Of a stretch of 64,000 bases of DNA, positions 1 to 64,000 are shown piece after piece. The first letter of the stretch is position 1. The number at the start of each line of letters is the position of its first letter. This DNA is from Podarcis liolepis (taxonomy: Eukaryota), in the NCBI GenBank assembly GCA_965112155.1, contig OZ218107.1; one strand, 5' to 3'. Both the position numbers and the translations under genes were made by a program. The notes beneath the pieces were generated by a model. It did no database searches and was not told the DNA's origin. It was given only the letters and a program-made list of their open reading frames with translations.

Positions 1-1320
1 CAAGTGTAGCCTTCTCAGAGTCACCTTTACCCAGTCTGACTTACCTGGATCCTGGCTACCCACTGTTTTCTGCTCATCTCAAACTGCCATCTCCAACTGG
101 CCTAGTTTTGCACTATGCAGGATTATTGCAGCTTTTTTGGAGCAGGGCAAGACATCAAGGCAGCTGCAGCTTTCACATTTTCAGTAGGTCTCATGTAAAT
201 ATTATGGGACTGATAAGCAGAGATGGCTCACCACAAATTGAGCTTAAAAGCTAACAAGGCTACGTATATTGTGAGAAATTGTAGGAATGACTAATGGTGG
301 TAGCTAAGAATGGCACAACAAGAAAAAATTGCCAGTTCAGAGCTAAACATGTGAAAGGGATTTTGTTATAATCAACAACCACAACCACAGGAACCTTAAT
401 ATTTAATCCAAATTCTGTGTTTTATGAATTTCAGTGAAGTTTTGAATTTCATAAAAGGTGTAGCTGATAAGAAGGTAAAGAACTTATTGGCTCATGTGCA
501 GGTTCTTACAGAGGCGATGGAATGACTTTTAAAATACCTGTCATATTTAATTACAAGGTATTATTCTAGTGCTGTGCTGAATATGTCTCCCACATTTTTC
601 TGTTAAGGGGTGGAGGGAGGTGTTGAAAAATATTTCAAGGGAAGAAAATATTTCTGTGAAATACTCGTGGGCGAGATGCAGGGTTTGGGTTTTGCTTCCC
701 TTACATTTGAGGAGGGCATGGGTTGCTAGTGATGAATGTCCTTCTTTCATTCTATGAATATTCTCTTTGGTGGTTTTTACTCTGCAGCATTCCCAGATGT
801 CTGCTGCTTCAATGAAAGCCCAGAGAAAGACAAAATGAGGTTTTTCCACACATGGACTTTTTTTAAAAGATCAGGAAGCACAGACAACTGGTGTGGGGCC
901 TGCAGAGTGCTGGATTTAGGACAAGAGAAGTATTTAGGACAGACCCCCACAGAAAAAGAATAAGCAGTCAAAATTTTGTAATCGCATCTGTTCTGCTAAT
1001 GACCCCGTAAACATACATAGCAGTAAACACAGCAGCTCTGAGTGCTGAGCGATGCCTCATATCTGCAGTGCAGGATGCAAGTATCGTGTCACCAGTTCCC
1101 TGTTCCATTAAAAGCCAAGGATCCTGTTTCCAGTTTTCACGAGCAAATGCTATATTTCTTCCTCACACCATGTATGTCAGACTTGTCTCACTTCCTCCAT
1201 ACTAAGTAGGTGCAAACCCAAACCTATACTATTTGCCACAGATGCAAAAGATGGCTTAAATCCTGTTCCTGTGAAATTAGATGTTATATTAGTTATGTAG
1301 CTGTACCCTTATGTGTAGAA

Positions 1321-1363
1321 TTTGTTTGTTTGTTTGTTTGTTTGTTTGTTTGTTTGTTTGTTT
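1321..1363. repeat. (TTTG)n microsatellite
   Basis: Direct reading. Confidence 0.95.
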
Positions 1364-4221
1364 ACACAAATTGCCAGTGTAGGGGTTCCATTCTGGATCA
1401 AAACCTTAGTGCCACTCTCTGGCACACTAGGTTTGGCTTTTCTTGAGAAATGTCAGCTTTCCACTGGACCACATTAAGTTTGGACAAGGGATTAGGTGTG
1501 GTTACAGTAGCAACTGGAGGCAAATTAAATCCTATGCTTGTCAGATAATTGCACAGATTGTTTTCGAGCTTCAGTCGGTATTCAGAGTTGACTGACTCAT
1601 GCGATGAGGTGTAGAAACACTTCTCTTCTCATTCTCCAAAGAACAGAGCCACTAGTGCTTGTAGGAATCATGGATTCATATAAGTTAGCAAAGGTCAACA
1701 CCTTCTCAGAGGAGGACGTACAAGTGGTAAGGCATTTTGCTGCGTTTCTCCTGGTTATTCCTAAAGTATCCCCAAGAGCAATATTTCTAAAGTATCACCA
1801 AGAGTGTTGCCTTCTAAAAAGGGGCAACCCTGCATTATTTGGCAGCAATCCTCCCATTGTAACAAACAGGCCCTCCACTTTCAGACTCTTCAACACTTCT
1901 TGAGATGCTTTTATGCTGACCGCTCTTTTAACTTCTTAGAATAAAGTGGATCTTAAGCCCTGCTCTTGTGAGCCACTAAACCACTCAATAAGTATTAAGA
2001 TGCAGCAAAATAACCATTGGGCCTCAGCATGCTCTCTCGGCAAGGTGAGCGACTGCTACATTAGGTAAGAGCAACCAGCCCCAAATGGGCAGAGATGGAA
2101 GCATATTAGAATCAACCCAGCAATGCACTATTCCAGAACCAGACATGGTGGCAGGAGAGTTCTGATCTCACATCACATAGGATACCACTGGGGTAGCGCT
2201 CCAGTCTGTGCCTTATCATATACCCAGGGTCAGAGTGCCAGAGGCATAAGGTAGGAATTGGAGGCTTCTTCGTGCTGAGGAACATGACCTCATTCCTGGG
2301 TAGTCATTATGTTGTATCAAGTGACAGCTAGTTCTCATAACCTTTTTGGCATGTAGGTGCAGATGTCTTAGCCATGATTTTCCTGTTCATGACAAGGTCA
2401 TCTAAAAGTTTCATCACAAGCTCCGATCGTCAGCAAGCTTGCGTTCACCTTCGTTACTCAGCTCAACACCCGTTTGCCTGAGTTCACAAGAGGAGTGTTT
2501 TTTTAAGGCGACTGTGCAAGATGTGTTTCTTTCCCTGTCAATATAGCCAGCATCGCATGGCCAAGAACCCAGCATTATTCCATCTGGTAAGCAGGATTTG
2601 GCAGCAGCCCGGCTGTGCAGCCAGCACTGATCCTCTTAATCGGCTCGGACTAGCAGGGATTGGCACAATTCCAGTGTGGCTTTGCAGAAACTGGGCAAGA
2701 GGCGGTTTCAGTTCACCCGACACTTGCAAATACTTCTGCCTGCGACAGCCCTGAGACTAAGCTGCCAGTTTGCAAATATTAAAACTTATCTCTGACAAAG
2801 AGGGGGCTCAACCATTCCACTTTTCCTCCTGATAACAGGACAAAAAGCACTGAGTTTAAACTGCAGGAGGATTGTCGTTAAGGGTCAACAACAAGGGGGA
2901 AATATTCTAATTGTTGAGATGCTAACACGTTAAGCTCTTGGGGCCAAGTGGACCAAGGACGTTCTCCTGCATGAGCCCAATGAAATGAATGGAGCCTTGC
3001 AATGGGAGACTTGCAAAGCTCCAGTTCATTTCAACAGAGTTTGGCAGGGGAAGTTCTCAGTGGATTGTGCCCTCAGGCTGTACACCGGAGTTTCTTGATG
3101 TTCTCTACAGTCCCATCAGATTGTCCCCATGGTAGGAGGTACCGAGTTCTTTGGAGCATTATTTCAGATGAGTCCATAATTGGTCACCCTGGGAATGCTT
3201 CAGTAGAGCAGTGGTAATGCAGACAGGGTGCTCTTGTTCAAAGCCACCCAGAAGATCCATACCCTGAGCTTAAAAGACAAGCATTGGACCTGGGAGACAA
3301 GGTGCCCCAAGTCCAACTCCAAGACCCATTTGGCTGAAATAAAGAGGCATTACACTCATTAATCCACATTGTTCACTATGATTCTTGCTTTGTAAATCCT
3401 TAGCTTCAGTCTGCTGCATGAATGGCAGCAAACATGAAAACAAATGCTTTCACAAGGTTCTGCCACTGATTATCTCATTTTCAACTCATAAGAGCAGCTG
3501 GCTGTTGTGATCAGCGCCCTGTTTGAAAAAGAGCAGGCAGCACAGAATGTAGCACCTTCTTCTATGATACAGAGAGCTCCAAAACATTCCTAATAGACCA
3601 CACATTACACACTCTTTGCATCTATAAAGTACATGCCTGAAAGAGACAGGAAGTGTAGGACAGGGCGTCTAAACCAGTAGTGTATTACATGGAAACCAGC
3701 TCTTGAGTGTCTCCAGAGATAAGTATGGGTCAGAATATTGGTCTATCTAGTCATATATTAGACTAACATTAAAGGCTTACATGCCTAAGGTCACTGCAGA
3801 TTACCACCTTTGGAGATGATTAGCAGATGAGTATATTTGAGCATGATATTTGAGCTGTTTAGCATGCTGATCATGTTCAATATTTAGAGGGTAACTGACC
3901 AATGGGGAGGGGATTTAAAACGGGAGTCTGGAAAGTTTTAGAAATTCATAAGAAAGCTCTTCATGGTGCTGTGACAATTGGACTGTCTTGTACCATGGGC
4001 TTCTTTACGGTGACCAGATTGGTACACCACCAGATTGGTCTATTTTTCATCTGTGTCACTTTGCATGCATTCACTCATAAACATGTTCTGTTTCTGCACT
4101 AAACTAGGGGTTTGCATTTAAGTGTGTATTTAAATGTAATTGCCTGCAAAAGGGCATTTGTAGGTATATATGCTCTCATGGTGTACATTTTTTTTTTAAA
4201 AAAAGTGCATTTATCTCAAAA

Positions 4222-4596
4222 CAGTTGAGAGAGCTGGGTATGTTTAGGCTGGAAAAGAGGAGATATGATAGCCACCTTCAAATATCTAAAGGGCTGCCAC
4301 ATGGAAGATGGAGCAAGCTTGTTTTCTCCTGCTCTGGAGGATAGAACTTGAACCAATGGCTTCAAGTTACAAGCAATGAGACTCTGACTCAACATCAGGT
4401 AGAACTTTAGGACAATAAAAGCTTTTCAATAGTGGAATGGTCTCCCTCAGGAGGCTGTGGGCTCTACTTTCTTGGAAGTTTTTAAGCAGAGGTTTGTTGG
4501 CCATCTGTCATGGATGCTGTAGTTGAGATGCTTGCATTGCAGGGGGGTCAGACTAGATGACCCTCGGGGTCACTTCCAGCTCTTCAGTTCTATGAT
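4222..4596 (+). mobile_element. CR1 LINE 3' fragment
   Basis: Degenerate end of CR1 ORF2 (LRELGMFRLEKR...FKYLKGCH) and the typical 3' UTR ggactagatgacc...ttctatgat. Confidence 0.85.
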
Positions 4597-5010
4597 ACAC
4601 GTTGGTCAAAATGCAGAGTCCCTTGAATTTCTGGCTCTTTCAACATGTCAGTGTCTGAGACCTGCTGCTTACATCCATTGGTTACAGGCAGCATCATTAG
4701 GCACATCAATTTGATGTCCAGCAAGGATTCATTGCCTGCCAAAAAAAAAAGTATGCACTGCTAAAACTCCATTACGCAGTGCAAACTTTGCTCTTGCTTC
4801 CTAGCCTGGGAATAGAATGGAGAAACGGTGTGTTGGACTGGCCAATCCAGTCTGCTCACCATGGAGATGTTTATGATCAAACCAGATTCATTCTACTCCA
4901 GTTCCTGCTCTGTTTGTTCCCCACCCTTCAGTCTGACTAATAATTTCTCCAGATCTATTTATCCTATTGAAAGTTTCTAGAGATAAGGAACATTTATTAA
5001 CAATCTAATG

Positions 5011-5259
5011 CAGGGGTCAGCAAACATTTTCAGAAGGGGGCAGTCCACTGTCCCTCAGACCTTGGAGGGGGGCCGGACTATATTTTTTGGGGGGGGAATG
5101 AACGAATTCCTATGCTCCACAAATAACCCAGAGATGCATTTTAAATAAAAGCATACATTCTACTCATGTAAAAACACTGATTCCCAGACCATCCGTGGGC
5201 TGGATTTAGAAGGCGATTGGGCTGGATCTGGCCCCCGGGCCTTAGTTTGCCTACCCATG
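5011..5259 (+). mobile_element. hAT-type MITE, family A
   Basis: Ends CAGGGGT.../...ACCCATG; 8-bp TSD atctaatg/ctctaatg; three more copies in the window. Confidence 0.85.
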
Positions 5260-6352
5260 CTCTAATGGCTTCTAAACTCATTACAGTTTCAGCACTACCT
5301 GCAGCGCACAAGAAGTGTGTATCTTCTCACAACACCTTTCAAATTGCAGCTTCTTTCCCATACCCATTACAAAGCAATAGAGCGTATTTGCTCCAATGGC
5401 ATGTGCTGAAAAAGAGAAGGAATTACACACACACACACACACACAGAGAGAGAGAGCCTAGTGACATTAGCCAACATTTTTCTTTGCACCATGAGTACTA
5501 GAAATTTACTTTTGGCGGGGAGGCCAATTTTCTAAGCATGCTCACTAAGAAATCATATCATTGACGGCTTTGGGGAGCATGAGTTTCCATGGCAGAAAGA
5601 CATAAAATGGCCAGCTGCAATACTGGCAGCTTGGTAAACGAAAAACGGAGCACATCACTGTTTATTGTGTGCTATGGTGCTTGTCTGACAAAGGCGCCAG
5701 GGCTCTCCCTCCCAGCTGTAGCCAATTACACACCGTTGGACGGCCAACAGAGCCAGCCTCTCTGATGGCTGCAACACGCCCACTCTTGAGCATTTGCCCT
5801 CCGCACACATTTAAATTTGCTTTTGTGCTTCTCTCTTGCTGTTTATTTCAGTGCCTGATCATTGTTCTCATGTGCAAGAGAAAGTGGAGGAGAGGCTCTT
5901 TGTAATGGAAATGAGCATCCCGGCCAAAGGCACATTTTACATTCACATTAGGAAGCTGATTGAAGCTCGGAGCCTGATGTTGGGGTGGGGGATGCTGTGT
6001 GTCTTGCTGCCGTGGTCCACAGTTCCTGTCACTATTCTCTATTAACTATGGTCAAGATTGGATGAGCAGAAGAGAAACACTTCCCTTTCGGGGGGCTGGT
6101 GGTATATGAGTCAGCATTTTTAAAGACATAGCAGGGTTTTTTGCAACTGTTATATAAATATGATGTTTTAAATGCCGGCAGATCTACATAGATTAACAAT
6201 TTTCTTGAGTAGCCATTCGTTTTAATGATTGCTTTTAAAAGTTTTTGCATTGCTGTATAAATATTTTAATAAGTTAATAAATAACTGCATTTACCAAAAA
6301 TCTTACCCTTTTACATCACAGTGACTGCATAAATACCATGCCTGTACCTACC

Positions 6353-6401
<49 letters not shown>

Positions 6402-8243
6402 TCTGTATGTTTGGTATTGGGTTTATGTCCTTTTCCCCTTACAGTTGTTTCATTTACTGACACTCTTTAGATTTAGGGTGTAGTCAAGTAAATTCTACTC
6501 AGAGTAGACCTGCTGAAGTTAATGGGCTCCTTTGGGAGAAGGGGTGGGATATAAATTAAAATGAACCTAGGTTAACCATCTCCATTAATTTCAATGGGTC
6601 TACTCTGAGTACGGCCAACACTTAATACAACCCACAGTATTGTAAATAAGAGGAACTGCTTATTGATGGTCAGTTAACCTCTCAATTCTTTCCCACACTC
6701 CCATGGTTGGCTGAGATGGTGAGAAAATGTTTCTGAACCTCTGAACAGCACATGCAGAATCTGATGACAATTGAAAAAACATGATTAACTTACACACAGA
6801 GACAGACACACAAATGGATGCAAATAAACAGGTAAGAGGCTTTTTGTGGTAGGCTAGGTGTGAGCTAGGAAGTCAAGGGTGAAGGGATTCTCTTGATACT
6901 GAGCGCAGTCTTTGTTTCAACACACAAACCAACCTGGACACCACATTCAACCTCTCCGTCCTTTCTCCATTTGCCTTTTCAGTGGTAGCTTCCTATTTGT
7001 GGAATACTCTTCTGAGGGAATCGCAGCAGGTGCCTTTGTTGTCTGTTTCTAGGCACCAGGCAAAGGCATTTTTATTTACAGCCAGGCATTTGGTCCTCAA
7101 TTGTAACTAGCTATATCTGTGGCCTCATCTTATGTGCATCATTTTAAGTGGGGTGAGTAGGATTGTATATATTTCTATTTTGATTGTGCATGCAGCTTTG
7201 ATGCACTTCAGTGTGAAAGGCAAACAACAACAACAACAACAACAACAATGTTGTCAATTGCGTATTATTTATGTGTTGGGCCCAAAGAAGTTGCAAAAAG
7301 CAATATATTTCTTTTTGCAATTTCGCTGCCAGAAGTGCCCAAACATTCGAGACTTCCCTAGCTGCCCAAAAATTACTGTGAATTTCTTAGCAGTAGCTGC
7401 TGGTCCAGTGTAAGGAATATTAAAGAGGATCTGAGAACAGCGAGAGTGTTGTTTTCTCAGTTGTCACCCTGTAAATGCAAAGCCCACCCTCACAGTAGCA
7501 GGGAACAGCTGCTCTGCTGGAAAAGACCATGTACTGGAAAAGACCGTGTACATCATCACTTCCTAATAATAGCAAAGGGCTTTAACCAAAGCCACAGGCT
7601 GATTGCAGGGTGCTCTTTCAATTTTGGGCTTGGAGCAAAAATCCCGAGCTATGCAAAGACGTGTACTCTTTTTAACACACGTCTTTCTTTTGTCAAGAAA
7701 AAGGTTATTAATTGCTGGAGAGCAATCATTTAAAGGAAAACAAAAGGCAAACAAGTTTTCTTAAACAGAGAGAAGATCAGCAGCTGTCGGCATTATCAAG
7801 TGAAGGCTTTGACAAGATGTACCCAAAGGTCTGTTAAAAACAAAAACAAAACCCCAGCCTGCTTCTGCAAGATGAGCACCCCACGTTTCTGAATTATCCT
7901 AGCAAGGAAATTATATGCATTCGCCTGTTTTCCAGCATCTTAACGTCCATCTTTTGTTTAAAATCAGATATTTGAGATTTTGTAGTTGATGGTTTTTTTT
8001 CATTTGGCAAGGAGCAGACTGACAGCAGGAGAAAAGTCAAAAGTCAAAAGTGAATTAATAGCAACAGGGGTGCATTCACATGATAACATGACTGGGTGCA
8101 TTATTATTTTTTGGGAGCAATCAACATTTGACTCAATGGGTCTTACTCTTACGAGATATGTATAGGATGACTTGGTTGTTAACTCCCTGCATGTGAAACA
8201 AGTTGTTTCATAGGGAAAAGTCTGGCTAACATTATTTGTTCTG

Positions 8244-8562
8244 AAGGAGTGTCTCCACCCCCATTGTTCAGCCCGGACCCTGAGATCCAGCTTCAAGGGC
8301 TTTCTGGTGGTTCCCTCATTGCGAGAAGTGAGGTTACAGGGAACTAGACAGAGGGCCTTCTCGGTAGTGGCGCCCGCCCTGTGGAACGCCCTCCCTCCAG
8401 ATGTGAAGGAAATAAGCAGCTATCTTATCTTTAAAAGACATCTGAAGGCAGCCCTGTTTAGGGAAGTTTTTCATATTTAATGCTGTATTGTTTTTAACAC
8501 TTGATTGGAAGCCGCCCAGAGTGGCTGGGGAAACTCAGCCAGATGGGCGGGGTATAAATAAT
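8244..8562 (+). mobile_element. L2-type LINE 3' fragment
   Basis: RAFSVVAPALWNALP motif and 3' end ggaagccgcccagagtggctgggg...ggtataaataat; homologous to 47161-47683. Confidence 0.8.
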
Positions 8563-8563
8563 A

Positions 8564-8597
<34 letters not shown>

Positions 8598-10740
8598 AAT
8601 TTATTTAAACATTGGCGTCCTGCCCTCCTGGTACAAAAGCAGCACTCTGGGCACCTTGTGACATTTAAAATTACAATTTCATGAAAGCAACAATATAAAA
8701 CAAGCAAACAAGGACAGAGGAACCAGTACAGTATAAACCAATCACAATGAGAATATCAGCTGCCAATTACACAAAAAAGCCTATTTTAATAAAACAGTCT
8801 TTAATAGCTAAACAACAAAAAATAAAACCCCCACACCAAACATTTCAGGGCAAGGTATTCCATGACAGGGCTCAGCCACTGAGAAGTCCCTCTCTTGCCA
8901 TCCTAGGTGGAACAAAGAGAGAGGAGCCTCTACTTCTGATGTTAGGAAACAGGCAGGTTGATAGGGAAGCAGAAGAATATGGAATATTGTAAGCCTTAAA
9001 CCTATACTTTAGGTCCAAAGGTATCCTGGATCTAAGTCACTTAAAGGCCTTAATCACAAATACTTTGAATTACAACCAGAAACATATTTGCAACCAGTTC
9101 TTCTCCCTAAGTTGGCAGGAATGCCAACTTGAATAAAACATTGGGGGGCAGGTAAGCCCCATAATCAATCACATGACACGCCACACGCACACCATTTCAA
9201 TGACATGCCCATCAACTTGGGGGGGCAGTCCCCTCAAATATTTTATGGGGGAGGCTGAAGGGACCTTGGCCCCTAGTTGGCTCCTAGGAATGACAGGTTT
9301 GCACATGCAAGCAGAATTCAATATGAGGTTTTATAGATGTAAGCTATTGGCAAGGTTGTATTATTTTCCTTCATTGTACAATTCCCAGTATTAGGTATCA
9401 ACATTATCATCATCAGGTGATACACTCAGATTTGTGATCTCTCTCACACACATATATATAGTCATGCTGTAATCTTGGGATAATCTGTACCCCATACTTT
9501 TGCTAAATGTATGAATTAGTACTAAGGCTTTTACAGACACTGGGTTGTATCCATTGTTACAGTACATACTCAGAGTAGACACATTGAAATGAATGAGCAT
9601 GGCGAACAGGGCCAGTAATTTCAATAGGTTTACTCTGAGTAGAATTTAGTTGGGTTAGAACCCATCACTTTAATATTTCTAAACATTTCCACAGCTCTTT
9701 GCACTAGAAATGAGCTAGGTTTTTTTTTTCTTAAAAGAAAGCAGACAGTTTCAGCAAATCAAAATCCTACATAAATGTCCAGATTTATATAAGAAATTCT
9801 ACCTACATTGGCAACAACCACTGTTACATGCATATTTTAGTTGTGGTTCCTTGTGATGGAACACTCCAATATTAAAATATTTGGTCTCTCATTTATCTTA
9901 GACCTATGACAGAATAGATCTAGTAATCCATCACATATTATCTCTTTTTTTAAAAAAATCCTTCACTAACATTTCAGATGCATCAACTTGGGCTCTAAAG
10001 AATTATATAACTAATATCTGACTATCTTAACACAGTGATGACAAAAATTATTGACTGGGCCTTTCTTTGAAAAAGAACAGATTACAAAATCAGATCATAT
10101 CGTAAACTGAAAATGTGTGACTGTGATCCAGAAATGCGCCCTGCTTCCCTGGAGCCCTGAATGATGCAACAAACTCAGGAAAGATACTACTATGCATTTT
10201 CATTAGGTACACAGTAGAAGTGACTAGTTCAGGTAAGCAAAATAGGTAACTACCCTCATCCTAAAGCAGGTAGAAGCAGCACCCCATAAGGATATGTTTT
10301 GGGCTAGCAGCTGATCCCTCTAGTCTTCTTCAGATATTTCTGCCATCCCCTTCACTCCTTCATGAGAGGGAATTCTGGCCTTTGCCCCACCTCTCTGAAC
10401 CATCCCACTGGCCTCAGCACCCCTGATAAGATTTCTCATGACTTTGGGCCATTTCTGCCCACTCCTAACATGGCCATGTCTCAGCCATTCTTGAAGACAA
10501 TATAGAGTGACACCCTTGTCAACCAATCCCTAGCCCCATACCAAAGCCAAACTGCTCACTTCTCATTTTCTGCCAGCATCCATGGCTGATAACATTTCTG
10601 AGTATCACCAGACATGACTGAGACAAACTGATGATTCAATTGTGTGGGGCCAAGGTATAGAAAGGGGGCACTCCAAGCTCCAAGCTCCCAGGCACAGTGA
10701 GCTGCTTTATTATATATTTATATTATTAATATTTTCTAAT

Positions 10741-11197
10741 CGTATAGTTAAAGCTATGATTTTCCCAGTAGCGATGTATGGAAGTGAGAGCTGGACCATA
10801 AAGAAGACTGATCGCCGAAGAATGAGTGCTTTTGAATTCTGGTGCTGGAGGAGACTCTTGAGAGTCCCATGGACTGCAAGAAGATCAAACCTATCCATTC
10901 TTAAGGAAATCAGCCCTGAGGGCTCACTGGAAGGACAGATTGTGAAGCTGAGGCTCCAATACTTTGGCCACCTCATGAGAAGAGAAGACTCCCTGGAAAA
11001 GACCCTGATGTTGGGAAAGATGGAGGGCACAAGGAGAAGGGGACGACAGAGGACGAGATGGTTGGACAATGTTTTCGAAGCTACCAGCATGAGTTTGACC
11101 AAACTGCGGGAGGCAGTGGAAGACAGGAGTGCCTGGCGTGCTCTGGTCCATGGGGTCACGAAGAGTCAGACACCAGTAAACGACTAAACAACAACAA
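10741..11197 (+). mobile_element. BovB (RTE clade) LINE 3' fragment
   Basis: Open frame VKAMIFPVAMYGSESWTIKK...AFEFWCWRRLLRVPWTARRSNLSILKEISP...HGVTKSQT, then a (CAA)n tail. Confidence 0.95.
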
Positions 11198-13158
11198 TCG
11201 TATTACTGGGGGGTGGCAGCAGCCTCAGGAAAACAATGTGTACAGAACACATTGCAATATTGTCTCATTTATGGACAATATTGGAGTGAGAAACATTAGT
11301 CTGAGAGAGACAGAATGACTTTCACAGCACCATCTAGATCAGGGATAGGCAACCTAGGGCCCATGGGCCACAAGCAGCCCATGGGGGTTATTTAACTGGC
11401 CCACGAGCCACCCCCAAACCGAGCCGCCCATTCAGCGAGTCTCCGCGCACTGCACTAAATCAGATTACCAGAATGTTCATGCTCCACAAGCAGGAAGTTT
11501 GGGAGAGGGATATCTGGGTGCCATTGGCTTAATTGCTGTGACATCACCAATGGATAAAGCAAATTGGAGTCCAGGAGGTGACTTGTAAGTGTAATTGGGG
11601 AGATTTCAAAATTCTAATGTCAAGGTCTATTAATTACTTTTGTTACAGCAGGTATTTCTGTTCACTGCATATTTTTGAGTGATACCTCATTGTTACAAGT
11701 GAAGCATTTTATTAAAAACAAAGAGACACATGATGCCTAGTCTATAAAAATATGAAGATTCCTCTTGCCCAAAATGTTGTGCCCTAATCTCTGTCTGTCT
11801 GAAAAAAAATTGTAAATTCTTCCAGGTAACGTTAGCAAACAATTTAAACTACATGGGGCAGGGAAGGAGAAAGAAAGGTAGTTTGAAGACACAGCCCAAT
11901 AAACACTCTGTATTTTCTCTAAATGTATGAGTACATGTGACTATATATAAAAATCTGCAACAGATTACATTTTACAATTAATACATAAAAGGGGTTAACC
12001 AGGTTATCTGGAACTACAAATCATCATCATCATCATCATCCACCCATCTGACTGGGTTGCCCCAGCCACTCTGGGTGGCTTCCAGCAAAATATAAAACAC
12101 ACACACACACACAAAAAAAAACCATGGTGATGGTGTCAGCCACACATCTCCCTTATTCCCATACAACCTGTGAGATGGGGCATTATTTTACGAGTAAAAC
12201 CTTTGGATCGTGGACACCACACACACCCTGCAACAAAGCACATGCCACAGACTATCCTATTGGCTCTAGTGGAGTGGTTCTTTCAAGGATAACTTCTGCA
12301 GGTGGTGCAGCCAAAGAAAAACACCCTGTGGGTACCAAGGAAGCTCTCTACAGATGCACGTATCCATGCCACACGGGCAAGCTTCGAAAGTAATATATAA
12401 GAGCGCAAAGGGGCATCTGGTGAGTTGGAGAGGTACTGAGTGGTCGCCCTCCCCAAAAGCAGCATTTTTGCCACTTACCAGGATGGGCCACCAGGTGATT
12501 GAGAAGTCGGGGCTGGATGGGCACACCAATGGGAACATTGCATGGATTCTGAGGTGTGGCTGGGCATTCCCAGCCTCAGCACCAGTGTGCACCTCTATTG
12601 CATCAGTAAGCACACCACCTGTTCCTGGGAGAGGGGCATTGCATCCCCCCTGACACATACACCCCCTGATCTCTCTTCACTCAGTTGCTCCTAGCATTTT
12701 TCTCCCACCTTGGCTTTGATACTAGAAGTGAGCGAGGAATAGTGTCTAAGCCACAGACTGAGGGGAAAGGAGGCAGGAAAGAGGATTTAGCACATCTTTC
12801 CTATGCGCTTCTTTTAGTGCTCAGTCAGATCCAACCACTTCCAATTGTTAGATAGAGAGTTAGAGAGATTATAGTCTTTCACCATAAATTTGTGACATGT
12901 CCTCCCTAGTGAGGTGTGCTTTTTTCCTTGTTGTTAACTTTTAGGAAGAATTTGAAAATGCTCTTTCGTGGCTGTTCCTGGCTACCTCGAGATCATTGGA
13001 TAGAAATCGGTTTTTCATTGCAGTCCCTTTTAGAAGTTTCTAACTGTAATTGTTTTTGGAATGTTTTAATCCATTTTAGAATATTTTTGTTTTGGGTTTG
13101 CAGATTATGTATTTGTTGAATTGTATATCCTTGGGGAAGATGGGGAAGATATAAATTC

Positions 13159-13159
<1 letters not shown>

Positions 13160-13207
<48 letters not shown>

Positions 13208-13214
13208 ACTACTA
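13160..13214. repeat. (AAT)n(ACT)n microsatellite
   Basis: Direct reading. Confidence 0.95.
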
Positions 13215-13456
13215 CAGTGGTACCTCAGGTTACATATGCTTCAGGTTGCATACGCTTCAGGTTGCATACTCCGCTAACCCAGAAATAGTGCTTCAGGTTA
13301 AAAACTTTGCTTCAGGTTGAGAAAAGAAATTGTGCTCCGGCAGCGCAGCAGCAGCAGGAGGCCCCATTAGCTAAAGTGGTGCTTCAGGTTAAGAACAGTT
13401 TCAGGTTAAGTACGGACCTCAGGAACGAATTAAGTACTTAACCCGAGGTACCACTG
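13215..13456. mobile_element. Tc1/mariner (Tigger/pogo-like) MITE
   Basis: TIRs CAGTGGTACCTC/GAGGTACCACTG flanked by a TA TSD; second copy at 60455-60666. Confidence 0.85.
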
Positions 13457-14736
13457 TAGTCACATATTAACCACGGTGACAACATACATGTTATATCAGT
13501 TCCACAGAAGAAGCCATCCTAATTCAGCAAAATCAGATTAAGATTAATACACTTGCCCCCCATCTGTGAACAAGGCAGGCAGGCATGTGGGGGAGGAAAC
13601 CCTGCCACTGTCCTGCATAGTTCAACCCTTAAAACCAATTCAGTTGTGTCACAAATTGTCAGCCTTATATTTGAGTCCTTAGAATCATGACCAACTAAAT
13701 ACAAATAGGTCATTGTATCAAAATATCCCCTTAGGGTCAAAACTATTAAGGGAGCAGGTGCCTGAGCTTAGTTTAGAGCTTACAGAAAACTCGTGATCAA
13801 ATGCAGGTCTAACAGATGAAAGGCAGCATAGGTGTTACGCTTTTGGAGGTCAGGGCCAGGATCCAACAGAACTGCACAACTAGTTCCCCACACCCTAAAG
13901 GGCTTTGGACTCGTGTTTCATGCACATCCTCCTCACACCATACAAGTTGTGAGTCTAAGGGGATGTCCAAAAGCACTGCTTTGAAGCAGGACTCTCAGTG
14001 GCACCTCTCTGTTGATATCCCACTCGTGGGCTTCCTGTAGGCATGTGGCTGGTGGTTGTGAGAATGGGATGCTAGACAAGATAGGTCAGGTCTGATCTAG
14101 CAAGGCTCTTCTTAATTGGATCTAATCTTATAAATCCAGTCTGCACAATCCCGCCACCAGCCCTTGGCACCTCAGGTAATCGCTGAGCATCCCCGCTTGT
14201 GGATGCCTTCTGCCAATCGGGCCTGCCTACCCACCTGTGCTCCCTTGGGCCCATTTTATCTTGTGAAATGGAACAGCAGCCAAAACGATCACAGGGCACT
14301 GAACGACATTTGAAATGGTAGTTCCTTGTTACAGATCATGGCGCAACTGCTGCTCACTGCCACTAACATGCCCAAAGAGGAGCCACCAAGGTTGCGGCAG
14401 CCCGCCAATGATAGGAGCCCATTAGGCAAATAGTTTGTGGCTCAGATATAGAGCCAGCTCTGATTGTGACCACAACAGGGCTAATGGATCATTGTGCAAA
14501 AGAAAGCATCTCCGTGCATTATTTTAAGCCATGGCAACGAAGCAAATCATCTATGTAACCAGAGCAGGCGCCATTACAGGCTGCTTGTTTTAAACCTGCA
14601 AAAAGATAGCTGAGATCTCTGAGATAATGGAGATTGTTAGGGACCCAACATCTCATCTGCAATATACATTTCTACACTTGTAGACTTTCGGTCAAAACAT
14701 ACACTGGTAACAGATAGGAAACAGCAGAATCTAGAT

Positions 14737-14874
14737 CAGGGGTACAGAACCTGTGGCCTTCCAGGTGCTGTTGGACTACAACTCCCAGCATGCTTAGCTA
14801 TTGAGCCTACTTGTTGGTGCTGATAGGAGTCGGAGTCCAACAACTTTCAGAGGGCCACAGGTTTCCCATCCCTG
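14737..14874. mobile_element. Palindromic hAT-type MITE, family B
   Basis: CAGGG.../...CCCTG ends, internal inverted repeat gttggactacaactccc, TSD atctagat/gcctagat. Confidence 0.8.
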
Positions 14875-15750
14875 GCCTAGATGTTGGTTAATAACAAAAC
14901 AAAACAAAATTGATTATTGCTTTTCCCAGAGCAACCAAAACATAGATCTTTACATTGTGTGTTTTCTTTATGACTGAAATATAACAAAATCCTAAATACA
15001 TTCCTCTATATTCCTCTCATGCATGAGTCAACAGCTGCAGACCTCTGAAGCAAACCTGGACCCCTAAGGATGCTGCTACCTGCCCCTTCACAAGTTACCG
15101 ATCTAAAGGTGAAAGATAAGCTGGTCTCTGTGGCAACAGAACTTGGTGGCATAGCATACTAGATGGTCTTCCCACCTCTTCTCCCACCTCAAAGTGTCCC
15201 CTGGACAGACGAATTCTTTACCAGAGCTCTCTTATGACCAATATAATTGTTTTTAAAGGATTATGGGCCTTTAAAAACACTTCAAACATTTCCCAACTAT
15301 TGTCAAAACCCATTTAAACTCTCAGGAGTATACAACCACTATGCAGGTTTATTGCTAAATTTCTACAGTGAAATTAAATAGGAAGTGATCAAAGTCTAAC
15401 TATGCTCGACATTTTAGGCATCAGGAATGAGTAGTTTCACCTGTAATGAACTGCTTCACCTATATTTAGTAGTTATGACTTTCATACTATTTTGGTAATA
15501 CACTTAGGATGTAAGACTATGGTAATTACATTTCCCTCAAGTTAACCTCTCTGGAAAAATATATATAATTATATACATTTTATTTAAAGTAGTATGGAAG
15601 CACAAAATTAACCACAGGGACAGATTTTGAAATGTTATTAACAGCATCTCCTTCTTTGAAGAGATAGGAACATCTTTTGGGGAAACTATCATTGAAAGAG
15701 GTTTTACAATACTTTTTTAAAAAGGAAGGAAGTGTAAGGTGCAACCTCAC

Positions 15751-16571
15751 CTGCTTGGTATTGTCTTTAAGCAGCCTTTGATAGATTTGTCTGTAACACC
15801 TTCCTGGACTTTATCTGTAACTTCTCCCTGGGCTTTATTCTCTTCCGCTGGTGGCGCAGTTTCCTTTTTGTGGCAGATCAAAATATAATTGCGATTGTCA
15901 TTGTTTGCCCAAAATATTCCCACCGATGTCTCATAACGGATGCAAAATTCAACCTTAGCGTCCTCTCTCTGATAAGGAGGAACCAATGAAATCTTGAACA
16001 AGAACTGGTCAGTCTCGCCATCACAAGAATTAGGCACATAATCTCCTAAGATGTCATAATAAGTCTGCCAGTTGTCCAAAGACATTCGGACATAGACCAG
16101 CTTTTCGAAGGATACATTCAGAACACGGATGGTGCCCTTCATACATGTTATCCCTGGCAGGAACTCGACAGACTCTAGCCATACTTTCTGTGCACGCACT
16201 TTTTGCAAAAGCTCTTCTTGTGTGGCAGGCAGTATAAACAGTGGAGATAAATAAAATTCCTCCACAGGCACAACTTCATCTTCTAAGTCGTCATTTGGTA
16301 ATGTAATTGGAACATCCCAGGTATCAAACTCCTTAACGGATACAAGGTCAAAACCAAATGCATCAGCAAATGAAACTTTTCTTGCAATGGTGGATGGGGT
16401 TTCTGCTTCCATTTCTTCAGAAGAATCTGAATTCCGCCTCCGGGGGCTGGGGGAGAAGCGGTGCTGCAGTGTAGCTTTAACATCTTCATCTTCTGAGAGA
16501 GAATCGCTTAAAGTGGGAACTTCTAATAAGTTCTCCCTACTAATCTGACCAGGTTCTTCAAAAGACTCCAT
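15751..16571 (-). CDS. PPP1R3A: Protein phosphatase 1 regulatory subunit 3A (GM/RGL, muscle glycogen-targeting subunit), coding exon 1
   Basis: Translation from ATG 16571 (MESFEEPGQISRENLLEVPTLSDSLSEDED) matches the GM N-terminus. It has the PP1-binding RVxF motif (RKVSFADAFG), a PKA-type site (RRRNS) and a CBM21 domain (GTIRVLNVSFEKLVYVR...FWANNDNRNY). The frame ends at a canonical donor CAG|GTGAGG (minus strand, exon end 15751; 821 nt, phase 2). Downstream exons were not recognised in the window. Confidence 0.95.
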
Positions 16572-16599
16572 TGGGTTCTCTGATATAAACCGAAAGAGA

Positions 16600-16720
16600 C
16601 CCGTCTGAGTAGTGGCAGCTGATATTTGAGACCTGCGATTTGAAACAAGGATTAATATTACAGTTGACATTGCAGAAGGGACTCTGCTCTATTAATAGAA
16701 GCAATGGCTTTTTAACTATG
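16600..16720 (-). promoter_or_regulatory. PPP1R3A proximal promoter with MEF2 site and E-boxes
   Basis: Perfect MEF2 consensus CTATTAATAG at 16689-16698, and E-boxes CAGCTG (16616-16621) and CAGTTG (16661-16666), within ~130 bp upstream of the ATG of a muscle-specific gene. Confidence 0.6.
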
Positions 16721-18309
16721 CTTGCCTGTTCTCCAAAGGCCTTCAGTCTGATAGCATTACTGTGAAAACATCCATTTTGAAACAGATGTCAACCAGCCAA
16801 CAACTTTAAACCTGAAACCACTTTCATCATGAAAGCAAACATAAAAACATACGTATTCATAATATACTAAGTTGACATTCCAAGTGATAGAAAGCAACCA
16901 TAGATTCCTGATCTGGGATGTTTATTTTGTTATCTTGAGGATTCCTATATTGTATGAGATTTCTATGCTATGCACAAAATAGGCAGTTTGACTTGCCTTA
17001 CATACGTGTATTTTTTTAAGGGCAGGGAGCCAGTATCTGCCCTCCGTGAACCATGTTAATCAACACTTTGCAGACAGATCCTAGGGTTGTAATCAGTTAA
17101 TCTGGTTTAATTTGGCATCGATGCCACTCCTTGTCTCTGTCATTCCTATAGCTGCCTTAAGTTTTATTTAATATCCTTTCTATATAGTTTTTGCCCTGTG
17201 GTTTAATGCATAGTTTCCTGAAAATCCACAATACTTTCAGCTTAAATGCTTTTCAAAAGGTAAGATTCTAACAAATGCATTTTTTCCAGCAGGAACTCAA
17301 TGGAACTCAGTTCCGGCACCACTCAGGTGGGTTCCATTGCCGTTCTAAGAGAACAACAGTGGTGTTCATGGTGTTCATTTTCTTTTTTCTAGAAAAACAG
17401 CACTGATTCTAACCCTTACACTTGAAGCAAAGGATGAAACTGCCTCGTGTCAAAACACATGAAGCATTGTGGGGAAGATGGAAGGAGGGAGAGAGGGCCA
17501 GCGGGGAATGTTGTAGGATTTTAATAAAAGGTTATGATCAGTGCCAGCTAGCAACTGCAAAACAGATGTGTCCTATGTGGCGCAAGTGTGGCAAATCTGC
17601 CCTGCTATGGGGCCTGTCAGATATAATCCCATTATAACTGAATACTACATTGTATCAGGTAGCTCTCAGCATTGCATGAGTCATCTTTTGACCAGCCCCT
17701 ACAATAGTCTTTCTCCGCCCATTTATATATATATATGGAATGACTTTGTGTCAGCATTAGAAAGCACCTGCACATTGTGCAAAAGAGATAAAGCCTACCC
17801 TGAATAGATTACAGATAGGGAATAAATTTGGTTCGGTTAGGATTTTATTGTGAACCTACTTAAATTGCACTTAGCTGAAACTATGTATGAGCCAAAACTC
17901 ATCTGTCCTTTGCAATTTCTCCACTCAGATGTGTGCAAAGATGTGTGTCTTAGGGGACAGTTTGCAAAAAATACATATATTAAAGAAAATTGCATATGCA
18001 TTGTATTGGGGGAAATTGCCTGCAAAAATGTGTGTATTAGGAGAAATGCTGATTTTTTTTATGTTGTGAACTGCCCTGAAATATAACAATAACAATAATA
18101 ACAACAATAACAACAATAGCAATAATTTACATGAGGACTGTTAAAAAAACAGTCCATTAACTGATACAGAAATGTTGCAGTTCAGGGAATGTGAATACAC
18201 TGGTGTCAGTTACATCTGAATAACAAGGAACTGCATATGGTGCAATTCCGTGTTTATTGAACAATCAGGCTCCATATTGGTATTCAGAATCAATTCTGAA
18301 TTAAACTGA

Positions 18310-18930
18310 AGTCCCGTCTAGTCTGGCATCCTGTTACCCACCATAGCCAAGCAGATATTTCTGGGGAGCGCAAAAACAAGGCATGAATACAACAAGCCCC
18401 GGCTGATATGCCTCTGCAGCAAATGGCATACAGAGGCATGCAGGTTTCATATAGCCACCATTATTAGCAGCCACTGCTACCCTTACCCCATGTGACTTTG
18501 TCTAATCCTTTTTGAAGTCATCTAACCCAGAGGCTATCCCTATGTCTTTTGCCACAAAAATCCCATAAATTACAAATTATTTTGTCTGTTCAGAATCTCC
18601 AACAAATCAGCTTTATTGGATGACCCCAGATTCTTCTATTATGGGACAAGGAGTAAGAATACCTTTTCTCTATGTGCTTTCTTCACGCCATGCCTAATTT
18701 TATTAAAATGCTTAGCATTTATCCACCCCCAGCCACATTTTTTAAAAGCAAAAAAGCCCCAAATGCTTTAGCTTTCTTTTGCAAATAGACACTACTTCAT
18801 ACCTCTTAGAATTTTGATTGCACCTTTTTGCACCTCTTCCAGCTCAACGTATCCTTGTGCAGATGGGGTGAGCAGAACTGTATACCGTATTGCATTTGTG
18901 ATCCACACTGCAGACTTGTATTAAGAGAAT
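18310..18930 (-). mobile_element. Old degenerate CR1-like LINE 3' fragment
   Basis: Decayed similarity to the CR1 ORF2 end and 3' UTR (ccttttgaagtcatctaa, ggatgacccc, cagaactgtat); related to 61700-62880. Confidence 0.5.
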
Positions 18931-21478
18931 GATCGTACAGATGGTTTTATTTTTAATCCATTTCCAAATTCCCTTGCATGGAATTTCCTTTTCCTTTCTT
19001 TTTATTTGCAGTCGCCACACACTGCATAAAAAAAGTCTTACCCCTCTCTGAATTTCTTCACCATCTCAGCAAGAACAATTCAAGCAAGAAAAATTCAAAA
19101 CAGGGGTGTTTTCTGTTGGAAGAACTCTCTGACTTGGTCTCACATGTGGCTCCATCAACATCCATGAATTTTCTGTCCAGTTTACTGTCACAATATACTG
19201 GTAGTCACAGCATATTGACATTTAATGTCTCTGTTTTGCATAGTATATTTTCAGGCTTCATTTCATGTACTTAGATACATTACATTGGCAAGCGGAACGT
19301 AAAATGGTTTTGTAAGGGACCTGGCCCTTTGTAAACTGGATTTTTTTTGTCTGTGTGGCTTTTTTATTTTGTAATGTTTAGTTGTTGTTGTTTTAATTGT
19401 TTAAAGTTGTTGTGGTTAGGATTGTTTTACATTCTTTAAATAAATAGTTGGGAAGTCCCTGGACCATAAGGGAAGGTAGAATCGGTCTTAATTAACTAAT
19501 TGATTGATGCAATCTTTTGGATAAGCTTTTCCAGCTCGATGAAAAGGCCTCTGTCCTAGGTGTTCATTTTGTAATCTTCAGCTGTTTTTTATATGTATAT
19601 AAAAGGTGGTTCATTATGCATGAGACATGTGTAAAAGGCGGATGTGTGTGTAGTCTTTCTGTACACCAAAATAGGTAATGAAAACTGCTAAAATATTAAT
19701 CCAGTCTGATCTATCCCATGGGTGTGTTTAGATCAGATGTGCTGTGTATCAAACTGTATATCACTGAGCCAAGGCAACCTCATTTGCAGCAAACAAATTC
19801 CTTGCCCTTTCCCACAAGAGAAATAGAAGCAGCCTGGTAAGAATAAAAACCAAGAAGCTATCAAAAATCATCCTTGTATGGAGAAAGGGAGGATTTCCAG
19901 ATGTTGTTGAACTACATTGCCCATCATCTTGACCATTGGCCATGATGGCTGGGACTGATGGGAGCTGACGTCCAACAAGTTCAGGAGGGGTCCCCCCCCC
20001 CAGATATTCAAGCCATCCCTGCTTCAACAGTTCACGTGTGTGTTATTAGCTAACCACCTCTTTTCTTCAGTATCTCCAGCTCCAAAAGCCAGCTGTGGGT
20101 TTTCTGAAGATTTCACAATTGGTGCACATCACATGGAAGATAGAAGGATTTCGTACCAGCAACTAGGACCAGCGCTGGCCCACCCATGAGGCAAGGCGAG
20201 GTGGCCGCCTTAGATGGCAGATCTGGCTTCCAAGAAATGCATTGCTCATTGTTGCTGCCACTGCACTCCACTGTTGTGCCTCATGTAGATCTTCACTACC
20301 CTTGTGCCTGGTAGAGATACTTTTAGTCCCCTCTTGTTCCCTGGTGGATGGGCGAGCGCCATTTTGTGGTTTCCCTCAGGTGCCAAAATGTACTGGGCTG
20401 GTCCTGGCTAGCACCACATGTTCCAGGACCACACTGCACAATCACTTGATACGTTGGTAGTGGTCAGCTTATTACCTGCTAAGCTTGCATTCCATGGACT
20501 GGTGTGTTTGCATGATAAATAAAAATAGCACTATACACTTTATCAGTGGCAGCTTTTTCGTACATTTCTGTTATCTTAAGGTTAAGGTATTGAGGTGCTA
20601 TTGAAGCTGTGTTTTTAATAAAGGTTTCCTTCAACAAACAACTTATGAAGTTTTTAACAGTATTATTGTACATTCAGATCCATTCTCTCTATAGAATATT
20701 AATCCCAATGCCCTTTTTCCATTTTTGCATGTAATTAGATTCTGGTATCTGAATCTGATGAAAAATATCATTTCCCAGCTAAACCTTTTGAGTTAACTGA
20801 TGCAATTAATGTTTCAGATGCTGTCTTTTCCCAAACTGAGGTAATTTTTCATTCCTCTTAATGATACTCTTTATCTGGAAATGTTGAAGAAGTCTATTTG
20901 CACCCATTTTATTAAAAACTTTATCATTACCACCCATTTTATTAAGTTCTTGAAGAGATAGCAGATGCCTACCACATGTTAGTTCGCTTGTTTAAATGCA
21001 TGCTATAATCATACCAAAAAAGACACCTCCTAAGACATTGAGTAAAGTGAAGTTTTCTTTGCAGAAATACATGTAAAAAGAGAAGGATCTGGCTCACCCA
21101 GAGAAGTGAAGTCTTCTCTCTGGTCTGTGCCAAGGCCTGTCTCCAAAAATATTTTGTTCCCAATGAACCAATTGTGAGCACTGTTCATAATTATTCAGAG
21201 GCCAGCTGGCAGTCTCCTTTCCATTCACTTGTGCATTCTACTACGGCAGCATGCATGCCTTTCAGTCGCATGGGGGGAAACATGATTGTTTTGCTTCAGC
21301 AGGAACCTTCCAAATTCCCTCTGCAATTCACTCTAGTTTAAATTTGTTGGCAACTCTGTTTTTGCAGATTTTTTTTACAGATCATTGCTCTGGGATCAAG
21401 TTGTGACCAGCATCATGAGTAAGGGCTACCAAGAAGAAAGGTTTGAACTCAAAGACTGTGCTTTTCCTTGACCACCTG

Positions 21479-21486
<8 letters not shown>

Positions 21487-21557
<71 letters not shown>
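21487..21557. repeat. (GT)n(GA)n compound microsatellite
   Basis: Direct reading. Confidence 0.95.
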
Positions 21558-21561
<4 letters not shown>

Positions 21562-21704
21562 CACTGACTCCCCCAGGAGCGCCTACAAGGACGTGTTGGA
21601 CCAGCAGATCAAAACATAGTGCTGGCTATCCCATCCATTCTTGGCTCTCTGCTGGATCCCACTCTGAACACATGCCTACATGAGTACCCCTCATCTTTTA
21701 AACA

Positions 21705-22035
21705 GGACTACAGGTGGTGCTCTGGGTTAAACCACAGAAGGTCGGCAGTTCGAATCCCTGTGATGGGGTGAGCTCCCGTTGCTCAGTCCCTGCTCCTGTC
21801 AACCTAGCAGTTCAAAAGCACATCAGAGTGCAAGTAGATAAATAGGTACTGCTCAGGCGGGAAGGTAAACAAAGTTTCCATGTGCTGCTCTGGTTCGCCA
21901 GAAGCGGCTTAGTCATGCTGGCCACATGACCCGAAAGCTGTATGCCGGCTCCCTCGGCCAATAAAGCGAAATGAGCGCCGCAACCCCAGAATCGGCCACA
22001 ACTGGACCTAATGGCCAGGGGTCCCTTTACCTTTA
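21705..22035 (+). mobile_element. Sauria SINE
   Basis: tRNA-like head (ggttaaaccacagaaggtcggcagttcgaatcc), diagnostic body gtgcaagtagataaataggtac...gtcatgctggccacatgacc, and an (ACCTTT) tail. Confidence 0.9.
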
Positions 22036-22322
22036 TAGGTAGGCGGACCTTGTGCAGCTAACAGGATGCTTCATTGTTCATTCTTCTAAACTTTCTCATC
22101 ATAGGCTTTGCTCCAGGAGGGCCTAGAATGATCAGGGGTGCTGGTATCTCGAACTGGATCAGGCAGGCAGATGGTGTGGGGCCTTCTTGTGCTACTGATG
22201 GGGTGTCATTGAGATGGCAGGCTCCAACTGCTCTTCAGAGACCCTGGAAGTGCTGTGGGTCCTGCTCTTCCTCAGGAGTCTTCTTGGACCAAACCTGGCC
22301 AGGCACTAACAAAAGTTTAGGC

Positions 22323-22458
22323 CAGGCATTCCCAACCTGCGGCCCTTCAGATGTTTTGGCCTACAGCTCCCATGATCTCTAGCTAACAGGACCAGTGGTC
22401 AGGGATGATGGGAATTGTAGTCCAAAACATCTGGAGGGCCAAACTTTGGGGATGCCTG
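22323..22458. mobile_element. Palindromic hAT-type MITE, family B
   Basis: TIRs CAGGCAT/ATGCCTG; perfect 8-bp TSD gtttaggc. Confidence 0.85.
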
Positions 22459-22662
22459 GTTTAGGCTGGGCTTCAGAGATGAAAGCTTCTGTTTTGATTT
22501 TGTGCAATAGACTGGAAATAATTACAGCCAAGTCCGCAACAAATTTCACTTCAATTTGTATTTTCTATCAGGCAAGCATGTGTTCTGTCAAATGCAAACA
22601 TGTTTGACTAGGTGTCACGCACAGGAGCCAAGCAGTGATATCAGTTTTTTCTGCATATCAGC

Positions 22663-22914
22663 GAAGGGTCAGCAAACTTTTTCAGCAGATGGCTGGTCCA
22701 CTGTCCCTCAGACCTTGTGGGGGGCCGGACTATATTTTTTTGGGGGGGGGATGAATGAATTCCTATGCCCCACAAATAACCCAGAGATGCATTTTAAATA
22801 AAAGCACACATTCCACTCATGTAAAAACACACTGATTGCTGGACCGTCTGTGGGCCGGATTTAGAAGGCGATTGGGCCGGATCTGGCCCCCGGGCCTTAG
22901 TTTGCCTACCCATG
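22663..22914 (+). mobile_element. hAT-type MITE, family A
   Basis: Closely similar to 5011-5259; lies ~390 bp upstream of the forkhead ORF. Confidence 0.85.
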
Positions 22915-23301
22915 ATCTAACCCTTTCACAATGCTATCAAACTGCGATCTTTTTTTCCTTCAGTCCTTGGCTTTCAGTGGGGAACACTGAAGGGTGTTTT
23001 CCCAGATTATGCAGAAGGAAATGGCAGTCTGCTTATCTTCATGCCTTTCTTGCTAGAATTGTTTCATTTTCCCTCCCCTATTCAGTTAGTATCTGCACCT
23101 TGATTTCTTGTAAATATGAGTAGCTAACCCAGTATAAAAGAGAGAACAGAATATGAGCTGGAGCTGAACACCCATTTAGGTTGCATGTACCTCATTTACT
23201 TTGGCTGCAAGCGGCTGTATCAAATGAATACTTTTCCCAAAAATCTTCCCATAAAATACTGTAAAACCTAAGCAGTAACCCAGGAATTCAGGACTACTGC
23301 A

Positions 23302-23948
23302 ATGATTGGCAACTTTGAGAGCATCATAGACATTCCAAACACCTGTGAAAACTACCAAGAAAAGGTAGACGCATCCAATGGAATTTCTCCCAGACTAGCA
23401 ATTGGTGTGCTATATGCCAGAAGAAGTCTATCAAAACGCATAACCGAAGATGCTACGGAGAAGCCGCCACTATCTTACATCACTTTGATTGCTAATGCGA
23501 TTCTTTCCTCGTCTATAAGGAAGCTCACTTTAGCTGCTATTTACAAATATATTGAAGAAAATATTCCTTTTTACAGGAAGAGAGGCCAAAGCTGGAAAAA
23601 CAGTGTCAGGCATAATCTTTCACTAAATGATTGCTTTATCAAAGTGGGAAGGTGTGAAGACGGCAAAGGAAATTACTGGAGCATCCAGCAAATGTAAACG
23701 ATTTTGTGCATGGTGACTTTCGGCAACACCGCAGACTGCACCAACAAGGACGCCAAAGGGAATATGACCCACATCACAGCACATCTTACCGTGCACCGTG
23801 GGGAAACTGCTCTTGTTTGATACTCGTTTTGCCTTCTCAAATGAATCCCTACTTTTGGGATCCCTTCTGGGAAACGCTGATTGTGAAAATGCTTTCCAAG
23901 GGCTGGAGGTTAACTTTGGTTTTTCCCATGGAAAGTTTTAATCTGTGA
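23302..23948 (+). pseudogene. Intronless FoxQ2-type forkhead transcription factor gene, frameshifted near 23683-23688 (pseudogene, null allele or assembly error)
   Basis: ORF 23302-23697 encodes [18 protein letters not shown]...[32 protein letters not shown] shifted frame continues at once with [18 protein letters not shown], the wing-2 signature typical of FoxQ2, to a stop at 23948. There is TATAAAA at 23133-23139 and AATAAA at 24195-24200. Confidence 0.8.
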
Positions 23949-26900
23949 TACAATTCAGTGAAGCAAAATGGAACTCCGTGGATGTGTTTTATGGGTTACG
24001 TTCTTCAACTGTACAGCAGAACATTTCCCTGAATGTTCAACAGATGTTCCCTGCTTCCTTATGCATATGCCCTTTCAATCTACAGAGTAGAGATGCATTC
24101 AGCTATATCTTTCAGAACCTGAGAGGATGCTACTTGCACTTGGACTGGACCAATTCAGCTGGACATTTCATCCCTGATGACCAATTCATACTTTAATAAA
24201 TACAACATGATAAAAGTATTTGCTGTAAAAGACAGTGGTGTAATACTGGGACTTTGTTGGAAATGAGTCTCATTTATTTTAATGGAAATTGGTTTCGCAT
24301 TAAGAATGCTTAGGGTCAGACTTGACTGAGATTGTACTGCAAATCAGTGAACCGATGTCTTTTATTGTCACAGCTGTTGCTTGGGGGAGTCTCTCGCTTT
24401 TGGTTTTTACACTGTCAATATTATATTCCACAGTTGCAAATGATGCTTCAGAGAATACAGTCAACATTGCTGCATGGAAATCACAAACCATTTCATCTAA
24501 GTGATTGTTCAGGAATTGTTTAGAAAACCTCACAGCATTTTCTTTAACAATAATGATTGCAAATAGCTACTCTTCAGAAAGCTTTAAGCTGTTACTGCTG
24601 TACATTCTTCTTTATTCAATAAGATAACAAGAGTTGCTGACTTTTACAAAACTGCAGTTACTGCTGATATAATCTGAAACGATGATATGACTGTCAACAC
24701 ATTGTACAGTCCTATTTCAGTGTGAAGTTCATTGCATTGTTTACATTTATTAACAATGAACTTATCATTGTAATGGGGACAGTCTGATCTCATATCTTCT
24801 GCTTCAACAGGAATAAACCAGAAGCATTGGCTATTATACCATACAGTTAATGTATTCTTTAGGCATACTCATGTGGAACTATGGACTGGGAAGCCAATGA
24901 CATAAATGTTTATTCATAATGTGGGGTCTTTATGCCTTTTCTAGAAGTCATTCTTGCTAGTATTATTGGAATACTGCATCCAGTTATAGGTGCCACAATT
25001 TAGGAAGGATGTTGAGAAGCTGGAACGTGTGCAGAGAGAACTCAGCTAATAAATTTAGATTTAACTTGATGAAAGATTAGAAATGTTAGTGGGAGATTAG
25101 CGATGGAAGAGAACATGCTTATACAGATAACTACTGGTACCTGAGATGAAACCATTTAGAGACAATTGCCATAATTGAAAATACAAATTATACTAGTAAA
25201 GCACAATGTCTGAGAGACCTCTTTTCAGATATCACATTGCCATCTATTTCCCTCCTGAAAACTTAGAACAGCATTCAAAATGTGTACACAAACTTTCATT
25301 CCAACATCTCAGCGTTGAATGCAAATGTTGTATTGCATTGTCTTTTGCATTTTCCCTCACATTAAAATGAGGTGGGGGTTTCGTGGATACCTGAAACTTC
25401 AGGTATGGAATTCTGTCTTGAACATATGTGCAAAGTTTAGTTCCAATGTCTTGGTGTTTACTTGAGTTATCACATGACAAACAAACAGTATGCCAAATGG
25501 ACCCATTGAACCAAAGACCTTATTCTTCATGGTCAATAAAAAGTTTTTGTTTTAAAAAGGCACAAATATGTTTTAATTCAAGTATGTGTCTCGAATAAAC
25601 AAGGCAGGAGGCTATCCTTTTCTCTGCGCAGCTACTTTTGGAGTGTACATATTAAATGCCAAGTGACTGACATAAATAGCTTAGGCTGAAGTCATGTGGA
25701 CTCCTATAAATAAGCCCCACTGGCTCAGTTTTTCTTATACCGGCAGACAGTCCCCAACACACTGCTTGAAGTAAAGGCTGATTTGTATATTCAGGGGAAA
25801 GCACATTATTCCCAGCTTCTTGTGACTGTGGGAGAATCATTTGACTGAATGTTCAGCTGCGTCAGTTCAAAAAACCCACCTGTGACAAAATGGGCCTCTT
25901 AGGATGAATGGTTTCTGCTGTAGCCCTACCAGAGTATTCTGTGTTCAGGGCATTTGCCACAGAGGAGATTATTTGAATATGCAACCGGTCACTGCATTTC
26001 TAAGTCATACCATTCCAAGAGGGCTTTATAAAATGATCTTCCTGAATGTGTTGATCAGATCTCAACCCCATTGGTTTTATATTTCATATTTCAGGACTGA
26101 AAACAAGCGAAAGCAGAAGTAAAATAACTTGGTTGAAATGTTATTTTATCCTGCATTTAGCAAATAATTAATTCTGTGACAGTCCTGGCCTAATCTTAAA
26201 TTGAAGGTTTATCTCCCCCCCCCCCCCCGCAAAAAAATGCTATTTGTTTTATTTAGTGCGTGCTGATTATTGTGCATTTTCTATCTATATGAACTAGCTG
26301 TTCTTGCCTTAGGCTGTGTGCCAATGGTACCACCAGGCACCACAAACCAGCCCCTTCTACAAAAGAACAGTGTTGCACCTCTAGCAGTCACTACAATGTC
26401 TTCCCTACCCATTTATTTACTTTTCACAGGCTGCTACTGCTGTGGAGCAAAGACGCTTCAAGCAGTTGGGCCTACCAGGTTCATTTCCAGGAGTGCTGTG
26501 CCTCTGGGCTCATGTGAAAAGAAAAACAATCAGTTGATGGATGGAGAGCAGAAAACAGCACAAATCAACCGAGTTGGAATTTGTCTGCTTCTGTGCATCC
26601 TGTGATGGGGGGTGGGGGTGGACCTGCCCATTTCAGTTGTACCTGTTTCTAACTTTCCCCATCAAATTCAGTTTTCTGCATTTCTGCATCCATTTGTGAT
26701 TTCTTTTAAATAATAATTAAAAATCCTCATGCAAATTCATCAGCATTTTAGTGCAAATTTCTCCTAGTGAACACAAAACTTTGTATGCAGCTTGAAGTAA
26801 TGCACACATTTTTGCAAGCAATTTATCCTAACTTAATGATTTTTGTGTGTTCTTTCCACCAATATATGCATTTTTATGTGCACTTTAATATACACGCTTT

Positions 26901-27344
26901 TTTTGCTAACTAACTGCAATGCAAAGTTCAGATAAGTGCAAATTGTGAATGACGGGTGCGTGTTAGCTCTCAAATTGTTTTAGGGAGTTCAAATTCAATA
27001 GATTCGCCTTTAAGCGCAAAAAGAAACTGCATTTCTCCCCCATCCTGCCTGTGGGGATGTGTGTGTATGTGAGAGAGTGTGGGATAGCCACATCCATTGT
27101 TGCCCCCCCCCGAGGCTTGGTCCAGGGTGAATGTGTCCCTTGGGTCATAATGGGTTAACTGCCCTGATTTAGAGCTACTTCGCTGCACAAGAGCAGCACC
27201 CTCTGCTGTGAGAAGAAAGCGGGAGATGAAGGCTGTTGCAGTGACTGCTGCTGTCACCGCCAACACCTGGTAAAGTGAGAAGAGAGAAGGCCAATCGGGT
27301 AGAGGGAAGGGAACAACCATGTCCCCCTTTCTGTCTTTTTCTTT

Positions 27345-27747
27345 TCATAGAATCATAGAATTGTAGAAATGGAAGAGTCCAACCCCCCTGCTATGCAGGG
27401 ATCTCAGCTAAAGCATCCATGACAGATGACCATCCAACTTCTGCTTAAAAACCTCCAAGGAAGGAGAGTCTACAACCTCAAGAGGGAGACTGTTCCACTG
27501 TCCAACAGCTCTTAGTGTTAGAAAGTTATTCCTGATGTTCGGAATCTCTTGTAATTTGAAGCCATTGGTTTGAGTCCTACCCTCCAGAGCAGGAGAAAAC
27601 AAGCTTGTTCCCTCTTCCATGAGACAGCCCTTGAGATATTTGAAGATGGCTATCATATCTCCTCTCAATCTCCTCTTTTCCAGGTTAAACATTCCCAGCT
27701 CCTTCAACCTTTCCTTATAAGGCTTGGTTTCCAGACCCCTGGTCATC
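27345..27747 (-). mobile_element. CR1 LINE 3' fragment
   Basis: ORF KMTRGLETKPYKERLKELGMFNLEKRRLRGDMIAIFKYLKG...EVFKQKLDGHLS, with an (ATTCTATG) tail at 27345. Confidence 0.92.
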
Positions 27748-29283
27748 TTTTTGGGAAGAATAAAAAGGGATCTGTTCATTTTGTTCCTGCCACCTTCATG
27801 CGTGAATGTATTCCAAGACAACGGCGCCAAGATAATGTCCTGCACAAGCATTTTCCTCCTTCAGTTCAATTGAGGCCACAGCCCTGAATGTCCATTCCTT
27901 TGTCTACCGTGTTCCGCCATTTGCAAAGAAGCACATGGAGAAGTTATGGTTCATCACCAGTTATCGAGGTGAAATGTATTCAGTTACCTTGTGCAAACAG
28001 GTTATTGGCTTTGTGTTCATTGACAGACCTTGAAGGACAAGGTGCACTCAAAAACCTATCACTGTGCAGTTAATAATTCTGTCTCTTCTGCAATATCTAC
28101 ACATCAGAAGTGCAGCAGTTTCAAAGTGGAAGTCAGTGCTCCTGACATTAATGGTTGAGGTGTTTTATTCCTTCACCTCTTGATCACGGAAGTGTGATAT
28201 AATTATCCTATATGTGCCTAGTAGTTTAGCATCTTTTGATGCCGAGATGGAGAGTCCATGAATCCCTATAACTTTAAATACAAAGAAATTATAAGAGTGA
28301 ACAATAACACCGAATCTTTAGAAAGAGCCCAAATATAATATAGGGAATGATACACAAGCAAAGATAAATGAGGATGCAGGCACCTCTCCATGTTTTGCAG
28401 GCTGCAGGAAGCACTGTAGACGACCATCAGAAACCCAGGCACTGATTCAGAGAGCAATTCTGAAATGCAACACAATAAATTCAATGGCATGCATCACAAA
28501 TCACAATCAATCAAGACCAAAGTGTTGTTATGCTTGAAAAGCTTTTCTAGGAGACTTGTTCAGCTGTGGTTCTTCAGCTGAAGATCTTTCTTTCTTTCTT
28601 TTTAATTGAGAGGCAACTGCTGCACATTCCCTCCGAAGTGTAGTAAAGAAATGGCAGATGTTCTACCGGCTGATAATTACTCCATAAATTAGAATCAAAT
28701 AATAGCTTTTTAACAATTAGAATAATCATAGTAATTTTAAGGGTGGCTGGAACAAGAATGCTGGCGCCAAGTTTGTGAAATTATACAAAACTGAAATTAA
28801 TATGTGAATAATCTCCGCCATTAATCAAGAAATAAATCCATCTTACTACTGGATTTGCGTTGAGCAGCTAATAACTGCCATCACACTTCCCTAAGCCTAC
28901 AAGCCAAATATAGATAGAAGGGTGATGGATTTTACTTGTCTGAAAGTGACAATTCTCTCCAAAATATCACTAGAACATGCGGTCGGCAGGCTTTTGCTGT
29001 TAGTGGACAGAGCAATCCTTTGGAGGTGGGAGAGTTGGAAGTGAAGGAACTGCCAAGTCCTGCTGGACCCACACCAACAGGATGGAAAGTGTGTGGTGTG
29101 TATGTGTGTGTGATTTTTGTCCATTCTTTTCAGCCTTTTTCTTTTCTTTTCTTTTCTTTTCATCATCATCATATTTATACCCTGCCCATCTGGCTGGGTT
29201 ACCCCAGCTACTCTGGGCAGCTCCCAATAGAAGATCTATTGATGCCAATGGGAGAGAAAATAAACATTCCAGTCTCAGGGGAA

Positions 29284-29757
29284 TCTTCTTCTTTGGCGAT
29301 CACTCATAACCAAGATCGTCTTCCATAAACATGGTCTTAACAGTGAGTGTGACTGTGGAGGCCAATTCTGGATCCACACGTCCTTCCACAGTGGGGACAT
29401 AGATTTCCGGGTGGGAGTTGATCACAGTGAGGGTTTGCCAAGCATGCCTTCCTCTTAGCATGTTTCTCCCTTTCGTCCTGAGTTCAAGCACCTTCAAAGC
29501 ACATGACACCTTTTGTAAAGGCTGTTCTCCAATTGGAGCGCTCACAGGCAAGTGTTTCCCAATTGTTGGTGTTTCTACTACATTTTTAAAGATTTGCCTT
29601 GAGACAGTCTTTAAACCTCTTTTGTTGACCACCGGCATTACGCTTTCCATTTTTAAGTTCGGAATAGAGTAGTTGCTTTGAAAGACGATCATCAGGCATC
29701 TGCACAACATGACCAGTCCAATGAAGCTGATGTTGTGGAATCATTGCTTCGACACTG
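29284..29757 (-). mobile_element. RTE-clade LINE 3' fragment
   Basis: Minus-strand translation gives WTGHVVQMPDDRLSKQLLYSELKNGKRNAGGQQKRFKDCLKANL...WETLACERSNWR, with a (GAA)n tail. Confidence 0.85.
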
Positions 29758-30190
29758 GCGATCTTTGCTCAGGGGAATAGGAGGGCTTTTGATATTGTGA
29801 ATCCAAGACCTCCCCTGATCTGCGCCCCCCCCCCCGCATGCTCCCTTTGTACCACTTACCAGAGAACAGCAGCAATGATGGTGTGCATTTATATACTCGC
29901 AATCGAGAGGCTTTTGAAAGAGACCTTTTTCACTCACTTTCCTCTATAACCTCAGACCTCCAGGACATCCTTGCAGGGATTGCATTTTACATCAGGAAAA
30001 CAAGCAAATCTTTCTACACTGGATTAACTTTGATTGGAAATGTTGGCCACCATCTTAATACGCTCCAATGGAACAACCTCTGCTTCTGTTCCAGATGTTT
30101 AACCAACCCTGGCATCCCTTCTTCCAATACCTGCTGAGTCCTGTCTATGACATCTTTGGGATAACCACCTTTTTCTAGGCTACGTACAGT

Positions 30191-30424
30191 AAGAAGAGAT
30201 TGGATTTGATATCCTGCTTTATCACTACCCGAAAGAGTCTCAAAGCGGCTAAAATCTCCTTTCCCTTCCTCCCCCACAACAAACACTCTGTGAGGTGAGT
30301 GGGGCTGAGAGACTTCAGAGAAGTGTGACTGGCCCAAGGTCACCCAGCAGCTGCATGTGGAGGAGCGGGGAATCGATCCCGGTTTGCCAGATTACGAGTC
30401 CACCACTCTTAACCACTACACCAC
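30191..30424 (-). mobile_element. tRNA-derived squamate SINE
   Basis: Reverse complement of the SINE at 41071-41392 (gtggtgtagtggttaagag A box; ctgggtgaccttgggccagtcac core). Confidence 0.85.
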
Positions 30425-31636
30425 AAGTGGGGAAGCACATTACAGCTGGTCTGGTCGGGATAAGCACCCCTTTTGGATTACACAGCCATGCCTCGAAGGA
30501 CTACACAACCACACCTCTGACAAATTCAGTGGCTCGGTTGCAGAATTGCATCCCTGCTGATGTGCATGTAGGCACGTCAGAACTGCTGGAAACTCAAAAG
30601 CTGCCAAAAAGAAGAAGGAGGTAGCAGCCTTCATTTGAATCTTTATATCCGAGCCCAATATACTGAGTTGAATCCAGACTAAGTTAATTGAATTTCGTTC
30701 CCACTAAAATCAGTGAGCTAAATTGCCCTGTTGATTTCAATAGACCTAAACTCACCTAACTTATTATGAAGCCAACCCATTTACCTCTTAGAATTGCCAT
30801 GAAAAAGAATTTGTATGCACATGAAATATAATGTATTGATGAGATATGAAATCCAGTGGAAATAGCTTGCTGTGAATTCCAGTCTTTGTTCCCTCTTTAT
30901 ACACTCCATTGCCCATTGTTGGTTTTTCCTGAAGGTCTCTTTCTCATAGACCCTCATTAATAATGCCACTTTGTTTCAGAAATAAAATGCAAGGGCAGTT
31001 CTATATGACTTGATTTCCCATGATTGTGTGGCTGGGGTAATTGATTCGGTTTTGCTTTTAATAAATGCCAATCAATTAAAATGAGGGGCGATACGAAATA
31101 TGAAATAAATTGGTGTCTCTGTGCAAACTGCTAATCAATCTTCTTCTTTTTTTAAAAAAATCTGAACTGCCTTTCACTTTGAAAATGAAGGATGTGAGAT
31201 ACATCTAAGTTGATCCAACTGCTATTTAGCAACTTAAGCATCTAAGAGCACTTTTGATAACCTTGGTAAGATGTATTGATTTCTCCATTGATTTTTTAAA
31301 AAGATATACCATCTCTGTGAGAGGACTCTCACAGAGTAGAACGGAATAGCTTATCAAGTGCAAGTTCTAAGCAGTATAACAGGTCTACTCAGAAGTAAGG
31401 CTCATTGAGTTCAGTAGGGCTTTCTGGTAGGTAAATCAGGATTGGATTGAAGTCATAGTACTCCTCTTCTTCACTTGGATAGACACAGATTTCAAAATTC
31501 TAAAATTGTTGAAGTATAAGCCAGTGTGATGATGTGGACAAAATCAATAGTCCTGGATCTAAGGAACCTGGGTTCAAATCATACCATCACCACCAACTCA
31601 TTGCATGTTTTGAGGTGCTGCTGCTGTTGTTGTATT

Positions 31637-31681
<45 letters not shown>

Positions 31682-32119
31682 TTAGAGATTTCTGGTTGCT
31701 AACACCATCATAAAATGTTTTGGTAAAACTAGTTCCTCTTCTAACTGTGCAATTTATCACATGATAGTAGCGTACGCAGACGGTTTTTGAAAAGCCAAAG
31801 AATGCACCATGTCCCTGTGATGTGATGTCTGCAACTCCCACTGATTTTATTGATATTGTGGTTTAGCAAGAACCCCGGGGTATCCGTTTGGACTTTGGAG
31901 CTGCTCCTGCAGGCTCCAGGCTTTTCTAAAGTGGAGGGGTTGAACAGAGCTGGTGGTTTGGCTCTTGCAGCACAGCCCACCTGAAAGTGAACCCGGCTTA
32001 TTTCAGTTGAACTGCTTTCACAAAATAACTCCACTTCAATTATTTTTCTACACTCATGCATGTAGATAGCTAAAACACACACTAAAAGTGTTGGTTCACA
32101 TGCCATGTCTCCTTTTATA

Positions 32120-32277
32120 NNNNNNNNNNNNNNNNNNNNNNNNNNNNNNNNNNNNNNNNNNNNNNNNNNNNNNNNNNNNNNNNNNNNNNNNNNNNNNNNN
32201 NNNNNNNNNNNNNNNNNNNNNNNNNNNNNNNNNNNNNNNNNNNNNNNNNNNNNNNNNNNNNNNNNNNNNNNNNNNNN
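32120..32277. other. Assembly gap (158 N)
   Basis: Run of N bases. Confidence 1.
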
Positions 32278-32411
32278 CTTTGTCCCAATGAATCTCATAC
32301 CCACCCAAAGCCAGACCCTCCAAATGTTCCTATTTTCCAAGGACATCCCTGATTAACGGAAGCCAACCCGGTTTCTAATTTGATTCTGGAATGTCCCACT
32401 TTTCCTTAGGA

Positions 32412-32734
32412 CAGGGGTCAGCAAACTTTTTCAGCAGGGGGCCGGTCCACAGTCCCTCAGACCTTGTGGGGGGCTGGACTATATTTTTTGGGGGGGAAGG
32501 AATAAACCAATTCCTATGCCCCATAAATAACCCAGAGATGCATTTTAAATAAAAGCACACATTCTACTCATGTAAAAAGACCAGGCAGGCCCCACAAATA
32601 ACCCAGAAATGCATTTTAAATAAAAGCATACATTCTACTCATGTAAAAACACTGATTTCCAGACCATCCGCAGGCCGGATTTAGAAGGCGATTGGGCTGG
32701 ATCTGGCCCCTGGGCCTTAGTTTGCCTACCCATG
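32412..32734 (+). mobile_element. hAT-type MITE, family A (with internal ~60-bp duplication)
   Basis: Perfect TSD ccttagga (32404-32411 / 32735-32742); the segment gcccca(c/t)aaataaccc...catgtaaaa is present twice. Confidence 0.9.
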
Positions 32735-34118
32735 CCTTAGGATACCCCTGTTTTCATCAGGGAAATGTTGGAGGGTCTGGAATAGGAGAAATGTTGGAGG
32801 TAAGGAAAGCTACTGATGGAGGGAAACATTCACTGGTGCCAAAGGCAATGTCCACCTTACAGTGAATAGCAGCTGGGGAGGGGGGTTTTCACCAGGACTG
32901 CAGTAAGATGCATCCCTTGGTTCCTGCAATACTGATAGTGAGGTTTCAGTGGCTATTTATGGTTATAGATGGAGACATAGCACTTGAAGTGATTGTGCCT
33001 AATTTGGCCCCCAGAGGCTTCCTTCCGCCTGCAAAGGTGTTTTGCTTTGTAACTTCAATGGAGGGGGAAGTTCTGTGCAATCATCCCTTTGCCTATATTA
33101 ATGAATAAAACCATTAATATACTGCTTAATGCCAAAGCTGGCTTCTAAGTGGTTACAAGGTATAAAATAAAAAAACACACCTGTTACACAGACCTTAAAA
33201 TGTAAGCATCCATAATTAAACAACCCCATTAAAACATTAAAATAGAAGCATCCACAATTAAAAGGCAGGATAAAGCAATCCCATTAAATCAATACAGCAA
33301 TTAAAACAGGAGATTCGGGTTGAGAGAGATGGGCTCTGTATAAAAAGGAACAAGCCAAATTAGACACGCATGGATAGGATTGCTCATGGTTGTTGCCTTT
33401 TCTTAAAAAAAAATAAAAATCAAAGCAGTCATGAGTTGAATGATTTGGATTGAGGCTGCAGCATTGAGGGATGGAGAATGAACCATTTCTGCTCTGCTGT
33501 CCTCCTCCCCATGCTGGTATTTGTCACATTCAGCTCCTCTCCAAACCTCAGCAATCAGAGGGAGCAATCAGTAGAGTCCTGTATCTCCCCTTGTGGCTGT
33601 TTTGCACACTCTGTTCCTCCCTTTTTGTCACCCAGTGATGAATGCACATGTGTGAAGACACCTTAAATGGTACAAAAGATATGAAGGTTCCCCATCGTCA
33701 GTGCAAAGCACAGCAAGGAAAGATTGCAGAAGTCCAACGAACAGGGAATTCAATGCACTGAAAGCACAAACTCTCTGGCCTAATGGAACCCTCTGGGGCG
33801 CTTCATGTATCGCAGGTTTCACGCATGCACAGAAAACCAGGGTCATTCATGCAGCAGGCACAGCTTTGCAAGCACACAAATTAAACGTCGACAAGCTGGC
33901 ATTGGACACAGTTTCCTTGCCACCATGGCATGGACTCATGATGGTAAGCATGTAAAGTCTGCAAAGCAACCCTAATTATGTGGTATTCGGGGGGCGTATA
34001 TCTGAACTGTGCACATATGGGAAAACAGTGTGTTGTCATTATTAGTTTCAAAGTGTTTAATTTAAATATTGAGAATGACCTAAAACAGATGCCGTTAAAC
34101 CAGTTCAATAACCTACTA

Positions 34119-34136
34119 ACCACTAGGTGGCACCAA
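34119..34136 (+). promoter_or_regulatory. Candidate CTCF binding site
   Basis: ACCACTAGGTGGCACCA closely matches the CTCF core CCASYAGRKGGCRS and lies in unique AT-rich DNA. Confidence 0.5.
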
Positions 34137-34532
34137 ATAGCTATTATTGATAGAATGTCCTTCAAAGGTTTAAGGTATACATTGTACATACATACATGGT
34201 GTCATCCCTGAAGATTCATTTATATTCATATTTCACTTACAATCAAAGCCTACTTTTTATTTTAAAATGCTTCAAGTTGGAAACAACTGACAACCACATG
34301 AGCCCATATTAGTGTAGATATCTGCTTTGAGATTCTTTTCTTAAAAATATGAACTGGTTTAGACATAATAATGACAATAATATTAGCGTGCATTAGTATA
34401 CATTGCAAAGAAACAGAAGATTATGTGCATTCTATTGTTGAAAATCATATGAGAATAGTTGTGCATCATATTTTTAAAGATGAAGTCATATATTTTTTAA
34501 AAAAACACATTCCACAGGCAAATACTGCTCTC

Positions 34533-34565
<33 letters not shown>

Positions 34566-35987
34566 GCAATTGTAGTATTTTGGTGACTGAAATTAAGGAG
34601 TTACGTTAAATAAACAAAACAGAAGCTACAAAAAAAAGTCCAAAGTCCAATGCCAGCTATATCTACTCAAAAGTAAGTCCCACTGTGTCCAATTGGGCTT
34701 ACACACTAGTAACTGTCTTTAGGACTGAAGCCTAACAGTGTGGTTTTCTACAGCACTAGTGGGGAAACCTTTCTCAGTGCCCAGAAATTTTGAGAAGTGT
34801 TGTGTTGGTGGGGAATATACTTTGAGTGTACTTCAGAGGTATTGTGTGTACACAGCCTAGCCTCTGAATACATGTACATAAAATTGTAGCCTAAGTCTGA
34901 TTGATCTGTTGTAAGTGTTTTCTGCCGTAATGAACTTTGTAATTATTGCAGGTTTCAGCAAAGTTATGGCATGCCATTATATTCAGCAGTTTACAACACA
35001 GTTTGCAAATATCAAGTGATCTTTTGGGGGAGGGAGTGGATTATCCTTCTCATTGAAACGGCGGGGGTTGTTTTTAATCGTCATATAGATTTTATGAAAT
35101 AAGTAAATAATACATTGGGAAGCATCAGAAAGGAAGGACAAAGCTCTCCGAGTGAAACATGAGAAACAACATGGTGGGAAGGTTTTAATGTGGCTGTGAC
35201 ATATACATTGTATATTGTAAACTTTGGAAAGTTGGGAAACTTAGAAGAGTGGAACTAAAAAGTGCTGTTACCGAATGACAAGTCAGTTCATAATAAATTC
35301 TCTCTTATCCATGACTTAATGGTGAATGAGGAGGCTTGCCTGACACTGACCTAGCTGAGTTGGTCTCTTCCAGCTGTGCCAATCTGGATGGCCTCTTCAG
35401 CACCAGTTTAGACTCAGAAGGTGTAGGTGGATGAAGTCTTTAGGAATTCAATTTGACTGGCGCAGCTGGGATGGCTCAGGACTTCACAGCTTGCCATGGC
35501 AACCACAGAGTTGCTCTTGATTTGGTTTACTAGGGAAAAAATAAGTTGGCCTGAAAATAGAGGATTTCACATCTCTTTTCTTGTCATGATTACTCAGAGT
35601 GTTTCCTACTGGTGTCTAGGTTCACAGTTACTGTTCTCTCTAAGGATGGAGGACCTATTAGAATGGTCCACCCCTGGAAACTAGTGGATTTCTGAGGGCT
35701 CTGAGGGATTTTCCAGGTGATATGACCATACAATGCAGAAATGACTCTGGCGGTTGACAAGGTTGCATCCAACTGCTCTCACCCACTGAGCAGAGTCCAT
35801 TCTTCTGTGCTGAGGAAAGTAAACTTAGAATGCAAGCAGAGAAAATCTTGCAATCAGTCTGATCAAAGACACAAGGAATATCATTCTAGTGCCATGTTTC
35901 ACTTATTTTGCATTGTGTTTTAAACTGCTATTTCTTTTCTGAGATGGGCCCAGATATATCATTGTTCTAGGGAAGCCTATAAATAAT

Positions 35988-36017
<30 letters not shown>

Positions 36018-36022
<5 letters not shown>

Positions 36023-38046
36023 GGTTTTGGTGTCCTCGGGTGTCTTCCCGTGTAAAAGTTGGGGTGTCTAGGCGACGTTTCGACGAGGTCTCACTCGTCA
36101 TCTTCAGGCTGGTGCTTTCGGCTTCTTGTTACTGGAACAGAGCGGGATCTCAGTGTTTGAGTTCCTATAAATACTGTAGAGGGGTGTGGTGTATTGCCTC
36201 AAAAGTTCTGGGCAGAGGGGAAGTTCCCAGGCTAGTGTTCTTTTCTTCTTTTGTTCCTTAATTACTTGAGGGATATCTTGAGTGATTTCTTGAGTGATAT
36301 TCTGAGTACCACTTAGGTGGGTCATTAGGTGTGGATTAGTTGCTAAAGCCTTCGTGTCTTGACCTCTTGAATTTGTGAAGAGTTTTTCTGGGAAGATGGC
36401 TGTACTGCACTTAGTTGTGCTTTGGCTTGGCTTCGTGTATAGGGGCGAGCTGTGGTTTTGTGCCCTGTGCCAGCCAGATCTGTGTAGGGATTGCAGGGGG
36501 GTGCAGCATCCGGAGGTGCCACTATGGTTTGGTTACTGGATGGTGTCTGTAATTTATCTGTGGAGAGGGTCTGGGTTTGGGTCTGGTGTGGTTGATTGGT
36601 GGTGGCGTTCTGTGTGCCTCTGGATCTGGTGTCGGTTTTTGTGGGGAGGGCTAATTTCCAGATGTCTGGCAGGCGGGACGTGTCGTCACGCTTGTTCATG
36701 TTGTGAGGGTGTTTCTCTATCTCGATGGCTTCCATGATTATTCTCTTGTGGTGATGTTCCATGTTAAAGAGCAATTTGGAATCTGCAAAATTAATTTCGT
36801 GTCCTGTTTCTTTCATGTGTTGGAAAAGAGAAGAAGATTTTTCTTCTTTTTTGACGGCATTCTTGTGTTCTGCGATACGTGCATTTATTCGTCTGTTTGT
36901 TTGTCCAATGTACGTGGCTGGGCAGACTTTGCAGGGTATTTCATAGACCCCTTGGTTTTCCAACTGGATTTTATCTTTGGGGTTTCTGAGGATATTGGCT
37001 ATTTTTTGGTTGGTGCAAAAGGCTGTTTTGATATTGTGTTTATGGAGGATTTTGCTAATTTTATCTGTAGTGCCCTTGATATAAGGAAGGAGGGCCATGC
37101 CATTGTTTTCTTCCGTGTCTTGGTTTTTGGGGGGTGTTTCTTTTTGGATTAGCTTCTTAACCCTGTTTTGCTGGTATCCATTGGCGATTAACACATTTGA
37201 GAGATTCTGTAACTCAGTTGTCAAGTGGTCTTTGTCAGCCAGGCGTTTGGTTCTGGAGATGAGGGTCTTGGCTACGGAGTTTATTTGTGCAGGGTGGTGG
37301 TGTGATTGAGCATGTAAGTAGCGGTTGGTGTGTGTTTTTTTCCGGTAGATAGTGTGTCCTAGGGAGCCATCAGGATTTTTTGTAGATTAGGACGTCAAGG
37401 AAGGGAAGCTGGTTGTTGGCTTCTATTTCCATAGTGAATTGTATTTTGGGGTGTAGGCTGTTGAGATGTGTGAGGAAGCTATCTAGTTTTTCTTTCCCGT
37501 GTGGCCAAATTACAAAGGTGTCATCAACATATCTGAGCCAAAGTTTGGGTTTGTGTTCTGACTTGTCTAAAGCATTGGTTTCAAAGTGTTCCATGTACAG
37601 ATTTGCGATGACCGGTGAGAGGGGTGATCCCATAGGTGCTCCTTCTATCTGTTTGTATCTTTGTCCATTGTGGATGAAGTACGTGTTGGTTAGGCAGTGG
37701 TTGGTCAGGTCCAGGATGTATTCGGGGGGATTGTATTTGTTTTGAATGGCTGTCAAGGCTTCATTAATGGGCACTTGTGTGAAGAGAGATACAACATCGA
37801 AGCTCACAAGTAGGTCATCGGGATGTAGGTTTTGCTTCTTTATTGTTTCTATGAACTGGAAGGAGTTTGTAACGTGTGAAGAGATGGATTCTGCATAGGG
37901 CTGAAGTTGCTTAGCGAGAAATTTAGCGAGATTTTGTAGAGGTGAGCCTATGGAGCTGACTATTGGTCTGAGTGGTGTTCCTTCTTTGTGTATCTTGGGG
38001 AGGCCGTAGAGTTTGGGGCATCTGGATGATTTTTCTCTGGGGATGA
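36018..38046 (-). mobile_element. Penelope-like retroelement (RT + GIY-YIG), 5'-truncated, left arm; one 1-bp frameshift
   Basis: ORF 37370-38083 (LYGLPKIHK..PLRPIVS, SFDVVSLFT, GAPMGSPLSP, RYVDD) and ORF 36343-37224 (GVYEIPC..C..TYIGQT) are split by an extra base at 37375. The 3' end abuts (TA)n at 35991-36019. Confidence 0.95.
36067..36114 (-). ncRNA. Minimal type I hammerhead ribozyme (mirror copy in the left arm)
   Basis: Exact reverse complement of 39875-39922 (ggcgacgtttcgacgaggtctcactcgtcatcttcagg on the + strand). Confidence 0.8.
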
Positions 38047-38053
38047 AATCTCG

Positions 38054-39996
38054 CAAAATCTCGCTAAATTTCTCGCTAAGCAACTTCAGCCCTATGCAGA
38101 ATCCATCTCTTCACACGTTACAAACTCCTTCCAGTTCATAGAAACAATAAAGAAGCAAAACCTACATCCCGATGACCTACTTGTGAGCTTCGATGTTGTA
38201 TCTCTCTTCACACAAGTGCCCATTAATGAAGCCTTGACAGCCATTCAAAACAAATACAATCCCCCCGAATACATCCTGGACCTGACCAACCACTGCCTAA
38301 CCAACACGTACTTCATCCACAATGGACAAAGATACAAACAGATAGAAGGAGCACCTATGGGATCACCCCTCTCACCGGTCATCGCAAATCTGTACATGGA
38401 ACACTTTGAAACCAATGCTTTAGACAAGTCAGAACACAAACCCAAACTTTGGCTCAGATATGTTGATGACACCTTTGTAATTTGGCCACACGGGAAAGAA
38501 AAACTAGATAGCTTCCTCACACATCTCAACAGCCTACACCCCAAAATACAATTCACTATGGAAATAGAAGCCAACAACCAGCTTCCCTTCCTTGACGTCC
38601 TAATCTACAAAAAACCTGATGGCTCCCTAGGACACACTATCTACCGGAAAAAAACACACACCAACCGCTACTTACATGCTCAATCACACCACCACCCTGC
38701 ACAAATAAACTCCGTAGCCAAGACCCTCATCTCCAGAACCAAACGCCTGGCTGACAAAGACCACTTGACAACTGAGTTACAGAATCTCTCAAATGTGTTA
38801 ATCGCCAATGGATACCAGCAAAACAGGGTTAAGAAGCTAATCCAAAAAGAAACACCCCCCAAAAACCAAGACACGGAAGAAAACAATGGCATGGCCCTCC
38901 TTCCTTATATCAAGGGCACTACAGATAAAATTAGCAAAATCCTCCATAAACACAATATCAAAACAGCCTTTTGCACCAACCAAAAAATAGCCAATATCCT
39001 CAGAAACCCCAAAGATAAAATCCAGTTGGAAAACCAAGGGGTCTATGAAATACCCTGCAAAGTCTGCCCAGCCACGTACATTGGACAAACAAACAGACGA
39101 ATAAATGCACGTATCGCAGAACACAAGAATGCCGTCAAAAAAGAAGAAAAATCTTCTTCTCTTTTCCAACACATGAAAGAAACAGGACACGAAATTAATT
39201 TTGCAGATTCCAAATTGCTCTTTAACATGGAACATCACCACAAGAGAATAATCATGGAAGCCATCGAGATAGAGAAACACCCTCACAACATGAACAAGCG
39301 TGACGACACGTCCCGCCTGCCAGACATCTGGAAATTAGCCCTCCCCACAAAAACCGACACCAGATCCAGAGGCACACAGAACGCCACCACCAATCAACCA
39401 CACCAGACCCAAACCCAGACCCTCTCCACAGATAAATTACAGACACCATCCAGTAACCAAACCATAGTGGCACCTCCGGATGCTGCACCCCCCTGCAATC
39501 CCTACACAGATCTGGCTGGCACAGGGCACAAAACCACAGCTCGCCCCTATACACGAAGCCAAGCCAAAGCACAACTAAGTGCAGTACAGCCATCTTCCCA
39601 GAAAAACTCTTCACAAATTCAAGAGGTCAAGACACGAAGGCTTTAGCAACTAATCCACACCTAATGACCCACCTAAGTGGTACTCAGAATATCACTCAAG
39701 AAATCACTCAAGATATCCCTCAAGTAATTAAGGAACAAAAGAAGAAAAGAACACTAGCCTGGGAACTTCCCCTCTGCCCAGAACTTTTGAGGCAATACAC
39801 CACACCCCTCTACAGTATTTATAGGAACTCAAACACTGAGATCCCGCTCTGTTCCAGTAACAAGAAGCCGAAAGCACCAGCCTGAAGATGACGAGTGAGA
39901 CCTCGTCGAAACGTCGCCTAGACACCCCAACTTTTACACGGGAAGACACCCGAGGACACCAAAACCTGCATTCCTGTACCCGTGAAAATCTACGAA

Positions 39997-40001
<5 letters not shown>
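38054..40001 (+). mobile_element. Penelope-like retroelement (RT + GIY-YIG), 5'-truncated, right arm; open frame to 39646
   Basis: Uninterrupted frame from 38054 (QNLAKFLAKQL...) to the stop at 39646, with RT motifs (YVDD) and a GIY-YIG endonuclease. The 3' UTR/pLTR region follows and ends in (AT)n at 40002-40032. Confidence 0.95.
39875..39922 (+). ncRNA. Minimal type I hammerhead ribozyme in the Penelope 3' region
   Basis: CUGAAGA core (39882-39888), extra U, stem II GACGAG/CUCGUC with a 6-nt loop, GAAA (39908-39911), palindromic short stem III ACGU and a GUC triplet. Predicted cleavage is after C39915. Minimal hammerheads are an established feature of Penelope-like elements. Confidence 0.8.
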
Positions 40002-40034
<33 letters not shown>

Positions 40035-40868
40035 AGTGGGGGAGAGGTAAACTTTCGCACGAACCTTTTTTTACTTTCTGTTATATTACTTTACATTTAC
40101 TGCAACTATAAATCAGAGCCTTTGGGAATGAGTAGGATTTAAAAACACAAAGAAACGTAAAAAGCTGATTGTGGTATTATTGCCATGCTGCATTCGAGAA
40201 ATATCTCCAGCTGTTTATGGACATTTCTCATGTAGCCTTCCTTCATTTTCACCTCACTTGCTCTCTGGTGTTTCTGTGTCTGTCTTGAACCTCTCCAATT
40301 CCTTGGGTGCTAATTACTTTTGGTTATGCAGAAGAAGTGGTGGTGCTAATTATGAGCTACTCTGAATGTTCAGAAGAAGCACAGAGGTGGGGGAGCACCA
40401 GTGACTCACATTCATTTTTTTTCTCTCTCTCTCTCTCCATTTGAGTGTTATCCAAAACAGGAAGATGCTCAGTTTTCCTTTAGGAGCTGCTAGCATTTGA
40501 ACTGGCAACCTTCAGCTCTGCATGCAATTATCCTGTGTGATAAGGCACTGAAGTATATGTTGCAACATCTTTCTAGGGCTGTTTAGTATCTTCTAGCCCA
40601 CGAACGGCCCTGCTGGCCATTGGAGCCTCTTAGTAAGAAACAGCTATATTAGGGATTTCTGTTCCAATTAAGCTTTTCTTGACCAACAAGGTCTTCCAGA
40701 GTTCTTTTCTGTTTGGTTATCCTCCAGTCCTTACTTCTGGCTTTGTTCTACAACTTCTGGCTTACAGCAAGTGGCTTCCCGCAGCACAGTTCTCACATCC
40801 AGAGAGAAATACTGGGATTCTCCCACCAAAGGAGATGTGTGCTTCTACCCTTCAGCAGAGGTCTAGAA

Positions 40869-41301
40869 CAGGGGTAGGCAAACTAAGGCCCGGGGGCCGG
40901 ATCCAGCCCAATGCCTTCTCAATCCAGCCCGCGGACGGTCTGGGAATCAGTGTGTTTTTACATGAGTAGAATGTGTCCTTTTATTTAAAACGCATCTCTG
41001 GGTTATTTGTGGGGCATAGGAATTCGTTCATATTCCCCCCCCCCAAAAAAAAATTATAGTCTGGGCCCCCACAGTGTGGTGTAGTGGTTAAGAGCGATAG
41101 TCTTGTAATCTGGGGAACCGGGTTCGCTTCCCTGCTCCTCCACATGCAGCTGCTGGGTGACCTTGGGCCAGTCACACTTCTCTGAAGTCTCTCAGCCCCA
41201 CTCACCTCACAGAGTGTTTGTTGTGGGGAAGGAAGGGAAAGGAGAATGTTAGCCGCTTTGAGTCTCCTTCTGGTAGTGATAAAGCGGGATATCAAATCCA
41301 A

Positions 41302-41347
<46 letters not shown>

Positions 41348-41447
41348 TTCTTCTTCTTCTTCTTCTTCTTCTTCTTCTTCTTCTTCTTCTTCACAAGTCT
41401 GAGGGACAGTGGACCGGCCCCCTGCTGAAAAAATTTGCTGACCCCTG
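40869..41447 (-). mobile_element. hAT-type MITE, family A, interrupted by a SINE
   Basis: TIRs CAGGGGT/ACCCCTG, TSD gtctagaa/gcctagaa; the body is split by 41071-41392. Confidence 0.88.
41071..41392 (+). mobile_element. tRNA-derived SINE with (CTA)n(CTT)n tail
   Basis: A/B-box head, MIR/CORE-like middle and a compound trinucleotide tail at 41302-41391. Confidence 0.88.
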
Positions 41448-43272
41448 GCCTAGAACTACCAGAAAAGGAAGCGCAAGTCACTTGCTCATACTCACTTTTG
41501 AAGCTCTGGTGGCCACTAGAAACTACCATTCTCTGCATCTTTGTATACCACTTGGAGACATTTTTTGGCCAAGTGCTTTATAAATCTTTTGAATAAAAAT
41601 AAGGGAAGCATGCAGAACTTCAAATTTAAAATGATACAAATTCCAGAGAAATTGTGCAGCAAAAGGAAGCATAGTTTTCCTAGGGAGTATTTCACCAGCC
41701 GTCTATTTCAGATATATGTTTTCTGGGAATTATATGGGAGAATGGCCCAGTGACAGCAATGTAACCCATGTATTTGGGCTGGAGGTTGGGGGGTTAGCCA
41801 GCAAGTGCAGCGTTCAGTGAGCAAGACAGCATGTTAATAACAGTAACCATAGTAGTGATCATCCAGAGGAGACCATGCAGTGTACTGTAGTTCTTCTGAG
41901 TTCAACAGGACTAAATCATTTACAGACAACTTTTCTAGGCAAGCTAAATCCTAACAGTTAACAAAATAAAATCCCCGTTGAACCACTGTCCCTCATAGTG
42001 CCTCCCCTTGTCCGTTTTAACACACCAAAGGCACTTAATTGATCAGTCTGTAAAGCACTGGGGATGCCCTTCTGTGCAAAACACTGTTATATTGGTTACA
42101 GATGTCAAACCACTGAAACAGAACACTAATTGATGAAGTGGTAAAGGGAGAGATGTAACATTAGATTTCTGCTTAAAAATGGTATGCAAGCACATTACAT
42201 ACAAACTACCTTTCTGAGATGGCTCATATGAACTTCTGTCTGTCCAAATTCACTAAAGTCCATGTCAATAGCCTCTCTTTTTAAACGGGCTTTGCCTCAA
42301 TAAATACTGGCAGTCTTCAAGCCAGTCTTGTTGAGATTTTTGCTGCCATGGACAAATATGGCTAATATTCCACCATTTGCTGTCAAAGTGAAAACATCCT
42401 CAGGTCACACAGGATGTAGTAAGTTTAGAAGGTGAATGCCGTGTCATAAACTTTGACAGCTGCTGACTCCAAGTACTTCTCTGTTGCTTCTTTGCCCAAA
42501 AGAACAATTTATAAATTACTTGCTTTCATGGCCCACCTTTTACCATATGTTCCCAGGGTAGGTGACGGAAATATAACAATTAAAACTGTACATTTGAAAA
42601 TCATTTGGAAATAGAAACCACAAAAACAATCAGTGTCAGAAAAAAAGAAAACAGTAGTACAGAGCTGCAGCACAGAGCAATGGAGAACAATTAAATTCAT
42701 CTCACACAGCATTCCAATATTGCCAGACCACTTCATAAGGGACAAATTGCCTCCCTGTGCTTGAGCTACATATTCCGTGGCTCTCAAGCCCCAACATTTA
42801 ATTTCTGTTTGCTTGCTAAATGGTTCCTGCAGACTATCGCCAGCACATAAAGCCAGTGCTCAAAAATCGGCACTGACTGCCCATTTGCAACCAGGCCAGG
42901 TTCAAAGTTCTTGTATTAATTTATGAGGCCCTTAACTATTTGGGTCAGGATTCCTCAAGGATTGTCTTATTCCCTATATCCCTGCCCAATAATTGAGACC
43001 TTCAGCAGAATCACTGTTAGCAGCCACCCATGGTCTGAGTGCATCACCCAAATCCACCCAGAGCTCTGTGGGCCCAGTTTTATGGAACTCCCTTCCAGGT
43101 GATATCAGACAAACAAAATCTAGCAAATGTGCCCTAACAAACGTCCAGTGTCTACTGAAATGTTTGTTGTTGTTGTTGTTGTTCCATCAAGCATTTTAAC
43201 TGAAGTCTGATTTTATAGTGTAACTGATTTTTATTTTAGGTATTGTATCTCTGTAAACCACATAGAGACAAG

Positions 43273-43658
43273 TAAAGGTAAAGGGACCCCTGACAGTTAA
43301 GTCCAGTCACAAACGACTCTTGGGTTGCGGTGCTCATCTCACTTTACAGACCGAGGGAGCAGGTGTTTGTCCGCTTCCGCGGACAGTTTTTTTAGGTCAT
43401 GTGGCCAGCATGACTAAGCCGCTTCTGGCGCAGTGGAACACTGACACCAGAGCAGCGCACGGAAAGGCCCTTTACCTTCCTGCAGGATCGGCACCTATTG
43501 ATCTACTTGCACTTTTTGGCGTGCTTTTGAACTGCTAGGTTGACAGGAGCTGGGACTGAGCAACGGGAGTTCACCCTGTTGCAGGGATTCGAACTGCTGA
43601 CCTTTTGATCGGCAAGCCCAAGGCTCAGTGGTTTAGACCACAGCGCTACACGCGTCCC
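43273..43658 (-). mobile_element. Sauria SINE, full length
   Basis: Reverse complement of the Sauria SINE pattern; TSD agagacaagta at 43264-43274 and 43660-43670. Confidence 0.92.
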
Positions 43659-45558
43659 AAGAGACAAGTAGTTAAATGATATATATGTTATTCAAATAAA
43701 ATAATAAAATAAATGCACATGTTCCCTATTCTTTAAAAAGATGAATATAAAACACCAGACATTTTAAACTTTGTTAAAGCCATGCCTGAGGTAGCAGTCA
43801 CCATCATGCTCAGTTTAAAAATAACTTTCATCATGATGCTAAATTGAATACTAGGAGTACATTCTGGCAGTGGTGGCACCAGAAAAAAATGGGGGGGGGG
43901 GAGGACAGAAAGGGTAATGTTTCAGAAATGGGGGACAAGTGAGGAGCTGAACTCCTTGTTTTTTGGGGGGTGCTTTTCCATGCAAACTTTGGGATCTAGC
44001 AATGAAATCCCACTTTTAATCCAGTACAGAAGATGATGCGATTCAAGTGCTATTGAAAATTCATTTTGAATATTTGCAATCCTTACCTACTTTAATAGGA
44101 GGTTTCCTGCACATTAAGGATTTGTGTGGTTAGGCTTTGGTAAGTATAAAATCCACACACCCCTGAAATATTGCTAACATTTAGGAATGTGTTCAATTTA
44201 TTTCTCAACTGCAATGATCTTTCACAAGTTCTTGACAGCATAATCTCCCCCTTTCCACAAATACTAAGGCACTATTTTTTTAAAAAAATGCAGCAATATG
44301 TTTCCCCAAACTTGCAAAGGCCATGCAGTGCAGGAATACTGGATGTGATGGGTAGAATGAGCTAAAGTGAAGCTGCTCTCAATAAGCTGTACAATTGCAG
44401 CTATTAAAACATAAGCCCTTTTTGCCCTAAGCAAACATGCTGAATTCGAAGGGAACAACAAAAAGGCATCCCCTTCCCCAGTTTGTGTGGTTAAATTACA
44501 TTTATCAAACAAACAAGTCAAGGCTCGCTTTGGTGCCTGTTACCACCCAAAAAGCTCAGCCGGAGGAATCTCCACATTGTGAGAGTTGTTGGACCAAAAC
44601 GTGGTTTGCTTGAGTCTCACTGAAGTATTTCTGTATCTGGTAGAATAAAGGCTTCCTTCCTGAAGCTGTTAAACCACTTGCTCTTCTGCTCCATCTCTCT
44701 GAAGCCCTGGTAAGCCCTGCTGAAGCAGCTCAGCTGGAAGCAATACCTCCCAGCACACAGCATCTGGCAGAACTTCTTCGGCTGATCTTGGAGAGATCAG
44801 GCTCACACAGAATTCTATACTGGATGAATACCAACCTAGATGCTGATGGTGGAGGAGTGTGCTTGTGAACTGGAGATGCCCACCTTACAAGAAATCCATC
44901 CAATCTCAAAACCCAGGGCATTTATTTGTTTCTGCAAATCAAAACAAAAATTCCAGTGACAGAAAACTGATAGAAGTTTCAGATTCCCAGATAATGGCAG
45001 CCCTAATAGGATGTTTGGAAATCTCTTCTTCCTAGCTACCAGCTCATAACTCACTCAACTCCGATTTTAAATTAATTGTCTTGTGTGTTACTTGTTTTTC
45101 TGCATTATAAATTGGCTTGATTGCTAATTTTATTCCAGTTGTTATTATTGCCCTAGAGTGTGTTTTGAATGGGGAGGGCTTGCTATATACATTCAAGAAC
45201 ACTTTCATTATTGCTGTTCTTGTAACTGTTACATAGTTTTAAATGCTTTTTTAAAATGTTATTAATGTCTTTAAATGTTCTGAATATGTTTTATTTTATT
45301 TTTAATTGTATTGCTTTTACTTCATTGTTGTTTGCTGCCCTGGGCTCCTTTGGAAGGAAGGTCGTGATATAAATGTAATGGTAGATAGATTAATGGAAAA
45401 AAATCAAAGAATACACAGCATTCCATGAAACAGATCATTCAAAACTCTTCCAATAAAACTGACAGAATCCTGTGGATCTTTTTGGTGTCTGCCCTTTCCC
45501 ACCTTCCCTTTTTGCTATGTACTGTCAGCTTAGTTAGTGGGATTATGTCAGCCGAAAG

Positions 45559-45845
45559 CAGGCATGGCCAAACTTGGGACTACAATTCCCATCATCCTGA
45601 CCACCACTAGTCCTGTTAGCTAGGGATGATGGGAGTTGTAGTCAGTGGCGTAGCGTGGGTTGTCAGCACCCGGGGCAAGGCAAGTAATTTGCGCCCCCTA
45701 ACCCGTGGATTTGCGCCCCCTAACCCGTGGATTTGCCTAACCCCCAGATGTTGCGCCCGGTGCGGCCGGCCCCCCCTGCACCCCCCACGCTACGCCACTG
45801 GTTGTAGTCCCAAAACATCTGGAGGGCCAAGTTTGGCCGTGCCTG
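45559..45845. mobile_element. hAT MITE family B with nested 158-bp hAT MITE (45643-45800)
   Basis: Outer TIRs CAGGCATGGCCAAACTTGG and TSD gccgaaag/gcctaaag. Inner 17-bp perfect TIRs CAGTGGCGTAGCGTGGG and perfect TSD gttgtagt. Confidence 0.9.
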
Positions 45846-47160
45846 GCCTAAAGAGATACATTTGTATTATTGTTCGATGATTTCTTTAAAATGTATGAAA
45901 ATCCCAAAACAATGTAACACCATTTTGGTGTAACTGTTTTCTGGATTGTGTCCTAACATTTGTTGTTGTTTTTTAAAAAGGTAGCCTGCATTAAAGTGTT
46001 TTGTTTTGTTTTTTGTCCGGGGGGGCGGCGACACCAAACGGACCACATAGAAGCGAGCAAGCCCAGACCATGGAGTACAGTACCATCAGCTCCTGAAAGA
46101 ACCATCAATAGCCTGAGATAACTGTTGGGACACCCTCTCCCTCACCTTTCTGGGGGTTACTAAAGGCAGAACTGTGCCTTGAGAGAAGGCAGAACTGAAG
46201 AAGCTAAGGTCAGGAGCACATCCCATCAGCTCCTGAAGAGCTCAACAGTCACCCTGAGAGGACTCTGTTGGACTATATTTTACACCATGGAGCAATGGTA
46301 TAGTCACCAACTGTAGGCAAGGGTGGTCTACATTTTGGGGGCCCTACCCCAAAGAAGGTAACTCAGATTTTGAAGTCAAAATATGCCAAATGCAATATCC
46401 CCTTTGTTTTCCTTCTGCCCCCCTGTGATGACCTCCAGCAACTTATAGATACACACACACACACAAAGTTGTCTGCAATAACAAAACATAATACAGCTAT
46501 CAACCAATAAACTCTAATACAGTAATTCCTTCTTTTAATGCTTTACATTAGAAGTGAAGTCTCCACAGTAAACAAATAGTGTTATGTGCCAGACCAATAC
46601 TTATATTCAGTAAAAGCCTGGGAGGCAGAGGTGCAACTTGAATAATATATTGGGGGGGGGGTAGGTAAGCTCCACCAGGTAAACCCTTTCCCTAGGAGTT
46701 GGCTCTTATTTCTGGGACGACAGATTTGTTTTTAAGATATGCCCAAACCCTAATGTGGTTAGTGCATGCCTAACTGGGGTGGACGGGCTCTTCTTTATGG
46801 TAGGTGCCACCTCTGACTACCTGGAGACCCTCGGCTGATCAGAGCACTGAACAGCACTCACAGGTTAGACATTATATATATCTTCAAGTGACAATGAGAG
46901 GTTGGACAGAATGCTGTGGGCTATGGAAAAGAGAAGTGGGAAATCCTGCAGGATTGTTGCAACTGCAAACCTTTGCAAAATAATTTTGGAGTAAGGTGCC
47001 ATAGTTGGACTAACTGCTGAGTTAACATAATTAGGATTGGATCGTCCATTGTGTATTTGAAGAAAAGTAGTAGGCTGTGTGCACAGCACACATAAAGTGC
47101 ACCCTTTCCCCAGGAACTCTAGTGTTTATCCCTGGCAGAGTTACAATTCCCAGCACCCTA

Positions 47161-47683
47161 ATAATAATAATAATTTTATTACTTATACCCCAGCTACTCT
47201 GGGCGGCTTCCAACAGAATATTAAAAACACAATAAAATATCAAACATTAAAACTTCCCTAAACAGGGCTGCCTTCAGATGTCTTCTAAAAGTAGATAGTT
47301 GTTTATTTCCTTGACATCTGATGGGAGGGTGTTCCGCAGGGCGGGCACCACTGCCAAGAAGGCCCTCTGCCTGGTTCGCTGTAACCTCACTTCTCAGAGA
47401 GGGAACCACCAGAAGGCCCTTGGAGCTGGACCTCAGTGTCCGTGTCCGGGCTGAATGATGGGGGTGGAGATGCTCCTTCAGGTACACTGGGCAAAGGCCG
47501 TTTAGGGCTTTAAAGGTCAGCACCAACACTTTGAATTGTGCTCAGAAACTTACTGGGAGCCAATGTAGGTCTTTCAGGACCGGTGTTATATGGTCTTGGT
47601 GGCCACTCCCAGTCACCAGTCTAGCTGATGCATTCTGGATTAATTGTAGTTTCTGGGTCACCTTCAAAGGTAGTCCCACGTAG
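47161..47683 (-). mobile_element. L2-type LINE 3' fragment
   Basis: KVLVLTFKALNGLCPVYLKEHL...RTLRSS motif and a (TTA)n tail. Confidence 0.85.
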
Positions 47684-48899
47684 AAAGTACAGCTCCTGGG
47701 ATTCTTTGGGGAAGGTGTGATTTAATCTCGTGGCATTTCAGATGTTGTTGGACTCCAACTCCCATGAGCTCCAGCCAGCACGGTCAGTGGAGAGGTGTGA
47801 TGAGAGCCGCAGTCCAGCAACAACCCAGAACAAGCAGGAACAGCTCACAGTCTTGGTGAAGGTGGAAGGGATTTGTGGCAGAAAAAAGATGCCCAGCACC
47901 ATATGCCTGAAGACGGGGCAGATTGCGTAGTACACAGCTGGAACAGCATCAGAATGTTATTACATGAACACCACTAGGAAGCGGAGTTTTAGAAGCTGAA
48001 ACAGAGGCTGCATAGCATGACTTACCCCCCAAGAATCATGGGAAATGTAGTTTGTCACGGGTGCTGGGAATTGCTCTGTGAAGGGTAAACTGCAGTTCCA
48101 AATGTCATGTGCTTTACATGTGAGTCTAATTGTCAGGGAAGCATAAGATGGGTAAAGGGGGGGGGGGTGCCAGCTCTCATTAAGATTTATTATTACGCGA
48201 GTTTTGTAGTCCCGAAGCTTAACGACAGATGGTGGTGTAACTCCACCAATTTAGTCACTCCTTTGCTGTGTTAAGGAAGATTCCCCTTGATTTGATTTCG
48301 GTTTTTCAAAGCCGGCGTGTTCTTCCCTTCCCGAACTATCTCCGTTAACATTTGGGGGCGGGCGGGAGAAGTGTGTGCGTGTGTGCGCGCAGAGAGGAAT
48401 AATCCCATTTTGAAGAACACCCTGTTTATTGTTTTGTTCCTTGCCTTTACAAACAATCATAATGAAAAATGGCAATCTGATCTACACACAGCCGCAAGGA
48501 AAAGACATACATTAAATTAATTAAAAGAAGACGTTTGAAATAGGGTTGTTTGAAGCGAGGAATAGAATGCAACTCGGATTGGACTGAAAATATCAAGCCC
48601 AAAACAGGAACAAAGGCGGGCGGGGGAGGACCCAGTTTGTATTTAAAGCAGAAAGTGAAGGGGTAATTCATGCTTAATAACCACTTTGATTTCAAAAGTA
48701 TAAGGACCCTGGGGTGGGGCGAGGGGGGGAATTGTTTTGTGTGTTTTACTGCGTGGTGCACTTTGCCATGCACAAACAACAACAACAACAACACACTGTG
48801 CTCACTCCCTTTTTAGCAGGTCAACTTCAAAGTAAGTTGTTCCCACTGTAAGGAATCCTTACTCCTAAGAAAATGTACTAAAGATCGACCTCCTAATCC

Positions 48900-51800
48900 A
48901 GTTTCAGGAGAAGGCGCGCGCGCGCGCACACACACACACACACAAGCGCACCTCGTCTCGCCAGGTGGGTAGTATCCCCCTTGAGTACAACAAGGCGATT
49001 ATCTGCGGGAACTGGAGAGATCTGAAAGCTCTCCTTTGAAACAAAAGGCAGTCTAAAAATTCAGAGTTAAAACTAAGGCGAAACGAGGAACTCCAAGAGG
49101 CGCGAGATCTGGGACAGGTTTTGAAGCAAGGGGGACGATTCAGTTTGAGCTCCTCTGTCTTTTCAATGGGGGGCGGGCGAGGGTTGGACTCGGCGGCTGC
49201 ATGTCAGAAATGCACACTCGGATCAAGCAGCCAAACGAACTTGGCCGCTGTCTGGGCTCCAGGCTTGGGCAGCTCCTGCGCCTTTTTGTCTGGTCCGCGG
49301 GCTTAACTCGTCACACGCACAAAAAGGATGGCGAAAGGAAACGGGTGACTCTCGCCCCGCCGCCGAAACTGTGCTCTGGACATGCCTGCCGGGAGATCGG
49401 GACCTTTGGGGATAACATCCCCACGCTGCCCCGGAGCCTTCTCGCCTGGCCCGGGCGCCGCGCTTGGGAAGGAGAGAGAAAACCACTACCTTGCGCCCCA
49501 AGGCTGCCGGCTGCGCGTTGTGAGCGAGCGAGCTGCCTGCTTTCCCGCTCGGTGAATTATTTCGTTTGAAGGTTCACGGGAGTTGTCTGGAGGCACTTAA
49601 GATCTGCCCAGAACGGGAGTATTCGTTCTCCGTTCATCTCGCCCCCAGATTCCTCTTGATGTCTGGCGCCCACACTGCTTAGAGAAACTTTTAATTATTA
49701 TTGCGGTTTCCTCAACTTCGAGGAACCCCCGAGTCGCAGGACTCACGCCCTGATCCTAAACAAATGAGCTTGGCAGTTAAATAAACTAAACTATAAGTGC
49801 CTGAATGGTTTCACGTAATCCCTACCATGTATGCTTAGCGACGCAGCCTAACGCTCCACGGCACATTTACTCGGAAACAAGCCACGCTGCAATCGCGGCC
49901 GAATAAATGCATTTAGGGACGAGGCGTGGGACTACTTAGAACTCCCTTCTTTGAAGTAACAAATAATCAAAGAGGAGGGAAAACAAAACAGAGAGAGAGC
50001 AAGTGTCCCATTGAAACCAGTGCGCCTTTCCTCCCAAGTAAACGTGCCTCTTAGGCTCCCGGTGCTAACGAGCCATCAAGGTTTATGAGCAACTCGAACA
50101 ATTAAAGAAGGCGGAGGTAAGACAAAAAGAGTTGCGAGAGGCAAATGAAGATGTTTTACGACCACCCATCAACAAGCACTCCGCGCCTTGCAGCAGTCAA
50201 TAGCCTGGAGTGCGCGTGTCCTTGGGCTGAACTTTCACCTCTCGAACCCGGTGGAGCCCTATTGGCTGAGAGTTAGCAATCTGGGTAGGAGAGAGCCCTC
50301 GGCTCTCCGCAAAACCTGCGTCCTGCGCACCTCCTGCTTTCTCTTCCCCCGCCTTCCCTTCCCTCTCAGACCTGAGCAAGGGAGGGGAAGGGTAGTCTCA
50401 TCTGCTGCCCAGGCGCCTCCAAACACACTCCGAAAAGTATGCCAGAGGAATGGCGGGAATAGCTGCTTTGCAGAACGCACATTTTTTTTAAACCCCACCA
50501 ATAATTGTCCAAACACGAGACGCACACGGTTCAAATCTTTGCACCTTTTTGCACTTCTCCGGCAGTGGAGCGATTGCAACCCCACAAAAAGGAAAGTTCA
50601 GCAAAGTGTGGCCGAGTCCTTTCCGACTTTTGTTTTTTTCACCCTCTCCTGTTTCTTGGGGGAAATCTTGAACTGGTGGGGGGGAAACAACCAGGGCAAA
50701 TTTGCTTTCATCTTATGAGTAAAGATGTGGGCAACGTCCAAATCCCAAGCGAAAGGAAAAATTTGCATAGTAATTCCTTTCTGTCCTTCCCGATACTCTT
50801 CCCCACCACTATCAACCGCGCGCGCGCGCTTTCCAACCGGCGGTGGGCAACCTATAATAACTGCGTCGCGAGAAACTTTCCCATTTGTGTAACACGCTAA
50901 GCTGAAAACAAACACTTCGCGTTATTTTTGAGCGACGGTCGTGTTCCATTCAGATCTTCGGTTAATTTAAAAGAACTTTTTGAATTCTCTTTAAAAGCGC
51001 TCAAAAAGTCCCACCAACAAATTAAATCCAAGGCAAGTCCGCGAGATTTTTATGTAGGATTTCCTTTTTTACTTCTTAATTAATCACCAACCAAGCACTA
51101 GCCTTGCAAAATGATGCAGAAAGATGAAAGCAAGTTGAACGATTAGAAACTTGCGATGCGGGTATTTCATTTTGTTTTACTGTTTTTAGAAACTTTCTCA
51201 CGGCCAAAAAAAGCCGGAATACTTGAATTTATTTATCTCGATTGCGCTTCCATATGCTCACGCGGTTTGAAAAATCTGATGTGCGCATCTATTTAAAATT
51301 AAAGTACTGCACTGTTGATCAGGCTTCCCTTCCCCTGCTTTTGGGGTGAGGGGCAACAACTGTTTCAGCTGGAAACGCGATCCGTGGCTGAAAGGTGTTG
51401 GGAAGGATATGTGGCGGTTGCCTGGCCGTTTTCATGGCTCTGCAAGGCGTGTGTGTAAAGCGCAGCGGGAAACCCCTTGTCAGACCCGAGCAGAAGTTGC
51501 AATGCACTTTCGGAGTTGTTCGCGTTGCGTGCAGTAAAGCTAGCTAGAGGTGCCACCACCAGACTCTTTAGGCTTTTGTTGACGTTATTAGCCATTGCAA
51601 CGCAGGAGATGGATGGGCTTTTAATTGCATCTCGTCCAAAAAGTTTCGTCGTCTTTTCTTGAGGAAGGGCGGGCGGGCGCTCGGTGGGCCTTAGTCGTCA
51701 GCCTGGAGGCCAGCAACTATGGCGGAAGGGAAGGGGGTTGTCGGTTCTCTAGTGTGCGAAACCGGAGCTCAGTCAAGGAAGCCAGTTTCGCTCTAGCAGC

Positions 51801-54200
51801 GAGTTCGAACCGGACAGGCGGCCTCACGCGCAAGGCTTTCATTTGCCACAGGCGCGCTCAGGCTCGGAAAGCGCGGGGTTCCAATTAAAACCAAAGTGCC
51901 ACCGAGCATGTGCAGTGTGCCTCCCTCACACCCTCATTCTCGGGGATACTTACTCGACAACAGACAGCGCTTTCTGACATGGAGTTACTAAATGTCCTTT
52001 ACGGGAAGCCCACCCCACCCCACTGAACGAATACTGTAACTTCTGAGGAGACACGCACAGGGGGACGTTGTAAGTTTGCGGTTCTGTGTGCGTTAGCCTA
52101 AGCGTAAGCCCTGCTGTGGGACCTACAAACGGGAGGGGGGAAAGGGGGGCATCGGAGCGTAGCTGTCAGCCAGGCGTCAGTTCCATTTACCCCCGTCTTT
52201 CTCATTCTTTCCCGCCTTTAGAGGAGGAGGAGAAGGAGGAGGACGCAGCAGGCAACCTGCTGGCGCGGGATTTACCACGCTTTTCTTTGCAAGGAGAGCT
52301 GGGCTGGGTGTTTAGTGTAGCACGTGTGGGGCCACCCGCTGCCTTTCGCCTTCCTCGCTGTGGGGTGTGCTTGAAGGTCAGAGTTGAGCTCCTGAGTTTT
52401 ATTGGCATACTAAACCTCCGGAGAGGGAGAGAGAGGCAGGGCGAGAGAGGAGGAGAGGGAGTCTGAAACGCGCGCGCTTTGACCAAACTCTGAAAAGCGC
52501 GGCCCAAGTCTGAGGAGATTTGCACACATACCCCTCCTCCTCCCCCTCCCCCCGTGCCAACGCTTCAAAGCAGCCTTTCTAAAGGGCTCTTGTAGTCCTT
52601 CCTGTCCTCCTTCTGAGAAGTCCCCCCCCCACTTCGCATAAGCCCCCCCCCCGCTCCTTTGGAGTACTAGCTGAAAAGCTGCTGTGGCGCAACCAATTTG
52701 ACACGACGCTTTTGTTTTCCCCTCTCCCGTTTGCAAGCCTGGTTGTGGCGCGAGGGTGGAGGTGGGGGGAGAGAGAAAGAGAGCGAGAGAGGAGAGCAAA
52801 CAACTTCTCGGGTGGTTTGTTTACATAGCAGGTGGACCTGACGTCAAGGAGGACGCTTCACTGCGAATCCGAATAATATCCTGCTCCGCTAGCAGGACTC
52901 CTTGCTCGGGAGAAGGCTGGCAAGCGGGGAGGCTGCAGCATCGGGGGCGAGGGAACCTTGCTAGATTGACCCCGCCACACTTTTATTTGGGGGGGGGGGA
53001 GTGCTGGTGGTGGCGGGAAGAAACTCGCATCCCCTCCCTGGTTTAGAGGAACACAACTTTAGGAACACAACCTAAAGAGTCGTTGTCACCCCAAAAAGGG
53101 GGGGGGGAACGTGCGTGCACACGCATTTTTCCCCTCCAAAAAAAAAAATCTGAATCTTTCCACAAACACACACACGAGAGGCAGCTGCACCCCCTCCATC
53201 CAGAGAGAGGGAGCCAGCCCCACACCCAGGGGGAGGGAGAACGCGAGAAGCAGCGCGAGCCTCTGAGAGAACGCGAGACCCCGCGCAGCTGCTGCTCCTG
53301 CCTCAGCTTTGGCGGCGGCGGCGGCTGCTGCTGTTCGGTCGGCGGCTCCTTTGCTTTGCTTGCTGCCGCCCAGGCCCCGGGAGCCACAGAGCCAGCGCCG
53401 CCTGCGGAGGAATATCCAGCCCTTTCAGAGACGCTGCTGCTTCTCTCTCTCTCTCTTGTTGTTGTTCCGTTCGGATTCCCCCTCCCACCCGGCGGCTCCT
53501 CTGGCGCGTCCTGGCAGCGGCGGCGGCGGCGGCGGCGGCGGCAGCAGCTCCTCCTGCAAAACACTTTTCCCTCTCCCTCGGTGTGTTTGTATTTGCGTGT
53601 GCGTGCGCGCGGCGAGCGAGTGCACCGCCTGCCTCTCTCTCCCTCTCTCTCTCCCCCGCCGTGCCATCTCCTCGGGACTCTGCTCAGTCAGTGTGCGCTC
53701 CTGGTAAGTTTTTTAAAATATATATATAAATACTATTCCCCTCCCTTCTCTCTCTCTCTCTCTTTCACCCCACCCCACCCCACCCCGTCCCTTCAGTCAG
53801 GGGTTTGACTAGTTACTTTCCTCCTGCCCTCGCTCTCGGCTCCCCTCCCCCTCCCGCTTTCTCTCCAGCTGCTCCTGGCTGCAAGAAAAGTTTGCCTGCA
53901 AGCCGCCGGGAACATGGCGTGTCCATGTGTCCAGGGTGACATGTGTCAAGGTCTGTTCTTAGCAGGTGGCGAGCGCTGTGGCCCACTCCTGCCCCTCTTT
54001 TCTTTCTTTCGCCGAAGCAAACGCCCACACGGAGACTTAATTTTGCATGCATCTTTGTTTTTGCAGGAGGGTTTCTTGGTTATAAATTAATCGAGGCAGG
54101 GTGTTAACCCCCCCCTCTCATTTTAACGCGCCCGATCTTCGGCTCGGGTAGCAAACACCCCCCCCCCCAAAAAAGAGCCTCGTGGCACCTCAAAGACTTA
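48900..54200 (+). promoter_or_regulatory. Large CpG island / promoter, probably the distal promoter of FOXP2
   Basis: Abrupt rise in CpG density against CpG-depleted flanks, with no recognisable transposons inside and GC, CGG and GA tracts. The gene identity is inferred only from the conserved divergent PPP1R3A-FOXP2 arrangement in vertebrates. Confidence 0.8.
53200..53703 (+). other. Putative non-coding first exon (likely FOXP2 upstream 5' UTR exon); start approximate
   Basis: Strong donor CTG|GTAAGT at 53703/53704, at the 3' end of the CpG island. It is preceded by GC-rich UTR-like sequence with (GGC)n runs and followed by AT-rich intron-like DNA. Confidence 0.55.
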
Positions 54201-55707
54201 GCAGACTTAATGTGCTTTGAGTTGTAGTGCATTTGATGCAAGATCTTGAGGTGCCACTAGACTTGTGTGGGTGGGTGTTTGCACCTTTGTGCGCGCTTGA
54301 AGTACAGGTGATCTTTGCAAACTCTCGAACTTGGCCTGCGCGGACTTTTAACAGTTGCTCACTGCAAGTAAAAGGTGCATTAAAAATCACCTAATTGCCT
54401 GCTGTTTTCATTAGATATTGAGAAAACGTGGCGTGGTATTTCAGAGAGTGTGGTGTTGTTTTCTCCCAGCCTGCTCCTCTTGTGTCACTTTCGGGGAGGT
54501 GGAAGCCTAGAGTCATGGGGCGGGGAGCACGTGTGCCCTTGGGGAGAGCAGCCAGACACCCCACTTCCCTCCATGCCAGACAGACCCTAATGCGTGGAGG
54601 GGGAAAGGGAAATTGGCAGCAAGACGAGGTGGAAAGACGGGCCTAGCTGTGACACTTGGGGGGCTGTAGCAGTATTCATTGACTTCTCTTCCTTCCATCA
54701 GTTAGTTGCACGTGCATGGTGTTTCGCCTGTACCCTCTCTGGCCAGGACGAGTTACTGCATTCCTTTCATTTATTTATATATTTAGCTAGTTTGCTGCCG
54801 TTTGCTTTGGTCTCCTAACACCACCTTTTTCGTAGTGGTTTTTTTAAAAAATTATTTATATATATTGTGCTTGCTGGAGAGAGTGTGTTCACCTTGAACA
54901 ACAGCAACAGAAAACGTTAGCCTACAACGCTAGATTAATAAATAATAATGGCAGACCTGTATGGAGCTCCGGAGGCATTCTTGGCTGCCTTTGCTGTGGG
55001 AGAGTCTTCTCCTGAATTTCACTCTTGAAATTCAAAACGCAAGAAAGTTGTGAAAGTTTAATTTTAAGAGCTTTCGAGATCAAGTAGGTAAATGGCTCTA
55101 AGGCATGTTGAGCTTTGTTTGTGGAGTTGTGAGTGTGAGGACAGGGAAGGTGAGGAATGAAACAAAACGCTAGCTGCCCTTTTTTTTTGCTCGAGTTTCT
55201 GAGTGATTACCCAAACATAAAAAGGTCTTAGTGTAAGGATGAATAAAAAATAGGGCAGAGTTCCCGGTGAAACCAAGGTAGCTCTTTGATGTAGATTCTG
55301 TGTCTAAGTAACTTTGCACTAAAACGTTTTTCCAGGCATTTTAATAACTGGACTTGAATACTGTACAACAGCTTTTGCTCCAAATGAAGTTGTGGTCTGC
55401 TTTCATTGTCAGAGTGAATTTTCTGCATCTGGGTACCTGTTCTACTGAAAACAGTTGATTGTGGGATCAAGTTGAAAAGAACCCATACATTTATAACAGA
55501 TGGCAACAAATGATTAGGAGTGAAGGTAACTGGGCTTTAAGGAAAAGTTACTAAAGTGACTATTCTGCACTCGCAGTGCATTCACAGTGCAGAAGAGAGA
55601 GTTCTTTTTTGAAGTAGAAAATGAAATGTGTTACACAACTGAGTGTAAGAGATTTCAGTGCTCCAGTGATCTTCCTCTTATATAGATAGTTCAATTCCAA
55701 TCATTTT

Positions 55708-55712
<5 letters not shown>

Positions 55713-55757
<45 letters not shown>
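55713..55757. repeat. (AT)n microsatellite
   Basis: Direct reading. Confidence 0.95.
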
Positions 55758-55759
<2 letters not shown>

Positions 55760-58700
55760 TTTTAAATAGTAATGCAGCCCTATGCATATTTACTCTGAAG
55801 TAAGTTCCACTTTATTCAGTGGGACTTACTCATGGGTAAGTATGAATAGAATTGCAGCTTGATGCTTGTGTTACTCCACAACTCAGTTCTTGTGGCATAA
55901 GTGTTGACCAATTCCACATTCAGGAGTATAGGATCACAATGTAAAATAATTCATGCCATATTTTTTGTTGTTCCTTTGCTGTTCTAAATCCAGATATTTG
56001 ATATATACTTGATATACTTCAGTTGGATGGATCAAGTTATTATTCACTCTATAGTGAAATAGGGAAGTGGAAGAGAGCACACTATTAATTGATGACAAAT
56101 CACAAAAATATTACCTGTAAAGTATTTTGCTGCTGCTTCTCTTCTGCTTCAGATAAATGAAACCTGTCAAGAAAAAAAGTATTGTGCCTAATAATATTAC
56201 AGTGCATAAATGTTTAAAGTAGTTTTCCTAATGCTACATTAAACATACAAGTGATCTCTTTTTTATAAAGGAGTGACTCTTTAAAGTTAGACTTTAAGTT
56301 GCTATACTAGGTATATTAATTTTAAAGAACATACTATAAACTGTTTGTAGTATGCACACAGTTCTTGCTACTGTAGGCGCAACTACCATTTTCAAAAGGA
56401 TCTTGTGGCATGCAAAATTATAATTGATAGTATTTTGCACAAGCAAATCTAGTTATCTGGAATAACTACTTTGTAAAGACTCATTTTCGTTCCTTCACAT
56501 ATTAAAATTTGACATATCCAAAGTATCATGTGACTGCCAACTAAATTTTTAAAAAATGCTGTCTGTATTCTTACAGATTATCTAATATGGGCCCTTAAAA
56601 CAATTGGTTGTGGTATTACTATTTTGTATAGTAAGCCTCATCTGTTGAAGATCAGTGCATGCTAATGAGAGCTCTATTTGTATTCTTCATTTTGTGGCTG
56701 TGCCATACTGGCATCATATGAAAACACATCGGAAACAATGATTTATTATTTGCCAGTTATTATTATTCACTCAGGTTTTTATGATACTAAAAAATATTGA
56801 GGTGACTTAAAGTAGGAAAAATCCACACAGTGCAAAATTAAAACAACATGCATTTAAAATGATAATATATGGATCATATCCTATTCTGTTACTTGATTTT
56901 TTTGAGAAAAGTAGGGAGTGCTTGGTATTTTTTGGTAAAGTTTTATAAAATATTCCAACAAATGACTTGATCTGTCTCTTGGTTAAACTGGAGTAGTTTA
57001 TTAGACTACGCTGAGTTAAGTGGAGTGGTTTAATTGGGTCTTGGGAGTTCTTTCACTTGTATTTGTAGACTGCTTATGAAATTGCCACATTGTAGACTGC
57101 CTGCTTGGGCTTCCTAAATGTAGTTTCTGGAAATAAAGCCTATTAACTTGCCAAGAAGAAGCGGTTATTATGATGTTATTGGTAACTGAAAGAAAATGAA
57201 TAAATGTGTGACTTGCAGTGCATGTTTACCTCTTGTTTTTTAAAAAAAAATATTTCCCCCATATTTTAAAGTAGATAAGATTGCAGAATAGCCATATGTG
57301 TAAACGGTTTGTAACTATGTGTCTAAAAAAATAAATGTTTTGTTAAAACACTTTGCACGATGTTATGTTTTGGAATCTTGGTGCTAATTGTTTATTCTCC
57401 TTAATCCTAAATACGTTACCAATGTCTGTGAGGCTTAATATACTTGGAAGTAAACCCCATTGATTGTGGTAGAGTATACTTCAAATTTTTGCCTGAGATG
57501 TAGGTGCTAGGTAGAATGTGACCATACGTTAATTACCACAAATAGTGGAGGTAGGTGGAGAAGATAAAAAAGTACTGCTAGGCCACTAAGTGGCAACCAA
57601 GGAAAGAAGGGAAGTGGGGCACTGCTGTTATGGAAGAACACAAACTAGTGCGCCTGTAGGCAGTACTGTTTCCAAGTTTTTCTAGGAATGTGATATAAAG
57701 CTGGTTTATTTAATTGAAAATGAGACTTACATTCAGAATTGGTGCATGTTTGTAGGCAGTGTGAAAACCCTATCCATACGTTTGAAAGATGTATGCTACA
57801 AGCACTGTTAAAATGTGATGGGTTGACCAGAGTACAGGACTCCTGATTGTTGTGTTGTTTGTGTATGCTACTTAGGCTTTATAACCAAATTAAGCTAAAG
57901 CAATTCAGTTTAAACAAATTTACAGCTGTCTTAAAGCATGTTTACCCTGTTCCAGTGAATGAAACTTGTAAGTAAATGGGGTTAGGATTGCTGCCTTGTA
58001 AATATGTTTAGGATCAAAGTGATTCAGATTGTAAGTATTTCATCTTAAAATTATGCTATCTGATTGTTGTTGGGCCTGTTGTTCTCTCTTTTTCAGAATT
58101 AAGATAATTGCTTCTCAACTTGCTTCTCTGGCACAGCACAGTTAATTTATTAGCATTTGGGAACTAAGTGTTACTGTTTACTAGGTTAATATTGGGGTAG
58201 GTTCTTGGTAAGAATTGAATAATGTATCTTTGTGTGTTGTCTGAGTCAAATTATGAATGTGATGTTTACTTTTGTGAACTGAAAATGATTTAGGACACAG
58301 GTCACCGAGAAGTACTTTGGTATGATTGTCAGTGGAGAAAATTGCAAATCATAGTTAAACTTGGAATGCTATCAGTTCCATTACAAATATTGAATACTAA
58401 TTTTGGGGCACTCAAACTGATTACTCTTCTGAGGCTTTTGTCAGTGGTGTGCTAGAAATAATATAAATGGTCTATTGTAAGAGTCCTGCAGCATACATCT
58501 CAACCGTCCTTAACACAAATACACAACACTGAATAGTTTAGATTTAGATTTAGATTGTATCACTGCATAATTCTTATTTTTCATAGATAGTGGTTATATA
58601 TAAGCTTTTAAAACTGAAATGGTAGAAGTAAACTCATTCTTAAGCAAAGGCCAACTTCAGTCTTAAGCACACATACTAGGGATAGGGGGAGTAAGTCCCA

Positions 58701-59093
58701 TTGAATTTAATGGGGCTTGCTTCTCATTAAACTTCGAGCTGTTACAGTAATCATTGCATGTAATAGTTCACAGTATGCCTAACATACTGTATTGCTAGTG
58801 CACTCTATATTATGCTTTTCCATTCACGTGGCAATAATTTTCATGTATAAAATTCATATTGTTTGAAGAAACCCTTACTTAAAAATATGTTAGGTTGGAT
58901 ACGTAATAAGTTTAGTGCCTCTTGAAATCAGCAGGACAAGTTATGTCATGATCCATTACTTAGGTGGGGCCTAATTTCCACTGACATAGGCTGCCGTACC
59001 TGAGTGCAAGTCTCATTGAACTCAGTGGGACTTACTTCTGAGTATATGTGTAGGATTGCATTGTGGATCCAATCTGCTTAGGATCAGAGTTCA

Positions 59094-59275
59094 GATGGAG
59101 CTGTAGCTTGGTGGTAGAGCACATGCTTTAGATGCAGAAAATGGCAGCTTCGGTCTCTGGCATTTCCCAGTAGGGTTGGGAAAGTCTCCTATCTGTAACT
59201 CTTTAGAACTGTTATCACCCAATGCAGGCAGTACTGAGCTAGCCGAATCAGTATAACAGCTTCGTCTGTTCCTAA
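59094..59275 (+). mobile_element. Degenerate tRNA-derived SINE
   Basis: tRNA-like head gctgtagcttggtggtagagcacatgcttt and 3' end tactgagctag...cagtataacagcttc...tgttccta. Confidence 0.65.
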
Positions 59276-60454
59276 TCATTCTGACATTTATCTCTGCTTA
59301 AGCCCATTGACTTCAATGGGTCTAAACAGGACTGACATTTGACCCATTTTTAAAAAAGAGAATAAAATGACCAAATGCTTTAAGGCGTCAATTTTTTAGA
59401 TCAAGTTATGAAAAATAGGATGATGCTGATCACCAAACCTATCACGTAGTAGAAGACTAGAATTCGGCGCTTCCTTGGCGCCTTTACAGAACACTGCACT
59501 AAACTATGCTTAGGCCTTCTTTCTCTCCAAAGTAAATACAAAGGACTCTGTAATAATCCTGACTGCTGGGCACTTGTAATCTGTAGAGGATACAAAGGTC
59601 TGAGCACCTCTGAGTTTGTACTGAGTCCTTGGGCTAATAACTCTTCCTCAGAGTGGTCTGTGATATTCCCAGGGAGCCTCACAATGGTCTATCCATGGGT
59701 GTTAACTATGGTCAGTCTTTCAGCTACTCCATTGAGTGCAGATTTCCCTCAAAATATCTGCTGCCATCACCTAGTGGACTTGGAAAGAGCGACAAGATTC
59801 TCCCTTTCTATTGTTACTCAAGTACAGACACATGGGGCTAGATATAGTTACCTAAGCATCCACCCACACACCAAGACAGTCAAACATAAGCATAACTTTA
59901 ATTAAGGAACATAACATTCAGCTCAGTAAGTCTTTTTCTATCCAGATATCTTTTAGTTCTGGTTTCCAGATCTAACATACTGTCTGCCTTAAGTTTCATA
60001 ATAATGGTTTAAACACAATGACAACAGAATTGTCAGATTCAACATATGAGTGTGAGTTGCCCAGAAGGTCCAACAATGGTCACATTTCACTTCAGAAGAA
60101 GAAACTTCTCAAAGATGAGGGGCTTTGTTAAAAGGAAATTGAAAGGGAGAGTGAAGAGGGCAAAATATCTTCCGGATGCTTGGAGGTTATTTAAAACCAC
60201 AATAGCAGCTCAGATAGAATATATAATTTAGATTAGGGAAGGTGCAGGAAAGTCCAAAAGAAAACTGGTGTGGCTAACAAGCAAGAGTCAAGCAAGCTAT
60301 AAAAGGCAATAAGGCATACTTTAAAAAGTGTAAATACTGACATGAGGAAAATATAAAAGATCACAAATTCTGCCCAATTTGGTAGGGGTCGTTTAGCAGC
60401 TTTGAAAGTGTCGATTGTGAGGTTGCTTCAGAATTTATTTTAATTTCTGTATTA

Positions 60455-60666
60455 CAGTGGTACCTCAGGTTAAGAACTTAATTCGTTCTGGAGGTCCGTT
60501 CTTAACCTGAAACTGTTCTTAACCTAAGGTATCACTTGAGCTAATGGGGCCTCCCGCTGCCACTGCACGATTTCTGTTCTCATCCTGAAGCAAAGTTCTT
60601 AACCTGAAGTATTTCTGGGTTAGCAGAGTCTGTAACCTGAAGAGTCTGTAACACGAGATACCACTG
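60455..60666. mobile_element. Tc1/mariner (Tigger-like) MITE
   Basis: TA-flanked CAGTGGTACCTC/GAGATACCACTG TIRs; same family as 13215-13456, in the opposite orientation. Confidence 0.85.
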
Positions 60667-62192
60667 TATTTTAAATTGAGATGCTGTTGTTTTGCTTCAG
60701 GGGCAAGAATATGGTAACAATAAAATAGTAATATTTTAGAAGCCTTAAAACAAATAGTGTAAGCCTCTAACCATCCCAGGAAGATGTTGGACTAGTCCAT
60801 AATAAAGGTATGAAAGGATTATTGGAGGATAGGGAGACTGCAGAGAAGCTGAACAAATACTTAGCATTGATCTTTGCTATTGAAGATACTGGATCGAGAT
60901 AGGTGGGTTTGAACTGTGTGTGCTTTCTGGGAGGGTGTCGGAAGAATGGCCAAATTAAAGTGATGAGAGATGAAGTTGTAGGGCAAATAGACAAATTAAA
61001 ATCATCAAGCCACGCTGTCTGAATGGCATATACCCTAATGTGAAGATCTTCTAACAAAAATATGCAACTTGTCACTAAAATCAGTTTCTGTGCTGGAGGA
61101 TTGGAAAGTAGCCAGCATAAACACCAATCTTTAAAAAAGGATCCAGGGGGAGCTGGGAAATTACAAGTCCATTAGCATAACATCTGTCTTGGGTAAATTG
61201 GTAGAGAAGCATAATTAAAGCCAGAGTTGTTAAACATAGAAGAATAAGGTTGCTGTGGTAGAATTGGTGCGGCTTCTGCAATAGGAAGTTCCGCACATTT
61301 GAGAATACTTTTTGAAGGTATTCTCAAATATATACATATATTCTCATAAGCATTATATACTTTAATTTCATGTTATGGACAAATTGTCCGTGAATAAACT
61401 TAAATGCTCATAGAGTAAGAAGCAGGCCTTTTATGCATTAATGACTGATTAGAGAACAGAAACCTGAGGATATAAATAAATCAAACAGTTTCAAAATAGG
61501 GGACATGACTCATAGGGGTACCCAAGGATCTATAATAGGACTAGTTCTGTCTAACTTGTTCATGAATTGATCTGGAATTAGGCAGTGAGCTGCTCAGGTT
61601 TGTGGATAACATCAAATTATCCATTGTGGCGAAAACCCAAGTAGACTGTGATGAACACCAAAAGTATCCTTCCAAACTGGATGAATGTTGATGAAAATGC
61701 TAAATGAAGTTCAATTTAAAACTTTAAAGTGGTGCACACCTGGGCAAAAGCTCCTAACTTCAGAAACATTGATAGCACCTGAAGTGATTGTGAATACGCA
61801 GGAAATGGGTCTTGGGATTGTGGTGGTAATATTATGTGCTACAGCATTGAGGAAGGCTAATATCGTAATCAGGTTTATTGGTTAATTGACTGAAAACAAA
61901 ATTGCCAATATTATAATGCTGTTGTATAAATCTGTAGTGTGGTTATGAGAGAGCAACCCAAATAATTTGTCTCAAAAAGGATGTAGAGTTGGAGAAGGTG
62001 CATAAAAGAGCAACCAAAATGATTGAATTAGGATCTCTTTCTCTATGGGAAAAGGCTAGCCCGTTTGAGGGCTTTTTGTTTAGTAGAAAAGAGAAGAGGG
62101 TATGAGATAGATTAATAAAAAAACTATGTAAGTGGAACTTTTCCCCCCTTTCTGATAATACTAGAATTTGGGGTCAACTACTTTACACAATA

Positions 62193-62556
62193 GGGATGCG
62201 GGTGGCGCTGTGGTCTAAACCACAGAGCCTAGGGCTTGCCAATCAGAAGATGAGCGGTTTGAATCCCTGCGACGGGGTGAGCTCCCGTTGTTTGGTCCCA
62301 GCTCATGCCCACCTAGCAGTTTGAAAGCACTTCAGAGTGCAAGTAGATAAATAGGTACTGCTCCGGCGGGAAGGTAAACAGCGTTTCCATGCGCTGCTCT
62401 GGCTCTCCAGAAGTGGCTTAGTCATGCTGGCCACATGACCCAGAAGCTCTCTGTGGACAAACTCCAACTCCCTCGGTCTATAGAGCAAGATGAGCATGCA
62501 ACCCCAGATTCGTCTGCGATTGGACCTATCAGTCAGTGGTATCTTTACCTTTACTT
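62193..62556 (+). mobile_element. Sauria SINE, full length
   Basis: Head gggatgcgggtggcgctgtggtctaaaccacagagcc, diagnostic body, tttacctttac tail; tactttaca is repeated on both sides. Confidence 0.92.
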
Positions 62557-63100
62557 TACTTTACATGATGCATGATTGATTTATAGAATTAACTGCCACC
62601 GGATGTGTTTACGGCCACGGCCTTTGGTGCCGTTAAAATGGGATTAGACATGGAATATAGGTCTATAAATGGCTATTAGCTATGTGAAACCCCTGGGTTC
62701 AGTGGCCGTATTTTTCAGACGATCAGTTGTGGGGTAGAGAATTGATAGAAGAGATTAAGGACTGCTGCCATCATACCCAGCTATGGAAACATGTTTCCAG
62801 AAGCATCTGGCTGGCCACTGTTGGATTTGGTAGACTTATGTTCTGACCCAGTAGGATGGTTCTCATGCTATGTTCTTAGTGGATTTTCAGTGTTCACTGC
62901 TTTTGGTCAATGGACAGTTGCATTTGTGCTGTCAGGCTAGTCCTGTTGACGTCTGTGTAGGTGCCTGTAGAGCTAGATTCCTTCAGAGGAGGTATACAGT
63001 TCTTATGTGATGGTTATAGAAGGTGAACCAGAAGCTGTTGGTTTCATTTCTTTTACTACCAGCTCTTTCTGTTGCTTCAGTTGTTTTCTTGCCTTAATTT

Positions 63101-63262
63101 GCCTGGATAGCTCAGTTGGTTAGAGCATGGTGCTGATAACACAAAGGTTGCAGGTTCGATCCCTATATGGGACAGCTGCATATTCCTGTATTGCAGGGGT
63201 TTGGACTAGATGATTCTCAGGGTCTCTTCCAGTGCTTCAGTTCTATGATTCTGTTATTCTGT
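63101..63262 (+). mobile_element. SINE with tRNA-Ile-like head and CR1-derived tail
   Basis: tagctcagttggttagagcatggtgctgataac...ggttcgatccc is followed by the same CR1 3' end seen at 4530-4596. Confidence 0.8.
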
Positions 63263-63326
63263 CTTGTGTGCTTTATTGGCTGACTGCATTCTATTCAACA
63301 TAGTGACATCATGTAATGTTCTAGAT

Positions 63327-63533
63327 CAGGGGTAGCCAACTCCCAAGAGACTGCGATCTACTCACAGAGTTAAAAACAGGCAGTGATATATCCCCTTTTT
63401 AGGGGTTCAGGTCAAAGTTGTTTAGCTTTTTTTAGGGGAGCTTCATTGAGGGGAGCCAATGATCTACCAGAGATCTACCACAGATGTCAAGTGATCTACC
63501 GGTAGATCGCAATCTACCTGTTGGGCGTGCCTG
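63327..63533. mobile_element. hAT (Charlie-like) MITE
   Basis: CAGG.../...CCTG ends, perfect TSD ttctagat, internal palindrome gatctaccggtagatc. Confidence 0.85.
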
Positions 63534-64000
63534 TTCTAGATGGACAAGTTAAATCAAAAGCTTGATGTTGATACATTGCTAGTGCAGCATACCTCTTTGA
63601 AGACTGTTGACATTTTGACATTGGGGAGTTAAAAAATATACTGATTTTTGCCTTCTCGCTATAAAGGTATGGAATATATTTTCTCCTCTCTAGACACTCT
63701 TCTTTCTTGGCACTGTCTCTGTTAAAGGTTTAGAAGTAACATTGCGTTCTTATGGCTTTAGTCCCAAGACTTGGAAAAGCAAGCATTTGTAATAACATTT
63801 GTTTCATAACTAAATTAGAAACATTTCAGTTTCAACACAAATAATTGAAGGAAAACTGAGATGAGCAGGTTGCTAGAATCAGCTGGAAATTTGAAAGGAT
63901 AAGACTTTCGTGGAAAGTGGCCAAACAAAGCTTGGGATTGGATAAGAAGCTGAGAAAGGTATAAAATATTTGAACGGTATGGAAGTGACAAATGATGTTA

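Follow-up and report, generated by a model that had tools for sequence, protein, structure and literature searches.

A probable FoxQ2III unitary pseudogene beside PPP1R3A and the presumed FOXP2 promoter in the lizard Podarcis liolepis

What is the forkhead sequence that lies between PPP1R3A and the presumed FOXP2 promoter in the lizard Podarcis liolepis, and is it still a gene? The question is raised by a stretch of 64,000 nucleotides of contig OZ218107.1, hereafter the window, in which an earlier note had described a hidden, intronless FoxQ2-type gene. The evidence set out below points to a FoxQ2III unitary pseudogene that occupies, in this interval, the ancestral FoxP-adjacent site, a reading to which we give a probability of about 85%. 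The features of the forkhead locus are the following.

23133-23139, plus strand: TATAAAA, candidate TATA box, about 165 nt 5' of the start codon (direct reading).
23302-23685, plus strand: coding piece 1, with the conserved ATG, the N-terminal region and the forkhead domain as far as ...GKGNYWSI (PF00250; tblastn).
23682-23686, plus strand: lesion 1, a 4-nt loss and frameshift between Ile and His-Pro of the forkhead domain (tblastn).
23682-23879, plus strand: coding piece 2, in a second frame, with wing 2 of the forkhead domain and a linker (tblastn).
23879-23882, plus strand: lesion 2, a 16-nt loss and frameshift at about 23880 (tblastn boundaries versus P0219 and P0252).
23882-24196, plus strand: coding piece 3, in a third frame, with the conserved C-terminal region to ...DQFIL and the stop codon (tblastn).
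23939-23941, plus strand: lesion 3, an in-frame TAA (tblastn; direct reading).
24195-24200, plus strand: AATAAA polyadenylation signal, overlapping the double TAA stop (direct reading).

The forkhead domain is encoded by an open reading frame at 23302-23697 (plus strand, 131 aa), whose residues 53-130 match positions 1-81 of the 88 in the Pfam profile PF00250 (E 1e-32; 112.5 bits versus a cut-off of 27). The end of the domain, 18 residues that form wing 2, is read from another frame, which begins at 23682 and shares 4 nt with the first. This confirms the earlier description of a forkhead domain spread over two joined frames, with TATAAAA upstream and AATAAA downstream. The three pieces were searched separately and not as a joined protein, and pieces 2 and 3, searched singly, gave no Pfam match. 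The start codon is the same ATG as in the Rhineura protein P0252. Since that protein begins at the ATG of the window, the entire conserved coding length, 23302-24196, lies within a single exon.

The state of the gene was assessed against its nearest protein, XP_033019408.1 of Lacerta agilis (P0219, 316 aa), a computational prediction with an open frame that is labelled "hepatocyte nuclear factor 3-gamma-like". This direct, single-exon orthologue is colinear with the window in tblastn, but across three frames: residues 2-139 fall on 23272-23685 (90% identity), residues 140-205 on 23682-23879 (89%) and residues 212-316 on 23882-24193 (87%). By protein identity, the window belongs to a lacertid-like lizard near Lacerta agilis but distinct from it. 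The ends of pieces 1 and 2 share 4 nt, read in different frames, which indicates that 4 nt were lost at this junction. At the second junction, six Lacerta residues (WADAQH) correspond to 2 nt in the window and eight Rhineura residues to 8 nt, which gives a loss of 16 nt. The in-frame TAA stands at a site where Lacerta, Rhineura, the squamate-like P0086 (Logan) and Cuculus (P0082) have Ser, and piece 3 has lost a further single codon in frame. The break that the earlier note had seen is thus real, but it is not the only one: there are two frameshifts and one premature stop, and no uninterrupted frame covers the conserved length.

The basic stretch that follows the forkhead domain reads RLHQQ(E/G)RQ in lacertids versus RRSRKRG in birds and turtles, with an Anolis-like RRSHKRE, and in helix 1 of Lacerta (IANEILSS) Glu replaces a conserved Ala. 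Going by these residues, constraint may already have been relaxed in lacertids before the frame broke.

Frame breaks of this kind could be assembly or sequencing errors in an intact working gene, as long-read assemblies carry indel errors and one frame join had sufficed for the earlier note. However, the lesions are three separate ones (4 nt, 16 nt and a stop), none of which is a homopolymer slip. Moreover, independent short-read contigs from public runs, with three organism labels and from three studies, were aligned to 22000-25500. Run X3 (organism B) provided a single contig of 1470 nt over 22894-24363, with 30 substitutions and no gaps. Run X1 (organism A) provided a gapless contig over 23688-24815 and had no coverage at 23661-23687, and run X5 (organism D) provided contigs over 23579-23731, 23701-23906 and 23877-25023, with no indel listed at the deletion sites. 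Lesion 1 is therefore matched without an indel by contigs of X3 and X5, and lesion 2 by contigs of X1, X3 and X5. This agreement at both deletions shows that they are not assembly errors and, being common to close relatives, that they predate the split of those relatives. The support from relatives concerns the two deletions and not the TAA; at 23939-23941 there is no substitution among those listed, with 120 further ones not displayed. We consider it very improbable that errors conceal an intact gene here.

A different proposal is that the first reading frame of 131 aa, with the helices and wing 1, is used on its own as a short DNA-binding or dominant-negative protein. The locus has kept much that such a product would need, namely the first 128 codons with the start codon, 81 of the 88 Pfam positions, the TATA-like box and the AATAAA signal. 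However, wing 2 and the basic stretch, which every intact orthologue conserves, have fallen out of frame. The 12 substitutions versus relatives listed in the former coding sequence, a small and partial sample, comprise 9 non-synonymous and 3 synonymous changes, and one relative carries Gly>Ser in the invariant GKG turn. A 9:3 count, small as the sample is, is what neutral drift would be predicted to produce. RNA-seq coverage, which the earlier note had suggested as a check on the gene, amounted to no reads over 22936-24924 in the one run used (X23, organism D, 12% of the run, one unspecified tissue). A truncated product is therefore unlikely, and it is the sole rival to the pseudogene reading that retains some room.

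The RNA reads of X23 were confined to the repeats that flank the forkhead gene. These highly repeated elements, at 22000-22935 and 24925-25041, reach a summed contig depth in the millions in all DNA runs, carry RNA reads on both strands and resemble SINEs or other interspersed repeats. The upstream element ends about 200 nt before the TATA-like box.

According to the unitary-pseudogene reading, the intact FoxQ2III would be a single-exon transcription factor that binds DNA through its winged-helix domain. Its frame would have been broken by the loss of 4 nt within the forkhead domain, the loss of 16 nt downstream and the change of a TCA-like codon to a TAA stop, which would leave the first frame without wing 2, without the basic stretch and without the conserved C-terminal region. 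The gene would have died before the split of the closely related organisms that share the deletions and would have drifted neutrally since, most likely yielding no functional protein. The window copy has thus presumably lost its function, and the hidden gene of the earlier note is most probably a pseudogene.

The class of the gene was examined with a maximum-likelihood tree (LG+C20) built from 77 aligned columns of 70 forkhead domains, in which the window was represented by piece 1 only. Three clades were recovered: FoxQ2II-like (96/95), FoxQ2I (95/88) and FoxQ2III (98/98). The FoxQ2III clade includes the window together with the published FoxQ2III of amphioxus, skate, lamprey and Ciona. Within it, vertebrates group at 97/94, sauropsids at 97/94, squamates at 99/92 and the window with Lacerta at 100/98; lamprey, Ciona and bichir have long branches and an uncertain exact placement. 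The references are those of Supplementary Data 1 of PMC12828049, matched to P0260 (Leucoraja, "FoxE3-like"), P0021, P0024 and P0317. The last is amphioxus XP_066283489.1, for which the offset between XM and XP accessions equals that of the FoxQ2I entry of that paper. With these four proteins the window shares an 11-residue FoxQ2III motif and GDFRQ(R/H)RR after wing 2. Tree and signatures together class the window gene as FoxQ2III and as neither FoxP class nor FoxQ2I, so that the assignment to FoxQ2 and not to FoxP made in the earlier note is borne out.

Given that the gene is intronless and that orthologues bear automatic names such as FoxI1-like, FoxD1-like, FoxG1 and HNF3-gamma-like, it might instead be a lineage-specific retrocopy or belong to another Fox class (FoxI, FoxL or FoxD). 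The tree rejects this explanation. In this forkhead-domain comparison, of the kind that the earlier note had called for and run with the domain of piece 1, the outgroup classes (FoxC2, FoxE3, FoxL1-like and FoxH1-like) were set apart at 95/86. The orthologues track the species tree from sharks to birds within FoxQ2III, no poly(A) tract follows the AATAAA (after 24200), and the locus is presumably the ancestral FoxP-adjacent one. A retrocopy or another class is thus barely conceivable. Sauropsid orthologues had already been predicted in databases but misnamed (FoxI1-like, FoxD1-like, HNF3-gamma-like).

The gene might also be FoxQ2I, the vertebrate foxq2 that determines blue cones, relocated to this site, with which it has FoxQ2-class motifs in common (AILSS and IHPAN..DF..GDF). 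FoxQ2I, however, forms its own clade. This clade includes AmphiFoxQ2a, proteins named "forkhead box Q2" from alligator, coelacanth and teleosts, and P0324, a separate protein from Podarcis muralis. Forcing the sauropsid group to join FoxQ2I costs 28.4 log-likelihood units (AU test, p 0.007). The FoxQ2I forkhead domain is divided between two exons (PMC8494292), versus one exon here, and both types of protein, one FoxQ2III-type and one FoxQ2I-type, occur in each of Struthio, Anolis carolinensis, Scleropages, Paramormyrops and Albula. FoxQ2I identity is rejected by the tree, the AU test and the exon structure, and its probability is negligible. This agrees with the earlier suggestion of a second FoxQ2 paralogue, apart from the blue-cone foxq2 at PIAS4.

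For amphibians, a FoxQ2 orthologue was reported as not found in Xenopus laevis and Pleurodeles waltl (PMC12828049). FoxQ2I-type proteins of Pleurodeles waltl (P0336) and Ascaphus truei (P0368) group within vertebrate FoxQ2I at 100/97, and further amphibian proteins of this type are P0359, P0369, P0396, P0411, P0421 and P0426.

The neighbourhood of the forkhead locus in the window is defined by two further features.

15747-16670, minus strand: first coding exon of PPP1R3A, with the RVSF motif and the CBM21 domain (Pfam CBM_21, E 1e-30).
52000-54000, no strand assigned: GC-rich island, GC 0.58-0.61, presumed FOXP2 promoter (by composition).

The minus-strand frame at 15747-16670 matches PDB 2m83 (PPP1R3A) at E 1e-65 versus 4e-20 for PPP1R3C. 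This exon and the forkhead gene lie on opposite strands, head to head and 6.6 kb apart. PPP1R3A is the neighbour of FOXP2 in amniotes. In human the two genes are head to head, and if this arrangement holds, the island at 52-54 kb is in the place of the FOXP2 promoter. The amniote neighbourhood thus suggests that the island is this promoter; the FOXP2 coding sequence is absent from the window. The linkage to FOXP2 proposed in the earlier note therefore stands as regards the adjacent PPP1R3A and the strand, which is the one expected for FOXP2, while FOXP2 itself is only presumed here. The note's idea of an ancient Fox-Fox linkage finds a match in published work, which reports FoxQ2III and FoxP as close neighbours in amphioxus, lamprey and skate (PMC12828049).

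Several repeats were also seen in the window. LINE-type fragments (C-terminal parts of reverse transcriptase) at 10642-11187 and 27408-27851 flank PPP1R3A exon 1 and the pseudogene on either side. At 36018-39971, two head-to-head reading frames, 36343-38083 (minus strand) and 38183-39646 (plus strand), are reverse-transcriptase/GIY-YIG-like and form a near-perfect palindrome. A run of N at about 31900-32200, within the frame 31741-32346 (X), marks an assembly gap or a masked stretch.

The distribution of FoxQ2III-type proteins was drawn from the best 120 matches listed. Among these, intact proteins of 267-301 aa, with 77-90% identity to that of Cuculus, occur in about 40 birds. Others come from three turtles, Crocodylus, Anolis, Rhineura, Lacerta, sharks and a chimaera, and from the ray-finned fishes Erpetoichthys, Acipenser, Amia, Albula, Anguilla, Scleropages, Paramormyrops, Pygocentrus, Seriola, Sparus and Anabas. 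The intact form measures about 270-320 aa across Lacerta agilis, Rhineura, Anolis, turtles, crocodiles, birds, sharks and many ray-finned fishes. The best 120 matches listed contained no protein of this type from a mammal, an amphibian or a coelacanth.

In birds, the FoxQ2III-type proteins are encoded on contigs that measure 70-76 Mb in passerines and 206-225 Mb in Colius, Cuculus, Struthio and Dromaius, and the FoxQ2I-type proteins mostly on contigs of 5-8 Mb. The former sizes presumably fit the chromosomes that carry FOXP2, and they offer a hint as to the position of FoxQ2III.

According to published work, FoxQ2 comprises three paralogues of ancient origin (Gattoni et al., Commun Biol 2025, PMC12828049). 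In the literature searched, this is the one paper in which the name FoxQ2III occurs. It reports FoxQ2III among vertebrates only from cyclostomes and cartilaginous fishes, and states that bony fishes and bony vertebrates have lost it (PMC12828049). The intact proteins predicted in sauropsids and ray-finned fishes contradict this statement of loss. It is likely that FoxQ2III has been kept as an intact, single-exon gene beside FoxQ2I in sauropsids and many ray-finned fishes, that in at least this lizard it keeps the FoxP2-adjacent site that dates back to the chordate ancestor, and that it was lost independently in mammals, probably in amphibians and, recently, in this lacertid lineage.

The FoxQ2III paralogue and its linkage to FoxP were already published in 2025 (PMC12828049), and the pseudogene itself is an ordinary one. 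What appears to be new, relative to the literature searched, is the survival of FoxQ2III in sauropsids and ray-finned fishes, and the position of the lizard copy beside PPP1R3A and the presumed FOXP2. Among 2026 papers, none on vertebrate FoxQ2III was found in the literature searched. If these readings are true, the published scenario would be corrected, and the set of Fox genes reconstructed for the ancestor of bony vertebrates would change. Chicken, zebra finch, Anolis and several fishes would become models for a gene whose study has so far been confined to amphioxus, lamprey and skate. In those three animals FoxQ2III is expressed in midgut endoderm (PMC12828049), and a midgut role may, by analogy, extend to the sauropsid orthologues. 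The recent death of the gene here, set against the open frame of Lacerta agilis, would then provide a natural loss-of-function contrast, a natural knock-out of a gut transcription factor. In the annotation of Podarcis liolepis, the locus would be entered as a pseudogene and not as a gene.

Among known systems, the closest to the window copy is Lacerta P0219, from which it differs by its missing 4 nt and 16 nt and by its TAA. The published FoxQ2III of skate (LOC129704521, P0260), lamprey (PMZ_0043577, P0021), amphioxus (FoxQ2b, P0317) and Ciona (P0024) fall in the same clade and have the same signature as the window. In amphioxus, lamprey and skate a FoxP gene lies beside FoxQ2III, where the window copy has PPP1R3A and the presumed FOXP2; among vertebrates the published members come from cyclostomes and cartilaginous fishes, whereas the window copy is a pseudogene from a lizard. 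FoxQ2I, the determinant of blue (SWS2) cones at PIAS4-ZBTB7A (Ogawa et al. 2021, PMC8494292), is of the same Fox class, FoxQ2, and was likewise lost in therian mammals. Its signature is GRSDNGKGHFWAIHP with GDYHRRRARRR, in contrast with the FoxQ2III motif and GDFRQ(R/H)RR of the window, and its two-exon forkhead domain at PIAS4-ZBTB7A contrasts with the one-exon domain near PPP1R3A.

Follow-up and report, generated by a model that had tools for sequence, protein, structure and literature searches.

A head-to-head pair of Penelope/Poseidon-clade copies in a (TA)n microsatellite of Podarcis liolepis, probably formed by one insertion primed from both target strands

Among the inverted arrangements of Penelope elements (PLEs), head-to-head is the most frequent (PMC3846280), and large inverted terminal repeats of variable size are a frequent form in Drosophila virilis (PMC2377424). 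PMC8557442 counts the origin of tandem and inverted PLE structures among the questions still open. For PAc, the Poseidon element of Anolis carolinensis, PMC11167929 describes a protein that cleaves AT-rich DNA and extends both strands on a sense RNA template. Its reverse transcription starts at two internal sites, one of them at +111-118, and the PLE tail is the stretch between two such start sites; the steps that follow first-strand synthesis are, according to the same source, unvalidated. Seen beside these systems, the architecture of the locus described here is already known, as published PLE forms include insertions in which an inverted copy is 5'-truncated and one end has a tail of 30-40 bp. 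The novelty that the original prediction attached to the layout was therefore overstated, since PMC8557442 and PMC3846280 describe it as frequent.

The locus lies in a 64,000-nucleotide stretch of Podarcis liolepis DNA (GCA_965112155.1, contig OZ218107.1), referred to here as the window. Comparison of the window with itself by BLAST yields a single long inverted match (E=0.0), in which the right arm aligns to the left arm, read from 37936 to 36018, at 99.948% identity over 1919 columns, with 0 mismatches and 1 gap.

36018-37936, minus strand: left arm, a 5'-truncated Poseidon-clade element without a tail, ending at +82/+84 of the downstream ORF start (self-BLAST, sequence comparison)
38054-39971, plus strand: right arm, mirror of the left (self-BLAST)
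37375, plus strand: single extra base, the only difference between the arms, which frameshifts the left ORF (arm comparison)

These arm coordinates agree exactly with those first proposed. A self dot-plot had been suggested as a check, and the self-BLAST answers it: the palindrome is real and far beyond chance. The claim that one extra base at 37375 is the only difference holds both in the alignment and under single-base removal, as it is the sole base whose deletion equalises the two arms. The 117-nt spacer and the 5' truncation points about 110 nt apart are likewise as originally described. The outer ends required a partial correction. Both are element 3' termini, as claimed, but they are unequal, the right arm being 30 nt longer (39972-40001), so that the feature starts at 36018 as given and ends at 40001 rather than 39971. 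A 591-nt piece from the palindrome centre folds at z=-44. The extra base adjoins a T6 run and disrupts the left-arm frame, and P0001, a Podarcis muralis gene model, reads through this region like the open right arm.

Judged by domains, motifs and homologs, the arms are 5'-truncated copies of a Penelope/Poseidon-clade retrotransposon.

38054-39646, plus strand: 5'-truncated ORF with the RT core (GAPMGS at 38348, YVDD at 38459), thumb/linker and GIY-YIG endonuclease with CxxC (39038); 530 codons without a stop (Pfam, motifs)

This single ORF comprises RT and then a C-terminal GIY-YIG endonuclease, its N-terminus being absent through truncation, and Pfam places RVT_1 (E=5.8e-14) and GIY-YIG (E=6.6e-4, below the curated cut-off) in one frame. 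Within the GIY-YIG core lies a CCHH motif with CxxC, GVYEIPCKVCPATYIG followed by His residues. The RT-EN linker contains no CX2-5CxxC zinc finger, with one Cys among 132 thumb/linker residues; this finger is present in Neptune and Nematis (PMC8557442). By the criteria given in PMC8557442, a CxxC in the GIY-YIG core together with the missing linker finger assigns the element to the Penelope/Poseidon clade. The best homolog is P0001, at 97% protein identity, and the proposed Penelope identity is supported. Identity falls to 73-80% for snake and agamid copies and to 47% for the Anolis element. When the window protein is placed in a tree with 24 species-named hits (unnamed hits excluded), it clusters with Podarcis, Phrynocephalus, Ahaetulla and Vipera copies at 100/99, with Anolis outside. 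Taken alone, these relationships point to a lacertid lizard as the probable host. Membership in the Poseidon_Ac (PAc) family itself was rejected on account of the 47% identity and the separate clade. The same tree places the squamate family nearer to beetle copies from Anoplophora and Pyrocoelia (98/94, with the fork open) than to the Anolis Poseidon, whose own partner is a copy from a weevil (99/99). The topology suggests separate insect-squamate transfers.

An autonomous partial-tandem PLE unit was also rejected, as both arms begin inside RT, with no upstream pLTR and no full-length ORF. Having neither the pLTR upstream nor the ORF N-terminus, the insertion is a non-autonomous dead-end copy. 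Outside the palindrome, tblastn with 120 homologs found no other PLE copy or fragment within the window. Four short matches of 72-82% at 33800-34080, considered as an old fragment, lack support in that search and probably arose by chance.

The outer ends of the insertion differ from each other by the tail and share the target.

35991-36019, no strand: left part of the (TA)n target, its last AT common to the element end (sequence inspection)
40002-40032, no strand: right part of the target, (AT)n (sequence inspection)
39972-40001, plus strand: 30-nt tail confined to the right end (+85 to +114 from the ATG), encoding SCTRENLRKQ and matching a conserved PLE N-terminal motif (profile test)

Both ends adjoin (TA)n, 29 nt on the left and 31 nt on the right, which amounts to an AT-rich or microsatellite target. 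Within such a repeat, a target-site duplication would be definable only by comparison with the empty allele. Elsewhere in the window, an unoccupied 46-nt (AT)n run at 55712-55757 is a potential target for the same family. The element 3' end includes the first ORF codons, and relative to the ATG it stops at +82/84 on the left and +114 on the right. The tail continues the ATG frame and has no further occurrence in the window at 10 nt or more. A profile was built from the N-termini of 21 homologs, those among 120 in which the N-terminal motif is retained; in it, RENLRKQ is equalled by 284 of 90,162 window 7-mers and RENLRKQI by 34 of 85,845 8-mers. The conserved Ile stands at +115 here and at +118 in Anolis P0051. 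Direct BLAST of the N-terminal peptide against the 120 homologs returned nothing significant (best E=2.9), and we identify 39972-40001 as a PLE tail because the profile scores and the position of the conserved Ile match.

The adjoining 3' region carries two mirrored pairs of motifs.

36074-36107, minus strand: minimal hammerhead ribozyme motif, left copy (custom descriptor scan; no Rfam match)
39882-39915, plus strand: minimal hammerhead motif with palindromic helix III, the ORF ATG (39888) at the start of stem II (custom descriptor scan)
36166-36173, plus strand: TATA-consensus match pointing inward, in antisense orientation to the element; motif only, weak, with 67 such matches elsewhere in the window
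39816-39823, minus strand: mirror copy of the inward TATA match; motif only

The hammerhead descriptor matches only at 39882 (+) and 36107 (-), with 0 matches in 100 shuffled windows, and an Rfam scan found no hammerhead in either arm. Minimal hammerheads with a palindromic helix III are of the type described in PMC4209133, and each arm would thus carry a putative hammerhead in its pLTR. The RNA fold of the 3' end is no better than that of shuffles (z=-1.27). In the centroid of this non-significant fold, 39937-39942 pairs with the tail at 39979-39984, and the AC-rich loop between them contains the left-arm start site; such a tail/upstream stem is only suggestive.

Between the arms, the spacer consists of two parts.

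37937-38046, minus strand: element sequence of the left arm only (IPREKSS...GSPL), the last base a probable 1-nt microhomology (P0001 reads ...LRIIPREK)
38046-38054, plus strand: templated junction insert, a direct 9-nt copy of 38056-38064 (rough chance estimate 8e-4)

Thus, 109-110 nt of element sequence continue the left arm and are followed by the copied insert, with a junction microhomology of 1 nt only and no target DNA between the arms. The loop is exclusive to the left arm and the tail to the right arm, so neither arm is a plain copy of the other; pure cDNA fold-back is thereby excluded, and a fold-back read chimera becomes unlikely. The stand-alone cDNA fold-back of the original prediction fails on this point, since the 30-nt tail has no template in the left arm, nor the spacer in the right arm. 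An imperfect fold-back pairing at the junction, plausible at first, proved unstable when tested, and stable pairing was found at neither of the inferred priming sites. The flanks are unrelated to each other (best hit E=0.09), and the mirror does not run into them.

Similar arrangements appear among the homologs. Residues 1-37 of P0001 correspond at 100% to the element read backwards, ahead of the sense part. The join lies at a likely predicted splice site and therefore shows only that an antisense copy is upstream of a sense copy, without giving a junction position. P0022 begins with a weak 13-residue antisense start (E=0.002). These two lizard gene models suggest that further head-to-head loci exist in Podarcis muralis and perhaps also in Phrynocephalus. 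P0001 is the only longer antisense-plus-sense protein found (1 of 70 candidates), and 6 of 150 antisense-frame PLE ORFs also hold a sense-frame segment, five head-to-head and one tail-to-tail. The five head-to-head proxy ORFs, from distant families and possibly chimeric, have truncation offsets of roughly 170-880 nt.

We propose, with a probability of about 0.8, that a single insertion gave rise to the locus, with reverse transcription primed by both target strands at two tail-defining start sites. The head-to-head layout, the single recent event and the opposite-strand priming that had been predicted are all retained here. That this core was completed by a second arm made through cDNA fold-back and captured by a short tail cDNA has, in our judgement, an even chance. 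Starting from the anatomy, the tail identity, the arm-unique sequence, the copied insert and the target, all directly observed, we infer the dual nicking, the order of events and the fold-back as follows. A squamate Poseidon-clade element would have retrotransposed once, recently, into a (TA)n microsatellite, where its GIY-YIG endonuclease would nick both strands of the TA repeat, by analogy with the Anolis relative in vitro. Reverse transcription would then be primed by each 3'-OH at an internal RNA site, which, counted from the ORF start, is about +82 for the top strand and about +114 for the bottom strand; the interval between the two priming sites would constitute the 30-nt tail. The top-strand cDNA, of about 2.03 kb, would halt in the RT region, fold back about 110 nt and self-prime twice, leaving the 9-nt copied insert. 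The folded cDNA would copy itself into a sense strand, which would finally be captured by the short tail-bearing cDNA on the opposite target end. The narrowest version, in which a single RNA meets two adjacent primers, the upstream one making the long self-copying cDNA and the downstream one making the tail and capturing the copy, we regard as rather doubtful.

Several observations bear on fold-back and capture. Despite variation within the family (protein identity to P0001 is 97%), the arms are identical at 1918/1918 aligned bases, which argues for one common template. The tail-less arm owns the loop, as one-RNA fold-back predicts (1/1, chance 0.5), and palindromes are frequent at PLE inverted junctions according to PMC3846280, which fits. 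Against fold-back stand the missing stable pairing at the inferred priming sites, the microhomology of a single nucleotide, and the proxy offsets, which show no tight fold-back pattern in 5 ORFs. Fold-back would moreover have copied a first-strand error into the right arm, so that the left-only extra base would have to be later, or an assembly error. The inferred cDNA lengths of 2027 and 1948 nt are explained equally well by synchronous dual synthesis, and, as near-perfect palindromes draw notice, the close truncation points of this one locus are open to selection bias.

These same lengths lend themselves to a different origin of the second arm, namely two long cDNAs of about 2 kb each, one begun at each start site and templated by two RNAs of a single source or by two units of a tandem RNA, with the 3' ends of the two cDNAs end-joined through a templated insert. 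We consider this possible but less probable than fold-back and capture. Joining of the polymerase-theta type typically leaves direct copies of the partner end. An error in one cDNA would account for the left-only extra base, and the wide offsets of the five proxy junctions would be expected; PAc, too, extends both strands, uses the same start sites and is a predicted dimer (PMC11167929). What such a route requires is two templates identical at all 1918 bases in a variable family, and it predicts neither the palindromic junctions described in PMC3846280 nor any link between tail and loop. Thus, of the two target-primed reverse transcriptions joined at their 5' ends in the original prediction, opposite-strand priming is supported, while the second long cDNA ranks below fold-back capture.

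The other explanations are much weaker. Changes after insertion, either an inverted duplication via template switching at the TA run or two insertions homogenised by gene conversion, draw on (TA)n being its own reverse complement and on the known gene conversion between palindrome arms, owing to which arm identity alone does not date the event. We hold them improbable, as each arm has sequence absent from the other, the ends differ by exactly the 30 nt of the family tail, no target DNA separates the arms, and the flanks share nothing. The chance of an assembly or library artefact (a fold-back read or amplification chimera) appears smaller still: PLE tandem and inverted structures do trouble assemblies (PMC8557442), the sole indel is beside a T6 run and polishing could equalise the arms, but the mirror ends at biologically defined element ends instead of continuing into the flanks, the left arm misses 30 nt of right-end element sequence, and the junction insert is an ordered copy. 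Equally slight is the prospect of self-priming on an antisense RNA template, or of a re-mobilised palindromic transcript from another locus. An antisense template is proposed in PMC3846280, which argues for bidirectional pLTR promoters, and each 3' region here has an antisense-facing TATA match; that match is weak among the 67 others in the window, and PAc uses sense RNA, with internal start sites that match both ends here (PMC11167929).

The insertion is young, to judge from the unbroken right-arm frame and a CpG o/e of 0.52 compared to 0.20 and 0.23 in the flanks; we argue from these features because conversion or polishing may inflate arm identity. Read-through RNA would fold into a near-perfect hairpin, so that the predicted hairpin RNA, a putative endo-siRNA source, is possible. 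The predicted proneness to cruciforms was overstated. In yeast, a spacer of 9 bp lowers breaks by about 80% and abolishes fork pausing (PMC8053094); with a spacer of 117 bp, cruciform extrusion is doubtful, and hairpins in single-stranded DNA are possible.

In the surrounding window, no Pfam exon lies near the locus among the 69 long frames scanned (of 96 listed), a result that applies to long coding exons. Only two Pfam hits in these frames are credible. One, a CBM_21 match at 15750-16571 (-), marks the first coding exon of a gene resembling PPP1R3A, which is also its best PDB hit (E=7e-66). The other, at 23302-24190 (+), belongs to a forkhead gene of one exon that is interrupted by an in-frame stop and by two frameshifts, one near 23685 and one near 23885. 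Its segments are 63-75% identical to a Rhineura floridana protein that is itself intact, and the gene is also intact in Anolis, turtles and birds; the copy here is probably a lineage-specific pseudogene. The idea that it is FOXQ2 finds no support in synteny, as FOXQ2 sits between PIAS4 and ZBTB7A (PMC8494292). The insertion is about 19 kb upstream of the PPP1R3A-like exon, 12 kb past the forkhead frame and 10-13 kb before a CpG-rich region at about 50000-55000 (o/e 0.56-0.92), which also contains a GGC repeat and, near 53705 (+), an apparent splice donor. By PPP1R3A-FOXP2 synteny, we take this region to be possibly a far-upstream FOXP2 promoter. A 158-N gap at 32120-32277, which places assembly gaps near the insertion, adjoins a partly duplicated copy (32415-32735) of a 250-bp interspersed repeat also present at 5014, 22666 and 40864. 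A weak tRNA match (33 bits) at 63108-63166 (+) is probably the head of a tRNA-derived SINE.

As one non-autonomous copy of a published architecture, the locus is an unusually clean example: the opposite ends of a single insertion correspond to the two start sites, and the ownership of tail and loop would separate fold-back from dual synthesis. If fold-back and capture is correct, the locus would be a frozen intermediate of Penelope inverted-repeat formation, and a rule would follow, whereby the 5'-shorter arm carries the tail and the arm without a tail owns the loop. Should the inward TATA boxes work as well, a 1.9-kb hairpin RNA would be produced by such insertions themselves, which would then serve as self-made silencing loci of the family. 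A literature search that covered few subscription papers found no fold-back-and-capture or dual-priming model for PLE inverted repeats. In the same largely non-subscription literature, which did not extend to the 2005-2006 PLE reviews, no published description of this lacertid element family was found.

Compared with the EN+ PLE inverted-repeat insertions described in PMC8557442, PMC3846280 and PMC2377424, the locus shares the 5'-truncated inverted copy adjacent at the 5' end, the 30-40-bp tail at one end only, the microsatellite or AT-rich target, and the first ORF codons held in the pLTR. In contrast to them, it has no full-length ORF and no upstream pLTR, its arms are almost equal (1.9 kb) so that nearly the whole insertion is palindromic, and its junction is a 110-nt loop plus a copied insert instead of a short perfect palindrome. 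With PAc (PMC11167929), it has in common an RT start near +111-118, a tail between two start sites, an AT-rich target, RT with a C-terminal GIY-YIG, and an ATG at the start of hammerhead stem II. The two differ in their proteins, which are 47% identical and fall in separate clades, and in their start sites: each start here is beside an AT able to pair with the TA-repeat primer (observed on the left, inferred on the right), while PMC11167929 reports no homology to the cleaved DNA. L1 twin-priming and fold-back inversions (PMC10191854; bioRxiv 10.1101/2024.12.14.628481) resemble the locus in using the second target strand as primer, in the inverted segment at the 5' junction and in self-annealing on 1-2-nt homology. 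The fold-backs described for L1 duplicate target DNA, unlike the locus here. In L1, the inverted parts do not overlap and a 3' terminus is found at one end, whereas here the arms overlap fully, over 1918 nt, and both ends are element 3' termini, which upholds the distinction from L1 twin priming drawn at the outset.
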